Positions 1 to 64,000 are shown, counted from the stretch's first letter. The stretch is 64,000 nt of DNA from a virus (IMGVR_UViG_3300024331_000061:19784-83783); one strand, 5' to 3'. The notes: a model not told the origin generated them from the letters alone. A program made the numbers and translations.

Positions 1-479
1 GTCTCGGTGTTGCCGACGGACAGGCCCACGCAGGTCCAGCTGCCGGTCTGCGTGGTGGTGATGCTCTTGGTGAACGTCGAGCTGGTGCCAGTCCCGTTGG
101 CCGAGGCCGCGCCAGCCTGGCTGGAGTTCGCCCCGGTCAGGACATAGGGGGTGATCGAGAAGTTGGCCGTGCCGGTGGCGACCGTCCGGGTCACGGTGAC
201 CGTGATGGTGCCGGGCGCGCTGGCGTAGAAGTGGCTGAACTGGTAGGACCCGGCGAACTGGCCGTCGTAGGCGGGCGTGATCGCCGTGTAGCTGTTAGCC
301 AGGGAGTCCGCGCAGGTGACCGTGGGGCCGGTGATCGTGGTGTTCAGGAACCCGATGTTGACGACGATGACGACCATCGAGTTGGCGGGCGGGCTGAAGC
401 TCGCCGTGGCCAGCGTGCCCGAGCTGTTGCCCGTGCTGTCGATGGGCGCAGGCGTCGAGGCGTCCTGGAGGATGGGCAT
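1..479 (-). CDS. Minor tail / receptor-binding protein, N-terminal part (runs off the left edge)
   Basis: ATG at 479 just after the stop of the 749-aa gene. Open to the window edge (MPILQDASTPAPIDSTGNSSGTLATASFSPPANS...). Thr/Gly/Ser-rich beta-type composition. Confidence 0.6.
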   Translation of the reverse strand, partial: MPILQDASTPAPIDSTGNSSGTLATASFSPPANSMVVIVVNIGFLNTTITGPTVTCADSLANSYTAITPAYDGQFAGSYQFSHFYASAPGTITVTVTRTVATGTANFSITPYVLTGANSSQAGAASANGTGTSSTFTKSITTTQTGSWTCVGLSVGNTE

Positions 480-2729
480 CTAGTAGACCGTGACCGTCCC
501 CGCGTACTTCTTGGGCGCTTCAGGCGTGCCCTGGATGAAGCCCCACACGTCGTAGCGCTGGCCGACTACCAGGGTCGGCCCGGTCGAGCCCGGCCCGGTC
601 GGGCACAGCTGCACGAAGCCCTTGCCGGTGCCGCCGGTCAGCCAGGTGCCGGTGAACCAGGTGACCGGCTGGGCTGGCGAGGCCGGGTTGCCCGAGCTGA
701 CCGGCAGGGCGTACTGGCAGACCAGCGCGGTCGGGTCGATGACCGTGCCGTCCAGGTCCGAGGTCCATCGGATCGGGATGTTCTCTTCGCTCAGCGCGGC
801 GATCGGGTCGAACGCGGTCATCTTGATCCTCCACCTGGCTGGCTCGGGCTGGGCTGCCCATCGTGCGTGGCTCATCTCGGCCCTCCACCTGCCTGTCTCA
901 GGCTGTGCTCCCCATCGTGCCGCAAGCGGCCCTGCTCGCCAACGCACCTCGCTCTGGAGCTGCCAGACCTCTCGGGGCGGCAGGACCACGCCCGTGAAGG
1001 CATGGAAGAACTCGACGGTCCCTGCAAGGTCTGAGAAGGCCAGGGTGACGACAGGAGCCAGCAGCTCCACCGCAGCCGCAGAGTCGCCCAGCGGCACGCT
1101 CACGGCCACCTGGAGGGCATCTACGGCCCCCGCCGCGTCGGCCAGCGGGACAGCCGTGCCGGTCACCACGACAAGGGAGTCGGTGACCCCGGCTACGTCA
1201 GCCAGCCCGGCTGAGCTGGTGACGGTGAGCGCCTCGGCTGCGCCCGCGACATCGCTAAGCGCAGCCGAGGCAGTGACAGCCAGGCTATCTACCGCAGCCC
1301 CGGTCTCAGGCCAGGCCACCACGTTGCCGACTACCACGGCGATGGTGTCGGCTGCCCCGGTCACCTCAAGCAGCGGGACGGCGGCTGCGGCGGCCAGGGC
1401 ATCGACCGCACCGGCCTGTTCCGGCAAGGCGACCGCTGCGGTTGCCGCCAGGGTATCGACCGCGCCCGCCGCGTCGGCGTAGGCCGCCTGGAGAGCCACG
1501 CTGATCGTATCGACCGCGCCAGCTGCGTCGGTGAAATTTTCAGCGGTACTTACGGAGAGAATTTCAACGGCCCCGGCCACGTCGGCCAGCGGAGCTGAGC
1601 TGGTGACCGCGAGCGCGTCGATGGCGGCTGCCACGTCCGCCTGCGGGATGGGCTGGCTGACCGCTACGGTGTCGATCGCGGCGGCCACGTCGGCCACGGC
1701 CAGGGCGGCGGACACGACAGGGGCGTCCGCCGCCCCGGCCACGTCAGCCAGGCTGGCCGTCACCGTGGCGGTGCTCGACTCGACGGCCCCGGCTGCGTCG
1801 GCCAGCGGCGCTGAGACGGTCACAGACAGGCTGTCGATCGCGCCCGTCACATCGGCCACGGGTACTGCTGCGGCGGCGCTGAGCGCCTCCGTGGCCCCGG
1901 CTACGTCCCCTAGCGGGGCAGCGGCCGAGACGGCCAGCGCATCGATCGCGCCAGCTGCGTCAGCTACGCCGATGGCCGAGGCACCGCCAGCCGGGGCATC
2001 CGCCGATGGGCGGGGTGCCATCCTGCCCAGGGTGGCCGGGGACCGGCGGCCAGGCGGGATCATCGGCCGGGTAGGCGGGCTGCTGGCAGCGGACAGCACC
2101 TCGAATGCGATAACCCCGAAGGAGTCCAGCGGGTAAGTGAAGGTAAATGTCGCGGTGCCGCCGGGCGATGCCAGGGTGGCCCCGGAGACGTTGCCCGCTC
2201 CCGAGCTGTTGTTCTGGTCGGCCTCAGCTCTCTCAGTGCCCGCGCTCCAGGTCATGCCGCCGGACCCGAACGCGACGAACGCCAGGCACAGCCCGCCCAC
2301 GGTCGTGCCGGTTACAGTGGGCGATCCCGTGGTGGTGTTGGCGTTGAAGCTCGGGGACAGGGTGCCCTCTGCCCCGCCTCCGGTCACCGAGATGGACACG
2401 CCGCCCAGAGCGCTGGTGGTGCCGCTCGCGCTGACCGAGATGGTGAACGCAGACCCAGTAGGCGGGTTGGCGAGCCTGAAGACCTTGACGAACCCGGACG
2501 CGCCGGTCAGCACGGTAGCGGAGACGCTCTGCCCTGGGCTCAGGGCAGTCATCGAGATCCCGTTGTAAGTCGCGGTGACCGTGTGACCGCTGTCGGCGTC
2601 GGCGTTCCCGATGTTGACGCCGACATACAGGGCGGAAGCGCCAGCCCCGCAGGTATGTGTCCAGGTGGCCGCTACGCCGCTGCCCGCGAATGTCGAGGAC
2701 GATACCGCGAAGGCGTCGAAGGCGACCAT
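480..2729 (-). CDS. Tail fibre-like protein with a repeat stalk and a C-terminal domain that may be separately translated
   Basis: 749-aa ORF in the tail-tip region: beta-rich N-domain, ~19-20 aa repeats (D-x-AGA-x-D-x-L-x-V), and an internal GGAGG + ATG at 821. Confidence 0.7.
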   Translation of the reverse strand: MVAFDAFAVSSSTFAGSGVAATWTHTCGAGASALYVGVNIGNADADSGHTVTATYNGISMTALSPGQSVSATVLTGASGFVKVFRLANPPTGSAFTISVSASGTTSALGGVSISVTGGGAEGTLSPSFNANTTTGSPTVTGTTVGGLCLAFVAFGSGGMTWSAGTERAEADQNNSSGAGNVSGATLASPGGTATFTFTYPLDSFGVIAFEVLSAASSPPTRPMIPPGRRSPATLGRMAPRPSADAPAGGASAIGVADAAGAIDALAVSAAAPLGDVAGATEALSAAAAVPVADVTGAIDSLSVTVSAPLADAAGAVESSTATVTASLADVAGAADAPVVSAALAVADVAAAIDTVAVSQPIPQADVAAAIDALAVTSSAPLADVAGAVEILSVSTAENFTDAAGAVDTISVALQAAYADAAGAVDTLAATAAVALPEQAGAVDALAAAAAVPLLEVTGAADTIAVVVGNVVAWPETGAAVDSLAVTASAALSDVAGAAEALTVTSSAGLADVAGVTDSLVVVTGTAVPLADAAGAVDALQVAVSVPLGDSAAAVELLAPVVTLAFSDLAGTVEFFHAFTGVVLPPREVWQLQSEVRWRAGPLAARWGAQPETGRWRAEMSHARWAAQPEPARWRIKMTAFDPIAALSEENIPIRWTSDLDGTVIDPTALVCQYALPVSSGNPASPAQPVTWFTGTWLTGGTGKGFVQLCPTGPGSTGPTLVVGQRYDVWGFIQGTPEAPKKYAGTVTVY

Positions 2730-2757
2730 GCGTTCTCACCGCCCTCCTGGCGGGCGG

Positions 2758-3342
2758 TTAATTGCTCAGCTCGGCCCAGAAGTCAGTGATGGTGACCGAG
2801 GGCGTGCCGGTCACGCTGGACAGGGTGATCCCTACGTCTAGCTGGTTGTTGATCTGCGTGTTCAGCGTGCTGACCGTGCGCAGCGCCGCCGTGATCGGGA
2901 ACGGGAGTACCACGAAGGCTGCCGCCAGCCCGCCTGCCGCGCCGAACCCGTGGAAGACCTTGCCCTGCCCGTGGATCACCCCGTTGGCTGAAACGCCCGT
3001 GCTCACCGCCCGGATGGTGCCGTCATACTCCAGGATGAACGGCCAGGCAGTGGCCGCGACGTTGATGGCCAGCGCGGATGACGCGGCCAGCACGACCGTC
3101 TCCGACGCCACCGCGCTCCCGACCGCGCCCATGCGGAAGTCCAGGACGACAGTTGGCGTGGCTGAGGTGGACGTGACCTCGCCCGTGGCCCGGATGCTCA
3201 GCCGCGCCCCGTCGCCGTAGATCCCGCCGGGCAGGACGGGGACCGGAGCGCCGAGCAGCCCCGAGGTGAGCGCAGCGGCGGTGACCGCCGTGCCCGCCAC
3301 ATTCGGCTGGGGCAGGAGCGGGAACCGCCAGAGCTGGCCCAT
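2758..3342 (-). CDS. Minor tail/virion structural protein
   Basis: 194-aa ORF tightly coupled to its neighbours in the tail operon; beta-rich composition. Confidence 0.6.
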   Translation of the reverse strand: MGQLWRFPLLPQPNVAGTAVTAAALTSGLLGAPVPVLPGGIYGDGARLSIRATGEVTSTSATPTVVLDFRMGAVGSAVASETVVLAASSALAINVAATAWPFILEYDGTIRAVSTGVSANGVIHGQGKVFHGFGAAGGLAAAFVVLPFPITAALRTVSTLNTQINNQLDVGITLSSVTGTPSVTITDFWAELSN

Positions 3343-3620
3343 TAGTTGGTGTCGCCCCAGACGAGCAGGTAACCGGCGTCGTTCGCCAGCCCGGCTGGCA
3401 TGGTGACGGTGGTCCCGCTGACCGTGCAGACAGCGGTCCCGGCGATGGTGGTGGCCAGCATCGTGGCCTGCTTGACCAGCTGGAAGTCCTGGGCGACCCC
3501 GGCCGGGCCGAGGTCCACCGTGTCACCCGCCGTGACCTTGCTGATCCTGTAGAGCACCGTCCGGTCGGGGGCGTCATTGGTGTAGACCGCCCGCAGCTGG
3601 GCTGCTGTGATGGCTGCCAT
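3342..3620 (-). CDS. Small virion structural protein
   Basis: 92-aa ORF with 1-nt stop/start overlaps on both sides. Confidence 0.6.
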   Translation of the reverse strand: MAAITAAQLRAVYTNDAPDRTVLYRISKVTAGDTVDLGPAGVAQDFQLVKQATMLATTIAGTAVCTVSGTTVTMPAGLANDAGYLLVWGDTN

Positions 3621-4339
3621 CAGGTCACCGTGCCAGCGCCGGACGGGAAGCCGAAGCTGATCGTCTCGGTGGCGGTCCAGGTCTGCCCGGCGGCCTTGGT
3701 GCCCTGGGCGCTGACGCCGTGGTTGAAGAAGATGCCGCCCGTGGTGGCGTTGGACACCGAGTCGGCGTTGCCGTTGTCGGTGCCGAACTCAGCCCAGACG
3801 AAGTTGGCCACCGCCGTGCCGAAGATCGAGACGAAGGTCAGCGTGGCCGGGCTGGCAGCGGTCTGGATCGTGGGTGCGCCGGACACCAGCTTGAAGTAGC
3901 TGGTGGTGCTGGCTGCGCCCGTGTCGCCGGTCAGCGTGGTGTTGGCGTAGGCCGCCGCCGTGGCCGACGTGCCGACCCCGATCCGGCCCTGCGTGGCGCT
4001 GAACTTGTTGGTGATCGAGGTGCCCGCGATCGAGCCGAGCAGCGCGACCATCCCGGCGATGCAGACCAGGTTGCAGTTCTCGTCGTGGGTGACCAGGTAG
4101 GGCTTGACGCCGTAGTAGGCGAACTGCCTGGGCGGGATGTCGTGCCAGGGTGGCGCTCCGAAGTCCTTCTGCACATGGCGCAGGGTCCAGGCGGTCTGCT
4201 CTTCGTCCCACCGTTCCACGTGGAACGAGGTCTGGATGGTGAGGAACTCCCGCATGCCGGTCTCCGCGTCCACGCGGAGGTGCTCGGACGCTCCCGTGAA
4301 CTCAGCTCCCGGCCCGAGAGGCGTGTCTGAATAGCTCAT
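3620..4339 (-). CDS. Minor tail protein
   Basis: 239 aa. The IGVGTSATAA...TLTFVSIFGTAVANFVWAEFG segment is typical of actinophage tail-tip proteins; position agrees. Confidence 0.6.
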   Translation of the reverse strand: MSYSDTPLGPGAEFTGASEHLRVDAETGMREFLTIQTSFHVERWDEEQTAWTLRHVQKDFGAPPWHDIPPRQFAYYGVKPYLVTHDENCNLVCIAGMVALLGSIAGTSITNKFSATQGRIGVGTSATAAAYANTTLTGDTGAASTTSYFKLVSGAPTIQTAASPATLTFVSIFGTAVANFVWAEFGTDNGNADSVSNATTGGIFFNHGVSAQGTKAAGQTWTATETISFGFPSGAGTVT

Positions 4340-4346
4340 TGCTCTC

Positions 4347-5312
4347 CTACGTTGCTGCCGCTAGCTGCTGGAACTCATAGGTGACGGCGATCGATCCGCC
4401 CTCGTCCAGGCCGATGAGGCCGGTCTGGGTGCCGTCCGTGACCTGCTTCATCTGGAGCGTCTGGGTGGTGCCGCGCAGCCCCGGCGGGATGGCCACGCTG
4501 AAGGCCCCGGTGATGCCGTGCCGCCACTGGCCGGTGGCCGACGGGATCGAGACGATCGTGGTCGGCATGGACAGGTTGGGCGCGGTGACCGACGCGCCGA
4601 ACACGGGGTTGACGAAGCCACGGGCGAAGCCGGACGCCCAGAGCACGTCGTTGATCTCCCAGTTCATGACCATCGTGGTAGCCCAGAGCGGGATGGGCAC
4701 CTGGAAGTTGAACACGGCGGGCCAGGCCACGCCGGTCGTGCCGACGGTCCAGCTGTTCAGCGAGCCAGGCCCGGTGGCCGCCAGCATCTGCATGATCCGC
4801 TGCGGGTTGGCCACCTGGCGCAGGTCGTGGATCATCGCGTTGGTGATGGCCGAGGTCGAGACGGGGATGTCGATCCGGGCCAGGGCGATGGCGCTGATGC
4901 CGCCGGGCGGGACGGTCGCGGACCCGGACACGCCGCTGATGACGCGGGGGAACAGGATCTGGCCCGAGGCCGGGTTGCCCCAGGGGCTGCCAGCCCAGGT
5001 GGGGTCCTCGGCGCGCACCACGATCATGTCCGAGCGGATCGTGCCGCCGGTCGCGGCGATGGTCAGGGACGTGTCGTTGCCGACGTTGTAGCCGTAGTAG
5101 CTGCCCTGGAACGGCGTCTCCGCGCCGAAGACCACGACCGCGCCGGGGTTGATGATGATGCCCGCGCTCGGCGCTCCGGTCTGGGTGACGATGCAGTCAA
5201 GGTGGCTGACCACGCCCTGGCTGGACAGGGTGGCGCTCTGGAGCATGAGCCGCAGGAAGTTGCCGCTCTCGCTGTTGCCGTCTACCGCGTAGGCGGCGGT
5301 CTGGAAGGTCAT
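4347..5312 (-). CDS. Minor tail protein
   Basis: Start reassigned to ATG 5312 (MTFQTAAYAVDGN), an ATGA overlap with the upstream gene. R-x-D-x-I-V-x-R motif typical of actinophage minor tail proteins. Confidence 0.7.
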   Translation of the reverse strand: MTFQTAAYAVDGNSESGNFLRLMLQSATLSSQGVVSHLDCIVTQTGAPSAGIIINPGAVVVFGAETPFQGSYYGYNVGNDTSLTIAATGGTIRSDMIVVRAEDPTWAGSPWGNPASGQILFPRVISGVSGSATVPPGGISAIALARIDIPVSTSAITNAMIHDLRQVANPQRIMQMLAATGPGSLNSWTVGTTGVAWPAVFNFQVPIPLWATTMVMNWEINDVLWASGFARGFVNPVFGASVTAPNLSMPTTIVSIPSATGQWRHGITGAFSVAIPPGLRGTTQTLQMKQVTDGTQTGLIGLDEGGSIAVTYEFQQLAAAT

Positions 5313-6241
5313 GCCGAGCCCCCGATCGACAGCGCGGCATTGCGCCACTGCACCGTGCACGTCGAGTTGCCGGTGAAGTCCTGTCCGCTGAATCGCACGA
5401 GGGTGGCTCCTGGCTGGATCTGTAGTCCGATCATCGGGTTGCCGGTGAGCAGCCCGGCTACGCTGGTGATCCCGTTCAGCATCGCAGTTCTCGCCCAGGG
5501 ACGGGTGTCTATCGTCAGCGTGTCGGTGTTGCCGAGTATCCCGTTGTAGCCGATCGTGACCGGCGTGTTCACGAAGCTGAAGGCGGGGTAGCTGACCGGC
5601 CCGGCGAATATGATCACCGGCCAGGTCGGCAGCGTGCCGGTGTTGGTGATGACGTTCTGCTGGAAATTAGCTGAGCTGGCCAGCTGGTACGGCGGGATGA
5701 GCGGCGGGGTCAGCGTGCCCCGGAAGCTGGGCTTCTGGGTCAGGATGATGCTCTGCTGCACGTCGCTGTACCACGTGTTGTCAGCGCACTGGAACTGGCT
5801 GGTGAAGGGCACCTGCCCGGTGTAGACCAGTCCGAGTGTCGGCATGATCTTCCGGCCCCGGCCGTAGCAGCGCCGGGTCACCAGCGAACCGGGGTAGAAG
5901 GCCCGCAGCACCTGGACCGGCCCGTTCGCAAACCGCACAACGGGATCGTTCCAGATAGCGGCCAGCGCCGAGTAGGCGTCGAGCGCGTTGACCACGGGCA
6001 CCGGGCTGTACGCGAAGCCGGTCTGGGTGATCACCATGCCAGGCAGCGTGTCCACGCCGAACAGCGTGCCGTCGTGGCCGACCACGGCCTGGTCCTGGAC
6101 GGTAAGCGAGCCGGTGTCCGTGCTGGTGCTCTGGATCTGGATCGAGTTGGCCCCGCGCCCGAAGACGAAGGCGCTCGCGTCTCCGCTGGGCAGGTTCTTG
6201 CCGATCGAGTATTGCCCGGCGCTCAGTGTCGGGTCAGCCAC
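5309..6241 (-). CDS. Distal tail (Dit-like) protein
   Basis: 310 aa directly after the tape measure gene. The N-x-G-x-x-P-x-W-P-x-I-x-x-x-GP and LTIDTRPW motifs are typical of siphovirus Dit. Confidence 0.7.
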   Translation of the reverse strand: MADPTLSAGQYSIGKNLPSGDASAFVFGRGANSIQIQSTSTDTGSLTVQDQAVVGHDGTLFGVDTLPGMVITQTGFAYSPVPVVNALDAYSALAAIWNDPVVRFANGPVQVLRAFYPGSLVTRRCYGRGRKIMPTLGLVYTGQVPFTSQFQCADNTWYSDVQQSIILTQKPSFRGTLTPPLIPPYQLASSANFQQNVITNTGTLPTWPVIIFAGPVSYPAFSFVNTPVTIGYNGILGNTDTLTIDTRPWARTAMLNGITSVAGLLTGNPMIGLQIQPGATLVRFSGQDFTGNSTCTVQWRNAALSIGGSA

Positions 6242-9200
6242 CTGGCATCACCCCTGTCCAGCCCTGCTGCTGTGCCACCCTCAGCCTAAAGCTCAGCTCG
6301 GCAAATGCCTGGGCGAGCGTGCCCCCCTCAGGCAGCATGATGTTCAGCACGTTGGCCAGCTGGCCTGCGGGAGCCGAGCCGCCCGGCCCGGCTGGCGTGA
6401 CCCACTCCTGGCCCTTCTCCCCGAAGGTGTACTGCGTGCCCGACGCACCGAACCCGATGACCGGCTCGCGGATCAGGCCGCCCTTGGCGAAGCCACGGCG
6501 ACCGCCAGCCCCTAGCAGGCCCCGCGCTACCGGGTCCGAGGCCCACGGGCCGTAGCCAGATGAGCTGAACAGGCTGATGGCCGCGCGGGTGTTGTTGGCC
6601 GCGTTGAGCAGGTTGCCGAAGGCCCCGTTCTGCCGGATGCCGCTGGTCGGCGTGATCTGGTACAGGCCCCAGCCGGTGAGGCCGGGGGGCTGGCCCTGCT
6701 GCACCGCGCCGGGCCGGTCACCGGACTCGGCCATGGCGATGGCCGCCATGTTGTTGGCAGCCCAGCCAGGCCCGCCGAGCTGGCTCCACAGCGCCGCGAT
6801 GGCCCTGGCGGACATGGTGCCCGCCGTCGCGCCGCCGCCCCTGGCCGTGCCCAGCCCGCCGGGCGGGACGCCGGTCCACAGCAGCGGCATCGCGTGCAGG
6901 TTCATCAGCTGCGGACCCATGCCGCCGCCCTGGCTGATGACGCGCATGGCGTCCCGCACGATCGCCACATGCCCAGGGTCAGCCCCGCCCGCCGGACTGT
7001 GATAAAAGGCGAGACCACCAGGGACAGGCGGGCTCCTGTGAACCCATGAGCCCTGTGCTTCTGATGTGCGTGGTGCGTTAATACCGAAGTGGTGGTAAAT
7101 CGCTTGCGTAAATCCTGAACAGTCCGCACCACCAGGAACAGCAGTCCCACCCCACACATAGGGTATCTTGCCGATGAACTGCATGGCGTAGTCGGCTATG
7201 GCCGACCCGCTGGCCCCGCCCAGGCCCTGCCCGCTGAGCCACTGGGCCAGGTCGGTGATGATGATCTTGGGCAGCTGGGTCAGCAGGTTCCCGAATGCGC
7301 CACCGGCCCCGCCGTTGCCCAGGTGGTTGGCCAGTCCGGTGAGCGCCTTGGACACCATGGTGAGAGTCGCGCCGGGGTTGGACGTGGGGCTCAGGATCTC
7401 GGACACGATCCGGGGCACGTTGAGCGCGGCGTGCAGGATGTCACCGAGACTCGGCCCGCCGACGGGGTTCACGCCCGAGCCGAAGCGCGCCTGGGCTGGC
7501 GTGACGCCGGGCGGGTTCTGGCCGACCTTGCCGCCCTTGGCGTAGCCGGGGACGCCGATCGTGGCGAGCAGCGGGGCCAGCAGGCTGCTGTGCGCGGCCG
7601 AGAGCACCGTCTCGTCCTTGCTGGCCCGGATCAGCACGTCATCAGCGGTCGGGCCGGTGCCCACGGTGATCTTGCCGCCAGCCGCGAAGTTGCGGATGTA
7701 CGGCGGCCTCGGGATGGGCGCTCCCAGGTGCAGCGCGCTGGTGATGGTGTCGAACCCGTTGGCCACAGCGCCCAGCACGGTGTTGACCACGAACTTGACC
7801 GGGCCTGAGACGACGCTCTTGACGCCATTCCAGAACCGCCCGATGTTGGTGGCGGCGGTCTGGAACCAGCCGGGCACGGTCTTGGTGAAGAAATTGGATA
7901 CGTCGGTCCCGAATACCTGGTGGAACCAGTTGATCAGGTCACGGAACCCGCCCTTTACCGGGTTTATCAGCCGGTTGATCGTGGCGTGGTAGAAGGAGTC
8001 CCAGACGTTAGGTATGGTCCGGGTGAAGAAATTGGAGATATCGGTGCCGAATACCTGGTGCAGCCAGCCCCAGAATGAGCTTGCTACCTTCTGTATCTCA
8101 CCCCAGATAGCCTTCCAGTGCTTGGCCAGCTCGATGACGCCCAGGGCGATCAGGCCGACCGGGCCGAGCAGCGGCAGCAGGAACTTGCCGAACCCGTCCC
8201 AGATGAAGTGCCACGCATCAGCCGCGAGCTGCTTGATCTCGCCCCAGACGGCTTTCCAGTGCTTGACCAGCTCGAAGATCCCGATGGCCAGCGCCGCGAT
8301 GGCGATGATGATCAGCCCGATCGGGTTGGCGGCCAGCGCGGCGTTCAGAATCCACTGGACGGCGGCCCACAGCTTGACCGCGCCCCAGATCGCCAGGAGG
8401 CCGACGACGATGCCCTTCAGCACGTCCGGCGGGATGGCGTTGATCAGGCTGGTCAGCCCGCTAGCCAGGTCCTGGATAACCGAGACCACGGCGGTCGTGA
8501 AGAGGCCGACGAACGTGAGCAGCAGCGGCAGGATGACGGGCAGCACGGAAGCGATGGCCTGGAGGGCCACGGTAGCCAGCTGGGTCAGCGGCGGCAGGAT
8601 GGCCAGCACGGCGCTGACCAGGGCGTTAATCAGGATGCCCGACAGCGCCGAGATGAACTTGATGATAGGCGGCAGCAGCGGGGTAAGTCCGTGGAGAAGG
8701 GCCGTGATCAGCCTGGCCAGCGGCTTGACCAGCGCCTCCAGGGCGTCCCCCAGGATGGCGAAGACGCCGCTGTTCTCCATCACGGTGAAGATCCCGGACA
8801 GCGCCGTGGCGAAGGCAGACAGGCTCGGGGCGACCGCGATCAGCAGCTGGGCGACGGCGGTAAAGGCAGCTACCAAGTCAGTGAGAATGGCACCGGCAAG
8901 GGATGCGATCAGCTTTCCGATAATGGTCAGGAATGGCAGCAGGGACTTAATGACGGCGGCAAAGGTGACGAATACGGGAGCCAGGGCGTTAGCAAATATG
9001 GCTGCCAGTTTCCCGATTATGGGGAATAGCGCCGCTACCACGTCGAGAAGGGCCTTGAGAATAGCCGAGGCTGGCTTGATGACCGGGGCGAACTCAGTCA
9101 GCATGGTGCCCAGGTCCTTGCCGATGGTGGCCATGACCTGGGCGAAGACGTTCAGGGCGGGACCGGCTGCCTTCAGCAGCGAGATCAGGCCGGGTAGCAG

Positions 9201-10214
9201 CCCGGTGACCAGCCCGCCCAGGCCCTTGACCAGCGGGGCGATCAGCGGTGCGGTCGCCCGGAACGCCTGCCCGAGCAGTGGCAGCAGGGTCTGGGCCACG
9301 CTGGTCACGCTGGTCAGAAGCGGCTGGATCAGGGTGCCTGCCCCGGCGAACGCCTGCTTCAGCTCGGGGGTGATCGACCGCATCAGGCTCGGGATTCGCT
9401 TCAGCGCCGCCATCAGCGGGGTCAGCATGCCCTCGGCCCCGGCCATCAGCCCGGCCTTGAGAGCCGCCCCGGCGGCCTGTGCCTCGGCGTACGCCGGTCC
9501 CTGGGTGGCGGGCTGGCCCTTGACGTTCTTGGTCCCGATGAGCGTCTTGGCCCCGAGTGCGGCGAACCCGAGCCCGGCCCCGGCGGTGACCGCCGCGCCG
9601 CCGATCGCGCCGACGGCGGGCAGCGCCCCGAGCGCCGCGCCGCCGAGGCCGAGGATGGTGGCGGCCCGCGTGCCGATCCCGAGGACGCCAGGCCCGATGC
9701 CCTTGAACAGCCCGGTGCCCAGGCCCTGGTTCTGGTTGCCCCCGCCGCCCCGGCTGGCCGCCCTGGCGATGGCCGCCGTGCCGACCGGGCCGATGCCGCC
9801 GCCACCGCCCCCGCCACCGCCGCCTGCGCGCTGCTGAGCGGCCTGCTGAGCCGGTGCGGACGCGGGGGTAGGAGCGTTGACTACCTTGCCGAGCAGCCCG
9901 CTGCTGGCGGCCTGCTGAGGGCTCGGGGAGCCGCTGACCGGATGCGGGCTGAACATCGCGTTGAGCGAGCCGAGCACGGAACCCTGCGGGCTGGACCGCA
10001 GCCGGGAGGCCGCGTCACGGGAGATCTGGTTATCCAGCTGCGCGAACATGGACCGTGCCCGGCCCAGGCTGGCATTATCGAACACCGCCGAGATGCGGAC
10101 CTTGTGATCCTGGCGCTCGAACGCCTTGACCCGTTCCTCAGCCTGGGTCAGCTTGCGGTCGAACAGGGACATCTCGACATCAAGATGTGCCTGGATGGCA
10201 CCCGCATCGAACAT
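6234..10214 (-). CDS. Tape measure protein with C-terminal NlpC/P60 and lysozyme-like domains
   Basis: 1326 aa with long amphipathic repeats. PYVWGG...DCSG...HVAI marks NlpC/P60; AMAESG...GLYQI...N...PW marks a lysozyme/SLT-like domain. Confidence 0.9.
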   Translation of the reverse strand: MFDAGAIQAHLDVEMSLFDRKLTQAEERVKAFERQDHKVRISAVFDNASLGRARSMFAQLDNQISRDAASRLRSSPQGSVLGSLNAMFSPHPVSGSPSPQQAASSGLLGKVVNAPTPASAPAQQAAQQRAGGGGGGGGGGIGPVGTAAIARAASRGGGGNQNQGLGTGLFKGIGPGVLGIGTRAATILGLGGAALGALPAVGAIGGAAVTAGAGLGFAALGAKTLIGTKNVKGQPATQGPAYAEAQAAGAALKAGLMAGAEGMLTPLMAALKRIPSLMRSITPELKQAFAGAGTLIQPLLTSVTSVAQTLLPLLGQAFRATAPLIAPLVKGLGGLVTGLLPGLISLLKAAGPALNVFAQVMATIGKDLGTMLTEFAPVIKPASAILKALLDVVAALFPIIGKLAAIFANALAPVFVTFAAVIKSLLPFLTIIGKLIASLAGAILTDLVAAFTAVAQLLIAVAPSLSAFATALSGIFTVMENSGVFAILGDALEALVKPLARLITALLHGLTPLLPPIIKFISALSGILINALVSAVLAILPPLTQLATVALQAIASVLPVILPLLLTFVGLFTTAVVSVIQDLASGLTSLINAIPPDVLKGIVVGLLAIWGAVKLWAAVQWILNAALAANPIGLIIIAIAALAIGIFELVKHWKAVWGEIKQLAADAWHFIWDGFGKFLLPLLGPVGLIALGVIELAKHWKAIWGEIQKVASSFWGWLHQVFGTDISNFFTRTIPNVWDSFYHATINRLINPVKGGFRDLINWFHQVFGTDVSNFFTKTVPGWFQTAATNIGRFWNGVKSVVSGPVKFVVNTVLGAVANGFDTITSALHLGAPIPRPPYIRNFAAGGKITVGTGPTADDVLIRASKDETVLSAAHSSLLAPLLATIGVPGYAKGGKVGQNPPGVTPAQARFGSGVNPVGGPSLGDILHAALNVPRIVSEILSPTSNPGATLTMVSKALTGLANHLGNGGAGGAFGNLLTQLPKIIITDLAQWLSGQGLGGASGSAIADYAMQFIGKIPYVWGGTAVPGGADCSGFTQAIYHHFGINAPRTSEAQGSWVHRSPPVPGGLAFYHSPAGGADPGHVAIVRDAMRVISQGGGMGPQLMNLHAMPLLWTGVPPGGLGTARGGGATAGTMSARAIAALWSQLGGPGWAANNMAAIAMAESGDRPGAVQQGQPPGLTGWGLYQITPTSGIRQNGAFGNLLNAANNTRAAISLFSSSGYGPWASDPVARGLLGAGGRRGFAKGGLIREPVIGFGASGTQYTFGEKGQEWVTPAGPGGSAPAGQLANVLNIMLPEGGTLAQAFAELSFRLRVAQQQGWTGVMPGG

Positions 10215-10500
10215 CAGGCACCACCCTTCTTCGACCTGTCTGCCTCCAGCTCGGCCCGCATCGCGGTCAGGTCCAGCACGTCCGCGCCCATGTCCACGTT
10301 CTCGCGGACCTTCGGCCCGGCCATGCCCGGCGTCAGCTCCGTGTTCTCTTCGCGGAAGCTGAAGGGCACGCTCTCATCTTCCGCCAGCCCGTCCAGGTAG
10401 CACTTCTGCACGTCCCATGCCAGCTCATCCCACTCGGCCAGCGAGAGGGACAGGTAGCGGCGGATGATGTACCCGATTACCCGGCGCGTGCGCCACGCAG
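10214..10500 (-). CDS. Tail assembly chaperone C-terminal (T) frame, probably reached by -1 frameshift
   Basis: The -1 frame relative to 10477..10908 is open across the junction (...RRVIGYIIRRYLSLSLAEWDELAWDVQKCYLDGL...) and ends at the tape measure start. The upstream (5') boundary, given here as 10500, is uncertain. Confidence 0.6.
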
Positions 10501-10908
10501 ATTCGTCACCTGCGCGTTCCCACCGCCGGTCACGGCTTCCGGGGCCATCACCTCTTGCTGGAGCCAGTTGAAGAAGACAGTGCGGATGCGCATCGGCAGC
10601 TGGCCGATCTGCTCAGCCGTGGGCGTGTCCGAGCACAGCTCCGCGTACACCTCGTTCAGCTTGTTCATGGCCCTGATCTGGATCTCGGGGTCCAGGTCGT
10701 CCAGGGCACCCAGCATCGACACCGGGTCCTCCAGGTCCACGCCCTCGGGCAGGTCCTTCTGGGCTGCCTGGAACGTGTCCTTGACCCCGGCCATGAACGC
10801 CGCGATCTGCCGGTCAGTCGGCTCCGGGATGGTGCCGTGCGCCTGGACGAAGGGCCTCAGGTCGAAGTCGAGCGCCTCTACGACGCCCTCAGCCTTGAAT
10901 CCTGCCAC
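10477..10908 (-). CDS. Tail assembly chaperone (G)
   Basis: 143-aa acidic ORF between the major tail and tape measure genes. Confidence 0.7.
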   Translation of the reverse strand: MAGFKAEGVVEALDFDLRPFVQAHGTIPEPTDRQIAAFMAGVKDTFQAAQKDLPEGVDLEDPVSMLGALDDLDPEIQIRAMNKLNEVYAELCSDTPTAEQIGQLPMRIRTVFFNWLQQEVMAPEAVTGGGNAQVTNLRGARAG

Positions 10909-10917
10909 TTGCTGCTC

Positions 10918-11526
10918 CTAGCTCGTGGCGATGGCCGTGAGGTCAGTCCACGTGATCTGGTTGAACGGGCAGACGGCGTTGAGCGTGAGCGGGTACAGCC
11001 TCTGCTGGGCTGCGCGCCGGTACGCCGTCTGGACCTGCCCGGCGGACACCACGGTGGGGATCGAGAGCACGCGGGCGAAGCCGAGCTGGTTCTTGCCGAC
11101 GAGCGCCACGGCCACCTGCTGGAAGTTGGTGCTCAGCGTGAGCACCGACTTGCCGGGCTGGCCAGCGCCCGCCGGGGTGACCGCGACCGAGCCGCCGTTG
11201 CCCCAGGCAAGGTTGACGTTGGTCAGCGTCTCTTCCGACAGTGAGCAGGTCACCTGGAGGGTGGCGGTGCTGACCGCCACGCCGACCGGCGTCGGCTGCT
11301 CTTCAATCGTCAGGTCCTGGGTGGTCGGGTTGAACGTGACGGTGACGCCAGCCTCGGTGGCTCCCACGTAGGCCCAGCCGAGGCCGGTCCAGGACGAGCC
11401 GACGCCCAGGTTCTGGTCAGACGGCACCGCCGTGCCGACGATCGCCGTGAACAGGATGCCGATCCCGAACAGGACGTTGGTCGTGGTGTAGTTCGGGGGC
11501 GAGTAGACAAGCGGCGGGCCAGCCAT
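10918..11526 (-). CDS. Major tail protein
   Basis: 202 aa; W-x-x-VGAT-x-x-GV motif and T-L-x-E-x-T-x-x-N motif; canonical position. Confidence 0.8.
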   Translation of the reverse strand: MAGPPLVYSPPNYTTTNVLFGIGILFTAIVGTAVPSDQNLGVGSSWTGLGWAYVGATEAGVTVTFNPTTQDLTIEEQPTPVGVAVSTATLQVTCSLSEETLTNVNLAWGNGGSVAVTPAGAGQPGKSVLTLSTNFQQVAVALVGKNQLGFARVLSIPTVVSAGQVQTAYRRAAQQRLYPLTLNAVCPFNQITWTDLTAIATS

Positions 11527-11531
11527 CTAGA

Positions 11532-11906
11532 TCACGTCTCTTCCTGGGTGAGCTTCACACCCGAGTCACTGGCCGCCTCCATCATCGCCTGCACGGCACG
11601 GGCGGGCACTTCGGTGTAGTCCTCGCCCACCTCAAGGCCGTTGTGGACGAAGGCGATATGCGGTGCTTCCACCTTCAGGCGGATTGTCTCGCCAGCTGCC
11701 GCCTGGGCGCGGACGCTGGCCAGCTCGCTCTCCAGCCTGGCTGCCCTGGCGGACAGGTCCTCGTCAGCCGCAGGCTCGGCGCTGGTGCCCAGGGCCGCGC
11801 TGTCGGCCTGGTCGTCCTGGGTCTCGCCTACCATCCGGGCTGCGAGCGTGTCCGTGGCACCGGCCTCTTCCGGTCCCGCGTAGCCGGGCTGACCTGGCTC
11901 TGTCAT
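11532..11906 (-). CDS. Hypothetical virion-region protein
   Basis: 124-aa ORF in the structural operon. Confidence 0.55.
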   Translation of the reverse strand: MTEPGQPGYAGPEEAGATDTLAARMVGETQDDQADSAALGTSAEPAADEDLSARAARLESELASVRAQAAAGETIRLKVEAPHIAFVHNGLEVGEDYTEVPARAVQAMMEAASDSGVKLTQEET

Positions 11907-11919
11907 GTCTCAGATCCTC

Positions 11920-12405
11920 TCACGGCTGAACGGGAATGAGCGTGAAGGCGCGGACCACCAGGTTGGTGGTCGTGGTGAAGTCGATGAGGACGCAGCCCAC
12001 GTCAGCGGCCACGACGGCCTGGCTGTTGAGCGCACCAGCCCACGTCTGCCCGGAGACGCCCTGGATGTTGTAGGTGGCCGGGGACCACGGACCCAGCCAG
12101 CCCGAAGACGTGACGCCGAGGGTGGCCTGGATGGTCGTGCCCGGCGCGTACGTCCCGGTGTTGCCAACCGGGTCTCCGATCAGCACCTGGGAGACGCCAG
12201 CCCCGGCAGCGCCGCTGGCCCAGTACAGCACCACCTGGCCGTTGTTCGGGATGCGGATCGCACCGGAGATGTTCGGCCAGGCGGTGATCGCGCTCGGGCT
12301 GCCCGCGTCGTAGCCGGGCGTGGCCGCTAGCGGGAACACGCTGGTCAGCGGCTGGCTGTTGAGCGGGATCGGCAGCAGCGTCACGCGGGGCTGGGGGAAC
12401 GCCAT
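11920..12405 (-). CDS. Virion structural protein
   Basis: Start reassigned to ATG 12405 (MAFPQPRVTLLP), preceded by AGGAG; beta-rich. Confidence 0.6.
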   Translation of the reverse strand: MAFPQPRVTLLPIPLNSQPLTSVFPLAATPGYDAGSPSAITAWPNISGAIRIPNNGQVVLYWASGAAGAGVSQVLIGDPVGNTGTYAPGTTIQATLGVTSSGWLGPWSPATYNIQGVSGQTWAGALNSQAVVAADVGCVLIDFTTTTNLVVRAFTLIPVQP

Positions 12406-12406
12406 G

Positions 12407-12829
12407 TCAGACTCCTGTAACGATAATGTAACTGCACGTGAACTCGTGCCTGAGGTCCCCTGGATCGACGGGCAGCGGGGTCGGGCCGTTGGTAGCCCTG
12501 TAGGCATTGCTGATCTGTACGCCATCGACCAGCACCGGGAACGGGGCTCGCAGGATCAGGTCATCCAGGAACTGGGCCGTGGCCTCAGGCTCGAACGGGT
12601 CGTCCTGCGGCCCGCGTACCCGCACCTGGAACATGCTGGCGTCTACCACGCCCTCGTCCGCCAGGTAGCCAGGCCCGCCGCCGCCCGTGATGAACACCGA
12701 GCGGTCGGGCTCGTCCAGGATCTGCGGCCCGGCGAACAGCGGGTAGCCGACCTCCTGGGTCGCGTCCCAGCCAAGGGACCTGATCCAGTCGATGATCAGC
12801 TGCGTCTGGGCTACCTGGAGGACGGGCAT
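12407..12829 (-). CDS. Tail terminator / head-tail joining protein
   Basis: 140 aa; GGPG...FQVRVRG...E-F-T-C-S-Y pattern of actinophage tail terminators; position agrees. Confidence 0.65.
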   Translation of the reverse strand: MPVLQVAQTQLIIDWIRSLGWDATQEVGYPLFAGPQILDEPDRSVFITGGGGPGYLADEGVVDASMFQVRVRGPQDDPFEPEATAQFLDDLILRAPFPVLVDGVQISNAYRATNGPTPLPVDPGDLRHEFTCSYIIVTGV

Positions 12830-12830
12830 G

Positions 12831-13334
12831 TCAGCGGCCCCTCAGGTGCGGCGGGGGCTCCTGCTTGTTCATGACGTGCCACCAGATCCACCCGATCAGC
12901 TCGGGCGGCAGGTGCCGCAGCCGGGCCTTGGCCCGCAGCTCGGCGTCCGTCAGCCGGTGCTGCTTGGGCTGGCGGTCGTAGATGCTGCGGACCCCCACGT
13001 GCACCTCGGGGTGCCCGGAGCGGAGCAGGTCACCGAACTCGCGCGGCGCGTTGGCCTCGACCTGATCGCTCAGGTCCTCCATCGCGTTCTCCATCGCCCG
13101 GTGGCCGCCGTCGCGCAGCACGTCACGGGCGTACTGCGCCAGGTAGTCGTCGTAGTTCTCGTACAGCGGGGCCTGGAGATACTGCGCCCGGCCGCCGCGC
13201 GGGTGCCGCAGCTCCAGGTGCTCGTGCTGGTAGTGGGCGTAGACCTGATCCACGGTGACGGTGCCGTGCAGGTTCCCCTCGCGGCTGCCGGTCTTCCGGC
13301 GCAGCTCGGCTACCTGCTCGCTGAAGCTCTTCAT
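12831..13334 (-). CDS. Neck / virion morphogenesis protein
   Basis: Start reassigned to ATG 13334 (MKSFSEQVAEL). The YAHYQHE...HPRGGRAQYL motif is typical of head-tail neck proteins. Confidence 0.6.
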   Translation of the reverse strand: MKSFSEQVAELRRKTGSREGNLHGTVTVDQVYAHYQHEHLELRHPRGGRAQYLQAPLYENYDDYLAQYARDVLRDGGHRAMENAMEDLSDQVEANAPREFGDLLRSGHPEVHVGVRSIYDRQPKQHRLTDAELRAKARLRHLPPELIGWIWWHVMNKQEPPPHLRGR

Positions 13335-13861
13335 GGCATCCAGCTCTGCCCGGACCAGTCCAGCCCGCGCGGGGACCACAGCCCAGCCGGGGTGTCGGAC
13401 TCCAGGTAGCCGTCCTGGCCCACGCGGGTGTTGCTGTCGCTGCCGTTGAAGATGGGCGGGATGCGGTTGACCACGTGGGCCATCTCCGCGCCGACGCCAG
13501 CCCCTGCTACCGCCGGGTCCAGCCTGATCTCTCCCGAGCGCACCGCGTCCAGGATCTTCTGCGCGTTCTGGTACGCGATGAAGGCCGGGTGTGTCGCGGG
13601 TATGGCCTTGGACTTGAGGTAGTTCTTCCAGGCCCAGAAAGCGGCCAGGTCCAGGCACAGGTCGTGGAAGATGTCCGGCGGCACCGCCTGCGGCACGCTG
13701 GAGTCGTAGACCGCCCCGGCGTAGACGCTGATCCGGCTGCTTGCGGTAGCAAGAGCCTGGTTGAGCTGGAGGTCGCTCAGCTGCGCGGGCGTGCCGACCC
13801 CGCTGTCCGTGCCGGACAGCACCTCGCGCAGGTCAGCCAGGGTGGCATACAGGACCGTCAT
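13331..13861 (-). CDS. Head-to-tail adaptor (Mu gp36 / DUF1320-like)
   Basis: Start reassigned to ATG 13861 (MTVLYATLADL). YAT-x-x-D-L, AS-x-x-I-x-x-Y and AY-x-x-A-x-x-x-L-x-x-V-x-x-G pattern. Confidence 0.7.
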   Translation of the reverse strand: MTVLYATLADLREVLSGTDSGVGTPAQLSDLQLNQALATASSRISVYAGAVYDSSVPQAVPPDIFHDLCLDLAAFWAWKNYLKSKAIPATHPAFIAYQNAQKILDAVRSGEIRLDPAVAGAGVGAEMAHVVNRIPPIFNGSDSNTRVGQDGYLESDTPAGLWSPRGLDWSGQSWMP

Positions 13862-14064
13862 GGCACCGCGCAGGCAAGCAGCCAGGCCGCGAAGCCGCCG
13901 AACCCCCAGGCCCACGCCGGGCCGTGGAAGATGCCGCCGACGATGAGCGCGGCGATGGCGAAGCACACGAAGCCGAGGAAGCAGATGAACCGTGACAGGA
14001 ACCACGGGGACCGTGCCACGTAGCCGGACTGTCCCTGGTAGCCGGGCTGGCCTGGAGCTGCCAT
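13858..14064 (-). CDS. Small membrane protein
   Basis: 68 aa with two hydrophobic helices; coupled to its neighbours by overlaps. Confidence 0.55.
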   Translation of the reverse strand: MAAPGQPGYQGQSGYVARSPWFLSRFICFLGFVCFAIAALIVGGIFHGPAWAWGFGGFAAWLLACAVP

Positions 14065-14264
14065 CAGCCTGTCCCTCCGAACGACTGGGCCTCGCTTGGG
14101 TCATTGTCCGTGGTCGTGAGCGAAGTCAGGTTGGAGACGCCGTAGGCGGCCTCCAGCGTGCTACCGGCCGGTACGTCCACGATGGTCCCGCCCGTGACGG
14201 GGAAGTTGCCGCCATCCCAGTTCACGATGATGTCCTTGTTGACCACGCGCGGGTTGGCGGCCAT
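14064..14264 (-). CDS. Small virion-associated protein
   Basis: 66-aa ORF with 1-nt overlaps. Confidence 0.55.
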   Translation of the reverse strand: MAANPRVVNKDIIVNWDGGNFPVTGGTIVDVPAGSTLEAAYGVSNLTSLTTTDNDPSEAQSFGGTG

Positions 14265-14860
14265 CAGTTGCTCACCCCTGCTCCGAATCCGGTCAGCCCG
14301 CCCTCGGCGTGCGCCGGGTAAGGCAGGAGCGTCTGCGGGTTGTACCCGGCCAGCTCGGCCAGGGTGTTGTAACTGGCATAGACCGGCGCGTAGATGCTGG
14401 GCATCGGCGCGGTCCAGGCCCAGGTCGGTGCAGCCGAGTAGACCAGCGTGATCGAGCCGCCAGGCGGCAGCATCACCGAGCTGGGGCTGGCGATGGCGGT
14501 GCCGCTCCGTCCGTCGGCCAGCGCGGTCCAGACCCAGGTAGGCGCAACCGAGTAGGTGATGGCGATCGTGCTGCCCGCCGGGACCACCAGGACACCTGCG
14601 GTCAGGCCCGAGGACACGCCGCCGACCGAGATGACGGTGACCGTACCGGCGGTCACGGTGACCGCGACGGGGAACGGGTTGGTGTTGCTGGCGGCCACCG
14701 TGCTGGCCGGGACAGCTGGCGTGGCGACCACGGGAGCGAGCGGCGGGGCAACCAGGATGCCGGTGACCGTGCCGCCGGTCACCGTGACGTTGACGAACTG
14801 CCCGTTGCTGTTGGGCGCAGCTACCGTGGTGGCCGGTACTGCCGGGGTTACAACGGTCAT
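14264..14860 (-). CDS. Beta-rich head decoration/fibre-like protein with internal duplications
   Basis: 198 aa; TPAVPA(T/S)TVAA occurs twice and P-x-G-x-x-I-x-x-x-YS-x-APTW-x-W occurs twice. Confidence 0.6.
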   Translation of the reverse strand: MTVVTPAVPATTVAAPNSNGQFVNVTVTGGTVTGILVAPPLAPVVATPAVPASTVAASNTNPFPVAVTVTAGTVTVISVGGVSSGLTAGVLVVPAGSTIAITYSVAPTWVWTALADGRSGTAIASPSSVMLPPGGSITLVYSAAPTWAWTAPMPSIYAPVYASYNTLAELAGYNPQTLLPYPAHAEGGLTGFGAGVSN

Positions 14861-14868
14861 CCTGGCTC

Positions 14869-15150
14869 CTAGTTTGCGAGGGCTGCGTGCCCTACGTCAT
14901 CGACACCCTGGGTGAACAGGCGCAGGTTGCCAGCCCCGATCGCCGTGAACAGCGGCCCGGCGGGGTCCAGCACGATGGCCGTGCCCGAGATGAACGTGGT
15001 GGGCCACAGGTAGCCAGCCTGGCCTACTGCCGTAGCCGCGTTGCCGAGCCCGGCGAGCCCGCCGCTTCCCTGCTCGCCCGCAACCGCCGTGGCCAGCGTC
15101 CCGGCGGCCACGGTGACGGTGGAGGTGAGCACATAGCGGTTCAGCGCCAT
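14869..15150 (-). CDS. Small virion-associated protein
   Basis: 93-aa ORF in the head operon. Confidence 0.55.
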   Translation of the reverse strand: MALNRYVLTSTVTVAAGTLATAVAGEQGSGGLAGLGNAATAVGQAGYLWPTTFISGTAIVLDPAGPLFTAIGAGNLRLFTQGVDDVGHAALAN

Positions 15151-15581
15151 CAGAACCCCCAGCCCGGATTGCCGGGCACCAGCTGCTCGCCTGCCGCGCT
15201 GAAGGACGGGTTGACGGCCAGCTGGCCGAAGGTGACGCTGTTCGCGTGCGCCCTGGCGAAGCCGCCCGCGACCGGGATGTTGGTAGCCGTGCCGGTGGTG
15301 GTCACCACGACCACCTCAGCCAGCGCGCCCACGTCGTAGAGCAGGCGCATGCCTGCGGTGAAGCTCGCGCCGCCCGAGGCGACGGTGATCGCCAGCGTGG
15401 TAGCCGGGGTGACCACCGCAGCTGTGGCGGTGCCCGTCGGGGCCACCGCCGTGAAGGTGAACTGCCACTCGCACCCGGAGCAGCGGTACAGGACGCCGCC
15501 CGCGCTCACGTCGATGAACGACCGCAGCGCCTTGCATCGCGGGCAGAGTGCCAGCGAGTTGACGGGGATCGTGGCAACCAT
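15150..15581 (-). CDS. Zn-ribbon-containing protein in the head operon
   Basis: 143 aa with CPRC...CSGC, followed by a beta-rich tail. Confidence 0.55.
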   Translation of the reverse strand: MVATIPVNSLALCPRCKALRSFIDVSAGGVLYRCSGCEWQFTFTAVAPTGTATAAVVTPATTLAITVASGGASFTAGMRLLYDVGALAEVVVVTTTGTATNIPVAGGFARAHANSVTFGQLAVNPSFSAAGEQLVPGNPGWGF

Positions 15582-15584
15582 GTG

Positions 15585-16154
15585 CTACCTGCCTGCCTGG
15601 GCTCGCTGGCGGACGCGGCTCGGGATGATGTCCTCGGCGTCCACCTGGCGAGCGCCAGCCCCCGGATCGCCGTCCCAGTTCTCGCTGCCCGGCTGCGGCT
15701 CCTGGCCCTCGGGCACCTCGCGGTACTCCACGGCTGAGCTGCCCGGCGGGTCCGGTCGCGCGAAGTCCGTCCCCGGCGGGGGAGGGGGCGGCGCATGCAG
15801 CGCGCCGGACACCGCCTTGGGCGGGACGCGGCGCAGCGGCTCGCTGGTCGATCCGGGTCCGGTGGCCGGGCGGATCACCGCGATCCGGCGTCCGTCCCTG
15901 ACGCCGTGCCGCATGTACGTCGCGGCCTCGGCCTCGGTCAGGTGCACCGTCTCGCCCGCCAGCACCAGGTCCGTGTTCTTCTCCGGGTCTCCCCGGCGCG
16001 GCACGGACAGCGGGATCAGGGCGATGTAGGGGTCACCGATGCGGACAGCGGGGGCCATGCCCGCGCTGGCCCGCGCGAGCAGGTCGTCCAGCGTCTTCTG
16101 CTCGCTGGCGGTGAGCGGCCGGGTTTCCTCGGCAGCCTTGGGCTGGGCGGGCAT
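15585..16154 (-). CDS. Hypothetical protein following the major capsid gene
   Basis: 189-aa ORF with a 1-nt overlap with the capsid gene stop; Pro-rich C-half. Confidence 0.6.
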   Translation of the reverse strand: MPAQPKAAEETRPLTASEQKTLDDLLARASAGMAPAVRIGDPYIALIPLSVPRRGDPEKNTDLVLAGETVHLTEAEAATYMRHGVRDGRRIAVIRPATGPGSTSEPLRRVPPKAVSGALHAPPPPPPGTDFARPDPPGSSAVEYREVPEGQEPQPGSENWDGDPGAGARQVDAEDIIPSRVRQRAQAGR

Positions 16155-17065
16155 CAGACTCCAGAGAGCAGGCAGATGGCCAGCGGCTGGTCGAGGCCGA
16201 TGGCGGAAGCCCGCTGGGTGTCGGAGCGCCAGGTCTTCCTGGGCTCGTCACGGTAGAGGGGACCGGCGACGTAGGGCAGCTCGTCCGCGAAGAACCCGGC
16301 GCGCTGGCGCTGCATGACGATCGCGTTGCCAGCCGGGACCTGGCGGCTGACCAGCACGTCCAGGTTGAAGATCTTCTGCGGGAGCTTGCCGGTGTAGAGC
16401 AGGTTCTCGCTGGCGATGTCACCGATGTACGGCGCGGCGAACGTGCTGCTCTGGAGCAGCGTGTTCTTGGTGCCGTGGTTGATGATCAGCGTGTCGGCCT
16501 CGAAGCCGAGCCACTGCGTGACCCCGGACGGGCTGACGATGTTGGCGTTCTCGATGAGGAAGCACGCCTGGGCCAGGTCAGCCCGGATGGTGGCCGCAGC
16601 CGACGCCCAGGTGTTGCTCACCGCGAGCGTCTGGATGCTGGAGTTGGCCACCACCGCCGAGTAGAAGGCGGTGTTCCAGCTGTAGACCATGGTGTTCTTG
16701 ACCTGCATGAGCTGCCGGGTCACCGGGTCTACCGCCTGGCGGCGGCGCATCTCGTCCGAGAGCATGATGGCCATCGCGCGCTCGTGCGTGAAGACCACTC
16801 GCGGGATGCCGATGCTCGTCGGCACGACGGGCACCTCACCGAACTCTGGCCGGATCTCGGGGTAGTCATCCGCGTACAGCGGCGTGCTCTCCGAGTACCT
16901 GACTGCACCACTTGGTGCAGCCCCGCCCATGCGCAGCACCGAGTCCATCACGAACTCGTTCTGGGTCATGTCGAGGATGAGAGCAGGAATGACCAGGGGG
17001 TCCTTCAGCAGCTCATTGACGGTAATGCGCGGTGCATCGCTGTAGCCGCGAGTCCCTACCGGCAT
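16154..17065 (-). CDS. Major capsid protein (HK97 fold)
   Basis: 303 aa after the protease and decoration genes. EFGEVP motif, and the C-terminal D-x-P-x-A-I-x-x-L-x-GV ending typical of major capsid proteins. Confidence 0.85.
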   Translation of the reverse strand: MPVGTRGYSDAPRITVNELLKDPLVIPALILDMTQNEFVMDSVLRMGGAAPSGAVRYSESTPLYADDYPEIRPEFGEVPVVPTSIGIPRVVFTHERAMAIMLSDEMRRRQAVDPVTRQLMQVKNTMVYSWNTAFYSAVVANSSIQTLAVSNTWASAAATIRADLAQACFLIENANIVSPSGVTQWLGFEADTLIINHGTKNTLLQSSTFAAPYIGDIASENLLYTGKLPQKIFNLDVLVSRQVPAGNAIVMQRQRAGFFADELPYVAGPLYRDEPRKTWRSDTQRASAIGLDQPLAICLLSGV

Positions 17066-17088
17066 CGGTCACTCCTTTGTTGTTCAGG

Positions 17089-17586
17089 TCAGACGGTGAG
17101 TCGGACGCGGCCGAGGAAGAAGGATGCCGCGCCCTGGCCGCCGATCTGCTGGGTGAGCATGGCCGCAGCCACGCCTCCGGGGTGCGTGCACTTGCCGACG
17201 ATCTGGTCCGTCGCGGGGGCGACACCGCCTGTGATGAGCGTGCCGTTGGCCGCTGCGATGACCAGCTGGCCCTGCGGCACCGCGCCCGAGAACCAGGCCC
17301 AGATGTCCGTGTGGCCGTAGTAGACGGACACGTAGTCGGTCAGCACGCTGATGTCGATCAGCGGCTGGCCGTAGGCGTTCGCCGCTCCGGTCTGGGTGGC
17401 GATGACGTTGGCGTCGTTGCCCGCGATGCCGAGCGCGAACTTGGACGCCGCCGTGCACGGCTTGACCGTGAGGTCCGTGGTGGGGTTGGTCACCGTAGTG
17501 AACTCAACGAGCTGTCCGCCGTAGATCAGCGTGCTGACCTGGAAGTTGGCAGGACCCATCTTGTAGTGCGGAAGGACTGCACTCAT
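17089..17586 (-). CDS. Capsid decoration/cement protein (DUF2190-like)
   Basis: 165 aa between scaffold and capsid genes; LGIAG-x-D and Q-I-V-G-K pattern. Confidence 0.6.
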   Translation of the reverse strand: MSAVLPHYKMGPANFQVSTLIYGGQLVEFTTVTNPTTDLTVKPCTAASKFALGIAGNDANVIATQTGAANAYGQPLIDISVLTDYVSVYYGHTDIWAWFSGAVPQGQLVIAAANGTLITGGVAPATDQIVGKCTHPGGVAAAMLTQQIGGQGAASFFLGRVRLTV

Positions 17587-17610
17587 CCGACTATCTCTCT
17601 TTCCGGGTTG

Positions 17611-17814
17611 CTAGCTGCCGTTCGATACGGCGAAGCCGAGTCCGAGCTGGTCGTGCATGGTGGTAGTGGCCACGGCCCGCAGGTTGCCCGCGCCGAGCGC
17701 GGTTACCTCGGCCGCGCTCAGCTCCAGCACCTGCTTGACGAAGACCACTTTGGCCGGGTGCTGGTAGTCGGTCGCCGCGATGGTGACCGGGACGGTTACG
17801 ACGAATCGTGACAT
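17611..17814 (-). CDS. Small hypothetical head-region protein
   Basis: 67-aa ORF adjacent to the protease stop. Confidence 0.55.
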   Translation of the reverse strand: MSRFVVTVPVTIAATDYQHPAKVVFVKQVLELSAAEVTALGAGNLRAVATTTMHDQLGLGFAVSNGS

Positions 17815-19011
17815 CTACGACAGGCCCATCTGCTGCTTGGCCCGCGCGATCACGTCGGCGCGCGAGGTCTCCGCAGCGGTGGCCTGGGCGTCCTCGGGGC
17901 CTTCCATCGCGGAGCCCAGCTCCACGCCGAGGTCGAGCATCTGCGCCATCTTGGCGTACTCGCTCAGCACCCGGCGCATGACCTGGCCGGCGTCCACCCG
18001 CGTGCCGCCGGTCAGCTCGATCACGTGCCCGGAGCCCTGGAGCAGCGGCCGGGCCAGCTCGGTGATGTACGGCGGGATGCCGAGGTCAGCCAGGCTGCGC
18101 TTCTCGCCCTCGAACTTCTGGGCATCGAACTGGACCTGGAAGACACCCAGCTGGCGCTCGGTCTCGTCGGCGCGGGCGTTGGCCAGGTCGATGGCCATCT
18201 GGGCCTGGTTGGTCAGGCCGGTGGCGGCAGCGCCAGCCCCGGTCTCGGCCAGGAACTCGCTCTCCAGGTCGGCCAGGTCCTCGTCGCTCATCGCCTCGAT
18301 GAGGTCGGCCAGCTCCTGGTCGGTCAGCTCGTTGTCGGGCTGGCCGCCGGTGCCGTTGGTGCCGCTGGCCGGGGGAGCTGGCGGTGCCGTGCCGAGCAGC
18401 TTGTCCAGGGCAGCCGCGTCCAGGTTGAGCAGCCTGGTCAGGTTGGCCTGCTGCTGGGCGTTCAGTTCGGGCATGGTGTCTTCCTCCCCAGCAAAGCTGG
18501 CTCCGGTGAGATCGATGACAAGAGACGGCGTGTTGGCCGCCTCGATGGTCTGCCACGCGCCCAGACCGGGGATGCGCGGGTCCAGCGTGCCGAGGACGTG
18601 CTGCACGGCGGCGGGGTAGAACTTACCGTCTGACCTGGCATAATTCTCGACAATCCTGGCCGACACCCCCAAATACGGGTTCTCCCTCAGCACCTGCTCG
18701 CCGCGCTCGGTGGGCTGGAGGTACAGCCAGAGGCCGTCATCCTCGGAGCGGAGGTCCGTGATGGTGCCCCTGTGACGCTCGGGATCGTTGGTGTGCGTGT
18801 TCTTCGCGTCGGCTAGCTGGAAGGACACCTGGTCGTAGGCGCGGTCGCGGAACGCCTGCGCCAGGCTGTCGTTGTAGTCCTTGCTGAAGTGCAGCATGCG
18901 GCCCTGGTACTCCACGTCATCGACGGGCAGCACGCGCTTCTTCCAGAGCCGGTTGCCCAGCTCGATCGCGTTGCCCCGGAAGAACGGGGTCAGGACCGCA
19001 GCGGTATCCAT
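17815..19011 (-). CDS. Prohead (capsid maturation) protease with C-terminal scaffold
   Basis: 398 aa. The N-half has H...G-x-I-x-x-L...Y-x-x-VS-x-x-I...L-x-HV-x-x-T-x-x-P, as in Mu I-type proteases; the C-half is acidic coiled-coil. Confidence 0.8.
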   Translation of the reverse strand: MDTAAVLTPFFRGNAIELGNRLWKKRVLPVDDVEYQGRMLHFSKDYNDSLAQAFRDRAYDQVSFQLADAKNTHTNDPERHRGTITDLRSEDDGLWLYLQPTERGEQVLRENPYLGVSARIVENYARSDGKFYPAAVQHVLGTLDPRIPGLGAWQTIEAANTPSLVIDLTGASFAGEEDTMPELNAQQQANLTRLLNLDAAALDKLLGTAPPAPPASGTNGTGGQPDNELTDQELADLIEAMSDEDLADLESEFLAETGAGAAATGLTNQAQMAIDLANARADETERQLGVFQVQFDAQKFEGEKRSLADLGIPPYITELARPLLQGSGHVIELTGGTRVDAGQVMRRVLSEYAKMAQMLDLGVELGSAMEGPEDAQATAAETSRADVIARAKQQMGLS

Positions 19012-19013
19012 GG

Positions 19014-19736
19014 CTACTTCCCGAAGTTGTCGGCCCGCTTGGCGAAGGCGTGCGCCTTCTCGGGCGGCCAGCCCTTGGCCCGCAGCTTCTTGTGCACGCT
19101 CTTGCCCTTGGGACCGAGGTCCTTGGGCGTGTCGTCATCCTCGTCATTGTCGTCGTCCGAGCTGCCTGAGCTGGTGACGCGAGCACCGTTCGATGAGCTG
19201 GAGTTCGGGAAGGCGAACGTGCGGATGGCCGGGACGCCGAAGTGCTCCATCAGCGGGGTCTGGACGGCGGGCGGCTGGAGTCCGGGGGACTCAGCTGGCC
19301 TGGCCAGGCTGGCCGTGCCCTTGTTCCAGGTGGCGAGCAGCTCGCCCAGCGCGCCGCGCTGGTGCGTGTGCGGGCTCAGCTCCTTGCCCTCGTAGACGGC
19401 CTGCCAGCCCTGGTCCCCCTGCCGGATCTCCCCGATCATCCCGCCGCCCCGGCGGTGCCGGATCGAGGCGGTGCCCTGCGGCGTGCGGCTGACCAGCACG
19501 TCATTCGGGCTGGCAACCGGGTAGCGCGGGGTAGCCATGTCAAGCTGCGTTGACAGGCTGACCGTCTCGGCACGGTAGCCGCACCGGGGACAGGCACCCG
19601 GCGCGGGGCTGTTGCCGTCGCCCGCGAACTCCATCACGCCCTGGCCGCGAGCACGGCTGGCGATGAAGGCGGCGAGTTCAGCTGGGTTCGCTGCCCCTCG
19701 CGCGGCGAGCGTTCCCGTTGCCAGGCGACCGGCCAT
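19014..19736 (-). CDS. Putative capsid-internal protein (CPRC knuckle, basic C-terminus)
   Basis: Start reassigned to ATG 19736 after GGAGG; 240 aa; contains MEFAG and LDMAT variants of the repeated linker motif. Confidence 0.6.
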   Translation of the reverse strand: MAGRLATGTLAARGAANPAELAAFIASRARGQGVMEFAGDGNSPAPGACPRCGYRAETVSLSTQLDMATPRYPVASPNDVLVSRTPQGTASIRHRRGGGMIGEIRQGDQGWQAVYEGKELSPHTHQRGALGELLATWNKGTASLARPAESPGLQPPAVQTPLMEHFGVPAIRTFAFPNSSSSNGARVTSSGSSDDDNDEDDDTPKDLGPKGKSVHKKLRAKGWPPEKAHAFAKRADNFGK

Positions 19737-19817
19737 GCGCCCTCCAAGTCTCAACCTCTACTTGAGAGTCAGCGTAGACCGTCAAGCGGCGGATGTTAGC
19801 ACCCGCCGCGCCTGAAA

Positions 19818-19958
19818 TCAGGAATCACCACGCTGGATAGCCTCGTCAACGAACATTTCGGCGGCCTTCGCGGCGTCCTCGGGCTCCATGCCCTTGTCCT
19901 CGAACGAGTTCTTCATCACGGTGATCGCGGTCTGCCGGACATCCTCGGGAACTGGCAT
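19818..19958 (-). CDS. Small acidic hypothetical protein (46 aa)
   Basis: MPVPEDVRQTAITVMKNSFEDKGMEPEDAAKAAEMFVDEAIQRGDS; 1-nt overlap with the upstream stop; not in the ORF track. Confidence 0.5.
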   Translation of the reverse strand: MPVPEDVRQTAITVMKNSFEDKGMEPEDAAKAAEMFVDEAIQRGDS

Positions 19959-20641
19959 CAGACCTTCTTGACGAACTCGGTGATGAGCTGGACGGCGATA
20001 GGCCCGAGCGCGGCTGCGATGGCAATCATCGGGGCCACGCCGACTGCGGACAGGGCCATGGCGATGATGGCACCCGCCAGCGCCACGCCGCCCTCGATGG
20101 CCAGCCGCGTCCGGGCCGCCTTCTGCTCCTTGAGGTCCTGCGCGGCCTTGGTGGCTTCCAGCTCCTTGTTGGTCTTGTCAACCTTGTCGATGATCTCGTG
20201 CACGATCGCGGCGTGCTCGGCGCGCAGCTGCCCGGCCATCTCGGCTGCGGCGGCTGCGGCGCGGGCCTTCGCCACGGCATCTACCTCCGGGGCCACCTTG
20301 GGCAGCTCCCCAGACCCGGACTTGGACTTGTCCTTGGCCTGGCTGCTGATCAGCACGGCCCCGCGCGTCCACTCGCCGTGCAGCCCGCGCATCTCGTGCT
20401 CCCATGCGGCCAGGTCCATCACCTGCTCAGCGATCCCGGCGAGCTGCACCGGGGCCAGCCTGGCCAGCATGGTGCCCACGTCCTGGATCTCGCGCAGCGC
20501 GGCCCCGGTGGCCGACCTGGCCAGCTCGCGGACCCTGGACCGGCCCTCGGCCGCACGGGCGGCCGGGTCCTCGTAGACCCAGCTCAGCACGCCGTACGCC
20601 TGCCGCCCCTGGAGCGTGTCACCGCCAGCCCTGGCACCCAT
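19958..20641 (-). CDS. Putative internal/ejection protein with C-terminal transmembrane hairpin
   Basis: 227 aa; carries the IAEQVMDLA-AWEHEMRGLHGEW linker, a coiled-coil, and two C-terminal hydrophobic helices. Confidence 0.6.
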   Translation of the reverse strand: MGARAGGDTLQGRQAYGVLSWVYEDPAARAAEGRSRVRELARSATGAALREIQDVGTMLARLAPVQLAGIAEQVMDLAAWEHEMRGLHGEWTRGAVLISSQAKDKSKSGSGELPKVAPEVDAVAKARAAAAAAEMAGQLRAEHAAIVHEIIDKVDKTNKELEATKAAQDLKEQKAARTRLAIEGGVALAGAIIAMALSAVGVAPMIAIAAALGPIAVQLITEFVKKV

Positions 20642-23600
20642 CAGGCTGCTCTCCCTTCACGGGCCATGCGCTCAGTATGCGCCGTCTGGTGCACGGTGCG
20701 GACGGCGGCGCGGTGCGCGTTCACGGCGGCTTCCTGCCCGGACCAGGCTTCCAGGATGGCCCGCCTGGTCTCGACCTCCACCCTGGCCATCGCTATCTCA
20801 TCCGTCAGCAGCGGCGCGTCGGGCGAGTCCTTCAGCGCGGCCATGATCACCTGGCGGGCCATCACGTTCACCTTGCGGGACGCGCCCTCGCGGTTGATCT
20901 CGTCGGACAGCTCACGGGTCCGGGCGTAGCCGGGCGTGCTCATCCGCAGGTCGCCGTGGCCCTCGTCCTGGGCCACCTGCTGCACCCAGTCCTGGGCCAT
21001 GGCGGTCTGCCAGCCGTAGTGCCCCCAGGCGCTGCCGTTCTTGATCTTCACCGGGTCCTGGGCCGCCAGGGCCATGTCCGCCAGCGTCTGCATCTGGAAC
21101 CGCATCACGCCCGGCTCCGCAACCTTCCGTTCCCCGATGCCCATCGCCTTGAGGAACTCGGGGGCGTGGTGGATGGTGGCCAGCTCCGTGAACCCTTCCT
21201 CGATCGCGCCCGTGGCCGGGTCCTGGTAGGCGCGCTGGTGGTCGCTGTATTCCTCGCGGTACAGGGTCCTGATGCCGAACGACCGGCGCTTTTCGTTGAT
21301 CTTGGCCTCGCTGCCGCCGATGTCCGCGTGGGTGAACTCGTGCAGCAGCACCTCAGCTGAGTCAGGGTGATCGACCGGGCGGAACTGGTGGGCCATCATT
21401 TCCTCGATGCTCCTGGCCACCACGCCTGAGACTTGCAGCTCCCCGGACCAGCTCATCTGACCGGCGGTGTCGGGGTCATCGATGCCCACGGTGACCTTGC
21501 CGTTCCACGCCTCGCGCCCGCCGCCCAGCAGGCCCGGCACCAGCGGAGCGCCTTTGGCCGCGAAGTCCCTGACGGCCTTGTGCATCGACTCGTAGGACCC
21601 CTCGCCCTGGAGCGGCGGGATGTCCTCCCCGGAGGGCGGGGTCTCCCTGCCGACCGCCGAGCCGTCGAGCCACTTGTTCATGTGCGACCACCGGCCCCGG
21701 TCATCCCGGCTCTCCAGCGGGTTGAAGTGCCAGGCTAGGAGGACCTGATCCCGGATTGAACCGCCGTGGCCAGCTCGGCTGCCATCGCCAGCCGCTCGTC
21801 CTCGGGCAGGTCCGCGTAGCCCTCCGGGACCTTGACCAGCACCTTGGTTGGCGTGCTCTGTGATGCGTCCGCCACCGCTGCCTCCTGTCGGGATCTCGGC
21901 GTAGTCCGGGAGGCTGTAGACCGAGATCTGGTTCCGCGACCTGCCCGCCGCTACCGCCATGGACTTGCTGGCGAAGTTGTCGCTGGGCTCCAGCCACAGC
22001 TTGCCGTCGTGCACCCATCCGCCCAGGTACGCCTGCTTCCCGGTGAACGAGTTCTTCTCGGCCATGATCATGTCATCGATGGCGCGGGTCAGCTTCGCGT
22101 GGTCGTCCAGGATGGCGGCCGGGTACGTGTGCGTGTGGTCTACCTGGGCCACCATGTACCCGCCGGGCGGGCTCTCTCCCGTCCGCACGCTGACGCTGAA
22201 GCCCTTGTGGTGCGCAGCAGCCGTACTGGCTGCGCTCTCAGCTGCGCCGAACCGGGTCCACCGTCCCCGGCTGTCCCGCAGCTCAGCCAGCTCGACAGCC
22301 TGCCCGCTGATGGTAGCCAGCCCGGCTGCCTTCTTCCTCAGGGCCAGGTAGTTCGCCCACCGGATCATCGTCTCGGTGTGCCAGAGCGAGCGCCCGTGGC
22401 TGGCGAAGTCAGCCTGCATGGACCGCAGCCGGGCCTCCATGGCGCGGACCTCGCCCTCGGGGATGCCGTTGGGGTTGGCGAACAGGGCGCGGGTGAACGG
22501 GCTGACGGTGCCCTTCTGCCCGTTCGGGCCGACTACGCCCGGCCGGAAGCCGTTGGTGCCGTAGGCACTTGAATTGTCAATCGGGACCGGCTTGTCCCCG
22601 TCCATCAGGTAGTTGTGCGAATGCCTGTCCGGGTTGTCGATCAGGTAGTCGAGCATCCCGATCCGCAGGCCCCTCGGGCTGGAGAACAGGTCCGGCATCG
22701 CGTCGTACGGGTCCTCGGGGTCCACGTTGCGGTCTGCCAGGTAGCGCTCGGCCAGCACGCCCTTGCTGAAGGCCATGGTGACCTGCTTCGGCCCGCTGCG
22801 GTGCACGGCCGGTGCCCCGGTGCCCTCCACCGCGTCAGCCACGGTGGCCGCCAGCTCTTCGGAGTCGGCCAGGTCCTTGGCCGGGTGGCCCTGCCAGTCG
22901 AGCAGCGTCTTCTGGACCGCCTTCTGGCCGTTGTTCAGAGTCAGGATCTCGGTCCTGCCCTGGAGCCCGTCACCGAGCTTCTTGTGCGAGGCGATCCCGC
23001 TGGCCAGGTCGCTGGCCACCCGCGCCACGCCACCCCGCGTCCAGCGCCCGTGCCGGTCCCGCAGCTCGTGCTCCCAGACGGCCAGCTCGACGGCCTCGTT
23101 CCAGTCGCTGACCACCTGAGCCAGGCTGGTCGTGCCGGGGTGCAGCGGCAGGCCCTCGGCCCCGGCGTACTTCGCCCACTTAGCCCAGGCATTCCTCAGC
23201 ATGGTCGTGCGGCCCTTGGCGCGGGCGTTCTCGGGGCTGGCGGGGTCGGCGGCCTGGACCGCCGTGACGGCCAGGTTGGCGCTCTGCTGGTGCAGCCAGG
23301 TGATGGCCTGGAGCTGGTGCGGCGCGATCGGCGTGCCCTGCTCGTTGAGCTGGCGGGCTGCCTCGCGGTACTGGTCCGCGACGTACTCGTGGTAGCGGGC
23401 CTTGCCGATCGGCGGCTCGATGTTGTCGGGCAGCCGTACGCCCATGGCCACGGACAGGGCGTGCCGGTCGATCACCACATGGCCCTTGGTGTCGGACGGG
23501 GCATCGCCGCCGTTCTCGATAAGGTGCGCGAACGCCCTGGTCTTGGGTGCCTGGAGCGCCTCGTCCACGGTGGCTCCGTCCAGGGCCTCCTGGGCGTTGG

Positions 23601-26109
23601 CCTGCATGGCCCCGCTGATCAGCCCGTCCCCTGGCCCGAGCGCCCGGTGTTCCTCAGCCGCCCTGGCTGAGTTGAACATGTTGACCGGCCAGCTGGCCTG
23701 CGGGCTGTAGGCAGCCAGCAGGATCGCGCCCTTGCGGGCGTCCCCGTCAGCCATCTTGGCAGCCAGCATGTGGGCGTCGGCGTACCAGCGCATCCCCTGG
23801 GCCTTCTCCTGGTCCGAGGATGCCCTGTATGCCGCGATCACGTTGGCCGGGCTGACCGGGTGCGCCCTGAAGAACGGGTGGTCCTCCGGGTGCGGGTAGT
23901 TGATCGGGCTCTTGTTCTTCTTGATCAGCAGCCGCTCGTGCCTGGGCACCATATAACCCGCGCCCCTGCTCCATTGGCCGTGAGCATCCCGCTTCTCAGC
24001 CGGGTTGAACCGCCAGCCCAGATCCAGGGCCTGGGCGCTGATGCCAGCCCAGTTCTGCCCGCCAGCACCGGGAGCCGCGCCGGGTGCGATGTCGTTGAGC
24101 CGCGAGATCATCTGCGTGTACCAGTCATCGTGGCCCAGCCGGTGGAACTCGGGCTTGATCGTGGCCAGGCCCTCTACCAGCTGCTCGTACTCGGCCGTGT
24201 CCAGGACCTCGTTGTGCCAGAAGGGGCTGTTGGTCCCGTAGCTGCTGGCGAAGCCGCCGCTCATGTCGATGGGCACCGGCACGTCATCCGGGGTGATCAT
24301 CCAGTTGAAGTCGTGCCGGTCGGGGTTGGAGATCAGGTAGTCGAGCACACCGATCTTGTGGCCCTGGGGGTTGTCCTCGCTCTCCAGGTCGTAGGTGTCA
24401 GCGCCGCCTGAGTAGTTCCCGGCCACCTCGCCGGGCACGAAGCCCATGATGATCTCGTCGGGCTCGCCGTCCGTCAGGCGGGCTACCGGCGGTGCGCCAG
24501 CCCCGACTACCTGGCTGACGTAGTAGGACAGCTCGTCGGCGTCCGGCATGGACTGGTAGCCGGATAGGTACTTCTTGTGCACGACCTTCTCGCCGCTGGG
24601 CAGCGTGACGATCTCGACGGTGCCCTGGATGCCGTCACTGGAGTCCTCGGAATCACCCATGGCCAGGTCATCCTCGGTGATCTCCTGGAGCTTCCTGACC
24701 TCTGGGCTGTTGTGGCCGACCTCTTCTGGCGGGCTCGGCATGCCCGGCAGCAGGTACTGCTTGACGCCGGGGGCCACCATGACGCCAGGCGGGCTCGGGC
24801 TCGGCGGCGGCGGCGTCGGCTGCTTAGCCGGTTCCTCCATCGCCCGCAGGGCCGTGTCGGACACGTGATGCTCGTTACCGGCCCCGTCGGTGATCAGCCA
24901 GGGCGCATCCGGGTTAGGCGGGTGCGGGTCGAGTGCGACCCACGCCATCGGCCCCGGCCCGCTGACCACCCGGAACTGCATCCCGGCCATGCGATTGATG
25001 TCCGGCGGCTTTGTCGGGCCGAGCAGCGAAGCCGAGTGGTGCTCAGCCATCCTCCTGGCCCAGGCTGCGGCCCCGATCGCGGGCATCTGGGAGATCGGCT
25101 GCTCCTGCCGGATGACCCCGCCGTTCTTCCAGTCGATCAGCCGCCGCATGCCGTCGGGCGCATCGACCACCACGTGGCCGCCTGCCACGGCCACGACACG
25201 GCCCTGGAGGCCCATGCTGCTCTGGGCCAGGTCCCCCTCCTTCGGAGCCCCGGTCCTCGGCATGATGCCAGTGCCCCGGAAATTCCAGGCTCCGGGGATG
25301 TGCGGCGGGACGGCGGGCAGTGCCGGGCCGACCTCGGACAGCGGGACGGTGTGCACGGGCACCCCGCCGTTGCGCCAGTCCACCAGGTGCCGCATGCGGT
25401 CGTTGGCGTCGATGGCCGCGTGACCGCCCGCCACGGAGATGACGGTGCCCCAGACGCCCTGGCTGTTCTTGGCCTGGTCCCCGACTCGCGGCTCCGTGAC
25501 GATCTGGTTGCTGATGAGGCCGCCCCGGACGAACTGCCACGCGCCGAGCAGGTGAGGCACGGGCACGGCACGCCCGGCCCTCAGCGCCCTGTTCCGCTCG
25601 GCCTCTCGCTGCATGGCCTCGCGGCCCTCTTTCAGCGTGCTCGCGCCCTGCGGGAACGGGTGAGCATGCCGGATGATCTGGCCCTGCTCATCGACGGTCC
25701 AGGTCTGTCCGCCAGCCCTCCTGTTGTCGTGCTGCTTGGCCTTCAGCTCGGCAGCCGGTGTCCAGGGCCGGGATACGGGAGCCGGGTGCATCCGGTCCCA
25801 CTCGGCCATGTGCTGACGACGCTGGGCGAGCTGACTGCGGATCGTCTCCGGGCCGTTGCCCTCGGCCTTCAGCCGCCGGGCGATGGCCTGCTCGGTGATG
25901 CCGCCGCCGAACTGCTGGCGGCCCGCCTTGTCCCGTTCATGCGCCGCCTTCTGCCTGTAAACCTCGCTCGGCCAGCCCTGGCGCGCGTTCTCGCGGGCGA
26001 AGGTGTCCGGCCGCCAGGTCGTCTTGATCCACCGGCCGTGGCTGTCCCTCGGGTGCAGGACGCTGTTGAAGAACGCCAGCTCCAGGATCTGCTCGCTGAT
26101 GGTCGTCAC
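20641..26109 (-). CDS. Polyvalent capsid-internal polyprotein (two HipA/PI3K-like kinases, HhH-glycosylase-like domain, unknown domain, HExxH metallopeptidase)
   Basis: 1822 aa. DYLI-x-N-x-DRH-x-x-N...PID occurs twice; VVIDRH...HQLQAITW; LLHEFTH...EEGFTE; five ELA/RDxxGRW-type linkers. Confidence 0.8.
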   Translation of the reverse strand: MTTISEQILELAFFNSVLHPRDSHGRWIKTTWRPDTFARENARQGWPSEVYRQKAAHERDKAGRQQFGGGITEQAIARRLKAEGNGPETIRSQLAQRRQHMAEWDRMHPAPVSRPWTPAAELKAKQHDNRRAGGQTWTVDEQGQIIRHAHPFPQGASTLKEGREAMQREAERNRALRAGRAVPVPHLLGAWQFVRGGLISNQIVTEPRVGDQAKNSQGVWGTVISVAGGHAAIDANDRMRHLVDWRNGGVPVHTVPLSEVGPALPAVPPHIPGAWNFRGTGIMPRTGAPKEGDLAQSSMGLQGRVVAVAGGHVVVDAPDGMRRLIDWKNGGVIRQEQPISQMPAIGAAAWARRMAEHHSASLLGPTKPPDINRMAGMQFRVVSGPGPMAWVALDPHPPNPDAPWLITDGAGNEHHVSDTALRAMEEPAKQPTPPPPSPSPPGVMVAPGVKQYLLPGMPSPPEEVGHNSPEVRKLQEITEDDLAMGDSEDSSDGIQGTVEIVTLPSGEKVVHKKYLSGYQSMPDADELSYYVSQVVGAGAPPVARLTDGEPDEIIMGFVPGEVAGNYSGGADTYDLESEDNPQGHKIGVLDYLISNPDRHDFNWMITPDDVPVPIDMSGGFASSYGTNSPFWHNEVLDTAEYEQLVEGLATIKPEFHRLGHDDWYTQMISRLNDIAPGAAPGAGGQNWAGISAQALDLGWRFNPAEKRDAHGQWSRGAGYMVPRHERLLIKKNKSPINYPHPEDHPFFRAHPVSPANVIAAYRASSDQEKAQGMRWYADAHMLAAKMADGDARKGAILLAAYSPQASWPVNMFNSARAAEEHRALGPGDGLISGAMQANAQEALDGATVDEALQAPKTRAFAHLIENGGDAPSDTKGHVVIDRHALSVAMGVRLPDNIEPPIGKARYHEYVADQYREAARQLNEQGTPIAPHQLQAITWLHQQSANLAVTAVQAADPASPENARAKGRTTMLRNAWAKWAKYAGAEGLPLHPGTTSLAQVVSDWNEAVELAVWEHELRDRHGRWTRGGVARVASDLASGIASHKKLGDGLQGRTEILTLNNGQKAVQKTLLDWQGHPAKDLADSEELAATVADAVEGTGAPAVHRSGPKQVTMAFSKGVLAERYLADRNVDPEDPYDAMPDLFSSPRGLRIGMLDYLIDNPDRHSHNYLMDGDKPVPIDNSSAYGTNGFRPGVVGPNGQKGTVSPFTRALFANPNGIPEGEVRAMEARLRSMQADFASHGRSLWHTETMIRWANYLALRKKAAGLATISGQAVELAELRDSRGRWTRFGAAESAASTAAAHHKGFSVSVRTGESPPGGYMVAQVDHTHTYPAAILDDHAKLTRAIDDMIMAEKNSFTGKQAYLGGWVHDGKLWLEPSDNFASKSMAVAAGRSRNQISVYSLPDYAEIPTGGSGGGRITEHANQGAGQGPGGLRGPARGRAAGDGSRAGHGGSIRDQVLLAWHFNPLESRDDRGRWSHMNKWLDGSAVGRETPPSGEDIPPLQGEGSYESMHKAVRDFAAKGAPLVPGLLGGGREAWNGKVTVGIDDPDTAGQMSWSGELQVSGVVARSIEEMMAHQFRPVDHPDSAEVLLHEFTHADIGGSEAKINEKRRSFGIRTLYREEYSDHQRAYQDPATGAIEEGFTELATIHHAPEFLKAMGIGERKVAEPGVMRFQMQTLADMALAAQDPVKIKNGSAWGHYGWQTAMAQDWVQQVAQDEGHGDLRMSTPGYARTRELSDEINREGASRKVNVMARQVIMAALKDSPDAPLLTDEIAMARVEVETRRAILEAWSGQEAAVNAHRAAVRTVHQTAHTERMAREGRAA

Positions 26110-26300
26110 GGGCGAGCCCAGACGTAGCCGTTGCTCCAGCCGTTCAGGACCCTGAACGCTTCCTCGGGATCACCGCCTGCCTTACGGACGGCTGAGTCGG
26201 CCATGGTCTGGAGGCTAGGGGAGCTGGCCAGCAGCCGCCCGGCGTCCAGGCTGATCGTGCCGAGCTGGCCCTTGGCGTCGAACACCCGCAGCGTAGCCAT
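26106..26300 (-). CDS. Small hypothetical protein
   Basis: 64-aa ORF coupled to both neighbours. Confidence 0.55.
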   Translation of the reverse strand: MATLRVFDAKGQLGTISLDAGRLLASSPSLQTMADSAVRKAGGDPEEAFRVLNGWSNGYVWARP

Positions 26301-28819
26301 CAGCTAGCCAGCAGGATGCCATCTGGCTCATTGGCCAGGGCGATCTGCTTCAGGTCGGCCGCGATCTGCACGTTGAGCTGGTGGATCTGCGCCCGGAGCG
26401 ACGTGATCAGCTGCCCCCTGGTCGGGGCCTTCTTGCCCGCCGGTCCCTTCCTGGCCGGTGCGCCCTTCTTGGCTGGCGTGGCCGCCGCCGTCTTGCCGGT
26501 GGCCCCGGCCTTCTGGGCAGCCTTCGTGGTCTTCTGCTTGACCACCGTCAGCTTGGCCAGCTGCGCGGTGAGCAGCTTCAGCTTGGCCCGGTCAGCCTTG
26601 ACCCGCGCCCGGAGCTGCTGCTTGCTCAGGCCCGCAGATGCCGTCGTGCCGCCGCCTCCCCAGGTGCCGACCGGCGTCCGGGCCTGCGCCGGGTTGAACC
26701 CGGCCAGCTCGATCGCATCGAGCACGTCGCCCCAGCTGTGCGCGTGGGCTCGGGCCTGCTTGGCGCTCCAGTCCGCGCTGGTGGCCGCCGAGGCGGCCCG
26801 CACCTCGGGCCTGACGTTGCCGCCGCCAGCCGCCCAGCGCTTGGATGCGCCCCGCGCGATGGCGATGGCCTGGCTGAGCGTCTTGGCCCGGCCGGTGCGC
26901 AGCAGAGCCCTGGCGATGTTCTGGATGTACGGCGGCAGCTCCATGCCCTTGACGCCCCAGAGCCCCGGCCCGCCCGGCTTGCCGAACGGGTGCGGCTCGG
27001 TCGCCAGCCTGCCGGTGTCGGCGCTCAGCAGGATCGCGGCGTCGATGTCTTCCCAGCTGGCCTGGATGGTGGCCATGATGCCTTGCTTGATCTTGGCGTA
27101 GTAGGCGGGGTCCGCGATGCCCAGCATCTTGGATTGCGCCGGGCTGAATGCGGGCATGGACGCCAGCGCCTCGAAGTCCTGGATCTTCTGCGCCGCTGAC
27201 GCATCCCGCCGGTAGGTCCTGGCGTCCGCCGTGACCGCAGGCCCGTGCGAGTGGAGCTGGCCGGGGTGGGCCGCGTGCAGGTCCTCGTGCACCTTCACGA
27301 AGTCCTCGTAGGTGCGGGTCTCGCGGTTGAACCCGGTGCGGCCGGTGGGCAGCCCGAGCTGGTGGCCCTCCGCGATGTGCTTGATCATCGCTGCCCTGGT
27401 CTTGGGGATGCCGTGGAAGACCCAGCCGTGGCTGTAGCCCTTCGGGCCGGTCAGCTCGATCGCGTCGAGCACGTCAGCCCAGCTGAACTGGATGGTGGGC
27501 GGGCCTGGCGGCATCTCCAGGCTGCCGCTGGCCGACCAGGCGGCCACGTCGTTGTTCCAGCCCGCGACCTTCTTGCCGAACGTGGTGCCTGGTGTCGCCG
27601 CCTCTGCCTTCTTCGCCTTCCGGGCAGCCAGCTCCTGCTGGTATTGCAGGTCCCTGGCCCGGTTCTCGTGGATGTGCGCCAGCACGCTGTCCCCGCCCTC
27701 GCGGGCCACCTGCGCACTGCGCAGCTCACCCGCGATCTGCTGGGAGAGCTTGTCCTTCTTGACCCCGGCGGCGCGGGCACCGCGCTGGAGCTGGATGTTG
27801 GCGAGGACCTCATCGCCGCCCTCGCGGGAGACCTGGGCGGACCTGAGCCAGCCGTGGCTCCAGCCACCCGGTCCTACCAGCTCTACCGCTGCACCCGTTG
27901 AACTCGCCTGGATCATGGCCCGGCGGGCTCGTTCCTCGGCCACCAGCCTGTGCAGCTTGTGCTTGTGCCCCTCGGAGCTGAACATGTTGGCGAAGCCCCT
28001 GGCCTCGCGCTTGGACAGGTGCCTGCCGAACGGCTGGTTGAGCCGTCCTGCCGTCGCCTCCAGGGACGCCCCGGCCTCTACCTGCCGCAGCCAGCCGTGG
28101 CTCCAGCCGCCGGGTCCGGTCAGCTCGACGCCGCCAGCCGGGTTGGCGTGCTTCTGCCCGAGCTTGGCGAAGCCCTTGCGCCCGTACTTCTTCCGCCCGA
28201 TGTACGCGGCCAGCGCACCTGGGTTCCTCGCGCCCCTCTTGGCCAGCGCGCCCTTCAGCGCGCTGAAGTTCTTGCCGCTGCCCGGCTTGGCCCCGGCGAA
28301 CGTAGCCAGCCCGATCACGCCGTCGAGGTCCTCCCAGGACAGCGCCTTGAGATGCTGAGCCTGCGGGGAGACCGCAGGCGCGGCGGCGACGGGTCCTGGT
28401 GCACCATTCGGTGCACCGACGGGGACGGGCTGGCTGGACGGCAGGAACGTCTTACCGCTGGCCGCCGCCATCGCCCGCTTCTGCTCCATGAACCCCTCGT
28501 TGCGGGCTCGCACGTCATCGATGTCCTTGACGTTGAGCAGGTGCCGGTACGCCTGCTGCATGTAGAGCTTGGCTGCCATGTGGCCCTGGTCGTCGTGCAC
28601 GCCGTGGCGGGTGATCTGGAGCGGGGCGAAGCCCTCGATAGCGGCGTTCAGGTGCCGCCTGGCTCCCTCTGTGCGCCCGCTGTCCAGCTCGCGGGCAGCG
28701 TCGGCCAGGTGGTCGTGCACGCTCATGTCGGGGAAGGTCTGGGCCACCTGAGCTGCGAGCTTGCGGATGCCCGCGCTGGTGCGCTGCTTCATGGGGGTGG
28801 TTGGGGTGATCCTAGTCAT
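26300..28819 (-). CDS. Large basic putative capsid-internal polyprotein with repeated ELTGPGGWSHGW modules
   Basis: Start reassigned to ATG 28819 (ATGA overlap with the MuF stop); 839 aa; repeated SW-x-D-x-x-x-A-I-E-L-A linkers. Confidence 0.7.
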   Translation of the reverse strand: MTRITPTTPMKQRTSAGIRKLAAQVAQTFPDMSVHDHLADAARELDSGRTEGARRHLNAAIEGFAPLQITRHGVHDDQGHMAAKLYMQQAYRHLLNVKDIDDVRARNEGFMEQKRAMAAASGKTFLPSSQPVPVGAPNGAPGPVAAAPAVSPQAQHLKALSWEDLDGVIGLATFAGAKPGSGKNFSALKGALAKRGARNPGALAAYIGRKKYGRKGFAKLGQKHANPAGGVELTGPGGWSHGWLRQVEAGASLEATAGRLNQPFGRHLSKREARGFANMFSSEGHKHKLHRLVAEERARRAMIQASSTGAAVELVGPGGWSHGWLRSAQVSREGGDEVLANIQLQRGARAAGVKKDKLSQQIAGELRSAQVAREGGDSVLAHIHENRARDLQYQQELAARKAKKAEAATPGTTFGKKVAGWNNDVAAWSASGSLEMPPGPPTIQFSWADVLDAIELTGPKGYSHGWVFHGIPKTRAAMIKHIAEGHQLGLPTGRTGFNRETRTYEDFVKVHEDLHAAHPGQLHSHGPAVTADARTYRRDASAAQKIQDFEALASMPAFSPAQSKMLGIADPAYYAKIKQGIMATIQASWEDIDAAILLSADTGRLATEPHPFGKPGGPGLWGVKGMELPPYIQNIARALLRTGRAKTLSQAIAIARGASKRWAAGGGNVRPEVRAASAATSADWSAKQARAHAHSWGDVLDAIELAGFNPAQARTPVGTWGGGGTTASAGLSKQQLRARVKADRAKLKLLTAQLAKLTVVKQKTTKAAQKAGATGKTAAATPAKKGAPARKGPAGKKAPTRGQLITSLRAQIHQLNVQIAADLKQIALANEPDGILLAS

Positions 28820-29502
28820 GCCACTCGTACCAGCCTCCTGAACGACGCGCCGTGGGCGCTTGGCAGCATTCTCGCACCGATGTGCGCCGGACCTGGGTAA
28901 CAGCGGCAGTGCGGATGCACCGCGCCGGGCCAGCCGATCAGCGGGATGGCCGTGGCCTCGAAGTTCTTCCCGTTGGCCGCCTTGCACTCGGTGCTCGTGC
29001 GTGCGTCGAGCACCGTGTTCCAGCCGAGCAGGTTGCCGTAGGTCATGGCCGCCGAATCCACCTGGGCAGCTGCCTTCGCCCGGTTCCACATCGCGTCGAG
29101 ATGCTGGCCGAAGTACCGTCGCTCGCGCGCAATTGCATCTGCAAGCGCCTTCTGCAACGGCTGACCGTGGCTGCGGGCCTCGGTCAGGTCGCTAGTAACG
29201 CGGCGGCCAGCTGCGAGGGCGAACTGAGCCCGCCGCAGGTAGTTCTGCCGTGCGGTCGTCAGGGACGCGGAACCAGCGACCCCCGTCCTCTCCGGTGGAA
29301 AGCTCATCACCATATCCAGGACGGCCAGCATCGAGGCGGGTTGCACCTGGGACGTACGGAAGGACGGAAGTAGGCTCGTCAGGACCGCCATGGGTGTCAC
29401 CGCCGAGGCCAGCGCCGTGGCCAGGGCCGCGATAATGGCCGTATCTGTCGCCGTAACCGGCGAGGATGGCGGGGGCGGCGGCTGCTGAGCGGGCGTAGTC
29501 AT
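28816..29502 (-). CDS. Head morphogenesis protein (MuF / SPP1 gp7-like)
   Basis: W-x-T-V-L-D-A-R-T-x-x-x-C...G...P-x-x-x-HP-x-CRC motif; follows the portal gene. Confidence 0.85.
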   Translation of the reverse strand: MTTPAQQPPPPPSSPVTATDTAIIAALATALASAVTPMAVLTSLLPSFRTSQVQPASMLAVLDMVMSFPPERTGVAGSASLTTARQNYLRRAQFALAAGRRVTSDLTEARSHGQPLQKALADAIARERRYFGQHLDAMWNRAKAAAQVDSAAMTYGNLLGWNTVLDARTSTECKAANGKNFEATAIPLIGWPGAVHPHCRCYPGPAHIGARMLPSAHGASFRRLVRVA

Positions 29503-29695
29503 CTGGATCGACTCCCATCGCTACCAGCATGCGCCTGTGCAGGTGCCAGGCCAAGCGCACCCGCTCCGTGTGCTGCCTGTCCGCGTAGACCCGCAGCCGG
29601 TGCACCCGGTACATCAGGATCACCGTCATGACCAGGCTGGCTGCGATGCCCGCCGTGACGAGCTGCTGGAAGTGCTGGTGCCAGTAAACACTCAT
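29192..29695 (-). CDS. Small membrane protein (C-terminal extension overlaps MuF in another frame)
   Basis: ATG overlaps the portal stop; N-terminal TM helix. Only the first ~64 aa lie outside the MuF gene. Confidence 0.45.
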   Translation of the reverse strand: MSVYWHQHFQQLVTAGIAASLVMTVILMYRVHRLRVYADRQHTERVRLAWHLHRRMLVAMGVDPDDYARSAAAAPAILAGYGDRYGHYRGPGHGAGLGGDTHGGPDEPTSVLPYVPGATRLDAGRPGYGDELSTGEDGGRWFRVPDDRTAELPAAGSVRPRSWPPRY

Positions 29696-31287
29696 CAGCC
29701 AGGTTTACCAGCTCGGGCGGCTGGTGTCGGCCCGGCCATCAAAGATCCCGCCCTGGGCGGCCTCGGCGGCCCGCTGACTGGCTGCGCGCCCGGAGGCGGC
29801 GGCGGGCGCAGCCCTGGTGCGCCACCCGGCCGCGCCCCCGCCTGCTGCACGATACCGTGAGCGGCCCCAGCCAGCCCCTGGAGCTGTCCTATGGACCCGG
29901 CGGTCTCCGGGGGCAGGCCCGGCGGCGGGTTCTGCGTCATGGCTTCCTGGCGCTGCGTGGCGGTGGCGATCAGCGCCGCGTGCACCTGGTCCACGTCGAG
30001 CTGGAGGATGCTGGCCATGCGCTCGGTGATCAGGTCGAACACCTGGAGCGGAACGTGCAGGACGGGGGCGGCTGCCATGGTCTGGAACATGGTGAGCAGC
30101 GCGGCCTGCTGCTCGTCCTGGAGCGGGCCGAACTTGGCGCTGGGGAACGCGGCCTCGGGGCCGAAGTTGAGTAGCACCAGCGGCCGGATGATGCCGTGGG
30201 AGTAGGCTTCCGCCTGCTCTTTCGCCACGCCCTGCCTGCTCTTGAGGTAGAACGATGACTGGTCCTGGCTCAGCGAAAAGCTGCCCTTGCCGCCCATTGC
30301 GGAGCCGGTCAGGCCCATGAACCCAGCCAGGACAGAGTGGGTCTGCCAGCCCTCCAGGAACGCCATGGCCTCAGCGAAGAACTTGCCGCCGTCCCCGCTG
30401 GACTCCAGCACGTCGAACAGCTTCTTGTCCTCGGACGGGTGCACCATGCCGACCACGCCGCTGGACTTCAGCGAGGCGATCGAGTCGGCCTTGTCGTTGG
30501 CCTCGGCCTGGTCGTTGCCGTAGACCACGGTCCTGGGCAGCGCCTGGACCTCCAGGAAGTGATACCAGAGGTAGAGCAGCTTCATCTTGGTCTGGTAGCA
30601 CCAGTAGGCCACCTCCATCTCGGACGCGCCGATCAGGGGCTCGCGGTGCTTGCCGTGGGTGTAGATGAAGCTCCGCACGTGCGGGATGTCCACGTAGCCG
30701 GGCGTCTTGGACTTGCTGCTCAGGGCCATCTGGCCGCCGAACAGCCAGACCTGCTGGCGGAACCCGTGCTCGGCCGCCGTGCGCGAGTTATACCGGGCCT
30801 GGCAGGTGGACACCGGCCGGAACGCGATCTTGTCGTAGATGATCTTGCCGTCGTCCGGGCGGACCTTCCAGACCTTCTCGAAGAAGGCCCGGCGGTAGAT
30901 CTGGCCGCTGGTGATCTGGCCGATCAGGTCCACGTTCTGCGTCTGCATGCCGCCGTTGTGGTCCGGGGTGAGCAGCACGCTGTTGACGAAATCGGCCTCG
31001 CCCTTGTCACCCTTGGCTGGGTTGATGCTGAAGTCGGCTTCGCGGATCGGCAGGGTAAGCACGCTCTCGACGGACTGGCAGATGCCGTCCCGCTGGAACA
31101 TCACCTTCATGTCCCGGCTGGTCCACTCGCCGTAATCGAACACGTCGCCGCCGCCGTAGTAGGCGAACAGCCGCTGCCCGATGTCGAACTGGGTGCCGAT
31201 CTCCTTGCCCAGCAGCTGGCTCTTGGTCGTCTTGATGTCAGGCAGCTTCAGGACCTGCGCCAGCTGACCATCCTGCTTCTGGGCCAT
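29695..31287 (-). CDS. Portal protein (Mu gp29 / DUF935-like)
   Basis: 530 aa between terminase and MuF; F-x-F-F-E-K-V-W, G-x-S...AYW and LV-x-LNFG motifs. Confidence 0.85.
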   Translation of the reverse strand: MAQKQDGQLAQVLKLPDIKTTKSQLLGKEIGTQFDIGQRLFAYYGGGDVFDYGEWTSRDMKVMFQRDGICQSVESVLTLPIREADFSINPAKGDKGEADFVNSVLLTPDHNGGMQTQNVDLIGQITSGQIYRRAFFEKVWKVRPDDGKIIYDKIAFRPVSTCQARYNSRTAAEHGFRQQVWLFGGQMALSSKSKTPGYVDIPHVRSFIYTHGKHREPLIGASEMEVAYWCYQTKMKLLYLWYHFLEVQALPRTVVYGNDQAEANDKADSIASLKSSGVVGMVHPSEDKKLFDVLESSGDGGKFFAEAMAFLEGWQTHSVLAGFMGLTGSAMGGKGSFSLSQDQSSFYLKSRQGVAKEQAEAYSHGIIRPLVLLNFGPEAAFPSAKFGPLQDEQQAALLTMFQTMAAAPVLHVPLQVFDLITERMASILQLDVDQVHAALIATATQRQEAMTQNPPPGLPPETAGSIGQLQGLAGAAHGIVQQAGARPGGAPGLRPPPPPGAQPVSGPPRPPRAGSLMAGPTPAARAGKPG

Positions 31288-31318
31288 GGCCCCAGGGTAG
31301 ACCGTGCAGGCTTACCCG

Positions 31319-31531
31319 TTACCGCCCGCCGCGCTGGCGGATGATATAAGCGATCAGCTGGTGAGCGCAGCCGATATCGCTGGCGAGCTTGCGCATGGTC
31401 CACTTCCGCCGGTCCTCGTTGCGCAGCTCCATGATGAGCCGGTCCCGCGAATCACGACGGCGGCCCGCCTCCTGTTCGAGACGAGCCGCCGCCTGATGGT
31501 GCTCACGGGCCTGCTGAGCCCGTATGTCCAC
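31319..31531 (-). CDS. Small HTH DNA-binding protein
   Basis: 70 aa; WTMRKLASDIGCAHQLIAYI helix-turn-helix pattern; directly downstream of Ro60. Confidence 0.55.
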   Translation of the reverse strand: MDIRAQQAREHHQAAARLEQEAGRRRDSRDRLIMELRNEDRRKWTMRKLASDIGCAHQLIAYIIRQRGGR

Positions 31532-31546
31532 TGCTATCCGGCCTCC

Positions 31547-33223
31547 TTACAATGCGCCGCTGGCGAAGTCCGCCAGCAGCCTCGGCACGGCCTGGTCGAA
31601 CCCGGATACGTCCAGCGTGCGCCAGTCGGCCGGGTCCGCGATGGTGAAGTTGGTGGGCGTGTAGGCCACGACAGCCAGCCGGGCGTCGATGCCCATCTTC
31701 TGCCGGTAGTCCTCCAGGGCCTGGTGCGGGTGGATGTCCCCGTACCAGGTCTCGTTGTCGGTGTGGATCTCGAACACGTCCACCGGGATGCGGTGCTTGG
31801 CCGCCTCCAGCATCGGGACGGCGCAGTTCGTGCCGCCCATCTGCATCCCGAGCGCGACCTGCATCACGTCATCCAGGCGCATGCGCGGGCTGATGGGGTA
31901 CTCGCTGATGCCCGAGTTCATCCCGTTGATCCGGGTCCACCGGCTCGGGTAGCTGCCGTGGGTGAACGCGGTGATCATGTGCTGCGGCTCGGTGGCCGCC
32001 GTCACCAGCGCGGCTGCACTGGCCAGCTCGCGGCAGCTGATGGGCAGGCCGCCAGCCGGGTGGCCCATCGAGCCGCTGATGTCCACGGCCACGTTGCGCC
32101 GCTTCCCGGTCACCGGCACCGCGCCGTAGCTCAGGTAGAACGACTCGTCCAGCGCATCGCAGACCTGCTGGCTGACCGGCCAGTGATCCGTGCTGCGGGC
32201 ACCGTGCCCGCTGGCGTAGGTGCGCAGCGCGACCAGCTGGTTGACCGGGTGGATGCGGGCCTTCGCCAGCCCCTCGGCGTCGGTCAGCCGGGCGGTCACC
32301 AGGCGCGTGGTCTCGCTCATGGGGGTGAGCAGGCCGAGGCGGCTGATCTGGCCCAGGCGCTTGACCAGCGTGCCCAGCGGGATGCCGGTGTGGATCAGCG
32401 CGTCCCAGACCTCGGGGCTGGCCAGGGCCTCGGACGGCAGCATCTCGTGCGTCAGCTTGGACGTGCCGGGCGTGCCGTTGTAGTCCCCGATCAGCCGGGC
32501 GATCTGGTGGTTCGTGGTGCCGGGGTGCCAGACCTGCTGGTAGGCGTGCAGCAGCTGGGGCATGTCGCCCTTCAGCCACATCGACTCGCGGCGGCCCTTC
32601 AGGATGTAGTTGAACAGCATCACGTGGCTGCGCGGGATGGGCTGGCGGCCGAAGTGGCTCAGCCGCAGCAGGTCGCGCTGGCTCCAGTCATCGCGGCTCT
32701 TGTACTTCATGACCTGGTAGGCGACCTCATCGGCGTCCTTGTCGGTGTACCACTTGCCGACCGCCTTGGTCAGCGCGCGGCCCCAGCCACGGAACTGCTC
32801 GATGTAGCCCGCGAACGTGAGCAGGTGCGAGCCGGTGCGGCAGACCAGCGGCAGCCGGTCGAGCGCGGCCTGGCGGTAGTGCGTGTCGCCCAGGCTGGCT
32901 GCGGCGGCGAGGGAGAAGATCGCCGGGTTGACGCGCGGTGCGCGCCCGCCGATGCTGATGTCCTCGATTTCCTCGATCAGCCGGTAGTCGTTCGCCTTGG
33001 CCATGCGGATCACCCGCGCAGCTGCGGCCTTGGTCATCTTGGGCTCGGTCGCGTTGAACGTGCCGCCCTCGGTGCCCATGGTCAGGAAGCGCCGCAGCGC
33101 GGTGACCTCGGAAGTCTGGAAGGTGTAGCCCCCGGCGCTGTTGGGCACCTGGCGCGGGTCAGCGCGCCGGGACTGCGGAGTAGGGGACCTGCGGGTGTAT
33201 ATGTCGGAAAGGGAGTCAGGCAT
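31547..33223 (-). CDS. rsr: Ro60 / TROVE-domain RNA-binding protein (Rsr-like)
   Basis: QVPNSAGG...LRRFLTMGTEGGT TROVE N-terminus; vWA MIDAS DISGSM, GGTNC and TDNETW motifs; 558 aa. Confidence 0.95.
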   Translation of the reverse strand: MPDSLSDIYTRRSPTPQSRRADPRQVPNSAGGYTFQTSEVTALRRFLTMGTEGGTFNATEPKMTKAAAARVIRMAKANDYRLIEEIEDISIGGRAPRVNPAIFSLAAAASLGDTHYRQAALDRLPLVCRTGSHLLTFAGYIEQFRGWGRALTKAVGKWYTDKDADEVAYQVMKYKSRDDWSQRDLLRLSHFGRQPIPRSHVMLFNYILKGRRESMWLKGDMPQLLHAYQQVWHPGTTNHQIARLIGDYNGTPGTSKLTHEMLPSEALASPEVWDALIHTGIPLGTLVKRLGQISRLGLLTPMSETTRLVTARLTDAEGLAKARIHPVNQLVALRTYASGHGARSTDHWPVSQQVCDALDESFYLSYGAVPVTGKRRNVAVDISGSMGHPAGGLPISCRELASAAALVTAATEPQHMITAFTHGSYPSRWTRINGMNSGISEYPISPRMRLDDVMQVALGMQMGGTNCAVPMLEAAKHRIPVDVFEIHTDNETWYGDIHPHQALEDYRQKMGIDARLAVVAYTPTNFTIADPADWRTLDVSGFDQAVPRLLADFASGAL

Positions 33224-33249
33224 CGTGATCGTTTCCTTTCATGAAGAAA

Positions 33250-33322
33250 GCCCCGCGAGCATAAGCATTCCGGCCGGGGATACTGTCCGACACGGTAACC
33301 GGCCGAATCCGGCTCGCGGGGC
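33250..33322 (-). ncRNA. Short Y RNA (73 nt; Ro-binding module only)
   Basis: Terminal stem GCCCCGCGAGC/GCUCGCGGGGC with GAGCCGGAUU...UUAUGCUC internal motif and GGUUACCG, shared with the two upstream elements. Confidence 0.8.
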
Positions 33323-33345
33323 ATTCAGTTCTTCTGGGTTGAGCA

Positions 33346-33394
33346 GCTGCCGTGTCCCCCGGTTTGGGGGGGTGAACCAAGGGACACATGCAGC
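33346..33394 (-). other. Long hairpin with C7 loop between Y RNAs
   Basis: GCUGC-AUGUGUCCC-UUGGUU-CACCCCCCCA-AACCGG-GGGACAC-G-GCAGC folds into an extended stem. Confidence 0.6.
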
Positions 33395-33402
33395 CACAAA
33401 AA

Positions 33403-33498
33403 GCGCGGCGAGCATAAATGAAAGCCCGGTAAGAAGTGCCCTTGCGGACACCTTCCCGTTTGGAAGGCGGTAACCGGACCTAATCCGGCTCGCCACGC
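33403..33498 (-). ncRNA. Y RNA (96 nt) with two distal hairpins
   Basis: Same Ro-binding ends (GCGUGGCGAGCCGGAUUAGG...AUUUAUGCUCGCCGCGC); distal hairpins CCUUCC/GGAAGG and UGUCC-GCAA-GGGCA. Confidence 0.8.
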
Positions 33499-33516
33499 GG
33501 ATGATCTTGAGTTATG

Positions 33517-33666
33517 GGCGATGAGCATAAATCTCAGCCTGGGGTTTTAGCGCTCTAGCCCTGAGCTACCGTCCCTGGCCCTTTCGGGTTAGCGGGACGG
33601 GCGGGGACTCCAACCCCGCATCCTCTCCGTTAGCAGCGGTAACCAGACCAATTCCGGCTCATCACC
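33517..33666 (-). ncRNA. yrlA: YrlA-type tRNA-mimicking Y RNA (150 nt)
   Basis: Ro-binding terminal stem, a T-arm (GCGGGG-UUGGAGU-CCCCGC), a closed acceptor-like stem (CCGUCCC/GGGACGG) and a D-arm (GGUAGCUCAGGGCUAGAGC) in permuted order; adjacent to Ro60. Confidence 0.88.
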
Positions 33667-33674
33667 TTGTCCAT

Positions 33675-33703
33675 AAGCTAGACGACTTTCGCCGGTCTGT
33701 CAA
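33675..33703 (-). promoter_or_regulatory. Sigma70/HrdB-type promoter of the Y RNA-Ro60 cassette
   Basis: TTGACA (33703-33698), 17 nt, TAGCTT (33680-33675). The predicted start at ~33668-33666 coincides with the YrlA 5' end. Confidence 0.8.
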
Positions 33704-33708
33704 ATCCA

Positions 33709-35289
33709 TTACCGCCATGCCTTCACGTTGGGCCGCTCGCGGTTCTCCTGAGCCTGGCTGAGCGTGTCATCCTGCGGCGCGAACCCGTCTTCGGTCCAGT
33801 CGCCCCCGGCCCTGGAGTAGGCACCGCCGTGCGCGCTGGCCAGGCGGCGGCGCATGCTGCTCACCCTGCCGCCGGGCTCTTCCTCGATGTCCGGGCCGTA
33901 CTCGGCCAGGTCCTGCATGCCAGCCCACTCCCGCTTGGTGGCGGGCACCAGCGGGCCGAAGGTAGCGTTCAGCCAGAAGTGGCAGCCCCACACCAGCGAG
34001 TCCAGCCTGTCTGGTGAGCGCTCCCCCTGGGCTCCGGTGAAGCTGCACATCTGGTCCTCAAGGTCTACGAAACGCTCGGTGTCGGTATGCCAGATCCTGT
34101 CTCCGCTGTCCGGGTCGGTGATCTGGTATGTGACGGACTTGTTGCAGTGCCGGACTATGCCGCGCTCATACAGGGCCGATACCGGCTCAGCACGGGTCCG
34201 CTTAGCCTGGCTGGCGTGTACCAGCTCGTAGGGGACACGGCCGGTCTCCTTCATGACCTGCTCGAATGTGGACTTCAGCCAGCCCCCGCCGTGGTTCTTC
34301 TCGATCACCAGGGTGGCGTGCAGCTCCTGGGCCTTCTTGATCACCCGCTTGGCGAACATCACCGGGGACTCCTGGCCGCCCCAGCTCTCTATGACGTAGA
34401 CGTGCGGGTCATCGACCTGCCCCCTGGCGACCACGGTGTACGCCTGCTCGTCGCTGTCCTCAGCCCCGTCACTGGGGTCCACGCCGATGTAGACCCTGGT
34501 CAGGAACGTCGGGCCGCCTTCCTCGCCCACGCCGGGGCACTGGATGGAATCGACCAGCTCGCGGGTCCACAGGGCGTTCGCCACGTCGTCCAGCAGCTCG
34601 CCCTCCAGCTCCTGGCGTTCGAGCCGGGTGCCCTTGGCCGCGCCGACGACAGCCCGGTAGAACGCCTCGGACAGGTTGGCGATGTTGTCGATGGTGCGCA
34701 GCCGCCGGGTGATCACGCCGCCGTGCTCGGGCTCGTTGCGGATCAGTGACCGGACCAGCTTGCGCGCCGGTCGGCTGACCTTGGGCGTGCCGGTGGCGAT
34801 GATCTTGGACACGCCCATCCGCACCGCGTACCGCAGCGATTCGCCCCAGGCCACTTCCCACTTCTGCCAGAGCCCGATTTCGTCGCACCAGGCCGCCTTC
34901 AGGTTGCGGCCCTGGATGCGCAGGCCGCCCTCGTCGGCGCTGTCCACGTAGATCACCACGCCGTTGTGCATGACCACCTGGCCGTAGGTGCGCCAGGCGC
35001 TGCGGACCAGCTTGGAGCGGTGGTCCTTGACCTCGGCCATGGAGGTCCCCAGCGCCCTCAGGATGCCGCTCTCGCCCTCCACGCACTTGGTCCAGGCGTC
35101 GGCGTAGGTCGGCGCGATGATGCCGTACTCGCCCTCTCCGTCGGTATCCATGAGCACGATGTCCGCCAGCCCCTGGGCACCGGCCCTGGTCTTGCCGCTG
35201 CCCCGGCCGCCCTGGAGGTAGAACACCCGCCACGGGTCCTCGATAGGCGGCAGCAGCTGCTCGGGCCTGCTGGTCGCGCGCCACCGCAC
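33709..35289 (-). CDS. Terminase large subunit (true start probably ~35364, see findings)
   Basis: Walker A GGRGSGKT, Walker B AWCDEI, nuclease IGVDP...D and SPDRLDSLVW. Confidence 0.93.
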   Translation of the reverse strand: MRWRATSRPEQLLPPIEDPWRVFYLQGGRGSGKTRAGAQGLADIVLMDTDGEGEYGIIAPTYADAWTKCVEGESGILRALGTSMAEVKDHRSKLVRSAWRTYGQVVMHNGVVIYVDSADEGGLRIQGRNLKAAWCDEIGLWQKWEVAWGESLRYAVRMGVSKIIATGTPKVSRPARKLVRSLIRNEPEHGGVITRRLRTIDNIANLSEAFYRAVVGAAKGTRLERQELEGELLDDVANALWTRELVDSIQCPGVGEEGGPTFLTRVYIGVDPSDGAEDSDEQAYTVVARGQVDDPHVYVIESWGGQESPVMFAKRVIKKAQELHATLVIEKNHGGGWLKSTFEQVMKETGRVPYELVHASQAKRTRAEPVSALYERGIVRHCNKSVTYQITDPDSGDRIWHTDTERFVDLEDQMCSFTGAQGERSPDRLDSLVWGCHFWLNATFGPLVPATKREWAGMQDLAEYGPDIEEEPGGRVSSMRRRLASAHGGAYSRAGGDWTEDGFAPQDDTLSQAQENRERPNVKAWR

Positions 35290-35367
35290 GCGCGGGTCCT
35301 CGCTGGGTTTGGACAGCTCATCTGACCAGCTCGCCAGGACGATCTCGTCAGCGGTGGCGGTGATGGC

Positions 35368-35613
35368 CTACTCCGGGCCTAGCTCCGGGGCCAGCGTGAC
35401 CACGGTCGGCGCGTCCACCAGCCCGGCCTTGTGCAGCCCGTCGCGGGTGCGGATGATCAGGTGCCCCAGCTCGTCCTTGCGCTCGGTCTGGAGGCTGTGC
35501 AGGATGTCGTCCTCGTGGCCGGTGATGACGTGCTCGCCGTCGGGCACGTCGCCGGTCGCAGTGACCGCGATGCTGCCGTTGTTGGACTTGATCGTGATCG
35601 TGTAGTCGCCCAT
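35368..35613 (-). CDS. Small hypothetical protein, in frame with and directly upstream of the terminase
   Basis: 81-aa ORF ending in TAG at 35368-35370. Confidence 0.6.
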   Translation of the reverse strand: MGDYTITIKSNNGSIAVTATGDVPDGEHVITGHEDDILHSLQTERKDELGHLIIRTRDGLHKAGLVDAPTVVTLAPELGPE

Positions 35614-35629
35614 CTGCCCAGGGTAACCC

Positions 35630-36403
35630 CTACTTGTGCAGCACGATGGTGATGATGATGGCGATCAGCGAAACCAGCATCGACGCGGCCATCAGGGAGA
35701 CCACCACGTTGCTGTTCCGCAGCCCCTTTTCCTCGCGGCCCTCCCCGGCAGACTCCTTGATGCCCCGCGTGCGTTCCTCGATCGACGTGAGCCGGGTCCG
35801 GGCGTCATCGATCTTGTCATCGAGGGCCTTGCGGCTGGCGCTGCCTACCTGGTCCAGCGCCCTGATCTGCTCCTTGGTGTTGGCCTCGGATACCGCGATG
35901 GCCGCCGTGTTCGACTTGTTCTGCTCCTGCACGGCCTCCTTGGCGGCGGACAGGGCCGCATCCACGGCGGTCTTGCTGGCAGCGAACTGCCCGTCGATCG
36001 CGGCGAACTTCTCAGTCAGCCGGACGGCGATGATCTCGATCTGGCTCATGATGAACTCGCGCTCAGCATCGTCCCGGCTGTCCCGCTCAGCCCGCAGCAG
36101 GCCGACGAACTTATCCAGCTCCCTGGCCGCCAGGGCGATGGCCGTGTCCATGCCGTCGAGCCGCTGCTCGATCAGGGCGCGGGCTGACTCCAGGTCCCCG
36201 GTGAACTCGCGGCGGCGGCTCTCCAGCGCCTCGCCCAGGGCAGTGAACCGGGCCTCGAACGTCTCGCGCAGCGCGGTCAGCTCGCGGCGGAACACCTCGG
36301 TGGCACGTTCGACCGCTTCGGTGGTGAGCGTGGTGGGGTCGGGGATCGGCACCCAGCCGCCCCCCGACGTACGTCCTGGCTGATCAGGCCCGCCGTCTGC
36401 CAT
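35630..36403 (-). CDS. Coiled-coil protein with C-terminal TM anchor
   Basis: 257 aa; long heptad-rich body and a hydrophobic C-terminus. Confidence 0.6.
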   Translation of the reverse strand: MADGGPDQPGRTSGGGWVPIPDPTTLTTEAVERATEVFRRELTALRETFEARFTALGEALESRRREFTGDLESARALIEQRLDGMDTAIALAARELDKFVGLLRAERDSRDDAEREFIMSQIEIIAVRLTEKFAAIDGQFAASKTAVDAALSAAKEAVQEQNKSNTAAIAVSEANTKEQIRALDQVGSASRKALDDKIDDARTRLTSIEERTRGIKESAGEGREEKGLRNSNVVVSLMAASMLVSLIAIIITIVLHK

Positions 36404-36454
36404 ACCTCAATTGTCACCGCAGGGCCTGACAATAACGAACAGCTCAGGTAACGC

Positions 36455-37132
36455 TCAGGCAACGACCTTGAGGTGCTTGCGGAACGTCTCGCGGGCGTGG
36501 CCCTTGCGGTCCAGTGGCACGCCCGAGTCCTCCAGGGCCAGGTCCAGCGCCCGGTCGAGCATCTCCATCGTCTGCTGCCGGATGCCTACCAGGCGGGCGT
36601 CCAGGTTGAGCCGCCCCGTGCTCAGCAGCACGCCGGACAGGTCGCGCAGCGCCTGGGTGTAGAGCGCCACGTCGGTCAGCATCTGCTCGCCGGTCTTGCC
36701 CGCGTAGCCGCGCCGGTTGAGCTTGGCCACTTCCTTGCGCAGGATGTCCTTCCACGTCTTCAGCTCGCCTATGACGGCCATCAGCTCGCCGTAGGGGTCC
36801 GTCACCGGATCGGGGTGCTCCAGGTCCGCAGCGTGCTGCTCGATGATCTCCTGGGCGCGCTCAGGCATCCTGCCGTGCAGCAGGGCCAGGCTGACCTTCG
36901 CCAGCTGGGCTGGCTTGTGCTTGGAGCACGCGGGCGGGTCGGTGCCCTCTGCGGCCAGCTCGGTGCAGACGCCGTGGCGGCACCGCTTCACCCCGGTGAC
37001 CGCCTCGGCTTCCTCCAGCATCGACGCGGGCATGTGCCGCAGGCAGAACTCCATGCCCTCCACCTCGTACCGCTGGCAGCGCCGCCCGCCAGCGTCCGAG
37101 TCGATGCACCGTACTGAGCCGAGGTTCCGCAT
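36455..37132 (-). CDS. Putative terminase small subunit
   Basis: Start reassigned to ATG 37132; two C-x8-C-x9-C-x2-H-like knuckles followed by a helical region; upstream of the large terminase. Confidence 0.5.
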   Translation of the reverse strand: MRNLGSVRCIDSDAGGRRCQRYEVEGMEFCLRHMPASMLEEAEAVTGVKRCRHGVCTELAAEGTDPPACSKHKPAQLAKVSLALLHGRMPERAQEIIEQHAADLEHPDPVTDPYGELMAVIGELKTWKDILRKEVAKLNRRGYAGKTGEQMLTDVALYTQALRDLSGVLLSTGRLNLDARLVGIRQQTMEMLDRALDLALEDSGVPLDRKGHARETFRKHLKVVA

Positions 37133-37268
37133 GTGCTCATTGTGCACGACAAACGCCCCGGCGCGGCGGCACCGGGGCGTCTGCGGCTCGCGCAGCTGGC
37201 GAGGCACCGGGCGGTCCAGGTGCCTGGAGCGGCCAGCTATCCCACTCGCGCGAGCTAAATCGTCGTGA

Positions 37269-37937
37269 CTAGGAGTTGTTCTTGCCCCAGAGCTGGCCAG
37301 TGCGGCTGTGGTCGATGGCGAACTTGACCTGGATGCGGGCACCCTTGACGCCGATCGAGCCGTTGTTGGCCGGGTTGGTCATCACGAGGTGGTTGATCGG
37401 CTCGGTGTAGCTGACGAACTGGCCGTCAGCTGCGCCGAAGTCGGTCACGTTGAAGGTCTGCCAGGGGTTGAACTTGTTGGCGACCGTGTTGCAGACCCGG
37501 AGCTGCGCCGTGGCGAAGCCGTTGGGGTTCACCGAGGACAGGCACAGCCCGGAGCGGACGCCGAGCGGCGCGAACTCCAGGCTCACGGCGCTGCTGGTGA
37601 CGCCGAACCTGTCGGTCAGCGTGGTGGTCGTGGTGATGGCACCGACATTGGCGGTCGAGGTGTCCGTGGTCAGGTGCGTCACGACCACCCAGTCCTCTGC
37701 CTTGTCGGTGGCCGACCGGGTGAAGACGATGATCGGGTTGCCGACGACCTTGGCCGCGCCCTGCACGTCGAGGTCGGGCCGGTTCGGCACCTCGGACTGG
37801 ATGCTGCGGCAACCGTTGAGCGCGATGTCGCATGCGTGCGTGCTGGCGTTCGCCGTGCCGGACAGGCCGACGGCCAGGCCGCCAGCTACCAGCACCGAGC
37901 CAGCCAGGATGGCCAGCCTCTTGTTCCTGCGCTTCAT
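37269..37937 (-). CDS. Secreted protein with ricin-B-lectin-like domain
   Basis: Signal peptide MKRRNKRLAILAGSVLVAGG...ANA; GLCL...LRVC...WQ-x-F and Q-x-W motifs. Confidence 0.6.
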   Translation of the reverse strand: MKRRNKRLAILAGSVLVAGGLAVGLSGTANASTHACDIALNGCRSIQSEVPNRPDLDVQGAAKVVGNPIIVFTRSATDKAEDWVVVTHLTTDTSTANVGAITTTTTLTDRFGVTSSAVSLEFAPLGVRSGLCLSSVNPNGFATAQLRVCNTVANKFNPWQTFNVTDFGAADGQFVSYTEPINHLVMTNPANNGSIGVKGARIQVKFAIDHSRTGQLWGKNNS

Positions 37938-38000
37938 CGTGATCCTTTCGTCATCGTGAGGGCGATCCCCCCACACTTATCGCCCGATTCACACGGGACT

Positions 38001-38474
38001 CTACACCCGGAACGCCATGGTGGGAGCCCACCAGCCGCTCCAGGAGTGCCACCACACCCGTGTACCAGTTTGCTGGGCTCCGAAGGAGGTGTGGTGCCAG
38101 ATCGTTGCGAACTCGACATGCCCGGACCCGAAGAACAGCAGGTCACCGCGCTGGGCCTGGCTGACCGGGACCACACGGGCGTGGGCGTACAGCCAGGCGA
38201 TCATGGCATAGGTGGTGCGGACGGAGGACGGCCAGTGCGGGTTCGTATGCAGCATCGAGGCGTACACCAGGCCCGAGCAGTCGAATACCGCCGGGCCGGT
38301 TCCGCCCCAGCCGTACCAGTGCCCGGCTCCGTGGGCCTCGGCCCAGTTGAGCGCCGCGTTGCCGTAGCTGGTGCTGGCCTGGGCTGGCTGGGTGTGGACT
38401 ACCGCCGTCGCTAGCCCGGTCACCATGGCCACCGCAGCGATCGTGCGCGCAATGCGCGCGTAATTGATGCGCAT
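38001..38474 (-). CDS. Secreted NlpC/P60 peptidoglycan endopeptidase
   Basis: Signal peptide (...AQA), YGWGGTGP-x-x-FDCSGL, GDLLFF-x-x-GHV. Confidence 0.85.
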   Translation of the reverse strand: MRINYARIARTIAAVAMVTGLATAVVHTQPAQASTSYGNAALNWAEAHGAGHWYGWGGTGPAVFDCSGLVYASMLHTNPHWPSSVRTTYAMIAWLYAHARVVPVSQAQRGDLLFFGSGHVEFATIWHHTSFGAQQTGTRVWWHSWSGWWAPTMAFRV

Positions 38475-38476
38475 GG

Positions 38477-39361
38477 TCAGCACCCGTCGTAGGGGGACCA
38501 GTTGTTCTGCCCGCCCTGCGCCATCGCATTGTTGAAGATCTGCGTCTGGTAGCTGGCGCTGGCGTGGCCGAAGCTCGACGCGCTGCCGCCGTATGCCTGC
38601 CAGGTACTGGCGCTGAACTGGTAGAGGCCGTAGTGGCCGCTGGAGTTCATGACCTGCGAGTTCCCGCCGCTCTCGCGGGTGATCACGCACTGCTGGAAGC
38701 CGCTGTAGTTGTGCGGGTTCACGTTGCCCATGCCGCCGCCCGAGCTGACGGTGACCGCCCGGTGGATGACCGTGCTGCCGCCGCCGTGCAGCAGCGAGCA
38801 GGGCATGTCGTGGGCTCCGTCGCCGTCGCCGTCGCCGCAGCCGTACTGCGTGTTGCCGTCGAATTGATCGCGGTGGCCGCCGCTGGCGGACAGCACCGCC
38901 TGCTGCGGGTGCCAGCGCTGCTGCGGCGGGTCGGCGTACTTCAGCTGGGACGGCAGGTACTGGCAGCTGATCGCCAGCTCCTGGCCCGTGCTGATCATGT
39001 TCGCGTTCTTGCCGGTCAGGTGGGCGGCGCGGCTGGCGGCGTAGATGCCGGTCCAGTCACGGGCCTGGCCGTGGCACTGCTCGTCCGCGATCGAGGACAT
39101 CGACTGGCCCGCCTTGACCTGGTAGGTCAGCAGGGCCGCGTCGGACTGCTGGCGGGTGGCCGCCAGGATGTGCCGGAAGCTGAGCTGCATCGCCAGCTTG
39201 TCGGGTCCGGCCGGGACGGACGGGCCGGGGAGGGTTTGCGCCTGGGCGGCGCGGGAAGGCAGGAACACCATGACGAGCGCAGCCAGCCCGGTGAGGGCGA
39301 AAATAACCCCGCCAGCTGCTTGTTTCGTTACCTGCCAGAGGTGCGTGACACGTATCTTCAC
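38477..39361 (-). CDS. Secreted LysM + resuscitation-promoting-factor (Rpf)-like lytic transglycosylase
   Basis: N-terminal hydrophobic signal; LysM (YQVKAGQSMSSIA...W-x-x-IY-x-x...I-x-x-GQ-x-L); Rpf core CVITRESGG...GLYQF-x-x-STW...Q...QG-x-x-x-W-x-x-C. Confidence 0.85.
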   Translation of the reverse strand: MKIRVTHLWQVTKQAAGGVIFALTGLAALVMVFLPSRAAQAQTLPGPSVPAGPDKLAMQLSFRHILAATRQQSDAALLTYQVKAGQSMSSIADEQCHGQARDWTGIYAASRAAHLTGKNANMISTGQELAISCQYLPSQLKYADPPQQRWHPQQAVLSASGGHRDQFDGNTQYGCGDGDGDGAHDMPCSLLHGGGSTVIHRAVTVSSGGGMGNVNPHNYSGFQQCVITRESGGNSQVMNSSGHYGLYQFSASTWQAYGGSASSFGHASASYQTQIFNNAMAQGGQNNWSPYDGC

Positions 39362-39426
39362 CGTTATCCTTCTGCCAGAGCGGTCGCTTCACCGGGGGGC
39401 TTCCTAAGGCGCAAACCCGGCTAGGC

Positions 39427-39438
39427 GCTGTCTACAGC
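39427..39438. promoter_or_regulatory. Palindromic operator TGT-NN-ACA
   Basis: GCTGTCTACAGC; one of 7 intergenic copies. Confidence 0.5.
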
Positions 39439-39472
39439 AAAGCCCAGGTCGCGGTTGCTACCTGGGCTTTGC
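39437..39472. terminator. Intrinsic terminator-like hairpin
   Basis: 13-bp inverted repeat GCAAAGCCCAGGT/ACCTGGGCTTTGC with a 10-nt loop, between the early leftward genes and the rpf gene. Confidence 0.6.
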
Positions 39473-39583
39473 CAAGCGTTCAATAGGCCGCTAGCTAGCG
39501 GCCTGCCTACTCAGCAGACGTGAACGCATGGCAAGCAGCAGCCTAAACCTGCTGCCGGGCCATACGTCAAGGATCTCGGGGGT

Positions 39584-39883
39584 TTACTGCGCGTGCCGCC
39601 AGATGCACAGGCGCGGGATGCACCGGCCGAGGTTGTGAAAATACAGGCTGACCTGCTCAGACGTGTAGCACAGGGTGCAGCCCTCGTCCGCTCCCTTCTT
39701 GTGCAGGGGACAGCGGATGCTGACCAGCGGAGCTGGCTTGGCCATGGTTCCTCCCTCCGCGCACTCATAGCGCCCGGTCCTGGTGTGATACCAGCCGCGT
39801 ACCGTGACGTGGCCGAACTCGTGTCTCTCGAATGCCGTGCAGTCGCGGATCTGCTCCTTGCATTCGGTGCAGGTGATGATCAC
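39584..39883 (-). CDS. Cys-rich hypothetical protein
   Basis: 99 aa with CxxC and C/H clusters; ATGA overlap. Confidence 0.55.
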   Translation of the reverse strand: MIITCTECKEQIRDCTAFERHEFGHVTVRGWYHTRTGRYECAEGGTMAKPAPLVSIRCPLHKKGADEGCTLCYTSEQVSLYFHNLGRCIPRLCIWRHAQ

Positions 39884-40491
39884 CAGTTGCTGATGCCGTA
39901 GATGACCGCCAGCCCGAACAGGCAGGCGGCCAGAGTCTGGGCGATCTCGGTCGGGATGGCCAGCATGATCAGGCCCATGGTGACGAACACCCCGACAGCC
40001 CGGCGGTCGCTGCGCCGCCGCTGGATGGGTGACCTGGCTGGCCTGGCTGGCTCCCTGAGCGCCGCCCTGACCGCCTGCCTGGTCTGCTCGGGCGTCTTCG
40101 GGACGGGCAGCGGCGGGAGCGTGCGCAGCTCATCGCAGTAGACGCACAGCGGCTGCACGTCCGGCCCGATCACCAGCGTCTGCGTCCCGCAGCGGTCGCA
40201 GGTGCCATCGCGCCACTGGCGCTTGGCCGTGGCCAGTGCACCATCTGGTGCACCAGCCTCTTCCAGGATGACCCTGGCTACCGTGCCGTCAGCTATCGCG
40301 CGCCGGATCTTGCGCAGCTCGGCCTCGTCCGGGGGACGCCCGTAGCTGCGGTCCCGGTGCGTCCGGCTCGGGCTGTCCGGGCAGTAGCCGTAGTTGCCGT
40401 GGCCGTCCGCCTCACGCAGCATGTTGCCGAGGGAGCCCGGCTGAAGCTCGCCGCCGCAGTAGTAGCAGCGCCTCAGGGAAGCCTTCGCCAT
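39880..40491 (-). CDS. Zn-finger membrane-anchored hypothetical protein
   Basis: CYYC, CDRC and CVYC motifs; two C-terminal hydrophobic helices. Confidence 0.55.
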   Translation of the reverse strand: MAKASLRRCYYCGGELQPGSLGNMLREADGHGNYGYCPDSPSRTHRDRSYGRPPDEAELRKIRRAIADGTVARVILEEAGAPDGALATAKRQWRDGTCDRCGTQTLVIGPDVQPLCVYCDELRTLPPLPVPKTPEQTRQAVRAALREPARPARSPIQRRRSDRRAVGVFVTMGLIMLAIPTEIAQTLAACLFGLAVIYGISNW

Positions 40492-40745
40492 TGCAGGTCC
40501 TCCCCCAGCTCGAACGCCAGCCCCGGCTCGTCCGTGGCCCGGATGACCGTCCCGGCTGGCTCCCCCGTGCTGATCGCCATGGCGTCAATGATCCCGCTCT
40601 TGCGGACGTTCAGCACGTTGCGCTGCTGCGTTTCGTCAAGCTCGGCGGTGAGCCGGGCCACCTCGGCGCGCAGCTCGCCGTTCTCAGCCCGCAAGCGGTC
40701 ATAATCCGCCAGCTTGCGGGCGTCCTCTGGCCAGTTGACCATCAC
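40473..40745 (-). CDS. Hypothetical coiled-coil protein
   Basis: 90-aa ORF in the leftward operon. Confidence 0.5.
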   Translation of the reverse strand: MMVNWPEDARKLADYDRLRAENGELRAEVARLTAELDETQQRNVLNVRKSGIIDAMAISTGEPAGTVIRATDEPGLAFELGEDLQWRRLP

Positions 40746-41347
40746 ATGCCCTTCGGCCCCAGCTTGTCGAGGTCGATCTCGCCGCCGTCCTCGGGCTCAG
40801 GCCGGGCATGCCGGGGGTGGCCCTCTTCGTGCTGGGCGATCTGGTCGGCCATGTGGGCCATCATCGTGAGCAGCTGGTCCGATGCCTCCAGGCGCTCCTG
40901 GGTGACGTTCTCGCCCGCCTTGACATCGGGGCGGGTCTCGTCCAGCCAGGCCCGGAAGGCGTCAGCGGCCTCGGGCACGGTGTGCAGGTGCTCGATGGCG
41001 AAGCTGGCCAGCGCCAGCGCTCCCGCGCTCTGCGCCGCGCCCTCATCGATCTGCGGGACGGGGATCACCATGGTCTGGTGCGGTCCCCGCATCGCCTCGG
41101 CCACGCGCTCCAGCACGCTGGCCGCGTGGCCCTTGCCCGCCATGGCGCGCTTGGCCATCGTCATGACAGCCAGGTCAGTCAGGCTCAGCGAGTGCTCGCT
41201 GATGTTCTGCTCGGGCAGCGGTGCCCCGTTCTCCTTGGCGTAGACGCGGACCCGCTCGATCAGCTCAGGGTCGCTCTGGATGAGGCTGATGCACATGGAG
41301 GCCACGACCAGGGCCGATGCCTCGGCCCTGTCGATGCGGGTGGTCAT
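40742..41347 (-). CDS. Hypothetical protein
   Basis: 201-aa ORF with ATGA overlaps. Confidence 0.6.
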   Translation of the reverse strand: MTTRIDRAEASALVVASMCISLIQSDPELIERVRVYAKENGAPLPEQNISEHSLSLTDLAVMTMAKRAMAGKGHAASVLERVAEAMRGPHQTMVIPVPQIDEGAAQSAGALALASFAIEHLHTVPEAADAFRAWLDETRPDVKAGENVTQERLEASDQLLTMMAHMADQIAQHEEGHPRHARPEPEDGGEIDLDKLGPKGM

Positions 41348-41694
41348 GATGCGTGCTCCTTCTCGGTGTCAACAGCCTCGCGCAGCCGCTTCACGGCTGC
41401 TCGCTCGTAGGGGGTGAGGGTGACCTGGTTCTCGACGCGGGGCAGGATCAGGTCGATGTCGGAGACCGCCTTGCCGGTGAGGCCGGTGCGGCCCTCCAGC
41501 CAGGCCGCCGGGAGGCGGCCCTGGTGGCTCATGTGGTAGTCGAGCGCGGCAGCCGAGCTGGTCGCGCGCTCGGCTGCCTCGGTCTCGGCGCTGATGGTGC
41601 TGGCGGACTCCCAGTCGTGGATGCCCTGCCGCTGGCCCTCCAGCATGTCCTCGGGCTCGGTCTGCTCGTGACGGCCCTGGTACGGCTCAGGCAT
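41344..41694 (-). CDS. Hypothetical protein
   Basis: 116-aa ORF coupled to its neighbours. Confidence 0.55.
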   Translation of the reverse strand: MPEPYQGRHEQTEPEDMLEGQRQGIHDWESASTISAETEAAERATSSAAALDYHMSHQGRLPAAWLEGRTGLTGKAVSDIDLILPRVENQVTLTPYERAAVKRLREAVDTEKEHAS

Positions 41695-42175
41695 CGCGCG
41701 CCGCCTTGTCCCGCTCGGCCTCGGCCGCCTTCTTCAGGCTGTCCAGCTTCAGCGGGCGCAGGTACAGGTTCAGGTCGGCCTGGGCCTTGTTGCGGGCCTT
41801 GGTGAGCCGTTCCACCTCGGCGGCCTCGGCGTCGGTCAGGCGGCGGGTCACGTCGCCGTGACTGGACCAGCTGGCCAGCTGCTCGGTGTCGCCGCTGTCC
41901 CACTTGACCAGGATGTTGCCGCTGGTCGCGTGGAAGCCGGTCACCTTGCCGTGCTGCACCCGGCCGTCGGCCTGGAGCCGGGTGAACGGGAACTCGAACT
42001 TCGTCTTGATCTTGCGTGCCTTGCGCTCCAGCTCAGCGAAGCTCGTCGCGTCCAGCCGGATGCTCCCGTGACCCGCGCCGGGCGTCTCGATCGTGACGTA
42101 GAACTTCCCGGTCTCGTCGCTGATATCGACCGGGAGGTCCTTCCCGGCCACGCTGATGGTGAGTGCGGTCCTCAT
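41687..42175 (-). CDS. Hypothetical protein, paralog B
   Basis: Start reassigned to ATG 42175 (MRTALTISVAGK); similar to 42172..42651. Confidence 0.65.
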   Translation of the reverse strand: MRTALTISVAGKDLPVDISDETGKFYVTIETPGAGHGSIRLDATSFAELERKARKIKTKFEFPFTRLQADGRVQHGKVTGFHATSGNILVKWDSGDTEQLASWSSHGDVTRRLTDAEAAEVERLTKARNKAQADLNLYLRPLKLDSLKKAAEAERDKAARDA

Positions 42176-42651
42176 GCCGACAGCCCTCCTGCCAGCCGCC
42201 TGGCCTCGTCGGCCGCATCGCGCACCGACTCGAACTGGCGAGCGCTCACGAAGTCGTTCCACGCCTTCTGGGCGTCACGAACGTCCGCGATGAGCTTGCG
42301 CAGCTCGGCCTTGTCCTCGTCGGACAGGCGCGGCATCGCGTCGTTGATGCTGCTGCTGCTGTAGGTCTGCTCGGTCTTGCCGCTGGCCCAGCGGATGAGC
42401 ATGTTGCCGTTGGTGGCGTGGAAGCCCGTGACCATGCCGTCCTGGCCGATCCGGTTGGTGAACGGAAGCTCGAAGCGCACCAGGCGCAGGTCGGCCACCT
42501 TCTGCTCCAGCTGGCGGAAGCTGTCTGCGCTCACGTCGTTCTCTTCGCCCAGGTGCAGCGTGAACGTCGCCTTGTCCCACTCCTTGGGGTGCGTCTCCAG
42601 GTGCACCGGGAACGCCTTGCCGCTGACCGTGATGGTCAGGCCGGTATCCAT
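42172..42651 (-). CDS. Hypothetical protein, paralog A
   Basis: 159 aa; shares SF-x-x-LE-x-K, FE-x-PFT and G-x-VTGFHAT-x-GN-x-L-x-x-W-x-SG-x-TEQ with the downstream gene. Confidence 0.65.
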   Translation of the reverse strand: MDTGLTITVSGKAFPVHLETHPKEWDKATFTLHLGEENDVSADSFRQLEQKVADLRLVRFELPFTNRIGQDGMVTGFHATNGNMLIRWASGKTEQTYSSSSINDAMPRLSDEDKAELRKLIADVRDAQKAWNDFVSARQFESVRDAADEARRLAGGLSA

Positions 42652-42688
42652 CGTTATCGTCTCCTTGATCGTCGTCCGCGTTTCGCGG

Positions 42689-42700
42689 GGTGTTTACATC
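42689..42700. promoter_or_regulatory. Palindromic operator TGT-NN-ACA
   Basis: GGTGTTTACATC in a divergent intergenic region. Confidence 0.55.
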
Positions 42701-42780
42701 CTACTACAACCTACTCTGAAGCCAGCCGATTCCCCAGCTGCTCCAGTCCCCGGCGGCCAGTCTGCCAGGAGGTGCAGCTC

Positions 42781-42972
42781 GTGGGCTACTGCGATACCTG
42801 CGGCAGGTTCGCCCTGCTGCACGAGGTCCTCAAGATATGCAGGCTGTGCCAGCTGAGCTGGCAGCCGCACGACCGCCCGAAGGACCTGGGCATCCGCCGG
42901 TTAGGCTGGGCTCATGGGACAGCCGATCGCGCCGAGCACGCCGGTCCTGATGGTCGCCCTGATGAACCTTAA
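42781..42972 (+). CDS. Small Zn-finger protein
   Basis: GGAGG then GTG; CDTC...CRLC motif; not separately listed in the ORF track. Confidence 0.4.
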   Translation: MGYCDTCGRFALLHEVLKICRLCQLSWQPHDRPKDLGIRRLGWAHGTADRAEHAGPDGRPDEP

Positions 42973-43177
42973 CCAGTCCAGCCAGGCTGGTCCGCTGCCC
43001 AGGGTGCTGACCGGGCACAGCTTCTGGGCCAGCTCGCGCCAGGTGCAGGTCCTCATCGGCGCAGGCCAGGCCCGCCTCTGGACAAACGGCGATCCGCCAG
43101 CCCCTCCCGCTGAGCCCAGGCTGACGGTGAACGGGGTGCCGGGCATGGCCGCCGGGACCACGAACAGCTCACACTGA
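42914..43177 (+). CDS. Hypothetical protein
   Basis: 87-aa ORF with protein-like composition, convergent with the leftward genes. Confidence 0.35.
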   Translation: MGQPIAPSTPVLMVALMNLNQSSQAGPLPRVLTGHSFWASSRQVQVLIGAGQARLWTNGDPPAPPAEPRLTVNGVPGMAAGTTNSSH

Positions 43178-43212
43178 ACCTCGTCTAGATCCCTACTCAG
43201 CCGGTCGGGAAC

Positions 43213-43284
43213 TCAGCGGCGCAGCAGCAGCACCACGACCACGATGATGAGGATCAGGACGATCGCGCCGATTCCGATATACAT
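43213..43284 (-). CDS. 23-aa single-TM peptide
   Basis: MYIGIGAIVLILIIVVVVLLLRR, directly after the upstream gene. Confidence 0.5.
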   Translation of the reverse strand: MYIGIGAIVLILIIVVVVLLLRR

Positions 43285-43293
43285 GCCGGTGAG

Positions 43294-43482
43294 CTACCCG
43301 CCGCGCGCCATGTCATTCATGACGCGCTGGCGCACCGCCTCGGCGCTGGCCTCCCAGTGGGTGCGGACCTCAGGTGAGCTGCCGAACCAGTCAGGCAGGT
43401 GCTCGTCATGGACGCTCTTGTGCCCCGCGTCCTCGCTGTAGGCGTCGTAGGCCACCTGGCCCAGGCTGCGCAGGTCGGCCAT
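43294..43482 (-). CDS. Small hypothetical phage protein
   Basis: 62 aa; LGQVAY-x-AY...W...W-x-A-x-A-x-AV pattern common in phage small proteins. Confidence 0.6.
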   Translation of the reverse strand: MADLRSLGQVAYDAYSEDAGHKSVHDEHLPDWFGSSPEVRTHWEASAEAVRQRVMNDMARGG

Positions 43483-43483
43483 C

Positions 43484-43819
43484 TCAGCCGCGCCCGAGGG
43501 ACGGCACGCCCTGCATCTGGCCCTGGATAGCCGGGGGCAGCGCGGAGAGCTGGGCGGCCAGCACGTGGCCCCAGCAGATCCGCAGCAGGCCCAGCTGCGG
43601 CATGATCGAGATGGAGACCACCTCCGCGAACTGCGGGTCGGGCAGCTGCGCCAGGTGCACGTCGAGCTTCAGCGGCTCCTGGGTGTTCTCCTTCAGGCCC
43701 TGCTCGATCTCGGTCCTGAAATAGCGGTCGAGGTCGTTGCGGTACAGGCCCACGCAGATCGGGCAGAACTCCTTGCCCTCGGGCGGGACAGGGCCGTTGA
43801 CCATCAGGATGGCTCGCAT
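43484..43819 (-). CDS. Hypothetical protein
   Basis: 111 aa; CPIC and CWGH; start-associated motif upstream. Confidence 0.6.
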   Translation of the reverse strand: MRAILMVNGPVPPEGKEFCPICVGLYRNDLDRYFRTEIEQGLKENTQEPLKLDVHLAQLPDPQFAEVVSISIMPQLGLLRICWGHVLAAQLSALPPAIQGQMQGVPSLGRG

Positions 43820-44014
43820 CGTGATCTTGATCCTCTCGTCGTTACGCGCCGCGCCGGGGGTCGGCCTGGCGGTCTGGTCTCAGCACGCTACCGGGCTCGT
43901 GGGCGCAGTCGCACAAGCGGCTGGCCAGCTTATCCAGGTCCGTGATGCCGGGGTCGAGCTGCCGGGCCACCTCGGGGCACTCGTGGTGCCGCCGCTCGCG
44001 GCACGGCGGGCAGA

Positions 44015-44374
44015 TCACCGCTCGATGCCCTTGCGCTCCAGGTCGCGGATCGCGTCCCGCACCCGTGCTCGCTCCAGCTCGTCACGTTCCTCGCGGTCCT
44101 CGCGCTCCCAGCGCTCCAGGACCCACGTGAGCGCCTCAGCGGGCGTCTGCCGGTCCACGATGAGCAGCTGGTCCATGTTCACGTCCAGGTGCCACAGGAC
44201 GCCCTTACGGACGTGCTCACGCTGTCCCCAGGCCGTGTCCGCCAGCCTGCGGCTGGCGTACAGCCGGATCATGCCGCTCGGCAGCCGGACCCAGGTGAAC
44301 ACCGCTTCGGGGTCGCCCTGCTGCGCGGCCCTGATGGCGTCGGCCGCGTGCTCGCGGTACTGCTCGATGCTCAC
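44015..44374 (-). CDS. Hypothetical protein
   Basis: 119-aa ORF with a 4-nt overlap. Confidence 0.55.
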   Translation of the reverse strand: MSIEQYREHAADAIRAAQQGDPEAVFTWVRLPSGMIRLYASRRLADTAWGQREHVRKGVLWHLDVNMDQLLIVDRQTPAEALTWVLERWEREDREERDELERARVRDAIRDLERKGIER

Positions 44375-44562
44375 GCCGCCTCCGTGATGAACTCGGTGCC
44401 GGGCGGCGGCGGGGCCATGCCCAGGATGGCCAGGTCGGCCTCGGTGTCAGTGATGATCATCGCGGTCAGGCAGCCCTCCCCGGCGAAGCCCTGGCAGTAC
44501 CACCAGCCCATCAGGTCGTCGTGGGTCATCGGCCCGTGCTGGAGGCAGCTCAGCGTGATCAC
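44371..44562 (-). CDS. Small hypothetical protein
   Basis: Start reassigned to GTG 44562, overlapping the upstream stop. Confidence 0.45.
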   Translation of the reverse strand: MITLSCLQHGPMTHDDLMGWWYCQGFAGEGCLTAMIITDTEADLAILGMAPPPPGTEFITEAA

Positions 44563-44825
44563 GGCACCTCGCTCATCATCAGCGGGGGCGGCGCGGCTAC
44601 CGCACGCGCCATGTCCGGCCCGTAGCCGTCCGCCGCCTGCGGCCGGATCTCGATGCCGTACATCTTCTGGATGGGCTCGAAGCAGTCCTTGCACAGCTCC
44701 ACGGGCTTCATCTCGTCGTAGCCAACCTGCTCGCCCTGGCTGGTGGTGTGCACGAGCGCCCCGCTCAGGTGCACCGTCAGGTTGATGCACTCCGTGCCGC
44801 AGCCGTCACAGAAAGTTTTCCGCAT
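44559..44825 (-). CDS. Small Zn-finger protein
   Basis: FCDGCG...ELCKDC motif. Confidence 0.6.
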   Translation of the reverse strand: MRKTFCDGCGTECINLTVHLSGALVHTTSQGEQVGYDEMKPVELCKDCFEPIQKMYGIEIRPQAADGYGPDMARAVAAPPPLMMSEVP

Positions 44826-44951
44826 CAGAACCCAACCTTTCCGGGTGCTGAGGGCCTGTAGGAGACGGGCGGGTGGCGGCGAGCCCAGTGCCGCCGGTAG
44901 CGCGCCAGCGTCCTGCGGCGCGGCCTGCGGCTCCAGTCACAGGCCGCGCAG

Positions 44952-45389
44952 CTAACCCGCGAGCCGCCCTGGAGCGGCGGCGGGGTCCTCATCGTCATCG
45001 TCATCGATCCTCTCGATCTTGATCACTCTAGCCTTGCTGATCTCGCCGGTGGCGTCGAAGCAGCGTCGGCAGTGGTAGCTGGTCGTGTCCTTCCCCAGCA
45101 TCAGCGCGTGGGCCTCGCATACGTCCGAGGCATCCAGGTGCTCGCCTATCGTGCACCCGATCCACGCCTTGTGGCTAGCGTTTCCCTTGCATCGCGCCGG
45201 GCCGCTGAAGATGACGCAGCCGCCGTCGGTGAGCTTGGCGTCATCCTGGTTCTCCCAGACCGGTGCCGGGCAGCCCATGAGCTGCTGGAGCCGGTCCTTA
45301 GGCGCTGCTGGCCCCGCCAGGGACAGGGCCTGAGCCCTGCGCCCGGACGAGGCCAGCAGCGCTTCGTCAGCGTCCCTCAGGTCGGTCAA
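44952..45389 (-). CDS. Cys-rich hypothetical protein
   Basis: 145 aa with several Cys/His clusters. Confidence 0.5.
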   Translation of the reverse strand: MTDLRDADEALLASSGRRAQALSLAGPAAPKDRLQQLMGCPAPVWENQDDAKLTDGGCVIFSGPARCKGNASHKAWIGCTIGEHLDASDVCEAHALMLGKDTTSYHCRRCFDATGEISKARVIKIERIDDDDDEDPAAAPGRLAG

Positions 45390-45390
45390 T

Positions 45391-45954
45391 TCAGATGGGC
45401 TTGAACTTCGGGAACAGCCAGACCTGCGTGAACGGGATGTTGCCGTTCGAGAACAGCCAGCGGGCCGTGCGATTGTTGCCCCGGAGCGGCGCGGACAGCA
45501 GCCGCTTGCTCACGCTGATGATGGTGTTGTAGACACCGCCGACGTGGCCGATCGCCAGGCTCTCGGGCACCGTGATCTGCTGGCCGCAGTTGTACGTCAC
45601 CGCGTAGTGGAACACCTGGCCCCTGATCTTGACCTCCTTGGGCTTGCCGCCCAGGCAGATGCCGGGGTGGGCTTTCAGGGCCACGATAATGACGGACTTG
45701 AACCGCGCGATCTTCCAGACCTGCTCCGCGTTGTGCTTGCTGGTGCACGGGGCCAGGTAGACGTACCCGCCGACGTGCGTGGCGGTGGTCAGGCACGGGT
45801 GACGCTGCTGGTCGGCCGTGATGTGGCCCTCAGCGAGCGACGGCGGCGGGCCGGGCTTGGCACTGGCGGCCGGGGTTCCGAGCGTGGCAGCCAGGACCAG
45901 GGCGAGCGGCAGCAGCAGCAGCAGCCACAGCCAGCCCTTGCGGGGCTTGTGCAT
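45391..45954 (-). CDS. Secreted ricin-B-lectin-like protein
   Basis: Strong signal peptide (LWLLLLLPLALVLAA...ASA); CL...LAPC...EQVW and GICL motifs. Confidence 0.6.
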   Translation of the reverse strand: MHKPRKGWLWLLLLLPLALVLAATLGTPAASAKPGPPPSLAEGHITADQQRHPCLTTATHVGGYVYLAPCTSKHNAEQVWKIARFKSVIIVALKAHPGICLGGKPKEVKIRGQVFHYAVTYNCGQQITVPESLAIGHVGGVYNTIISVSKRLLSAPLRGNNRTARWLFSNGNIPFTQVWLFPKFKPI

Positions 45955-45986
45955 GTGCGTCTCCTTGTTTGACTAGGGGGCAGATC

Positions 45987-45998
45987 GGTGTCTACACC
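45987..45998. promoter_or_regulatory. Palindromic operator GGTGT-NN-ACACC
   Basis: GGTGTCTACACC with perfect arms, upstream of 45954. Confidence 0.55.
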
Positions 45999-46510
45999 CA
46001 GTCGTCACCCATGTCAACACCCATGCCGATGAGCTGCTTGCCGCCGGGGGTCCAGTAGTTGCTGGCGTGGCGCTGGCGCAGCGTCAGCAGCACCGTGACG
46101 AGCCGGGGGCTGACCTCGGTGATGCTGTGCGCCTGGTCGTGGCCGAGCCGGTGGATGCTGAACCGGCGGTGCCGCTTATGCGTCACCTTGGCCAGGTCCT
46201 CCGGGTCGGTGTAGACATCCTCGTCGTACCAGCCGAGCTTGCCGCTGAAGAACGTGCGGCTGTGGTCATGCGGGTATTCCCGCTGGTCATCGGCCATGTG
46301 CACGCGGGTCACGTCCAGGCCCAGGTAGGGCGTGCGGAAGACGATGAACCGGGTCAGGAAGCGCTCGCCGTTGATCTCGGACGTGTAGGGCCAGTACGCG
46401 CACCAGCGGCCCTCGTGATTGCGGCCGACGCCCAGCAGCGCCCAGTTGGGCATGCCGCCGTTCTTGCGCTCGGTCTTCGCGGTGACCTGCGGGTTATCAG
46501 TGATCGTCAT
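45992..46510 (-). CDS. Cupin-fold (RmlC-like) protein
   Basis: Start reassigned to ATG 46510; D-x-x-R-x-x-PHDH...F-x-S...Y-x-E and H-x-I cupin motifs. Confidence 0.6.
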   Translation of the reverse strand: MTITDNPQVTAKTERKNGGMPNWALLGVGRNHEGRWCAYWPYTSEINGERFLTRFIVFRTPYLGLDVTRVHMADDQREYPHDHSRTFFSGKLGWYDEDVYTDPEDLAKVTHKRHRRFSIHRLGHDQAHSITEVSPRLVTVLLTLRQRHASNYWTPGGKQLIGMGVDMGDDWV

Positions 46511-46665
46511 CAGAATCGGTTCCTCCAGAGTGTCTTGCGGTGGGTCCAGCGCCACCAGAAGGGCTGGTGCTGGCGGTAGTCGGCCGACATGCCGCAGCTG
46601 CACAGCGCGTCGGTCTCATGTGGCGGCACCTCGTACTTGTGAGGGCCTGTCGCGTTGATCTTCAT
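46510..46665 (-). CDS. Small hypothetical protein (51 aa)
   Basis: MKINATGPHKYEVPPHETDALCSCG...; stop overlaps the next start. Confidence 0.45.
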   Translation of the reverse strand: MKINATGPHKYEVPPHETDALCSCGMSADYRQHQPFWWRWTHRKTLWRNRF

Positions 46666-46682
46666 CGTGGTCCCGTGGCATC

Positions 46683-46919
46683 CTAGCCCGGCTCGTTGGC
46701 CGGATGCGGGGCTTTCGGCTCAGGCAGCCGGGAACCGCGCCGCCGGGGCTCGGCGTCGGCTGCCTTCCTCACCAGCCTGGCCAGCCTGGCCAGGTCGTGC
46801 ACGGGCAGATCGGCCAGCGCATTCGTGATCGCGTCATCGGAGCACGCGACCACGAACCGCAGGTTGTCCCGGCAGAAGCCGGGCGCGATCGGCATCATCC
46901 GGTCATGCGCCTTGGTCAT
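46683..46919 (-). CDS. Hypothetical protein
   Basis: 78-aa ORF with a 4-nt overlap. Confidence 0.45.
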   Translation of the reverse strand: MTKAHDRMMPIAPGFCRDNLRFVVACSDDAITNALADLPVHDLARLARLVRKAADAEPRRRGSRLPEPKAPHPANEPG

Positions 46920-47155
46920 CGCGGGTCCTCCAGGTCGCGGATGGCCGTGATGAGCCGGTCGCGGTCCCAGAGCCCGGCCGCGTCAGCGAGGCTGCCAGCC
47001 CTGTTCTGGTCCTGGAGCCGCAGGTACTCCGCGAGCAGGCCCACCCTGTCCAGCTTCGCCAGCCGGTGCACACGGCTGGCCATGCGGGTGCGCCACTCCG
47101 TTTGCGGGCCGGTGACCTGGCCTGATCCCCAGCTGCCCTCGATCTCAGACATCAT
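46916..47155 (-). CDS. Hypothetical protein
   Basis: 79-aa ORF in a coupled operon. Confidence 0.5.
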   Translation of the reverse strand: MMSEIEGSWGSGQVTGPQTEWRTRMASRVHRLAKLDRVGLLAEYLRLQDQNRAGSLADAAGLWDRDRLITAIRDLEDPR

Positions 47156-47441
47156 CGTGGCCGCCCTCCTTCGCGCGGTAGGCGCGCACGCCGATGTCGG
47201 CGTACAGGCGCTTGCCGCTCGGGATCAGGGCCAGGATGACCGCCGGGGTGACGCCCTCCCTGGCCGCCAGCGAGCCCTGCACCGGGATGCCCCGGATCTT
47301 GTAGTCGGGCGTGATCGCCAGCGGCGAGATGATGTCGCCGGTCAGCCTGCGGGCCTCCCGGAAGGCATTGCCCTCCAGCTCGTCCGGGGTGTCCCCGGTG
47401 ACCAGCACGAAGACGGTGTAGCGGATCTCCTGCTCACTCAT
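47145..47441 (-). CDS. Hypothetical protein
   Basis: 98-aa ORF in a coupled operon. Confidence 0.5.
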   Translation of the reverse strand: MSEQEIRYTVFVLVTGDTPDELEGNAFREARRLTGDIISPLAITPDYKIRGIPVQGSLAAREGVTPAVILALIPSGKRLYADIGVRAYRAKEGGHDDV

Positions 47442-47700
47442 CGGGGCCGTCCTCGTCCTCGGGCACCCAGGTCCAGGTGCCGCCGCCGTGGTTCTTCACG
47501 GCCTCGTCGCCCAGGTACTCGACGTTGGACCGGAACACCTCGATGCCCCGGCGGATGTCACCGGCACCGGCCGTGACCAGATCCAGCGCGACCATGCTGG
47601 GCATGGCATCGCCCTCGGCGTCGGTGTAGTTCTGGGTCAGGTAGCGGACCACCTGATCCGGGCTGGTGCAGATCTCATTGCCCAGGTAGCGGTCGGTCAT
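47434..47700 (-). CDS. Hypothetical protein
   Basis: Start reassigned to ATG 47700, preceded by the start-associated motif. Confidence 0.55.
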   Translation of the reverse strand: MTDRYLGNEICTSPDQVVRYLTQNYTDAEGDAMPSMVALDLVTAGAGDIRRGIEVFRSNVEYLGDEAVKNHGGGTWTWVPEDEDGPDE

Positions 47701-47839
47701 CGTGATCGTTGTCCTCTCGTTGCGCGGCCTTGCGCGCATGGTGTGCTTCCGCCCACTGGAGCAGCGGGCGCTTGATGGCGAACAGGGCCAGGATGCCGAT
47801 GAACACCAGAATCCCGACCCACAGCGGCTCTGGCATCAT
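47675..47839 (-). CDS. Small membrane protein (54 aa)
   Basis: MMPEPLWVGILVFIGILALFAIKR...; ATGA overlap with the upstream stop. Confidence 0.45.
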   Translation of the reverse strand: MMPEPLWVGILVFIGILALFAIKRPLLQWAEAHHARKAAQREDNDHDDRPLPGQ

Positions 47840-48048
47840 GCCGCCCTCTCGGTCAGCGAGCTGATGTCCACCAGCTCAGCTAGCTCGGCCATGGTGCGCG
47901 GGTTGCGCGCATCCGGCCCCTGGTAGTGCGGCGGGGTCCAGAGCACCTGGAATCCGTGCCGCCGGACCCGGTACTCGGAGGTGCGGCCATCGATGCCGAT
48001 GGCCTGCACCTCCAGGCAGCCCGGCCCGTCGAAGACAGGCTGGCTCAT
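47836..48048 (-). CDS. Hypothetical protein
   Basis: MSQPVFDGPGCLEVQAI...; start overlaps the upstream stop. Confidence 0.5.
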   Translation of the reverse strand: MSQPVFDGPGCLEVQAIGIDGRTSEYRVRRHGFQVLWTPPHYQGPDARNPRTMAELAELVDISSLTERAA

Positions 48049-48515
48049 AACCGGATCAGCCTGCAATTCAGCAGGTCGCGGTAGTTGGACGTGAAGTGGT
48101 TGCGGTGCCCGTAGACATCGCAGTCGTACGTGTGGCCCGGCACCAGCTGGGCGTACAGGTCGGTGCTGTTGAACTTGCCGTGCCAGAAGGCGTCGGTGTC
48201 CTTGAAGGTCTCGCCTGGCGTGGTCGGCGTGCCCCTGGTGAAGATCAGGTACTGATGGCCGTTGCTGCCGGTCGCCTGGTCGTCCTTGGACGCCACGGTC
48301 AGCGTGACGTGGGTCTCGGTGCCGAACTGGTAGCTCCAGACCCAGTAGCTGATGCCCGCCAGCCCGCCCAGGATGGCCAGCAGGATGAGCCAGCTGCCGA
48401 TGTGCAGCCGGTGGCTGTCACTGCGGATGCGGCTCGGCCGGGGCACGTAGTACGTGCTGCGCTCGCGGTAGGCGCTGGGCCTGGTGAACGGCCGGTCGTC
48501 TTGCGGGTAGGTCAT
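48045..48515 (-). CDS. Membrane-anchored protein, DUF1523-like
   Basis: TM helix then YLIFT...F-x-x-TD-x-x-x-x-GKFNS-x-D-x-YAQL-x-x-G-x-TY-x-x-x-VYG-x-R. Confidence 0.6.
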   Translation of the reverse strand: MTYPQDDRPFTRPSAYRERSTYYVPRPSRIRSDSHRLHIGSWLILLAILGGLAGISYWVWSYQFGTETHVTLTVASKDDQATGSNGHQYLIFTRGTPTTPGETFKDTDAFWHGKFNSTDLYAQLVPGHTYDCDVYGHRNHFTSNYRDLLNCRLIRL

Positions 48516-48630
48516 GATCGTTATCGTCTCTCCGTGAGATGGTGGGTGCAGGACCCGCCTATGTCCGTCTCGCGCTCAGGATGTCTCGCCTAGCTCGCGG
48601 CTGCATCGTCTTCCGTCCGGGTCCTGCACT

Positions 48631-48642
48631 CGTGTAAACACC
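48631..48642. promoter_or_regulatory. Palindromic operator TGT-NN-ACA
   Basis: CGTGTAAACACC, intergenic. Confidence 0.55.
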
Positions 48643-48942
48643 CTACCAGTGCTCCGGTATTCCGAACAGGAACACCGCGCCGGTATGGCGGTCGGTCATG
48701 ACGAAGCCGTGCACCACGCAGCCCTGCTGCGGAGCGCCGGGATCGCCCCAGTCGTACCGCCGCTCGCACGCGCAGATAACCGGACCCCAGAACTGCACCT
48801 GGGCGTAGCTCTCGCGCTCGAATCGGTGGACGGCATCATGAAACGCCTTCTCGGCGGCCTCGTACGCCGGGTTCACCGCCTGGCCCTGCTGCGCCGCGAG
48901 CATGGCGGCCAGCTGCGGGGGCAGCTCCCCGATCTCGGTCAC
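48643..48942 (-). CDS. Hypothetical protein
   Basis: 99-aa ORF with an ATGA overlap. Confidence 0.5.
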   Translation of the reverse strand: MTEIGELPPQLAAMLAAQQGQAVNPAYEAAEKAFHDAVHRFERESYAQVQFWGPVICACERRYDWGDPGAPQQGCVVHGFVMTDRHTGAVFLFGIPEHW

Positions 48943-49571
48943 GGGGCTGTCTGCCAGTTGCGCGCGATGGCCAGCCTGGCTGCGCTCAGCGTCATCTCGC
49001 CCGCGCAGACATCAGCCCTCAGGTCGTTTTCCACAGGGTCCTTCACATTGGGGACAGGACCGACCTCGGGCCACAGGTTGGTGATGTCGTTGCTGCCGCC
49101 CAGCTCCAGCGGCACCAGGTGGTCCAGCTCGCTGGTCGCGGCGGTCGGGATGTCGTAGGCCGGGTAGGCCACGCTGAACTTGGCGCGGGTCGTCTGGCTG
49201 GCCGGCGGGCGCACTGTCGCGGTCCAGCCCTTCATGCAGATGGTCGAGCGGATCGTCGCCTGGGTCACCTTGGCGTCGGTGCTGCCGGGCGTGCACAGCG
49301 GATCAGGCAGCCTGCCGCTGTCCCGCACATGGCACTGGCCGGGCCTGAGCGACACGCTGTAGGTCACGCGGCCCTCCGTGCCGCTGATGACATGCAGGGA
49401 AGCGCCAGCGCTCGCTGAGGGCGTGCTGGGGGCCTTCTGGGCCGGGCTGCTGCTGGCGGGGCTGGCTGAGCTGGCTGGCGGTGTGCCAGGTGCCTGAGTG
49501 CCAGCGGGCACAGCCGCGCTCGTGCACCCGGCCAGCAGCGCCAGCCCTGCCAGCCAGGCTGCCCTACTCAC
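48939..49571 (-). CDS. Lipoprotein with HNH-like (His-Me) domain
   Basis: Lipobox LAGC; Ser/Ala/Pro linker; ELDHLVPLELGGSN-x-x-x-NLWP...KD-x-x-EN motif. Confidence 0.7.
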   Translation of the reverse strand: MSRAAWLAGLALLAGCTSAAVPAGTQAPGTPPASSASPASSSPAQKAPSTPSASAGASLHVISGTEGRVTYSVSLRPGQCHVRDSGRLPDPLCTPGSTDAKVTQATIRSTICMKGWTATVRPPASQTTRAKFSVAYPAYDIPTAATSELDHLVPLELGGSNDITNLWPEVGPVPNVKDPVENDLRADVCAGEMTLSAARLAIARNWQTAP

Positions 49572-49893
49572 CGCGCCTGCCCGCGCGCTTGGCCCAGCGC
49601 ACCCGCAGCCCTCGCGGCGCGTCGGTCTTGACGCGCACCTGCTCGGCGGTGAACCTGTCCAGCTGAGCTGGCGCGGGCACCTTCGGCTTCTGCCAGCTCT
49701 CGTCCCAGGTGGCCACCAGGCCCTCCAGGTCGTGCCGCTGAGCCTTGCGCGGCATGGACGGGTTGCGGCGGGCGAAGTCGTGCCGCGCCTTATGGCGGTA
49801 GCGGCGCGTCTGTGCTGGCGTCATCGGGCCGCTGCGCTCACCGCAGTAGCTCGCCAGCCTGCGCACCTGGGTCATCGGCGGGGTCTCGCTCAT
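49564..49893 (-). CDS. Basic hypothetical protein
   Basis: 109 aa, Arg-rich, coupled overlaps. Confidence 0.5.
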   Translation of the reverse strand: MSETPPMTQVRRLASYCGERSGPMTPAQTRRYRHKARHDFARRNPSMPRKAQRHDLEGLVATWDESWQKPKVPAPAQLDRFTAEQVRVKTDAPRGLRVRWAKRAGRRGE

Positions 49894-50039
49894 GACGGCT
49901 CTGCCGTGATGTCGATGTCCTCGCCCACCTGGCCCAGCAGGTCGGTGATCACCTCGTAGCCCTCGTTGCTCACGCCCATGGCGTGGCCCTCGTCGGCGTA
50001 CTCGGGGTCGATCGTCATCGTGATGCGGATCTTGCTCAC
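49890..50039 (-). CDS. Small acidic hypothetical protein
   Basis: Start reassigned to GTG 50039. Confidence 0.45.
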   Translation of the reverse strand: MSKIRITMTIDPEYADEGHAMGVSNEGYEVITDLLGQVGEDIDITAEPS

Positions 50040-50287
50040 GGCGTCACCAGCCGCTCCACTAGCACGCGGTACTCCCAGCACAGCCAGCGCAGGCTGTCGC
50101 GGTCGCGCAGGATGCCGTGCTGGTCGCGGCGCTGGATCTGGCTGGATTCCTGCATGGTGGCGGCCTCGGCGTCCAGCTCGGCCGCGCGCCTGCTGAGCAG
50201 CTCAGCCAGCCTGGACGTGGTGAGCGGCTTGTCCTGCTGAGCCCGGTCGATCTCGGCGCGGATGTCCTCGGGTGTCTTCATGACCAT
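50036..50287 (-). CDS. Hypothetical protein
   Basis: Start reassigned to ATG 50287, after GGAG and the start-associated motif. Confidence 0.5.
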   Translation of the reverse strand: MVMKTPEDIRAEIDRAQQDKPLTTSRLAELLSRRAAELDAEAATMQESSQIQRRDQHGILRDRDSLRWLCWEYRVLVERLVTP

Positions 50288-50301
50288 CGTGATCGTCTCC
50301 C

Positions 50302-50493
50302 TCATCGTGGTGCCGCCAGCCCGGCCAGGTGGGCTCGGAAGGCGGCTATGGCCTGCTTCGCGGGCAAGCGTACAGCTACGAGCAGCGGCGCGCAGCCGCG
50401 CCTGCACGTGCAGTTCACGCAGATCTTGTGCTGGTTGCCGACGTAGCCGAGGACTATCCGGTGCTCGGCCTCGGTGTCCAGCACCAGGTGCAC
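50302..50493 (-). CDS. Small hypothetical protein
   Basis: 63 aa with a C-x-x-C-x-C cluster. Confidence 0.4.
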   Translation of the reverse strand: MHLVLDTEAEHRIVLGYVGNQHKICVNCTCRRGCAPLLVAVRLPAKQAIAAFRAHLAGLAAPR

Positions 50494-50518
50494 GTTTTCA
50501 CTCTACGCTGACCTGCGG

Positions 50519-50650
50519 TTACGGCTTCTTCTTGTCGATCTTCTCCTGGATCTTGTCAATGCCGCCCGGCTTGATCTCGGCATCCTTGGAGTCGCCCTCC
50601 TTCTTGATCTCTTCCTTGATCTTCTTGTCTTTGTCCTTGTCAGACGCCAT
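50519..50650 (-). CDS. Highly charged Lys/Asp/Glu peptide
   Basis: MASDKDKDKKIKEEIKKEGDSKDAEIK...; strongly coding-like codon usage. Confidence 0.5.
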   Translation of the reverse strand: MASDKDKDKKIKEEIKKEGDSKDAEIKPGGIDKIQEKIDKKKP

Positions 50651-50710
50651 ATTCGCCAGTCTGTTCGTATCAGGAGCCAGATCATGGTGCACCAATTGGT
50701 GCAGCAGCAC

Positions 50711-51316
50711 TCACTCGGCCTCGGCGGTCAGGTCGGCCAGGGCGTACAGCTCGGGCCAGTTCAGCACCTCGTTGGGCATCCCGGCCGCTGGCGGGAAGCG
50801 GACGATCTGGCCGTCCTCGTCGCGGGCGATGCCGAGCGCCAGCTGGATCAGCTCGACTCCCCGCGCGATGTGGATCAGCAGCGCCTCGGTGTTCCAGCCC
50901 TCGATGGAGGGCGAGGTCACCGGATGCGCCCTGCCAGCCTCTGTGGCTGCCGCTGTGGCCCTGTCCACGATCTGTCCCGGACTCAGCTCGGGGTCGTCGG
51001 ACAGGGGCAACTGGGGCTGCTCGTAGCCGCTGGCGGCCCTGGCGGCCTCCACGGTCTGCGAGCGCACGCCCCGGTACTCGGTGAGCACCGCGTCATAGGC
51101 GTCCCGCAGCTGCGTGCCGGTGACCGAGGTGCCGTCCGCCAGCCCGATCATGGAGTCGCGGAAGCCGCCGGTCTCGCGGTCCTCCAGGTGCGAGCCGATC
51201 GAGCTGGGCGAGCTGAGCCGGGGCTTGGGGCTGAGCTTGTCCCAGTAGGTGGCGAACCAGCCGACCGCATCGGTGCGGGGCTGCTGGTCCTTCAGCCAGC
51301 TTGCGAACGTGGCCAT
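50711..51316 (-). CDS. YozE/SAM-like N-terminal domain protein
   Basis: TF-x-x-WL-x-x-Q-x-x-R-x-D-x-VG-x-x-A pattern. Confidence 0.55.
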   Translation of the reverse strand: MATFASWLKDQQPRTDAVGWFATYWDKLSPKPRLSSPSSIGSHLEDRETGGFRDSMIGLADGTSVTGTQLRDAYDAVLTEYRGVRSQTVEAARAASGYEQPQLPLSDDPELSPGQIVDRATAAATEAGRAHPVTSPSIEGWNTEALLIHIARGVELIQLALGIARDEDGQIVRFPPAAGMPNEVLNWPELYALADLTAEAE

Positions 51317-51374
51317 GTGTGTCTCCCATCGTCATCGGAACCGTACCCCCATCCTAGCCTGTCCAGCCGGTTGA

Positions 51375-51610
51375 CGCAGCCCTCGTTCAAGTTCTAGATG
51401 AGAGTTCCTAGAATCTACATTCTTCACAACAATTACACGTTTTTTGGTAGAACTTTCTCTATATAGGGGGGGTGTTTACTTCCTCTCTATAGGGGACTTC
51501 TTGACCGATTCGTGTAAAAGGTGAAACTAACTAAGATATATATAGGATGATCTAGGCTAGATGGTCAACCAAAGTTGACAGGCTAGAGCGTCAGGACGGT
51601 CACGTTTCTT
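51375..51610. other. AT-rich putative replication origin / promoter region
   Basis: GC ~37-38% over 51421-51540, against ~70% elsewhere; CTCTAT(AT)AGGGG twice; adjacent to the helicase gene end. Confidence 0.55.
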
Positions 51611-51630
51611 ACACGCTTTGCGGAAGACTC

Positions 51631-53148
51631 TCAGACCTTCGCATTCCAGTCGGCGTTCCAGCTCACTCCGTCATATCTGCGCGAGATCTTGTTCCGTACG
51701 ATCCCCGGATACCTGCCCAGCTGGTCCATGAACTCGATCTTGTGCAGCCTGGCCGATCCCTTGCTCCACTGCTCGTAGGCCCGCCAGGCTTCCTGCTGCG
51801 GGACGTAGCCCGGATAACCGCCGGTCACCATGGTGTCAGCGACGAAATCGCCCACCGTGTTCTGCTCGGCCGCGTACTGCTCGGTGGCCGCCTGCACGTC
51901 CAGCGGCATCTCCAGGCCCCCGGTCCTGAAGTATTCGCGGCAGCCCATGGCCAGCAGCGCCAGGATGCCCTCGCGCTCGCTGTGCAGGATCGAGGACGCC
52001 AGGTGCGGGTCCATCTCACCGGCTGGCACCGTCGGCCCGCCGGGGAAGACGATGATCCGCCGCCGCATCGCGGGATCGAAGTTCACCAGGGTCGGCATCG
52101 CGTTCGTAGCCACCCAGATCGTCCAGGTGGACCAGGTGCGCAGTTCCTCGGTGGCGTAGTGGCGGTTGACCGATACCACCGGCTCCCCGGTCAGCCGCTT
52201 CAGCTGCGCCTCATCGATGCTCATCCACTTGCTGGTCTCGGTGATGGTCAGGAACCGCTTGCCCCGGATGCTGTTCTCGGTCCTGGCGTTGCGCCCGTGC
52301 CGGACGACTGTTATCAGGTCGGCGTCCGAATTATGGGCCAGCGGCCCGAGTACCTGGGCCACGATGTGCAGGAGCTGGCTCTTCCCGCTGCCCGTCGGCC
52401 CGCTGATGAAGAAGATCTTCTGCTCGCGGTTGTCACCTAGCAGGCTGTAGCCAAGGCACTTCAGGAAGTAGCAGTAGACCTCGTAGTTGCCGCCGAGCAT
52501 CCGCAGCGCCATCTTGCGGAACCTCGGGCAGTCGGCCTGCGGGTTCCAGCGGTAGGGCAGGGAGTAGGTGATCAGGTCGGACTTGCGGTGCGGCTGCGGG
52601 ACCAGGCTGGCCAGGTTGACGGTGCAGTTGTCGAAATTGAGCAGGCCCGATGTCCGGTTGCCCGCGTCCATCACGTCCTCGGTGCAGCCGCAGGTGCGCT
52701 TCAGCAGCCCGGTCAGCCCGGCCTGACCGGCCTCAGACCGCAGCCTGGCGGCGTATTTCTCGCATGCCAGCCAGGGTGCCCAGGCATCGGTGCGGGCCTT
52801 GTTCCTGGCGCTCTCCGATGCGTCCGTGGGTGTCCGGCGGTCGGCGTCGGACAGCACCCAGCCTTTCGCCGCCTCCAGCATCTGGTCGAGCCGGTTGGAG
52901 AAGTCCAGGGTCACCCGGTCCATCTCGCCGCTGTGATCGGGCGGGTGCGCCTTGCCGTTCCACACGTGCCAGGTGCCGGTGAGCCCGGTGTGGTGCAGCC
53001 CGCCGTCGCGCTCGCCGTCGATGGTCCTGGCCGCGATCTTGTCGTTGCCGGGCAGCGCGGCCTGCGTGGCCCCGGTCGCCATCCGCCCGTCATCCCAGAA
53101 CGCGAGGTACTGCCATGTCCCGCGCGGGCCGCGCGCAGGCTCGCTCAC
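51631..53148 (-). CDS. D5/P4-type SF3 DNA helicase (primase-associated)
   Basis: D5_N-like LLNF-x-NCTVNL...PQA-x-CPRF; Walker A GPTGSGKS; LKRLTGE; ATN-x-x-P...RRR motifs. Confidence 0.9.
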   Translation of the reverse strand: MSEPARGPRGTWQYLAFWDDGRMATGATQAALPGNDKIAARTIDGERDGGLHHTGLTGTWHVWNGKAHPPDHSGEMDRVTLDFSNRLDQMLEAAKGWVLSDADRRTPTDASESARNKARTDAWAPWLACEKYAARLRSEAGQAGLTGLLKRTCGCTEDVMDAGNRTSGLLNFDNCTVNLASLVPQPHRKSDLITYSLPYRWNPQADCPRFRKMALRMLGGNYEVYCYFLKCLGYSLLGDNREQKIFFISGPTGSGKSQLLHIVAQVLGPLAHNSDADLITVVRHGRNARTENSIRGKRFLTITETSKWMSIDEAQLKRLTGEPVVSVNRHYATEELRTWSTWTIWVATNAMPTLVNFDPAMRRRIIVFPGGPTVPAGEMDPHLASSILHSEREGILALLAMGCREYFRTGGLEMPLDVQAATEQYAAEQNTVGDFVADTMVTGGYPGYVPQQEAWRAYEQWSKGSARLHKIEFMDQLGRYPGIVRNKISRRYDGVSWNADWNAKV

Positions 53149-53320
53149 CTGTCGTCACCGATCCGCTGTGCTGGTATCGTCTTCATCGGGCCGCCTCCAT
53201 ATCAGGCATCCACGGGCGGGCTGCGCTTCTGGGGAGTCGCGCGGCCCGCCTTCTGTTGTATGCGTGCGCCCGCGAACCTGGGCGGGGTCCGGGCTCGGGC
53301 TGTTCCACGCTACACCGCGC

Positions 53321-53599
53321 TCAGCCCCCGCAGAAGGAGCACAGGTATCCGTCCTCACCCGCGTCCCGGCGGATGGCCTCACCGGGCTCCCAGCGCTCGC
53401 CGCAGCCCCGGCAGACGCCGCTCCAGCGGGCCTCGATCCACGGACCCAGGCCGTCCTCGGGATTGGCGGTGCGCCACATCGCGGCCCAGTCAGTAGTAAG
53501 GTCCGCAGGCGGGCCGGTTCGTGAGCGCCTATCGGCAATGACTTTGTGCGCGCACATGCTCACGGGCAGCAGGCACCGATAGCAATACAGCTCAGCCAT
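53321..53599 (-). CDS. Small Zn-finger protein between primase and helicase
   Basis: Start reassigned to ATG 53599; CYRC...CAH and CRGC...CSFC motifs. Confidence 0.55.
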   Translation of the reverse strand: MAELYCYRCLLPVSMCAHKVIADRRSRTGPPADLTTDWAAMWRTANPEDGLGPWIEARWSGVCRGCGERWEPGEAIRRDAGEDGYLCSFCGG

Positions 53600-54509
53600 G
53601 GCGTCGGAGCCAGGACGCAGCCGACGCGGCATCGGCGTCCTCGGCGGCCCGGCGGCGGTCGATGAACCGGCGGGCCGAGTCGATGCTGACCAGCACCTCG
53701 TCCCACGGGTAATCGCGCTGATCGGTGTGATCCCAGATGACGCGCAGGCTGCCGGTCACCTCGGCCACGCCAGCTGGCGTGGTCCCGAACTTGCGGAACA
53801 GCGAGCACGCCACCCGGTGCATCATCGAGTTACGCTCGCCTCGCGGGATGCCGCTGACCGTCAGCCCGTCCGGGTCCGGGAGCTGCCCGTGCGAGTTAGC
53901 CGGTGACCCGGCGGAAGCGGCATCCCGCGCCCACAGCGCCAGCCAGCCCGGTGCGGCCACGGGCTGGCACGGGCACGACCCGCCGCCCCATCGGTAGCTC
54001 ACCAGCACCTCGCCGCTGCGCTCGCCGTCATGGCCCCCGGCGGTCACCCAGACCGATGAGGGAGCCGCCGCGACGTATCCGCCCGCCGCCTTCAGGTCCA
54101 CGCCGGGCAGGATGCCCTGGCGGCCGGGGACGCCCTGCGCGGCGTACCACAGGTGCATGCCGCCGCTGGGTGTCTCGGCGGCGGGAGCTGGCCACGGCAG
54201 CTGGCCTCCCCAGGACCGCAGCCACTCCCCGAGCGCCACCTCGCCGTTGTTCCCGTGCTTCACGTCCAGGTCGAGCACGGCCAGGCCGGATGCCCCGCAC
54301 GCGATGCCGATGTTGGCGGCCGGGTCCAGGTCCCACCAGCGGCGAACCTGTCCTGCGTCAGCGGTCGCCCAGTGCACGCCGCCACGGTCGCCCAGCATCT
54401 TGTGCGGCCTCTTGCCGCCAGCCTCCAGCGGCAGCACCGCCAGCCCCATCGAGGCGTAGGTCCCGGCGGCAGCGGCGAAGGGCATCCGCGCCCAGTCGTG
54501 CCCGCACAT
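53592..54509 (-). CDS. Bifunctional primase/polymerase (Prim-Pol) with PriCT-like C-terminus
   Basis: VLPL-x-x-GGKRP, ANIGIACG, VLDLD-x-K, TPSGG-x-H-x-W and G-x-D-x-K-x-x-GGYV motifs; G-x-RN C-terminal motif. Confidence 0.9.
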   Translation of the reverse strand: MCGHDWARMPFAAAAGTYASMGLAVLPLEAGGKRPHKMLGDRGGVHWATADAGQVRRWWDLDPAANIGIACGASGLAVLDLDVKHGNNGEVALGEWLRSWGGQLPWPAPAAETPSGGMHLWYAAQGVPGRQGILPGVDLKAAGGYVAAAPSSVWVTAGGHDGERSGEVLVSYRWGGGSCPCQPVAAPGWLALWARDAASAGSPANSHGQLPDPDGLTVSGIPRGERNSMMHRVACSLFRKFGTTPAGVAEVTGSLRVIWDHTDQRDYPWDEVLVSIDSARRFIDRRRAAEDADAASAASWLRRHG

Positions 54510-54512
54510 GAG

Positions 54513-54767
54513 CTACGCCTGCTCGAACAGGTGCCAGACGTAGGGCTCCGCGATGGCGGTGCCCCGGTAGGTGGTGTCATCGGGCACGTCGTGCCCGGTG
54601 CCGAAGACCCGCAGCCTCGCGGTGAACGGGGTGCCGACACCGGCCAGCGCCCAGACGTGCACCACATCGGTGACGCCGTTGCGGCTGGCGACCTTCACGA
54701 TCGGGCCGGACAGCTCAACGTCGTGCCACTTGCCATCGACCTTGATCTCATAGCGGTAGACGTTCAT
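54513..54767 (-). CDS. Small hypothetical phage protein
   Basis: 84 aa; V-x-G-T-G-H...Y-x-GT...YVWHLFE pattern seen in many phages. Confidence 0.65.
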   Translation of the reverse strand: MNVYRYEIKVDGKWHDVELSGPIVKVASRNGVTDVVHVWALAGVGTPFTARLRVFGTGHDVPDDTTYRGTAIAEPYVWHLFEQA

Positions 54768-55015
54768 TCCGCCGCCGCCTTCGCGGCTGAGTTCATCAGC
54801 TGCTCGAACAGCAGCTCCAGGGTGGGCACGCCGCCCTTGACGCTGAGTACCGCGACCTCGCGCCCGAAGACGCCGACCTTGGTCACGTTGTAGATGTACG
54901 GCTGGTCGAGCGGGCTGGAGGCCGGGATGGTGACCTGGCCCTCATCGAGCTGGCTGGGGTGAACGTCCCTGGTCATGCCCTCCAGGGGTCCGTCGAGAAA
55001 CACGGGGTGCTTCAT
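54764..55015 (-). CDS. Small hypothetical protein
   Basis: 83 aa; FLDGPL-x-G N-terminal motif; SD present. Confidence 0.6.
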   Translation of the reverse strand: MKHPVFLDGPLEGMTRDVHPSQLDEGQVTIPASSPLDQPYIYNVTKVGVFGREVAVLSVKGGVPTLELLFEQLMNSAAKAAAE

Positions 55016-55080
55016 GATGCTCCTATCTTGATCGGGATCTTGCGGCTACGATACCCGGCTGGAACAAGCATCCGGGATCG

Positions 55081-55092
55081 GGTGTTTACAGC
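55081..55092. promoter_or_regulatory. Palindromic operator at the main divergence point
   Basis: GGTGTTTACAGC between the leftward replication operon and the rightward HTH gene. Confidence 0.6.
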
Positions 55093-55118
55093 AGTGACGA
55101 TAACGATGAAGGAGAGAC

Positions 55119-55781
55119 ATGACCACCGTTCTAGACCTGCGCGCCCACGCGCAAGACAGGATGAACCGCATCAGGCAGAACCTGAGCGCCGCAGCCGATG
55201 AGTACCTCCAGGCCCTGGAAGACGAGGACTGGAAGACGCTGGGATTCCCCGACGTGGAGACCTGGCGGGCCGAGCTGATGGCTGGCGTGAAGTTCAGCAA
55301 GGCCGCCCGGCAGGCGATCGTGAAGACGCTGACCGTCCAGGGCAAGACCCAGCGGCAGATCGCCGCCGCGACCGGGGCCGGGATGGGCACCGTCGAGCGC
55401 GACCAGAAGGAAGTTGGTGCACCAAGTGGTGCACAAGCATCACCGCGTCAGCTGGCCGCCCGCGACCGCGAGGCCGCCAAGGACCGGCAGGCACTGCCGA
55501 AGACGAACTTCCAGCAGCCCCGGCAGCAGAGCGCGCCGGGTCCGCGACCGGCGGTGCAGCCGCCAGCCGATCTGCCGCCAGCCCCGGCCGACCCGAAGCT
55601 CACTGAGCACGCTGAGTTCGATGCCAGGGTGCGTCCCTGGCGGGACCAGGGCCTGAGCCGCGAGCAGATCGCCACCACGCTGGGATCGACCCGCGCCAGG
55701 GTATGGGACGCGCTCAGCCGCCTGGAAGGCGAGGACCGCGCGCTCCGCTCGTGTACGTGCGGTAACGCCAGCAGGGTGTAA
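55119..55781 (+). CDS. HTH transcriptional regulator (two HTH motifs)
   Basis: TQRQIAAATGAGMGTVERD and GLSREQIATTLGSTRARVWDAL; SD GGAG. Confidence 0.7.
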   Translation: MTTVLDLRAHAQDRMNRIRQNLSAAADEYLQALEDEDWKTLGFPDVETWRAELMAGVKFSKAARQAIVKTLTVQGKTQRQIAAATGAGMGTVERDQKEVGAPSGAQASPRQLAARDREAAKDRQALPKTNFQQPRQQSAPGPRPAVQPPADLPPAPADPKLTEHAEFDARVRPWRDQGLSREQIATTLGSTRARVWDALSRLEGEDRALRSCTCGNASRV

Positions 55782-55783
55782 TG

Positions 55784-55795
55784 TTTGTTTACACC
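55784..55795. promoter_or_regulatory. Palindromic operator TGT-NN-ACA
   Basis: TTTGTTTACACC upstream of 55829. Confidence 0.5.
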
Positions 55796-55828
55796 GGAAT
55801 GACACAACGGGAGAGGAAGATCACGATC

Positions 55829-56569
55829 ATGACCAACTACACCGAGGCCGTCACCGAGGCCCGGACGCTGGTGAAGCGCTCGGAGACCGATCAGTGGCGG
55901 CTGGCCCAGCTCACCTGGGAGAACGCCAGCCCGTACGAGGCCGACGGCAAGATGAGCCTCACGCAGTGGAGCAGGGACGTGGGCGTGAGCCTGTCCTATG
56001 CGGGCCGCCTGCGCAGGGTCTGGGAAAACTACCAGACCACTAGGAATCTAGACGAGGTTCAGAACCTGCCTCCCTTCAACGAGGCGTACCGCGAGGTCTC
56101 CCCGCACAGCGCCTACACCCCGCCTGCGGATGCCGTCCGCGACATGCAGCCCGAGCGCAAGGCCGAGGTGGCCCGCGAGCTGCTGGCCGACCCGGCGGTA
56201 GCCGATCAGGTCGTCAGCGATCCCGCGTTCGGCAAGAACGTCTGGGACGCCAGGGTTCGCAAGGAGCGCACCCGGCAGGCCGAGGTCCAGCGCACGCTGA
56301 GTGACAACCCGGACCTGGGCCAGGCCAACCGCAAGCTGGGGGACACCGATGCCCAGCTGAGCCTCGGCCAGGTGCTGTCCAAGTTCGCGGCGGGCGTGGC
56401 CGAGGTGCTGCCCCGGTGCGGCCCGGTGAATGAGGGCGAGCGCTTCTGGATCGAGGGTGCCCGCGACCGCGCGCAGCTCGCGCTCAACGCGGTCAACGAG
56501 TACCTCGCCACCGGGGAGCTGATCTCCGATGACGAGCTGACCCGGATGGCAGCGGGCGAGTCCGCATGA
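55829..56569 (+). CDS. HTH-containing helical protein
   Basis: Start reassigned to ATG 55829; SLTQWSRDVGVSLSYAGRL helix-turn-helix. Confidence 0.6.
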   Translation: MTNYTEAVTEARTLVKRSETDQWRLAQLTWENASPYEADGKMSLTQWSRDVGVSLSYAGRLRRVWENYQTTRNLDEVQNLPPFNEAYREVSPHSAYTPPADAVRDMQPERKAEVARELLADPAVADQVVSDPAFGKNVWDARVRKERTRQAEVQRTLSDNPDLGQANRKLGDTDAQLSLGQVLSKFAAGVAEVLPRCGPVNEGERFWIEGARDRAQLALNAVNEYLATGELISDDELTRMAAGESA

Positions 56570-57021
56570 GCATCGGCGGCGACTGCATCCACGACATCCG
56601 GGCCGAGTGGTGCCTGGACTGCAACCCCCCGGCCGATCCTGTCTCCAACCCGCAGATCTGGGGCGAGCAGGCGTTCGAGGTCATCCCGGTGGATGACCCG
56701 ATCCCGCTGGCCGAGGCAGCTGACCTGGCTGGCTTGTCCGAGCACCAGTTCAGCACGGGCGTGGCCTGGCTCCGGGAGACCTACCCGGACCTGCCGCTGG
56801 TCAGCTCCCGCAACGGCCTCCAGTTCACGCTGGACGCCGATCAGGTGCTCCAGTTCCGCGCCGCCCGCATCCGCAGCTCCCTGACCACGGTCAGGCGGGT
56901 GATCCGGGGTGCGGTCCTGCCGTACATCAGGCAGGTCAACCCCTCGGCAGAGCGCCAGCTGGCGCGGCAGGCCAACCGCCTGTTCGAGGACATCCAGGAG
57001 CTTCTGGACATCCCCGTCTGA
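56566..57021 (+). CDS. Winged-HTH-like protein
   Basis: PLAEAADLAGLSEHQFSTGVAWLRE...; ATGA overlap. Confidence 0.55.
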   Translation: MSIGGDCIHDIRAEWCLDCNPPADPVSNPQIWGEQAFEVIPVDDPIPLAEAADLAGLSEHQFSTGVAWLRETYPDLPLVSSRNGLQFTLDADQVLQFRAARIRSSLTTVRRVIRGAVLPYIRQVNPSAERQLARQANRLFEDIQELLDIPV

Positions 57022-57083
57022 TGCACGAACCGGGTGCCCGCGCCTGCGGGCACCCGGCCGACGATCACGATAGAAGGAGAGAA

Positions 57084-57455
57084 ATGCCAACCCCGAGACG
57101 TATCAACCGAAGCTCCCCGTCGCTCTTGTCTAAGAGCGAGCAGGAAGCCTTCGTCAACGCGGTCGAGCAGCGCGATGAGGTCCTCAGGGGCCTGGAGGCA
57201 CTGCTGGGCGTCACCTGGGCTGATCTGAGCTTCGGTGAGAAGGTCAACGCCGCCCAGGCGTACCAGGAGAGCGGTCGCGGCGCTGCCGTCATGGCAGTAG
57301 CGGCCAGGGCCTGGCGGGACCTGGAAGAGCTGGGTGATGCCGCCACCGGCAAGATCAGCCTGGCTGACGAGCTGATCCGGGCTCGTGAGTACATCGACCA
57401 GCTGCGCGTCGAGAACGAGTCCCTGCGCCAGCAGGTGGCCAGGAGGGCATCATGA
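57084..57455 (+). CDS. Helical hypothetical protein
   Basis: Start reassigned to ATG 57084 after AAGGAG; C-terminal coiled-coil; ATGA-coupled to the Cas7-like gene. Confidence 0.6.
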   Translation: MPTPRRINRSSPSLLSKSEQEAFVNAVEQRDEVLRGLEALLGVTWADLSFGEKVNAAQAYQESGRGAAVMAVAARAWRDLEELGDAATGKISLADELIRAREYIDQLRVENESLRQQVARRAS

Positions 57456-58246
57456 GCGCAAGGGACCTGTTCCACGTCGATGATGCCTTCGTGACGTATG
57501 AGGCACAATTGCAGATCAGGGACTTCCTGGTCGGCGGCGTGCCCAGCGGCCCGAGCACCATCCGCAACTGGCTCCGCGCCAGGCTGGACGCCGGGGACAC
57601 CGAGCTGGAAGAGATCATCCGCGAGACGATGGCCGAGCGCAATAGCCCGATGAGCATCGATGAGCAGCTCACCCTGCTCATGGCATCGGATGCCAGCCCC
57701 TCGGTCAACGGATTCAAGAGAATGCCGACTGGTGAGCTGGCGTATGAATCCCGCTGCCTGAAAGGCGGGTTCAAAGAATGGGCCAATTCGGCTTATCCCG
57801 GATTGGACTGGGACGGGAAATGGGCGTCAAAGGACCCCGCTCCCGAGCCCGCTGCCGTTCCCGATCTCCCGGCCAAGGGAAAGCGCAAGCCCCCGGCGCG
57901 CAAAGCCGTATACGGCGTAGCGGGCCAGAAGGGCCTGCTGTCCACCGCAGCTGAGCGGGTGTTCTTCGACCCGCCGCTGATCGGCCTGGGCGTCACGGAG
58001 CCGAGCGCAGTAGAAGAGCGGATCAAGCGCGTTCGTCTTCCCGACGGCCGACCGGCATCCGCTATCTCCAGGGTCGAGGTGGTCGAGAAGCCGCTATTGA
58101 CCTTCGTGGTCAAGATCCGTGACAATTTCCTTTCCGATGAGGCATTGGGCAGGATCTGGATGACCGGCGAAGAAATCGGAATTGGCGCAGACCGCGCCCG
58201 ATCCGACGGGAGATTCGATTTGGTCTCCTGGAAAAGAATCTCGTAG
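57452..58246 (+). CDS. Solo Cas7/RAMP-like RNA-binding protein (Vipr-like)
   Basis: 264 aa; N-terminal beta strand, AYESRCLKGGFKE (RAMP helix-1-like) and C-terminal Gly-rich loop GIGADRARSDGRF-x-x-V; no other cas genes nearby. Confidence 0.7.
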   Translation: MSARDLFHVDDAFVTYEAQLQIRDFLVGGVPSGPSTIRNWLRARLDAGDTELEEIIRETMAERNSPMSIDEQLTLLMASDASPSVNGFKRMPTGELAYESRCLKGGFKEWANSAYPGLDWDGKWASKDPAPEPAAVPDLPAKGKRKPPARKAVYGVAGQKGLLSTAAERVFFDPPLIGLGVTEPSAVEERIKRVRLPDGRPASAISRVEVVEKPLLTFVVKIRDNFLSDEALGRIWMTGEEIGIGADRARSDGRFDLVSWKRIS

Positions 58247-58272
58247 TACCTTGTATCACTGATACGCCACGG

Positions 58273-58296
58273 GCCGGGCGTCGGGAGACGCCCGGC
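58273..58296. terminator. GC hairpin between the Cas7-like gene and the array
   Basis: GCCGGGCGTC-GGGA-GACGCCCGGC, a 10-bp stem. Confidence 0.55.
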
Positions 58297-58329
58297 TTGA
58301 TGTGGCTAACCAAACGCAATTTGACTTCC

Positions 58330-60245
58330 CCAGCCCTGTCACGTCAGGTCTCACCAAACCCGCCCGACTCGCCAGCCCCAGACGGATCAGGCCCCGCCTC
58401 GTCCTAGCCTCGCCAGCCCGACTAGCCTGCCCCTCGCCCCGCCATGTTCCGGCCGCGCTCATCTTCACGCCCCGCCAGCCCGACATGCCGCACCAGGCCC
58501 TTCCGTCCCGGACCGACTACCCGGCCCTCGCCTTAGCCGACGCCCAGCCCCGCCGACTTGTCGCGCCCCCCTCGTGTCAAGCCTCGTCCGCGCCTGCCCG
58601 TCCCTGGCCGCACCGACTCGCCAGTTTCACTATCGCGCCTCGCTCGCGTGCATCCTCGCGCCTCGCCTTCCCGACCACCCGCAACTCGCCTGCCCGCCCC
58701 CGAGCCGACTTGTCACCTCCTTGCCTTGGCCAAGCCATCACCCGCCGACAAGCCAACCCGAGCCGCCCCCGGATCGCCCCGAGCCGCTCCGTGCCCTGCC
58801 GACATGCCGCGTCATGCCATCTCGCGCCTCGCCCGGCCAGGTCTCACCGACTCGCCATCCCATGCCCCGTCAACCCGCGCCGACTCGCCAACTCCTGGCC
58901 CTGTCACCAGCGCACCGCGCCGATCCGTCCCACACCCACCCGACTCGCCGCGCCTGGCCGAACACGGACCTCGCCGTGCCCGTCCGACTTCCCCAGCCTT
59001 GGTCAGCTCCTTGCCGTATCAAGCCGACCACCCTTGCCTAGCCTCGTCAGCCCGTGCCGACTACCCACGAGCAGCCCCACCCATGAACGAGCCTGGCCAT
59101 GCCTCACCGACGAGCCGCGCCGTGCCCCGCCCTGTTCTCACCCACCCCTCATCAGACCGACTGGCCTTGGCCATGCCTGCCCTTGCCGCGCCCGTCTCAG
59201 GCCCCGCCGTGCCCGACCGACGTACCCTGCCTGCATCTTTCCGCACCTGACCATCTTGACTAGCCTTCCCATCGCCACGCCCACGCCACGCCTCGCCGCT
59301 CCCCGCCGACAGTCCGTGTCCCGTCAGATCACGCCTGCCCTAGCCATTCCGCACCGACTAGCCCAGCCTGCCCGCCTCACGCCCGGCCGCACCGACTTGC
59401 CTCGCCGCGCCGCCCCCTTCATCCAGCTCAGACCGACTGGCCGTCCCTCCCCATCCCGATCCGCTCCGACTCGCCATGCTCTAGCCGAGCCTGCCCGACT
59501 ATCCTCGCCTATCCGCGACCGAGCCAGGTCTTCCCACGCCGACTACCCGAGCCGCGCCTGCCCATCCCGACATGCCCCGCCCCGCCTCGCCATGTTCACT
59601 CCGGGCCATACCGACCATCCCTGCCTCTGTCTCGCCACCCCCAGCCGACTTGCCGTCCTCTGACCCGTGCCTGCTTCCTGCCCGGCCTAGCCCTCACGAC
59701 CCGTCAGTCCAGCTCATGTCCCGTCCCGCCGTCCCTCGCCCTGCCGACGCGCCAGTCCATACCACGGCACCCCTCTCCAGACCAGCACGACTTGCCTCGC
59801 CATGCCCCCGACCTCACCCGGCCCAGACCGACTCACCTCGCCTCCCCATCCCTATCCGACTCACCTCGTCAACCCTCCCCTTGACCGCCCGACTTCCCGA
59901 GCCTTCCCGTGCCGCGTCTCGCCGTCCCGACGAGCCTGATCACGCCGTACCTCGCCTGCCCGCACCGACTCGCCCGGCCACGCTCTGCCTCCAGCCCGGC
60001 CTTGCCTGATCGACTGGCCCAACCCAACCGATCCACACCTCGCCACGCCAGCCCGACCCGCCAGCCCGCAGCTCACCACGCCATCGCATGCCGACTGACC
60101 TCGCCTTACACCTCACCTGGCCCGACCCTGCCGACTCGCCAATCTCTCTGCCAGGCCCCTCCTTGCCGTCCCGAGCCTGCCCGACGGCCCAGGCCCGCCC
60201 GATCCGCGCCGGTAGCAAGCCAGCCCGGCAAACCTGTGCGACCCT
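58330..60245 (-). repeat. Array of ~40 pentamer-coded units (GG(Y)NN)n punctuated by GTC; putative guide-RNA array
   Basis: About 40 CCGAC (minus strand GTCGG) delimiters. Spacings cluster near 28, 33, 38-40, 44, 48-50, 54 and 58-62 nt, i.e. roughly 3+5n. GG is fixed at pentamer positions 1-2 on the minus strand. Confidence 0.85.
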
Positions 60246-60251
60246 GACTCC

Positions 60252-60584
60252 ATGGCACCAACCGAAAGCAAAGTGAAAGCATCGACCACCGCAGCTGCGA
60301 TCAGCGGCATGGGCTTGTGGCTGCTGGGGCGGTATGTATTTAAAGGTGCAGTACCTGATGTCGTCACCTCATGGACGTACGTCCTGGTGCCGGGCATCCT
60401 GGCCTGGGCAGCCGGGTACGCGGCGCACCATACGCATAGACCGGACCTGGAGGACCGATCGGCGGGGCTGCCTGGCATCGCCACCCTCGGAATCCCTCCG
60501 ACACGCCCTGTGACCAGGAATAACACCGAGCCACCGCCTGTTCCGGTGACCGAGGAAGGGGGAGCCCAGGCCCCTCCCGTGTAA
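60252..60584 (+). CDS. Putative holin
   Basis: E-x-KVKA-x-T-x-A-x-x...two TM helices...AGY-x-A-x-HT-x-RPD, typical of actinophage holins. Confidence 0.6.
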   Translation: MAPTESKVKASTTAAAISGMGLWLLGRYVFKGAVPDVVTSWTYVLVPGILAWAAGYAAHHTHRPDLEDRSAGLPGIATLGIPPTRPVTRNNTEPPPVPVTEEGGAQAPPV

Positions 60585-60624
60585 CCTGGCCGGATAGGAA
60601 ACGATGACGATGAAGGGAAGTCCG

Positions 60625-61134
60625 ATGGCTGTGCTGGTCGATGGACGTGAGATCGCAGGCGAGCTGGCCTGCCCGCCGGTCAGCACCGAGCTGGACGAGA
60701 ACGACCGCAAGCGTGACAGGTGGGTCACGTTTGAGCTGTACCGCCTGGACAACGGGGGCTGGCTGGCGCACCGGGTGGGGGAGTCGCGGGTCTACCACAC
60801 CCTGAACACGCGGTGCGTGACCAAGACCGGCCGCCCGAGCGGCGACCCGGCCGCCATCGGCCAGCTGCCCGATGACGCGGTGCCCTGCCCGAGGTGCAGG
60901 CCGGACTACCCGGAGAACCTGCCCGACACCGACGGGCCGGTGGCGAGGTTTGAGTTCGCCCGCCACACCTGGGACGAATGCCCGACCGCGTACCTGGTCA
61001 AGGAGAAGCTCACGACGATCAGGAGCCGCGACGGCACGACCAGCACGGTCACGTCCGATCCGGTCGGCAAGCTGCTGCGTGGCGCGGCGCGGAACTACCC
61101 CGAGTTCATCCCGCTGGTGACGCCAGCGGCATAG
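60625..61134 (+). CDS. Hypothetical protein
   Basis: RWVTFELYR...S-x-VYH...CPRC motifs; ATG 60625 follows AAGGGAAG. Confidence 0.6.
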   Translation: MAVLVDGREIAGELACPPVSTELDENDRKRDRWVTFELYRLDNGGWLAHRVGESRVYHTLNTRCVTKTGRPSGDPAAIGQLPDDAVPCPRCRPDYPENLPDTDGPVARFEFARHTWDECPTAYLVKEKLTTIRSRDGTTSTVTSDPVGKLLRGAARNYPEFIPLVTPAA

Positions 61135-61146
61135 ACTGTAAACACC
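61135..61146. promoter_or_regulatory. Palindromic operator TGT-NN-ACA
   Basis: ACTGTAAACACC upstream of 61168. Confidence 0.5.
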
Positions 61147-61167
61147 TACGATGACGATGAGGATGAC

Positions 61168-61587
61168 ATGAAAGAACCACTGACGGTGAAGCCGAGCCCG
61201 TGCGCGAGCTGCCCCTACCGGGTCGGCGTGCCCAGCGGCGTCTGGGCGGCATCGGAGTACGACGCGCTGACCGCCTTCGACGGCGAGCCCTCCGGGCAGG
61301 CCGTGAGCCTGTTCATGTGCCACCAGGCCGATGAGAAACTGTGCTCGGGCTGGGTCGGCCACAAGGACCCGCACGACATGCTGGCGCTGCGCCTGGGCGT
61401 CGTCAGGGGCCAGGTAGCGCCCGAGGCCCTGGAGTACGAGACCGACGTGCCGCTGTTCGCCAGCGGCGCTGAGGCGGCCGAGCACGGCAAGCGGGACATC
61501 GACCACCCGTCCGCCGAGGCCATGGAGCAGGTGTCCAAGATCATCACGGTGCGCGAGAAGCGCGGAGAGCCGGTGAACCTGTCATGA
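61168..61587 (+). CDS. Cys-rich protein (DUF6283-like)
   Basis: PCASCPYR...GVW-x-x-x-EY...FMCH...C-x-GW-x-x-H motif. Confidence 0.6.
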   Translation: MKEPLTVKPSPCASCPYRVGVPSGVWAASEYDALTAFDGEPSGQAVSLFMCHQADEKLCSGWVGHKDPHDMLALRLGVVRGQVAPEALEYETDVPLFASGAEAAEHGKRDIDHPSAEAMEQVSKIITVREKRGEPVNLS

Positions 61588-62159
61588 ACGTCGATGTCAG
61601 CAACCTGGAGCCGGGCACGTTCGGCGTCAGCCACGGATCGGGCATGGGCGGGGAGATCATCCGCCACGCCACCGGCAGCTGGGCCGGGCATGCCTTCGTG
61701 TACGTGGGCGGCGGGATCATCGTGGAGGGAGCGCCGCCGGTAGCCAGGCTGGCATCGGCCGCCCACTACGGGGACGCGATCTGGGCGTGGCGGATGTACG
61801 ACGTTCTGAGCAAGGAGCACAGCGCCCCCGAGATCGAGGCCATGAAAGCCAAGGTGGTCGGCCGGGCGCACGCCCTGGTCGGCACCGCGTACGACTGGCC
61901 CGCCTACATCGGCTTCAGCCTGGAGGTCCTCGGCCTGCGCAGCGGCAAGGAGCTGAGCCCGTTCTTCGTGCATGACAGCTACCGCGTGTGCAGCGCCCTG
62001 GTCGATGACGCCGAGACGTTCGGCGGCGTGCCGATGGACTTCGTGCCCGCTGACGGGCCGGGCATGGACGCCAGCCCCGGCACCCTGGTGACCATGCCGC
62101 CGAATTTGGTGGCCCCCGGAATGTTGTTGGGTCTCATGCAGCGGCTGGATTGGGCTTAA
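61584..62159 (+). CDS. Permuted papain-like (NlpC/P60, YiiX/YaeF-type) amidase
   Basis: His precedes Cys: WAGHAFVY...VE...G-x-x-YDW...VCSALV. Confidence 0.75.
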   Translation: MNVDVSNLEPGTFGVSHGSGMGGEIIRHATGSWAGHAFVYVGGGIIVEGAPPVARLASAAHYGDAIWAWRMYDVLSKEHSAPEIEAMKAKVVGRAHALVGTAYDWPAYIGFSLEVLGLRSGKELSPFFVHDSYRVCSALVDDAETFGGVPMDFVPADGPGMDASPGTLVTMPPNLVAPGMLLGLMQRLDWA

Positions 62160-62269
62160 ATGGACGCATACGCCGTCGCACGGAATACGGCTAATCAAAT
62201 CGACAGTTCAGCCCATGTCCCGTCGGATCGCGCCACACCAGGTCTTACCGACAAACCCGATTCAAGACG

Positions 62270-62455
62270 ATGAGCGCACCCAGCGGAAAATTGCACTACA
62301 GCAGCTGGGTGCGCGAGGGCTACACGCTCTGCGGCCGGGTGATCAAGGGCAGCCTGCGGGTGACCCCTGAAGTCGGCAAGATCACCTGCATCATGTGCAA
62401 GGGCAGCCCGGCGCTGGACGGCCTGCTGGGCAACATGACCCACGCGGGGCACTGA
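62270..62455 (+). CDS. Small Zn-binding hypothetical protein
   Basis: H...TLCG...ITC-x-x-C motif. Confidence 0.5.
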   Translation: MSAPSGKLHYSSWVREGYTLCGRVIKGSLRVTPEVGKITCIMCKGSPALDGLLGNMTHAGH

Positions 62456-64000
62456 TGCCCGACGGTGCGCTCGATCACGTCAAGCTGCACCGCGTGGACA
62501 GCCTGGCTGAGCTGGACAACTGCCGCCGCTGGGCATCGGAGCGGCGGGAGACACCGCTGTTCGCTGACACCGAAAGCGGCGGGCTCAACCCGCACAAGGA
62601 CCGGCACCGGCTCAGCCAGCTCGGGGACAAGCGGCACGGCTGGGCCTTCCCGGTCGGCTGGACCGGCGCGTTCATGGAGCTGCTCATGAACTACGCCGGG
62701 CTGATCGGCTTCCACAACAGCCCCTATGACTGGCGGGTGCTGACCGTGCACGCGGGTGCCGTCCCGCAGTGGCACAAGACCGAGGACACGCTGCTGCTCG
62801 GGCACATCACCGACTCACTGCGGCTGGCCGGGCTGAAGCCGCGCAGCGCCCAGGAGATCGACAGCCGGGCCATACGCGGCGAGACGATGATGCTGGAGGG
62901 CATGGCCGCCCGGCACTGGACGTTCGCGGACGTGCCCGACACCTGGGCTCCCTGGTGGATGTACGGCGCGCTGGACCCGGTGCTGGCGGCGCACCTGTGG
63001 GACCTGCCGAGCTTCCGCCAGGCCCGCCAGCTCTACAGCCAGGCGTATGACACCGAGCGGGCGACCGCGCGGATCTGCGCGAACATGATGCTGACCGGCA
63101 TGATGACCGACGTTCCCTTTGTCGAGCAGAAGATCAGCGAGATCACCGCCTACACCGATAAGGCGGCGAACTGGCTGCGGCGCGAGTTCGGCATCGGCAA
63201 CGTGAACAGCTCAGCCCAGGTGATCGCCGCGATGAACGCCACCGGCATCCCCACGATGGTCTACACCGAGAAGGGCAACCCCTCCCTGGACAAGGAGGCC
63301 CTGAAGTTCTACCGGCACATGTTCCCGCAGCACAGCCACCTGATCGACGCGATCGGCTGGTGCCGCAAGGGCGACAAGCTGGTGGGCAGCTACCTGTCCA
63401 AGTTCCTGGCGCTGCGCGGCTCCGACGACATCATGCACTACAACATCCACAGCTGCCGGGCCAGGACCACCCGGATGAGCATCACCGACCCGCCGATGCA
63501 GACCTTTGACCGGGACGTGCCCGCCGTGCGGGGGAGCTTCCGGCCGCGTCCGGGGCACGTGTTCATCACCATCGACGCCGACCAGATCGAGGCCCGGCTG
63601 GCCGCCCACTTCAGCGCCGACCCGCGCATGATCGCGGACTTCTGGTACGCCGACGAGCACCAGCTGAAGTTCTTCATCGAGATGGCCAGCCGGATCTACA
63701 GCGAGCGGATCACCAAGCGCGACCCGCGCTACACCTGGACCAAGAACGCCACCTACGCCCAGATCTACGGCAGCGGCCTGGACAAGGCAGCTGCCACGGC
63801 TGGCGTGCCCGTCGAGACGATGCGCCCCGCCTACTCGGGGCTGGCGCAGATGTACCCGAACGTCAAGCGGCTGATGGACCGGCTGATCGCGGAGGCGAAG
63901 GGCAAGCGGCCGAAGGTGCAGACCATCGACGGCCGGTGGCTCTACACCTACCGGGGCAAGGAATACGCCCTGCTCAACACGCTGATCCAGGGCAGTGCCA
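62455..64000 (+). CDS. polA: Family A DNA polymerase (3'-5' exonuclease + polymerase), truncated by the window edge
   Basis: ExoI DTE, ExoII HN-x-x-YD, motif A IDADQIEARL, motif B KNATYAQIYG, and LLNTLIQGSA; frame open to 64000. Confidence 0.92.
   Translation, partial: MPDGALDHVKLHRVDSLAELDNCRRWASERRETPLFADTESGGLNPHKDRHRLSQLGDKRHGWAFPVGWTGAFMELLMNYAGLIGFHNSPYDWRVLTVHAGAVPQWHKTEDTLLLGHITDSLRLAGLKPRSAQEIDSRAIRGETMMLEGMAARHWTFADVPDTWAPWWMYGALDPVLAAHLWDLPSFRQARQLYSQAYDTERATARICANMMLTGMMTDVPFVEQKISEITAYTDKAANWLRREFGIGNVNSSAQVIAAMNATGIPTMVYTEKGNPSLDKEALKFYRHMFPQHSHLIDAIGWCRKGDKLVGSYLSKFLALRGSDDIMHYNIHSCRARTTRMSITDPPMQTFDRDVPAVRGSFRPRPGHVFITIDADQIEARLAAHFSADPRMIADFWYADEHQLKFFIEMASRIYSERITKRDPRYTWTKNATYAQIYGSGLDKAAATAGVPVETMRPAYSGLAQMYPNVKRLMDRLIAEAKGKRPKVQTIDGRWLYTYRGKEYALLNTLIQGSA

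What the first reader, a model, noticed from the sequence alone, without database searches (positions are those of the whole stretch)
58330..60245. Pentamer-coded ~1.9 kb array: candidate library of ~40 non-contiguous guide RNAs
Seen (minus strand): units are GTC plus n pentamers starting GG. Examples: 59024-59057 GGCAC GGGCT GACGA GGCTA GGCAA GGGTG; 59354-59392 GGTGC GGCCG GGCGT GAGGC GGGCA GGCTG GGCTA; 59433-59466 GGAGC GGATC GGGAT GGGGA GGGAC GGCCA; 59828-59856 GGATA GGGAT GGGGA GGCGA GGTGA. Unit lengths step by about 5 nt, no two units appear identical, and the 5-nt period is incompatible with codons. Inference: GG(Y) is a protein-bound scaffold and the variable NN positions, read across a unit, encode a gapped target. 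(A)GTCGG would mark processing sites. Likely use: interference against competing phages or host genes.
Basis: partly seen in the sequence, partly recalled or inferred. Interest (0 to 1): 0.95.

Follow-up and report, generated by a model that had tools for sequence, protein, structure and literature searches.

The report
Phage VIPR guide-RNA array, antisense form
This 1.9 kb stretch is a real array of about 42 short guide RNAs belonging to VIPR, a CRISPR-related phage system first described in 2026 preprints, so the kind is known; this member is unusually large and its array runs opposite to its protein gene.

Summary
Window 58330-60245 is non-coding, 50% C on the + strand and 5-nt periodic. 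It is cut into about 42 units by GTCGG (minus strand): 43 copies against 6.9 in shuffles.

The upstream gene 57452-58246 folds as a Cas7/Csm3-type RAMP and is a remote homologue of phrog_4652, the family that contains the Vipr protein of Escherichia phage SUSP1. In IMG/VR, 70 of 117 loci found by the DNA pattern alone carry such a gene beside the array. This is the VIPR system (bioRxiv 10.64898/2026.04.26.720920 and .720927): Vipr plus guide RNAs (vrRNAs) made of GGY/NN pentamers. This scan has flagged VIPR-like arrays on other DNA more than 100 times.

Under the published 1-nt-skip rule, one unit matches the small terminase gene of three related uncultured phages at 18/18. Another matches the prohead protease/scaffold gene of two relatives at 17/18, and the phage's own copy at 16/18. 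In all cases the skipped base is the codon wobble position.

This clade differs in several ways. The array is antisense to vipr in all 18 loci examined. Units are GTC-delimited and have no tails. One covarying hairpin closes the array, and the G-loop reads GIGADR rather than GVGDWR. The transcribed strand and the processing sites are not shown.

The parts
57021..57455 (+). Candidate accessory (vap-like) gene, 144 aa, with a coiled-coil-like C-terminus. Its stop overlaps the vipr start.
   Evidence: Every locus of the clade has an ORF of about 115-375 aa (most 125-145) ending at the vipr start. Sequence similarity between them is weak (best E 0.003). There is no Pfam or PHROG hit, and only one other homologue exists in the 5.8-billion-protein set. 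The role is inferred from position only.
57452..58246 (+). vipr-like gene: a 264-aa stand-alone RAMP (Cas7/Csm3-like) protein with G-loop IGIGADRARSDGRF.
58258..58315 (-). Conserved hairpin that closes the array on the vipr side. It would be a 3' tail/terminator if the minus strand is transcribed. In the window an extra GC-rich hairpin sits in its loop.
   Evidence: The element GGCTAGCC-GY..loop..RC-GGCGTCGC is found in 13 clade loci besides the window. The stem shows compensatory changes: GCCGT/ACGGC, GCCGC/GCGGC, GCCGG/CCGGC, and GCCAC/GTGGC in the window.
58330..60245 (-). vrRNA-type array: about 42 units, each GTC plus 4-11 pentamers G(G/A)-Y-N-N, with no per-unit tail.
   Evidence: No Rfam family reaches its gathering score. 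The 453-aa + strand ORF over this region has no 3-nt periodicity.
59311..59358 (-). Guide unit of 9 pentamers, decoded as GC.AT.TA.CA.GT.CT.GG.AC.CT.
   Evidence: It matches 17/18 in the prohead protease/scaffold orthologue of related phages G001 and G003, and 16/18 in the phage's own gene. NN falls on codon positions 1-2. None of 1500 dinucleotide-order shuffles, and none of 1500 base shuffles, reach 17. Only 1 hit with at most 1 mismatch was found in 401 genomes of the host-lineage order, with 0 for the backward control.
58804..58851 (-). Guide unit of 9 pentamers, decoded as GA.CT.CG.GA.GC.AT.AT.GC.AT.
   Evidence: It matches 18/18 in three IMG/VR contigs (L157-L159) that are 90-95% identical to one another and 64-65% GC. 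The site lies in frame in a small terminase gene (phrog_57, E 7.5e-27; peptide ELREAIIAI). Two other 18-base guides and the backward control gave 0 hits.
18584..18609 (-). Site in the phage's own prohead protease/scaffold gene (17815-19011, minus strand) that matches guide 59358 at 16/18.
   Evidence: The peptide is AVQHVLGT, against AIQHVLGT in G001 and G003.

Best explanation
The locus is a VIPR system.

Components: the 264-aa protein (57452-58246) is a Vipr-type RAMP. The 1.9 kb tract encodes a precursor for about 42 short vrRNAs.

Mechanism, by analogy with the published system (inferred here): one Vipr protomer binds each pentamer and buries G-G/A-Y. The two variable bases of successive pentamers then pair with double-stranded DNA, skipping every third target base. 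Binding blocks transcription of genes of rival phages.

Features shown for this actinobacterial clade:
- The array lies antisense to vipr.
- Units are separated only by GTC.
- A single covarying hairpin sits between the array and the vipr stop.

Inferred for this clade: the G-rich minus strand is transcribed convergently with vipr, the hairpin acts as its 3' tail/terminator, and the precursor is cut at or near GTC. About half of the units are in good register, and I take those to be the active guides.
For: Protein: Cas7-type fold. Homology to the phrog_4652/SUSP1 Vipr family.

Linkage: 70 of 117 IMG/VR loci found only by (GGNNN)x9 encode that family next to the array.

Array: 5-nt period, GGY bias with near-random NN, and 43 GTCGG delimiters.

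Clade architecture: all 17 other loci of this protein clade (Streptosporangiales genomes and three MAG or read-assembly contigs) have a 0.3-0.9 kb C-rich, CCGAC-punctuated tract directly after the gene.

Hairpin: conserved, with compensatory changes.

Targets: an 18/18 in-frame match to terS of another phage group, and a 17/18 in-frame match to the protease/scaffold gene of two relatives that lack vipr.

Published mechanism: bioRxiv 10.64898/2026.04.26.720920 and .720927.
Against:
- No sigma-70-type promoter was found on the minus strand upstream of the array.
- Several GGY-contact residues of SUSP1 Vipr seem not to be conserved, by my own hand alignment. The SUSP1 G-loop is GVGDWR and here it is GIGADR. 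No His stands at the H17 position.
- The phrog_4652 model itself does not hit the window protein.
- In about 1.6 Mb of local DNA, the decoded guides as a set show no excess over shuffles or over other skip rules.
- The three terS hits count as one independent event. My rough estimate (inference) is about one chance hit per 18-base scan of IMG/VR.
- 22 of 42 units lose register early.
Confidence: 0.85

Rival explanations
1. It is a VIPR-type system, but the functional RNA is the C-rich + strand, co-transcribed with vipr. The pentamers would read NN-R-Y-C with CCGAC boundaries, and a Vipr with altered base specificity would bind them.
For: - In nearly all other loci the array is on the vipr sense strand and starts 3-50 nt after the stop (89 of 95 gene-array pairs). 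Co-transcription is therefore the usual arrangement.
- No minus-strand promoter was found.
- The G-loop residues that read the two G's in SUSP1 differ here.
- L123 and L124 have hairpins at the far end of the array, before the next + strand gene.
- The target matches cannot tell the strands apart.
Against: - Only the minus strand reproduces the published order 5'-GG-Y-NN-3', with Y following GG.
- The conserved hairpin lies 3' of the repeats only on the minus strand, as published tails do.
- Many clade loci have a GC-rich hairpin between the vipr stop and the array, which suits convergent units.
- The related phage G002 carries a canonical GGCNN array.
Confidence: 0.2
2. The array is largely a relic. 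Only a minority of units still work as guides, and the rest are decaying duplicates or slippage products, so 'a library of about 40 guides' overstates it.
For: Only 20 of 42 units keep 6 or more pentamers in register. Spacings of 5n+4 and 5n are nearly as common as 5n+3. Only 2 of 20 testable guides gave notable matches.
Against: The preprint reports frequent internal degeneracy in working vrRNAs. NN strings are all distinct and there are no long internal duplications. GTCGG boundaries are kept throughout the array. The databases searched for targets were small or allowed exact matches only.
Confidence: 0.3
3. It is not an RNA-guide array. It would be a DNA-level element such as a G-quadruplex or R-loop replication origin near polA, an array of protein-binding sites, or the 453-aa Pro/Arg-rich ORF on the + strand.
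For: The tract lies 2 kb upstream of polA, and G002 has its array directly upstream of polA. G2N3 repeats could form two-tetrad quadruplexes (my inference). The ORF 58302-59663 is open.
Against: The same kind of array follows a Vipr-family gene in phages of many lineages whatever the neighbouring genes. It was shown experimentally to give Vipr-bound RNAs in SUSP1. Periodicity is 5 nt, not 3.
Confidence: 0.03

Closest known systems
VIPR systems (Vipr protein + vrRNA), e.g. type II of Escherichia phage SUSP1 and the Pseudomonas fulva prophage; bioRxiv 10.64898/2026.04.26.720920 and 10.64898/2026.04.26.720927
   Same: - A small stand-alone RAMP gene in a phage early region, with no cas genes and no CRISPR repeats.
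- A neighbouring non-coding tract of pentamers with a conserved GGY and hypervariable NN.
- Decoded NN-x-NN matches fall in coding sequences of other phages, with the skipped base on the wobble position.
   Different: - The array is antisense to vipr, and this holds in 18 of 18 loci of the clade.
- There are about 42 units in 1.9 kb, against 1-4 vrRNAs of about 100 nt in SUSP1.
- Units are 25-60 nt with 4-11 pentamers, against 9-16.
- There is no promoter or tail per unit. GTC is the only separator, and one hairpin closes the whole array.
- G(A)Y pentamers are frequent.
- The G-loop is GIGADR rather than GVGDWR.
- The candidate accessory gene lies upstream of vipr and is not phrog_15946.
'Staggered' vrRNA arrays of the same preprint (its fig. 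S18, legend only readable)
   Same: Guides are contiguous, so that the end of one marks the start of the next, with no intervening tails or ribozymes. The window array looks like this.
   Different: I could read only the legend. Neither a GTC separator nor an antisense orientation is mentioned in the text I could read. Whether this clade is one of the seven published types is unknown.
Cas7 backbone subunits of class 1 CRISPR effectors (Csm3, Cmr4, type VII Cas7, type IV Csf2)
   Same: RRM core with a C-terminal glycine-rich loop. These are the best structural matches. One protomer binds per fixed stretch of guide RNA.
   Different: There is no CRISPR repeat-spacer array, and no Cas5, Cas6, Cas10 or Cas11 gene in the window. 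The period is 5 nt with 2 pairing bases, not 6 nt with 5. Sequence identity is 10-15%.

Membership tests
VIPR (Vipr + vrRNA) | Thumb element that flips the GGY bases | not tested
   I could not inspect model coordinates. Residues about 116-160 form a low-confidence excursion (pLDDT 55-74) that might be the thumb. This is unverified.
VIPR (Vipr + vrRNA) | Sequence homology to established Vipr proteins (SUSP1 agp039) | tested here: met
   The link is indirect. A profile of array-linked phrog_4652 proteins hits SUSP1 agp039 at E 7.3e-42. The window clade aligns to that profile with hhalign prob 93.8%, E 1.8e-7 over residues 84-264. The direct phrog_4652 HMM and the clade's own profile do not cross-hit.
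VIPR (Vipr + vrRNA) | GGY-contact residues of SUSP1 Vipr (H17, R138, D177, W178, R179) | tested here: inconclusive
   By hand alignment of the G-loops, R179 corresponds to R248, D177 to A246, and W178 to D247. No His stands at the first strand. The alignment is remote, so the equivalences are uncertain.
VIPR (Vipr + vrRNA) | At least four tandem YNNGG (GGY/NN) repeats in intergenic DNA flanking vipr | tested here: met
   There are 203 GG-N3-GG pairs in 1916 nt, and runs of up to 9 in-phase pentamers. The array starts 84 nt after the vipr stop.
VIPR (Vipr + vrRNA) | Conserved GGY with hypervariable NN | tested here: met
   The position after GG is 60% C/T (1.75 bits). The NN positions have 1.96 and 1.99 bits. 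All NN strings are distinct. This array is more degenerate than canonical ones (L003: 75% Y).
VIPR (Vipr + vrRNA) | Invariable structured 3' tail after each repeat tract (type II) | tested here: not met
   Units abut through GTC only. A single conserved hairpin lies at the vipr-proximal end of the whole array. The preprint describes other architectures without per-unit tails, so this does not exclude membership in the family.
VIPR (Vipr + vrRNA) | Accessory vap gene beside vipr | tested here: inconclusive
   A conserved-position ORF (57021-57455) precedes vipr in all clade loci, but it has no family hit and only weak mutual similarity.
VIPR (Vipr + vrRNA) | Viral or proviral context | tested here: met
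   The window is an 83.8 kb IMG/VR virus record rated 100% complete. Clade members sit among phage-type genes in actinobacterial genomes.
VIPR (Vipr + vrRNA) | Targets found by the 1-nt-skip rule, with the skipped base on the wobble position | tested here: met
   Two of 20 testable guides gave notable matches: 18/18 in terS of L157-L159, and 17/18 in the protease/scaffold gene of G001 and G003. Both are in frame. There was no aggregate excess in small local databases, so support rests on these two guides.
VIPR (Vipr + vrRNA) | vrRNAs are expressed and co-purify with Vipr; binding represses transcription | not testable with these tools
This needs bench work.
CRISPR-Cas class 1 (types I/III/IV/VII) | Repeat-spacer CRISPR array and further cas genes (Cas5, Cas6, Cas10/Cas8, Cas11) | tested here: not met
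   There are no identical direct repeats of CRISPR type in the tract. Neighbouring ORFs have no Cas family hits. The period is 5 nt.

The most novel reading that the evidence does not exclude
The Streptosporangiales-phage clade may be a separate VIPR architecture that the preprints do not describe. It would be a convergently transcribed, tail-less mega-array, cut at GTC and closed by one hairpin, and read by a Vipr with a changed G-loop that accepts G-A-Y as well as G-G-Y. Array size ranges from 7-19 units in prophage relatives to 42 here. That range would then point to active gain of guides, and the 16/18 match to the phage's own protease gene hints that guides may be copied from homologous phage genes.
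Probability: 0.35. Interest if true: 0.65.

Novelty: new variant of a known kind. Interest (0 to 1): 0.5.

Why it matters
VIPR was described only in 2026 and mostly from Escherichia and Pseudomonas phages. This locus adds several things:
- The layout is consistently inverted, which raises questions about how the precursor is transcribed, terminated and cut.
- The G-loop is divergent, which bears on how the scaffold bases are read.
- Two guides have concrete candidate targets, terS and the prohead protease/scaffold gene of other phages. These are directly testable.
- One guide nearly matches the phage's own gene, which is relevant to self/non-self discrimination and to where guides come from.

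The kind itself is already known, and this scan has met it many times.

Tried and rejected
DNA and protein searches for relatives
- blastn of 57400-60600 against cultured phages found no match.
- Single-protein pattern scans of IMG/VR with the 264-aa and 176-aa proteins found no relatives.
- phmmer of the 264-aa protein against ORFs of the array loci hit only itself. Homology needed profile-profile comparison.
- Pfam, PHROGs and PDB sequence searches gave nothing for the 264-aa protein.
- Rfam at gathering scores gave no family in the window, so no hammerhead or known tail.

Early ideas dropped once the Vipr link appeared
- TRAP-like ring binding.
- A Rho-loading C-rich RNA.
- A Chi-like array.
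- A primase-site array (GTC is the T7 primase site).
- An R-loop or G4 origin.

Transcription
- The promoter scan found no minus-strand sigma-70 site. An AT-rich patch at about 60328-60366 (minus strand; TGACGA-17-TTAAAT by eye) is only a guess.
- Distal ends of the clade arrays show no shared motif by eye.
- G-U pairs in the hairpin occur on either strand, so they do not settle polarity.

Targets
- The aggregate target test of 20 guides against the phage's own genome, 3 relatives, 18 actinobacterial loci and 117 viral loci showed no excess of hits at 80% or 90% or more over shuffles or other skip rules.
- Sliding 8-pentamer windows of the G002 array gave no hits of 15/16 or better in G000-G003.
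- The single hit with at most 1 mismatch in 401 host-order genomes (L156) is not homologous to the protease gene.
- Exact IMG/VR scans of guides 59358 and 59748 gave 0 hits.

Accessory gene
- The vap candidate has too few homologues to fold usefully.

Full report
**1. What is there.**
The window is the right-hand 64 kb of an 83.8 kb IMG/VR virus record. Between a 264-aa gene (57452-58246, +) and a 110-aa ORF (60252, +) lies 1.9 kb with no credible gene.

The + strand of this tract is 50% C, with GC skew about -0.4. On the minus strand, the G autocorrelation peaks at lags 5 and 10, and then at 18, 23, 28, 33 and 38. It is negative at lag 3. Coding control windows show nothing at lag 5. The long Pro/Arg-rich + strand ORF is therefore an artefact of composition.

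GTCGG occurs 43 times, against 6.9 +/- 2.6 in shuffles. It sits in the context GG-Y-N-A | GTC-GG. Between delimiters lie 4-11 pentamers of the form G(G/A)-Y-N-N. The base after GG is C/T in 60% of cases, and the next two positions are essentially random.

Two details need correction. Spacing is 5n+3 in only 15 of 41 intervals, with 5n+4 in 13 and 5n in 9. Only 20 of 42 units hold register for 6 or more pentamers.

**2. The array type is widespread and tied to one protein family.**
A phage related by polA (G002/L003, 45% identity) has at least 3.1 kb of GGCNN pentamers directly upstream of polA.

A scan of IMG/VR for (GGNNN)x9 returned 117 or more loci. Many of them have 0.3-1.8 kb high-complexity pentamer tracts at 44-77% GC. 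In 70 of the 117, a protein of one family (phrog_4652) lies beside the tract. In 89 of 95 gene-array pairs the tract is G-rich on the gene's strand. It usually starts 3-50 nt after the stop codon, or lies just upstream, or lies about 0.5 kb downstream after a second gene of family phrog_15946.

Cultured phages carry these arrays too:
- Gordonia phage UmaThurman, where the array is annotated as CDS gp40.
- Mycobacterium phage Saal.
- Felixounavirus Andreotti.
- Escherichia phage SUSP1.

**3. The window's protein belongs to that family and is a RAMP.**
It has 186 or more homologues, many in Streptosporangiales genomes. Their alignment matches the phrog_4652-type alignment with hhalign probability 93.8%, E 1.8e-7.

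**4. It is a known system.**
A literature search found the VIPR preprints. Their main points are these:
- Vipr is a stand-alone viral RAMP.
- vrRNAs are 9-16 GGY/NN pentamers plus a 3' tail.
- One protomer binds each repeat and buries GGY.
- The NN bases pair with dsDNA while every third target base is skipped.
- Natural targets are rival phages and satellites, with the skipped base on the codon wobble position.
- Seven types exist, including 'staggered' arrays without tails.

SUSP1 agp039, the Vipr of that paper, is hit by my phrog_4652-type profile at E 7e-42. Its flanks show the published layout of one upstream and three downstream vrRNAs. The scan's own records hold more than 100 VIPR-like notes on other genomes.

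**5. What is particular here.**

(a) *Orientation.* In the window, and in all 17 other loci of its protein clade (L122, L124, L129-L143), the tract after vipr is C-rich on the gene strand. It is punctuated by CCGAC every 28-50 nt. The GGY strand is therefore antisense to vipr.

(b) *Unit structure.* Units are short, have no tails, and are separated only by GTC.

(c) *Closing hairpin.* A conserved hairpin lies between the vipr stop and the array. On the minus strand it reads GGCTAGCC-GY...RC-GGCGTCGC. It shows compensatory changes across loci, and the window has GCCAC/GTGGC. On the minus strand it lies 3' of the repeats, as a tail or terminator would.

(d) *Size.* The window has 42 units. The prophage relatives have 7-19.

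(e) *G-loop.* It reads GIGADR where SUSP1 has GVGDWR, whose D and W contact the two guanines. GA-Y pentamers are frequent in this clade.

(f) *Candidate accessory gene.* It lies upstream of vipr, overlaps the vipr start, and has no family assignment.

I could not see the preprint's figures or data files. I therefore cannot say whether this clade is among its seven types.

**6. Which strand is the RNA?**
Not shown. I favour the minus strand, at about 70%, for three reasons. Only the minus strand gives 5'-GG-Y-NN-3'. The hairpin is then a 3' element. GC-rich hairpins between vipr and the array suit convergent units.

Three things count against it. No promoter was found. Co-transcription on the sense strand is the rule elsewhere. 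The G-contact residues have changed. The target matches cannot discriminate between the strands.

**7. Targets.**
I decoded the 20 units that have 6 or more in-phase pentamers as NN-x-NN. Against about 1.6 Mb of local DNA there was no aggregate excess over shuffles or over other skip rules. These guides carry only 12-18 informative bases, so background is high. Two guides stand out.

- *Unit 59358 (18 bases).* It matches 17/18 at orthologous sites in the prohead protease/scaffold gene of relatives G001 and G003, and 16/18 in the phage's own gene. NN falls on codon positions 1-2: AIQHVLGT in the relatives, AVQHVLGT in the phage's own copy.
  - None of 1500 dinucleotide-order shuffles, and none of 1500 base shuffles, reached 17.
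  - About 3 Gb of host-order genomes gave a single, unrelated hit with at most 1 mismatch, and none for the backward control.
  - G001 and G003 have no detectable vipr or array.
- *Unit 58851 (18 bases).* It matches 18/18 in three mutually related 64-65% GC viral contigs, in frame in a small terminase gene.
  - Two other 18-base guides and a backward control gave no hit in the same collection.
  - The three hits count as one event, and about one chance hit per scan is conceivable by my estimate. This match is suggestive rather than decisive.

Both targets are essential morphogenesis or packaging genes of other phages, as the VIPR model predicts. The 16/18 self-match exceeds the preprint's 80% cut-off, at which it reported no self-targets. 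This is unexplained.

**8. Verdict.**
The kind is already described, in 2026 preprints. This is a divergent clade with an inverted, tail-less, very large array. Expression, strand, processing and activity remain to be shown.

Noticed in passing
window 18584-18609 (minus strand), in gene 17815-19011: The phage's own prohead protease/scaffold gene matches one of its own guides at 16/18 (89%). This is above the 80% cut-off at which the VIPR preprint reported no self-targets. Relatives without VIPR match at 17/18. It could reflect tolerated near-self, autoregulation, or the origin of the guide.
   Followed up: partly
L003 1-3125 (G002:C1:71889-75011): A related phage (polA 45% identical) has at least 3.1 kb of canonical GGCNN pentamers running to the contig end, directly upstream of polA and G-rich on the polA strand. 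No vipr gene was detected on that contig, which is rated 96% complete.
   Followed up: partly
L125 3063-3370 (Gordonia phage UmaThurman, NC_031249.1 about 33354-33661): The annotated CDS gp40 ('hypothetical protein') coincides with a GGY/NN pentamer array that follows the Vipr-family gene gp39. It is probably a mis-annotated vrRNA array. Mycobacterium phage Saal has such an array upstream of gp51.
   Followed up: partly
L015, L092, L007, L103 and L127 (Felixounavirus Andreotti 1900-2300 and 3400-3780): In lower-GC phages the arrays are modular. Each module has a promoter-like AT-rich box, about 13 pentamers and a structured tail, and this is repeated 2-4 times. This matches the published SUSP1 layout.
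   Followed up: partly
window 62395-63999 and L004: The polA gene runs off the contig end both in this record and in the related record G003. This may be a shared assembly break or a genome terminus inside or near polA.
   Followed up: no
window 60252-60584: A 110-aa ORF with hydrophobic segments starts 7 nt after the array end and has no obvious Shine-Dalgarno sequence. If the array is transcribed from the minus strand, its promoter would lie inside this ORF. An AT-rich patch sits at about 60328-60366.
   Followed up: no
window 31319-33703: Earlier notes of this scan report a Ro60 gene with three Y-RNA-like RNAs between terL and portal. ARAGORN calls a tRNA-Ser-like gene at 33594-33672. I did not examine this.
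   Followed up: no
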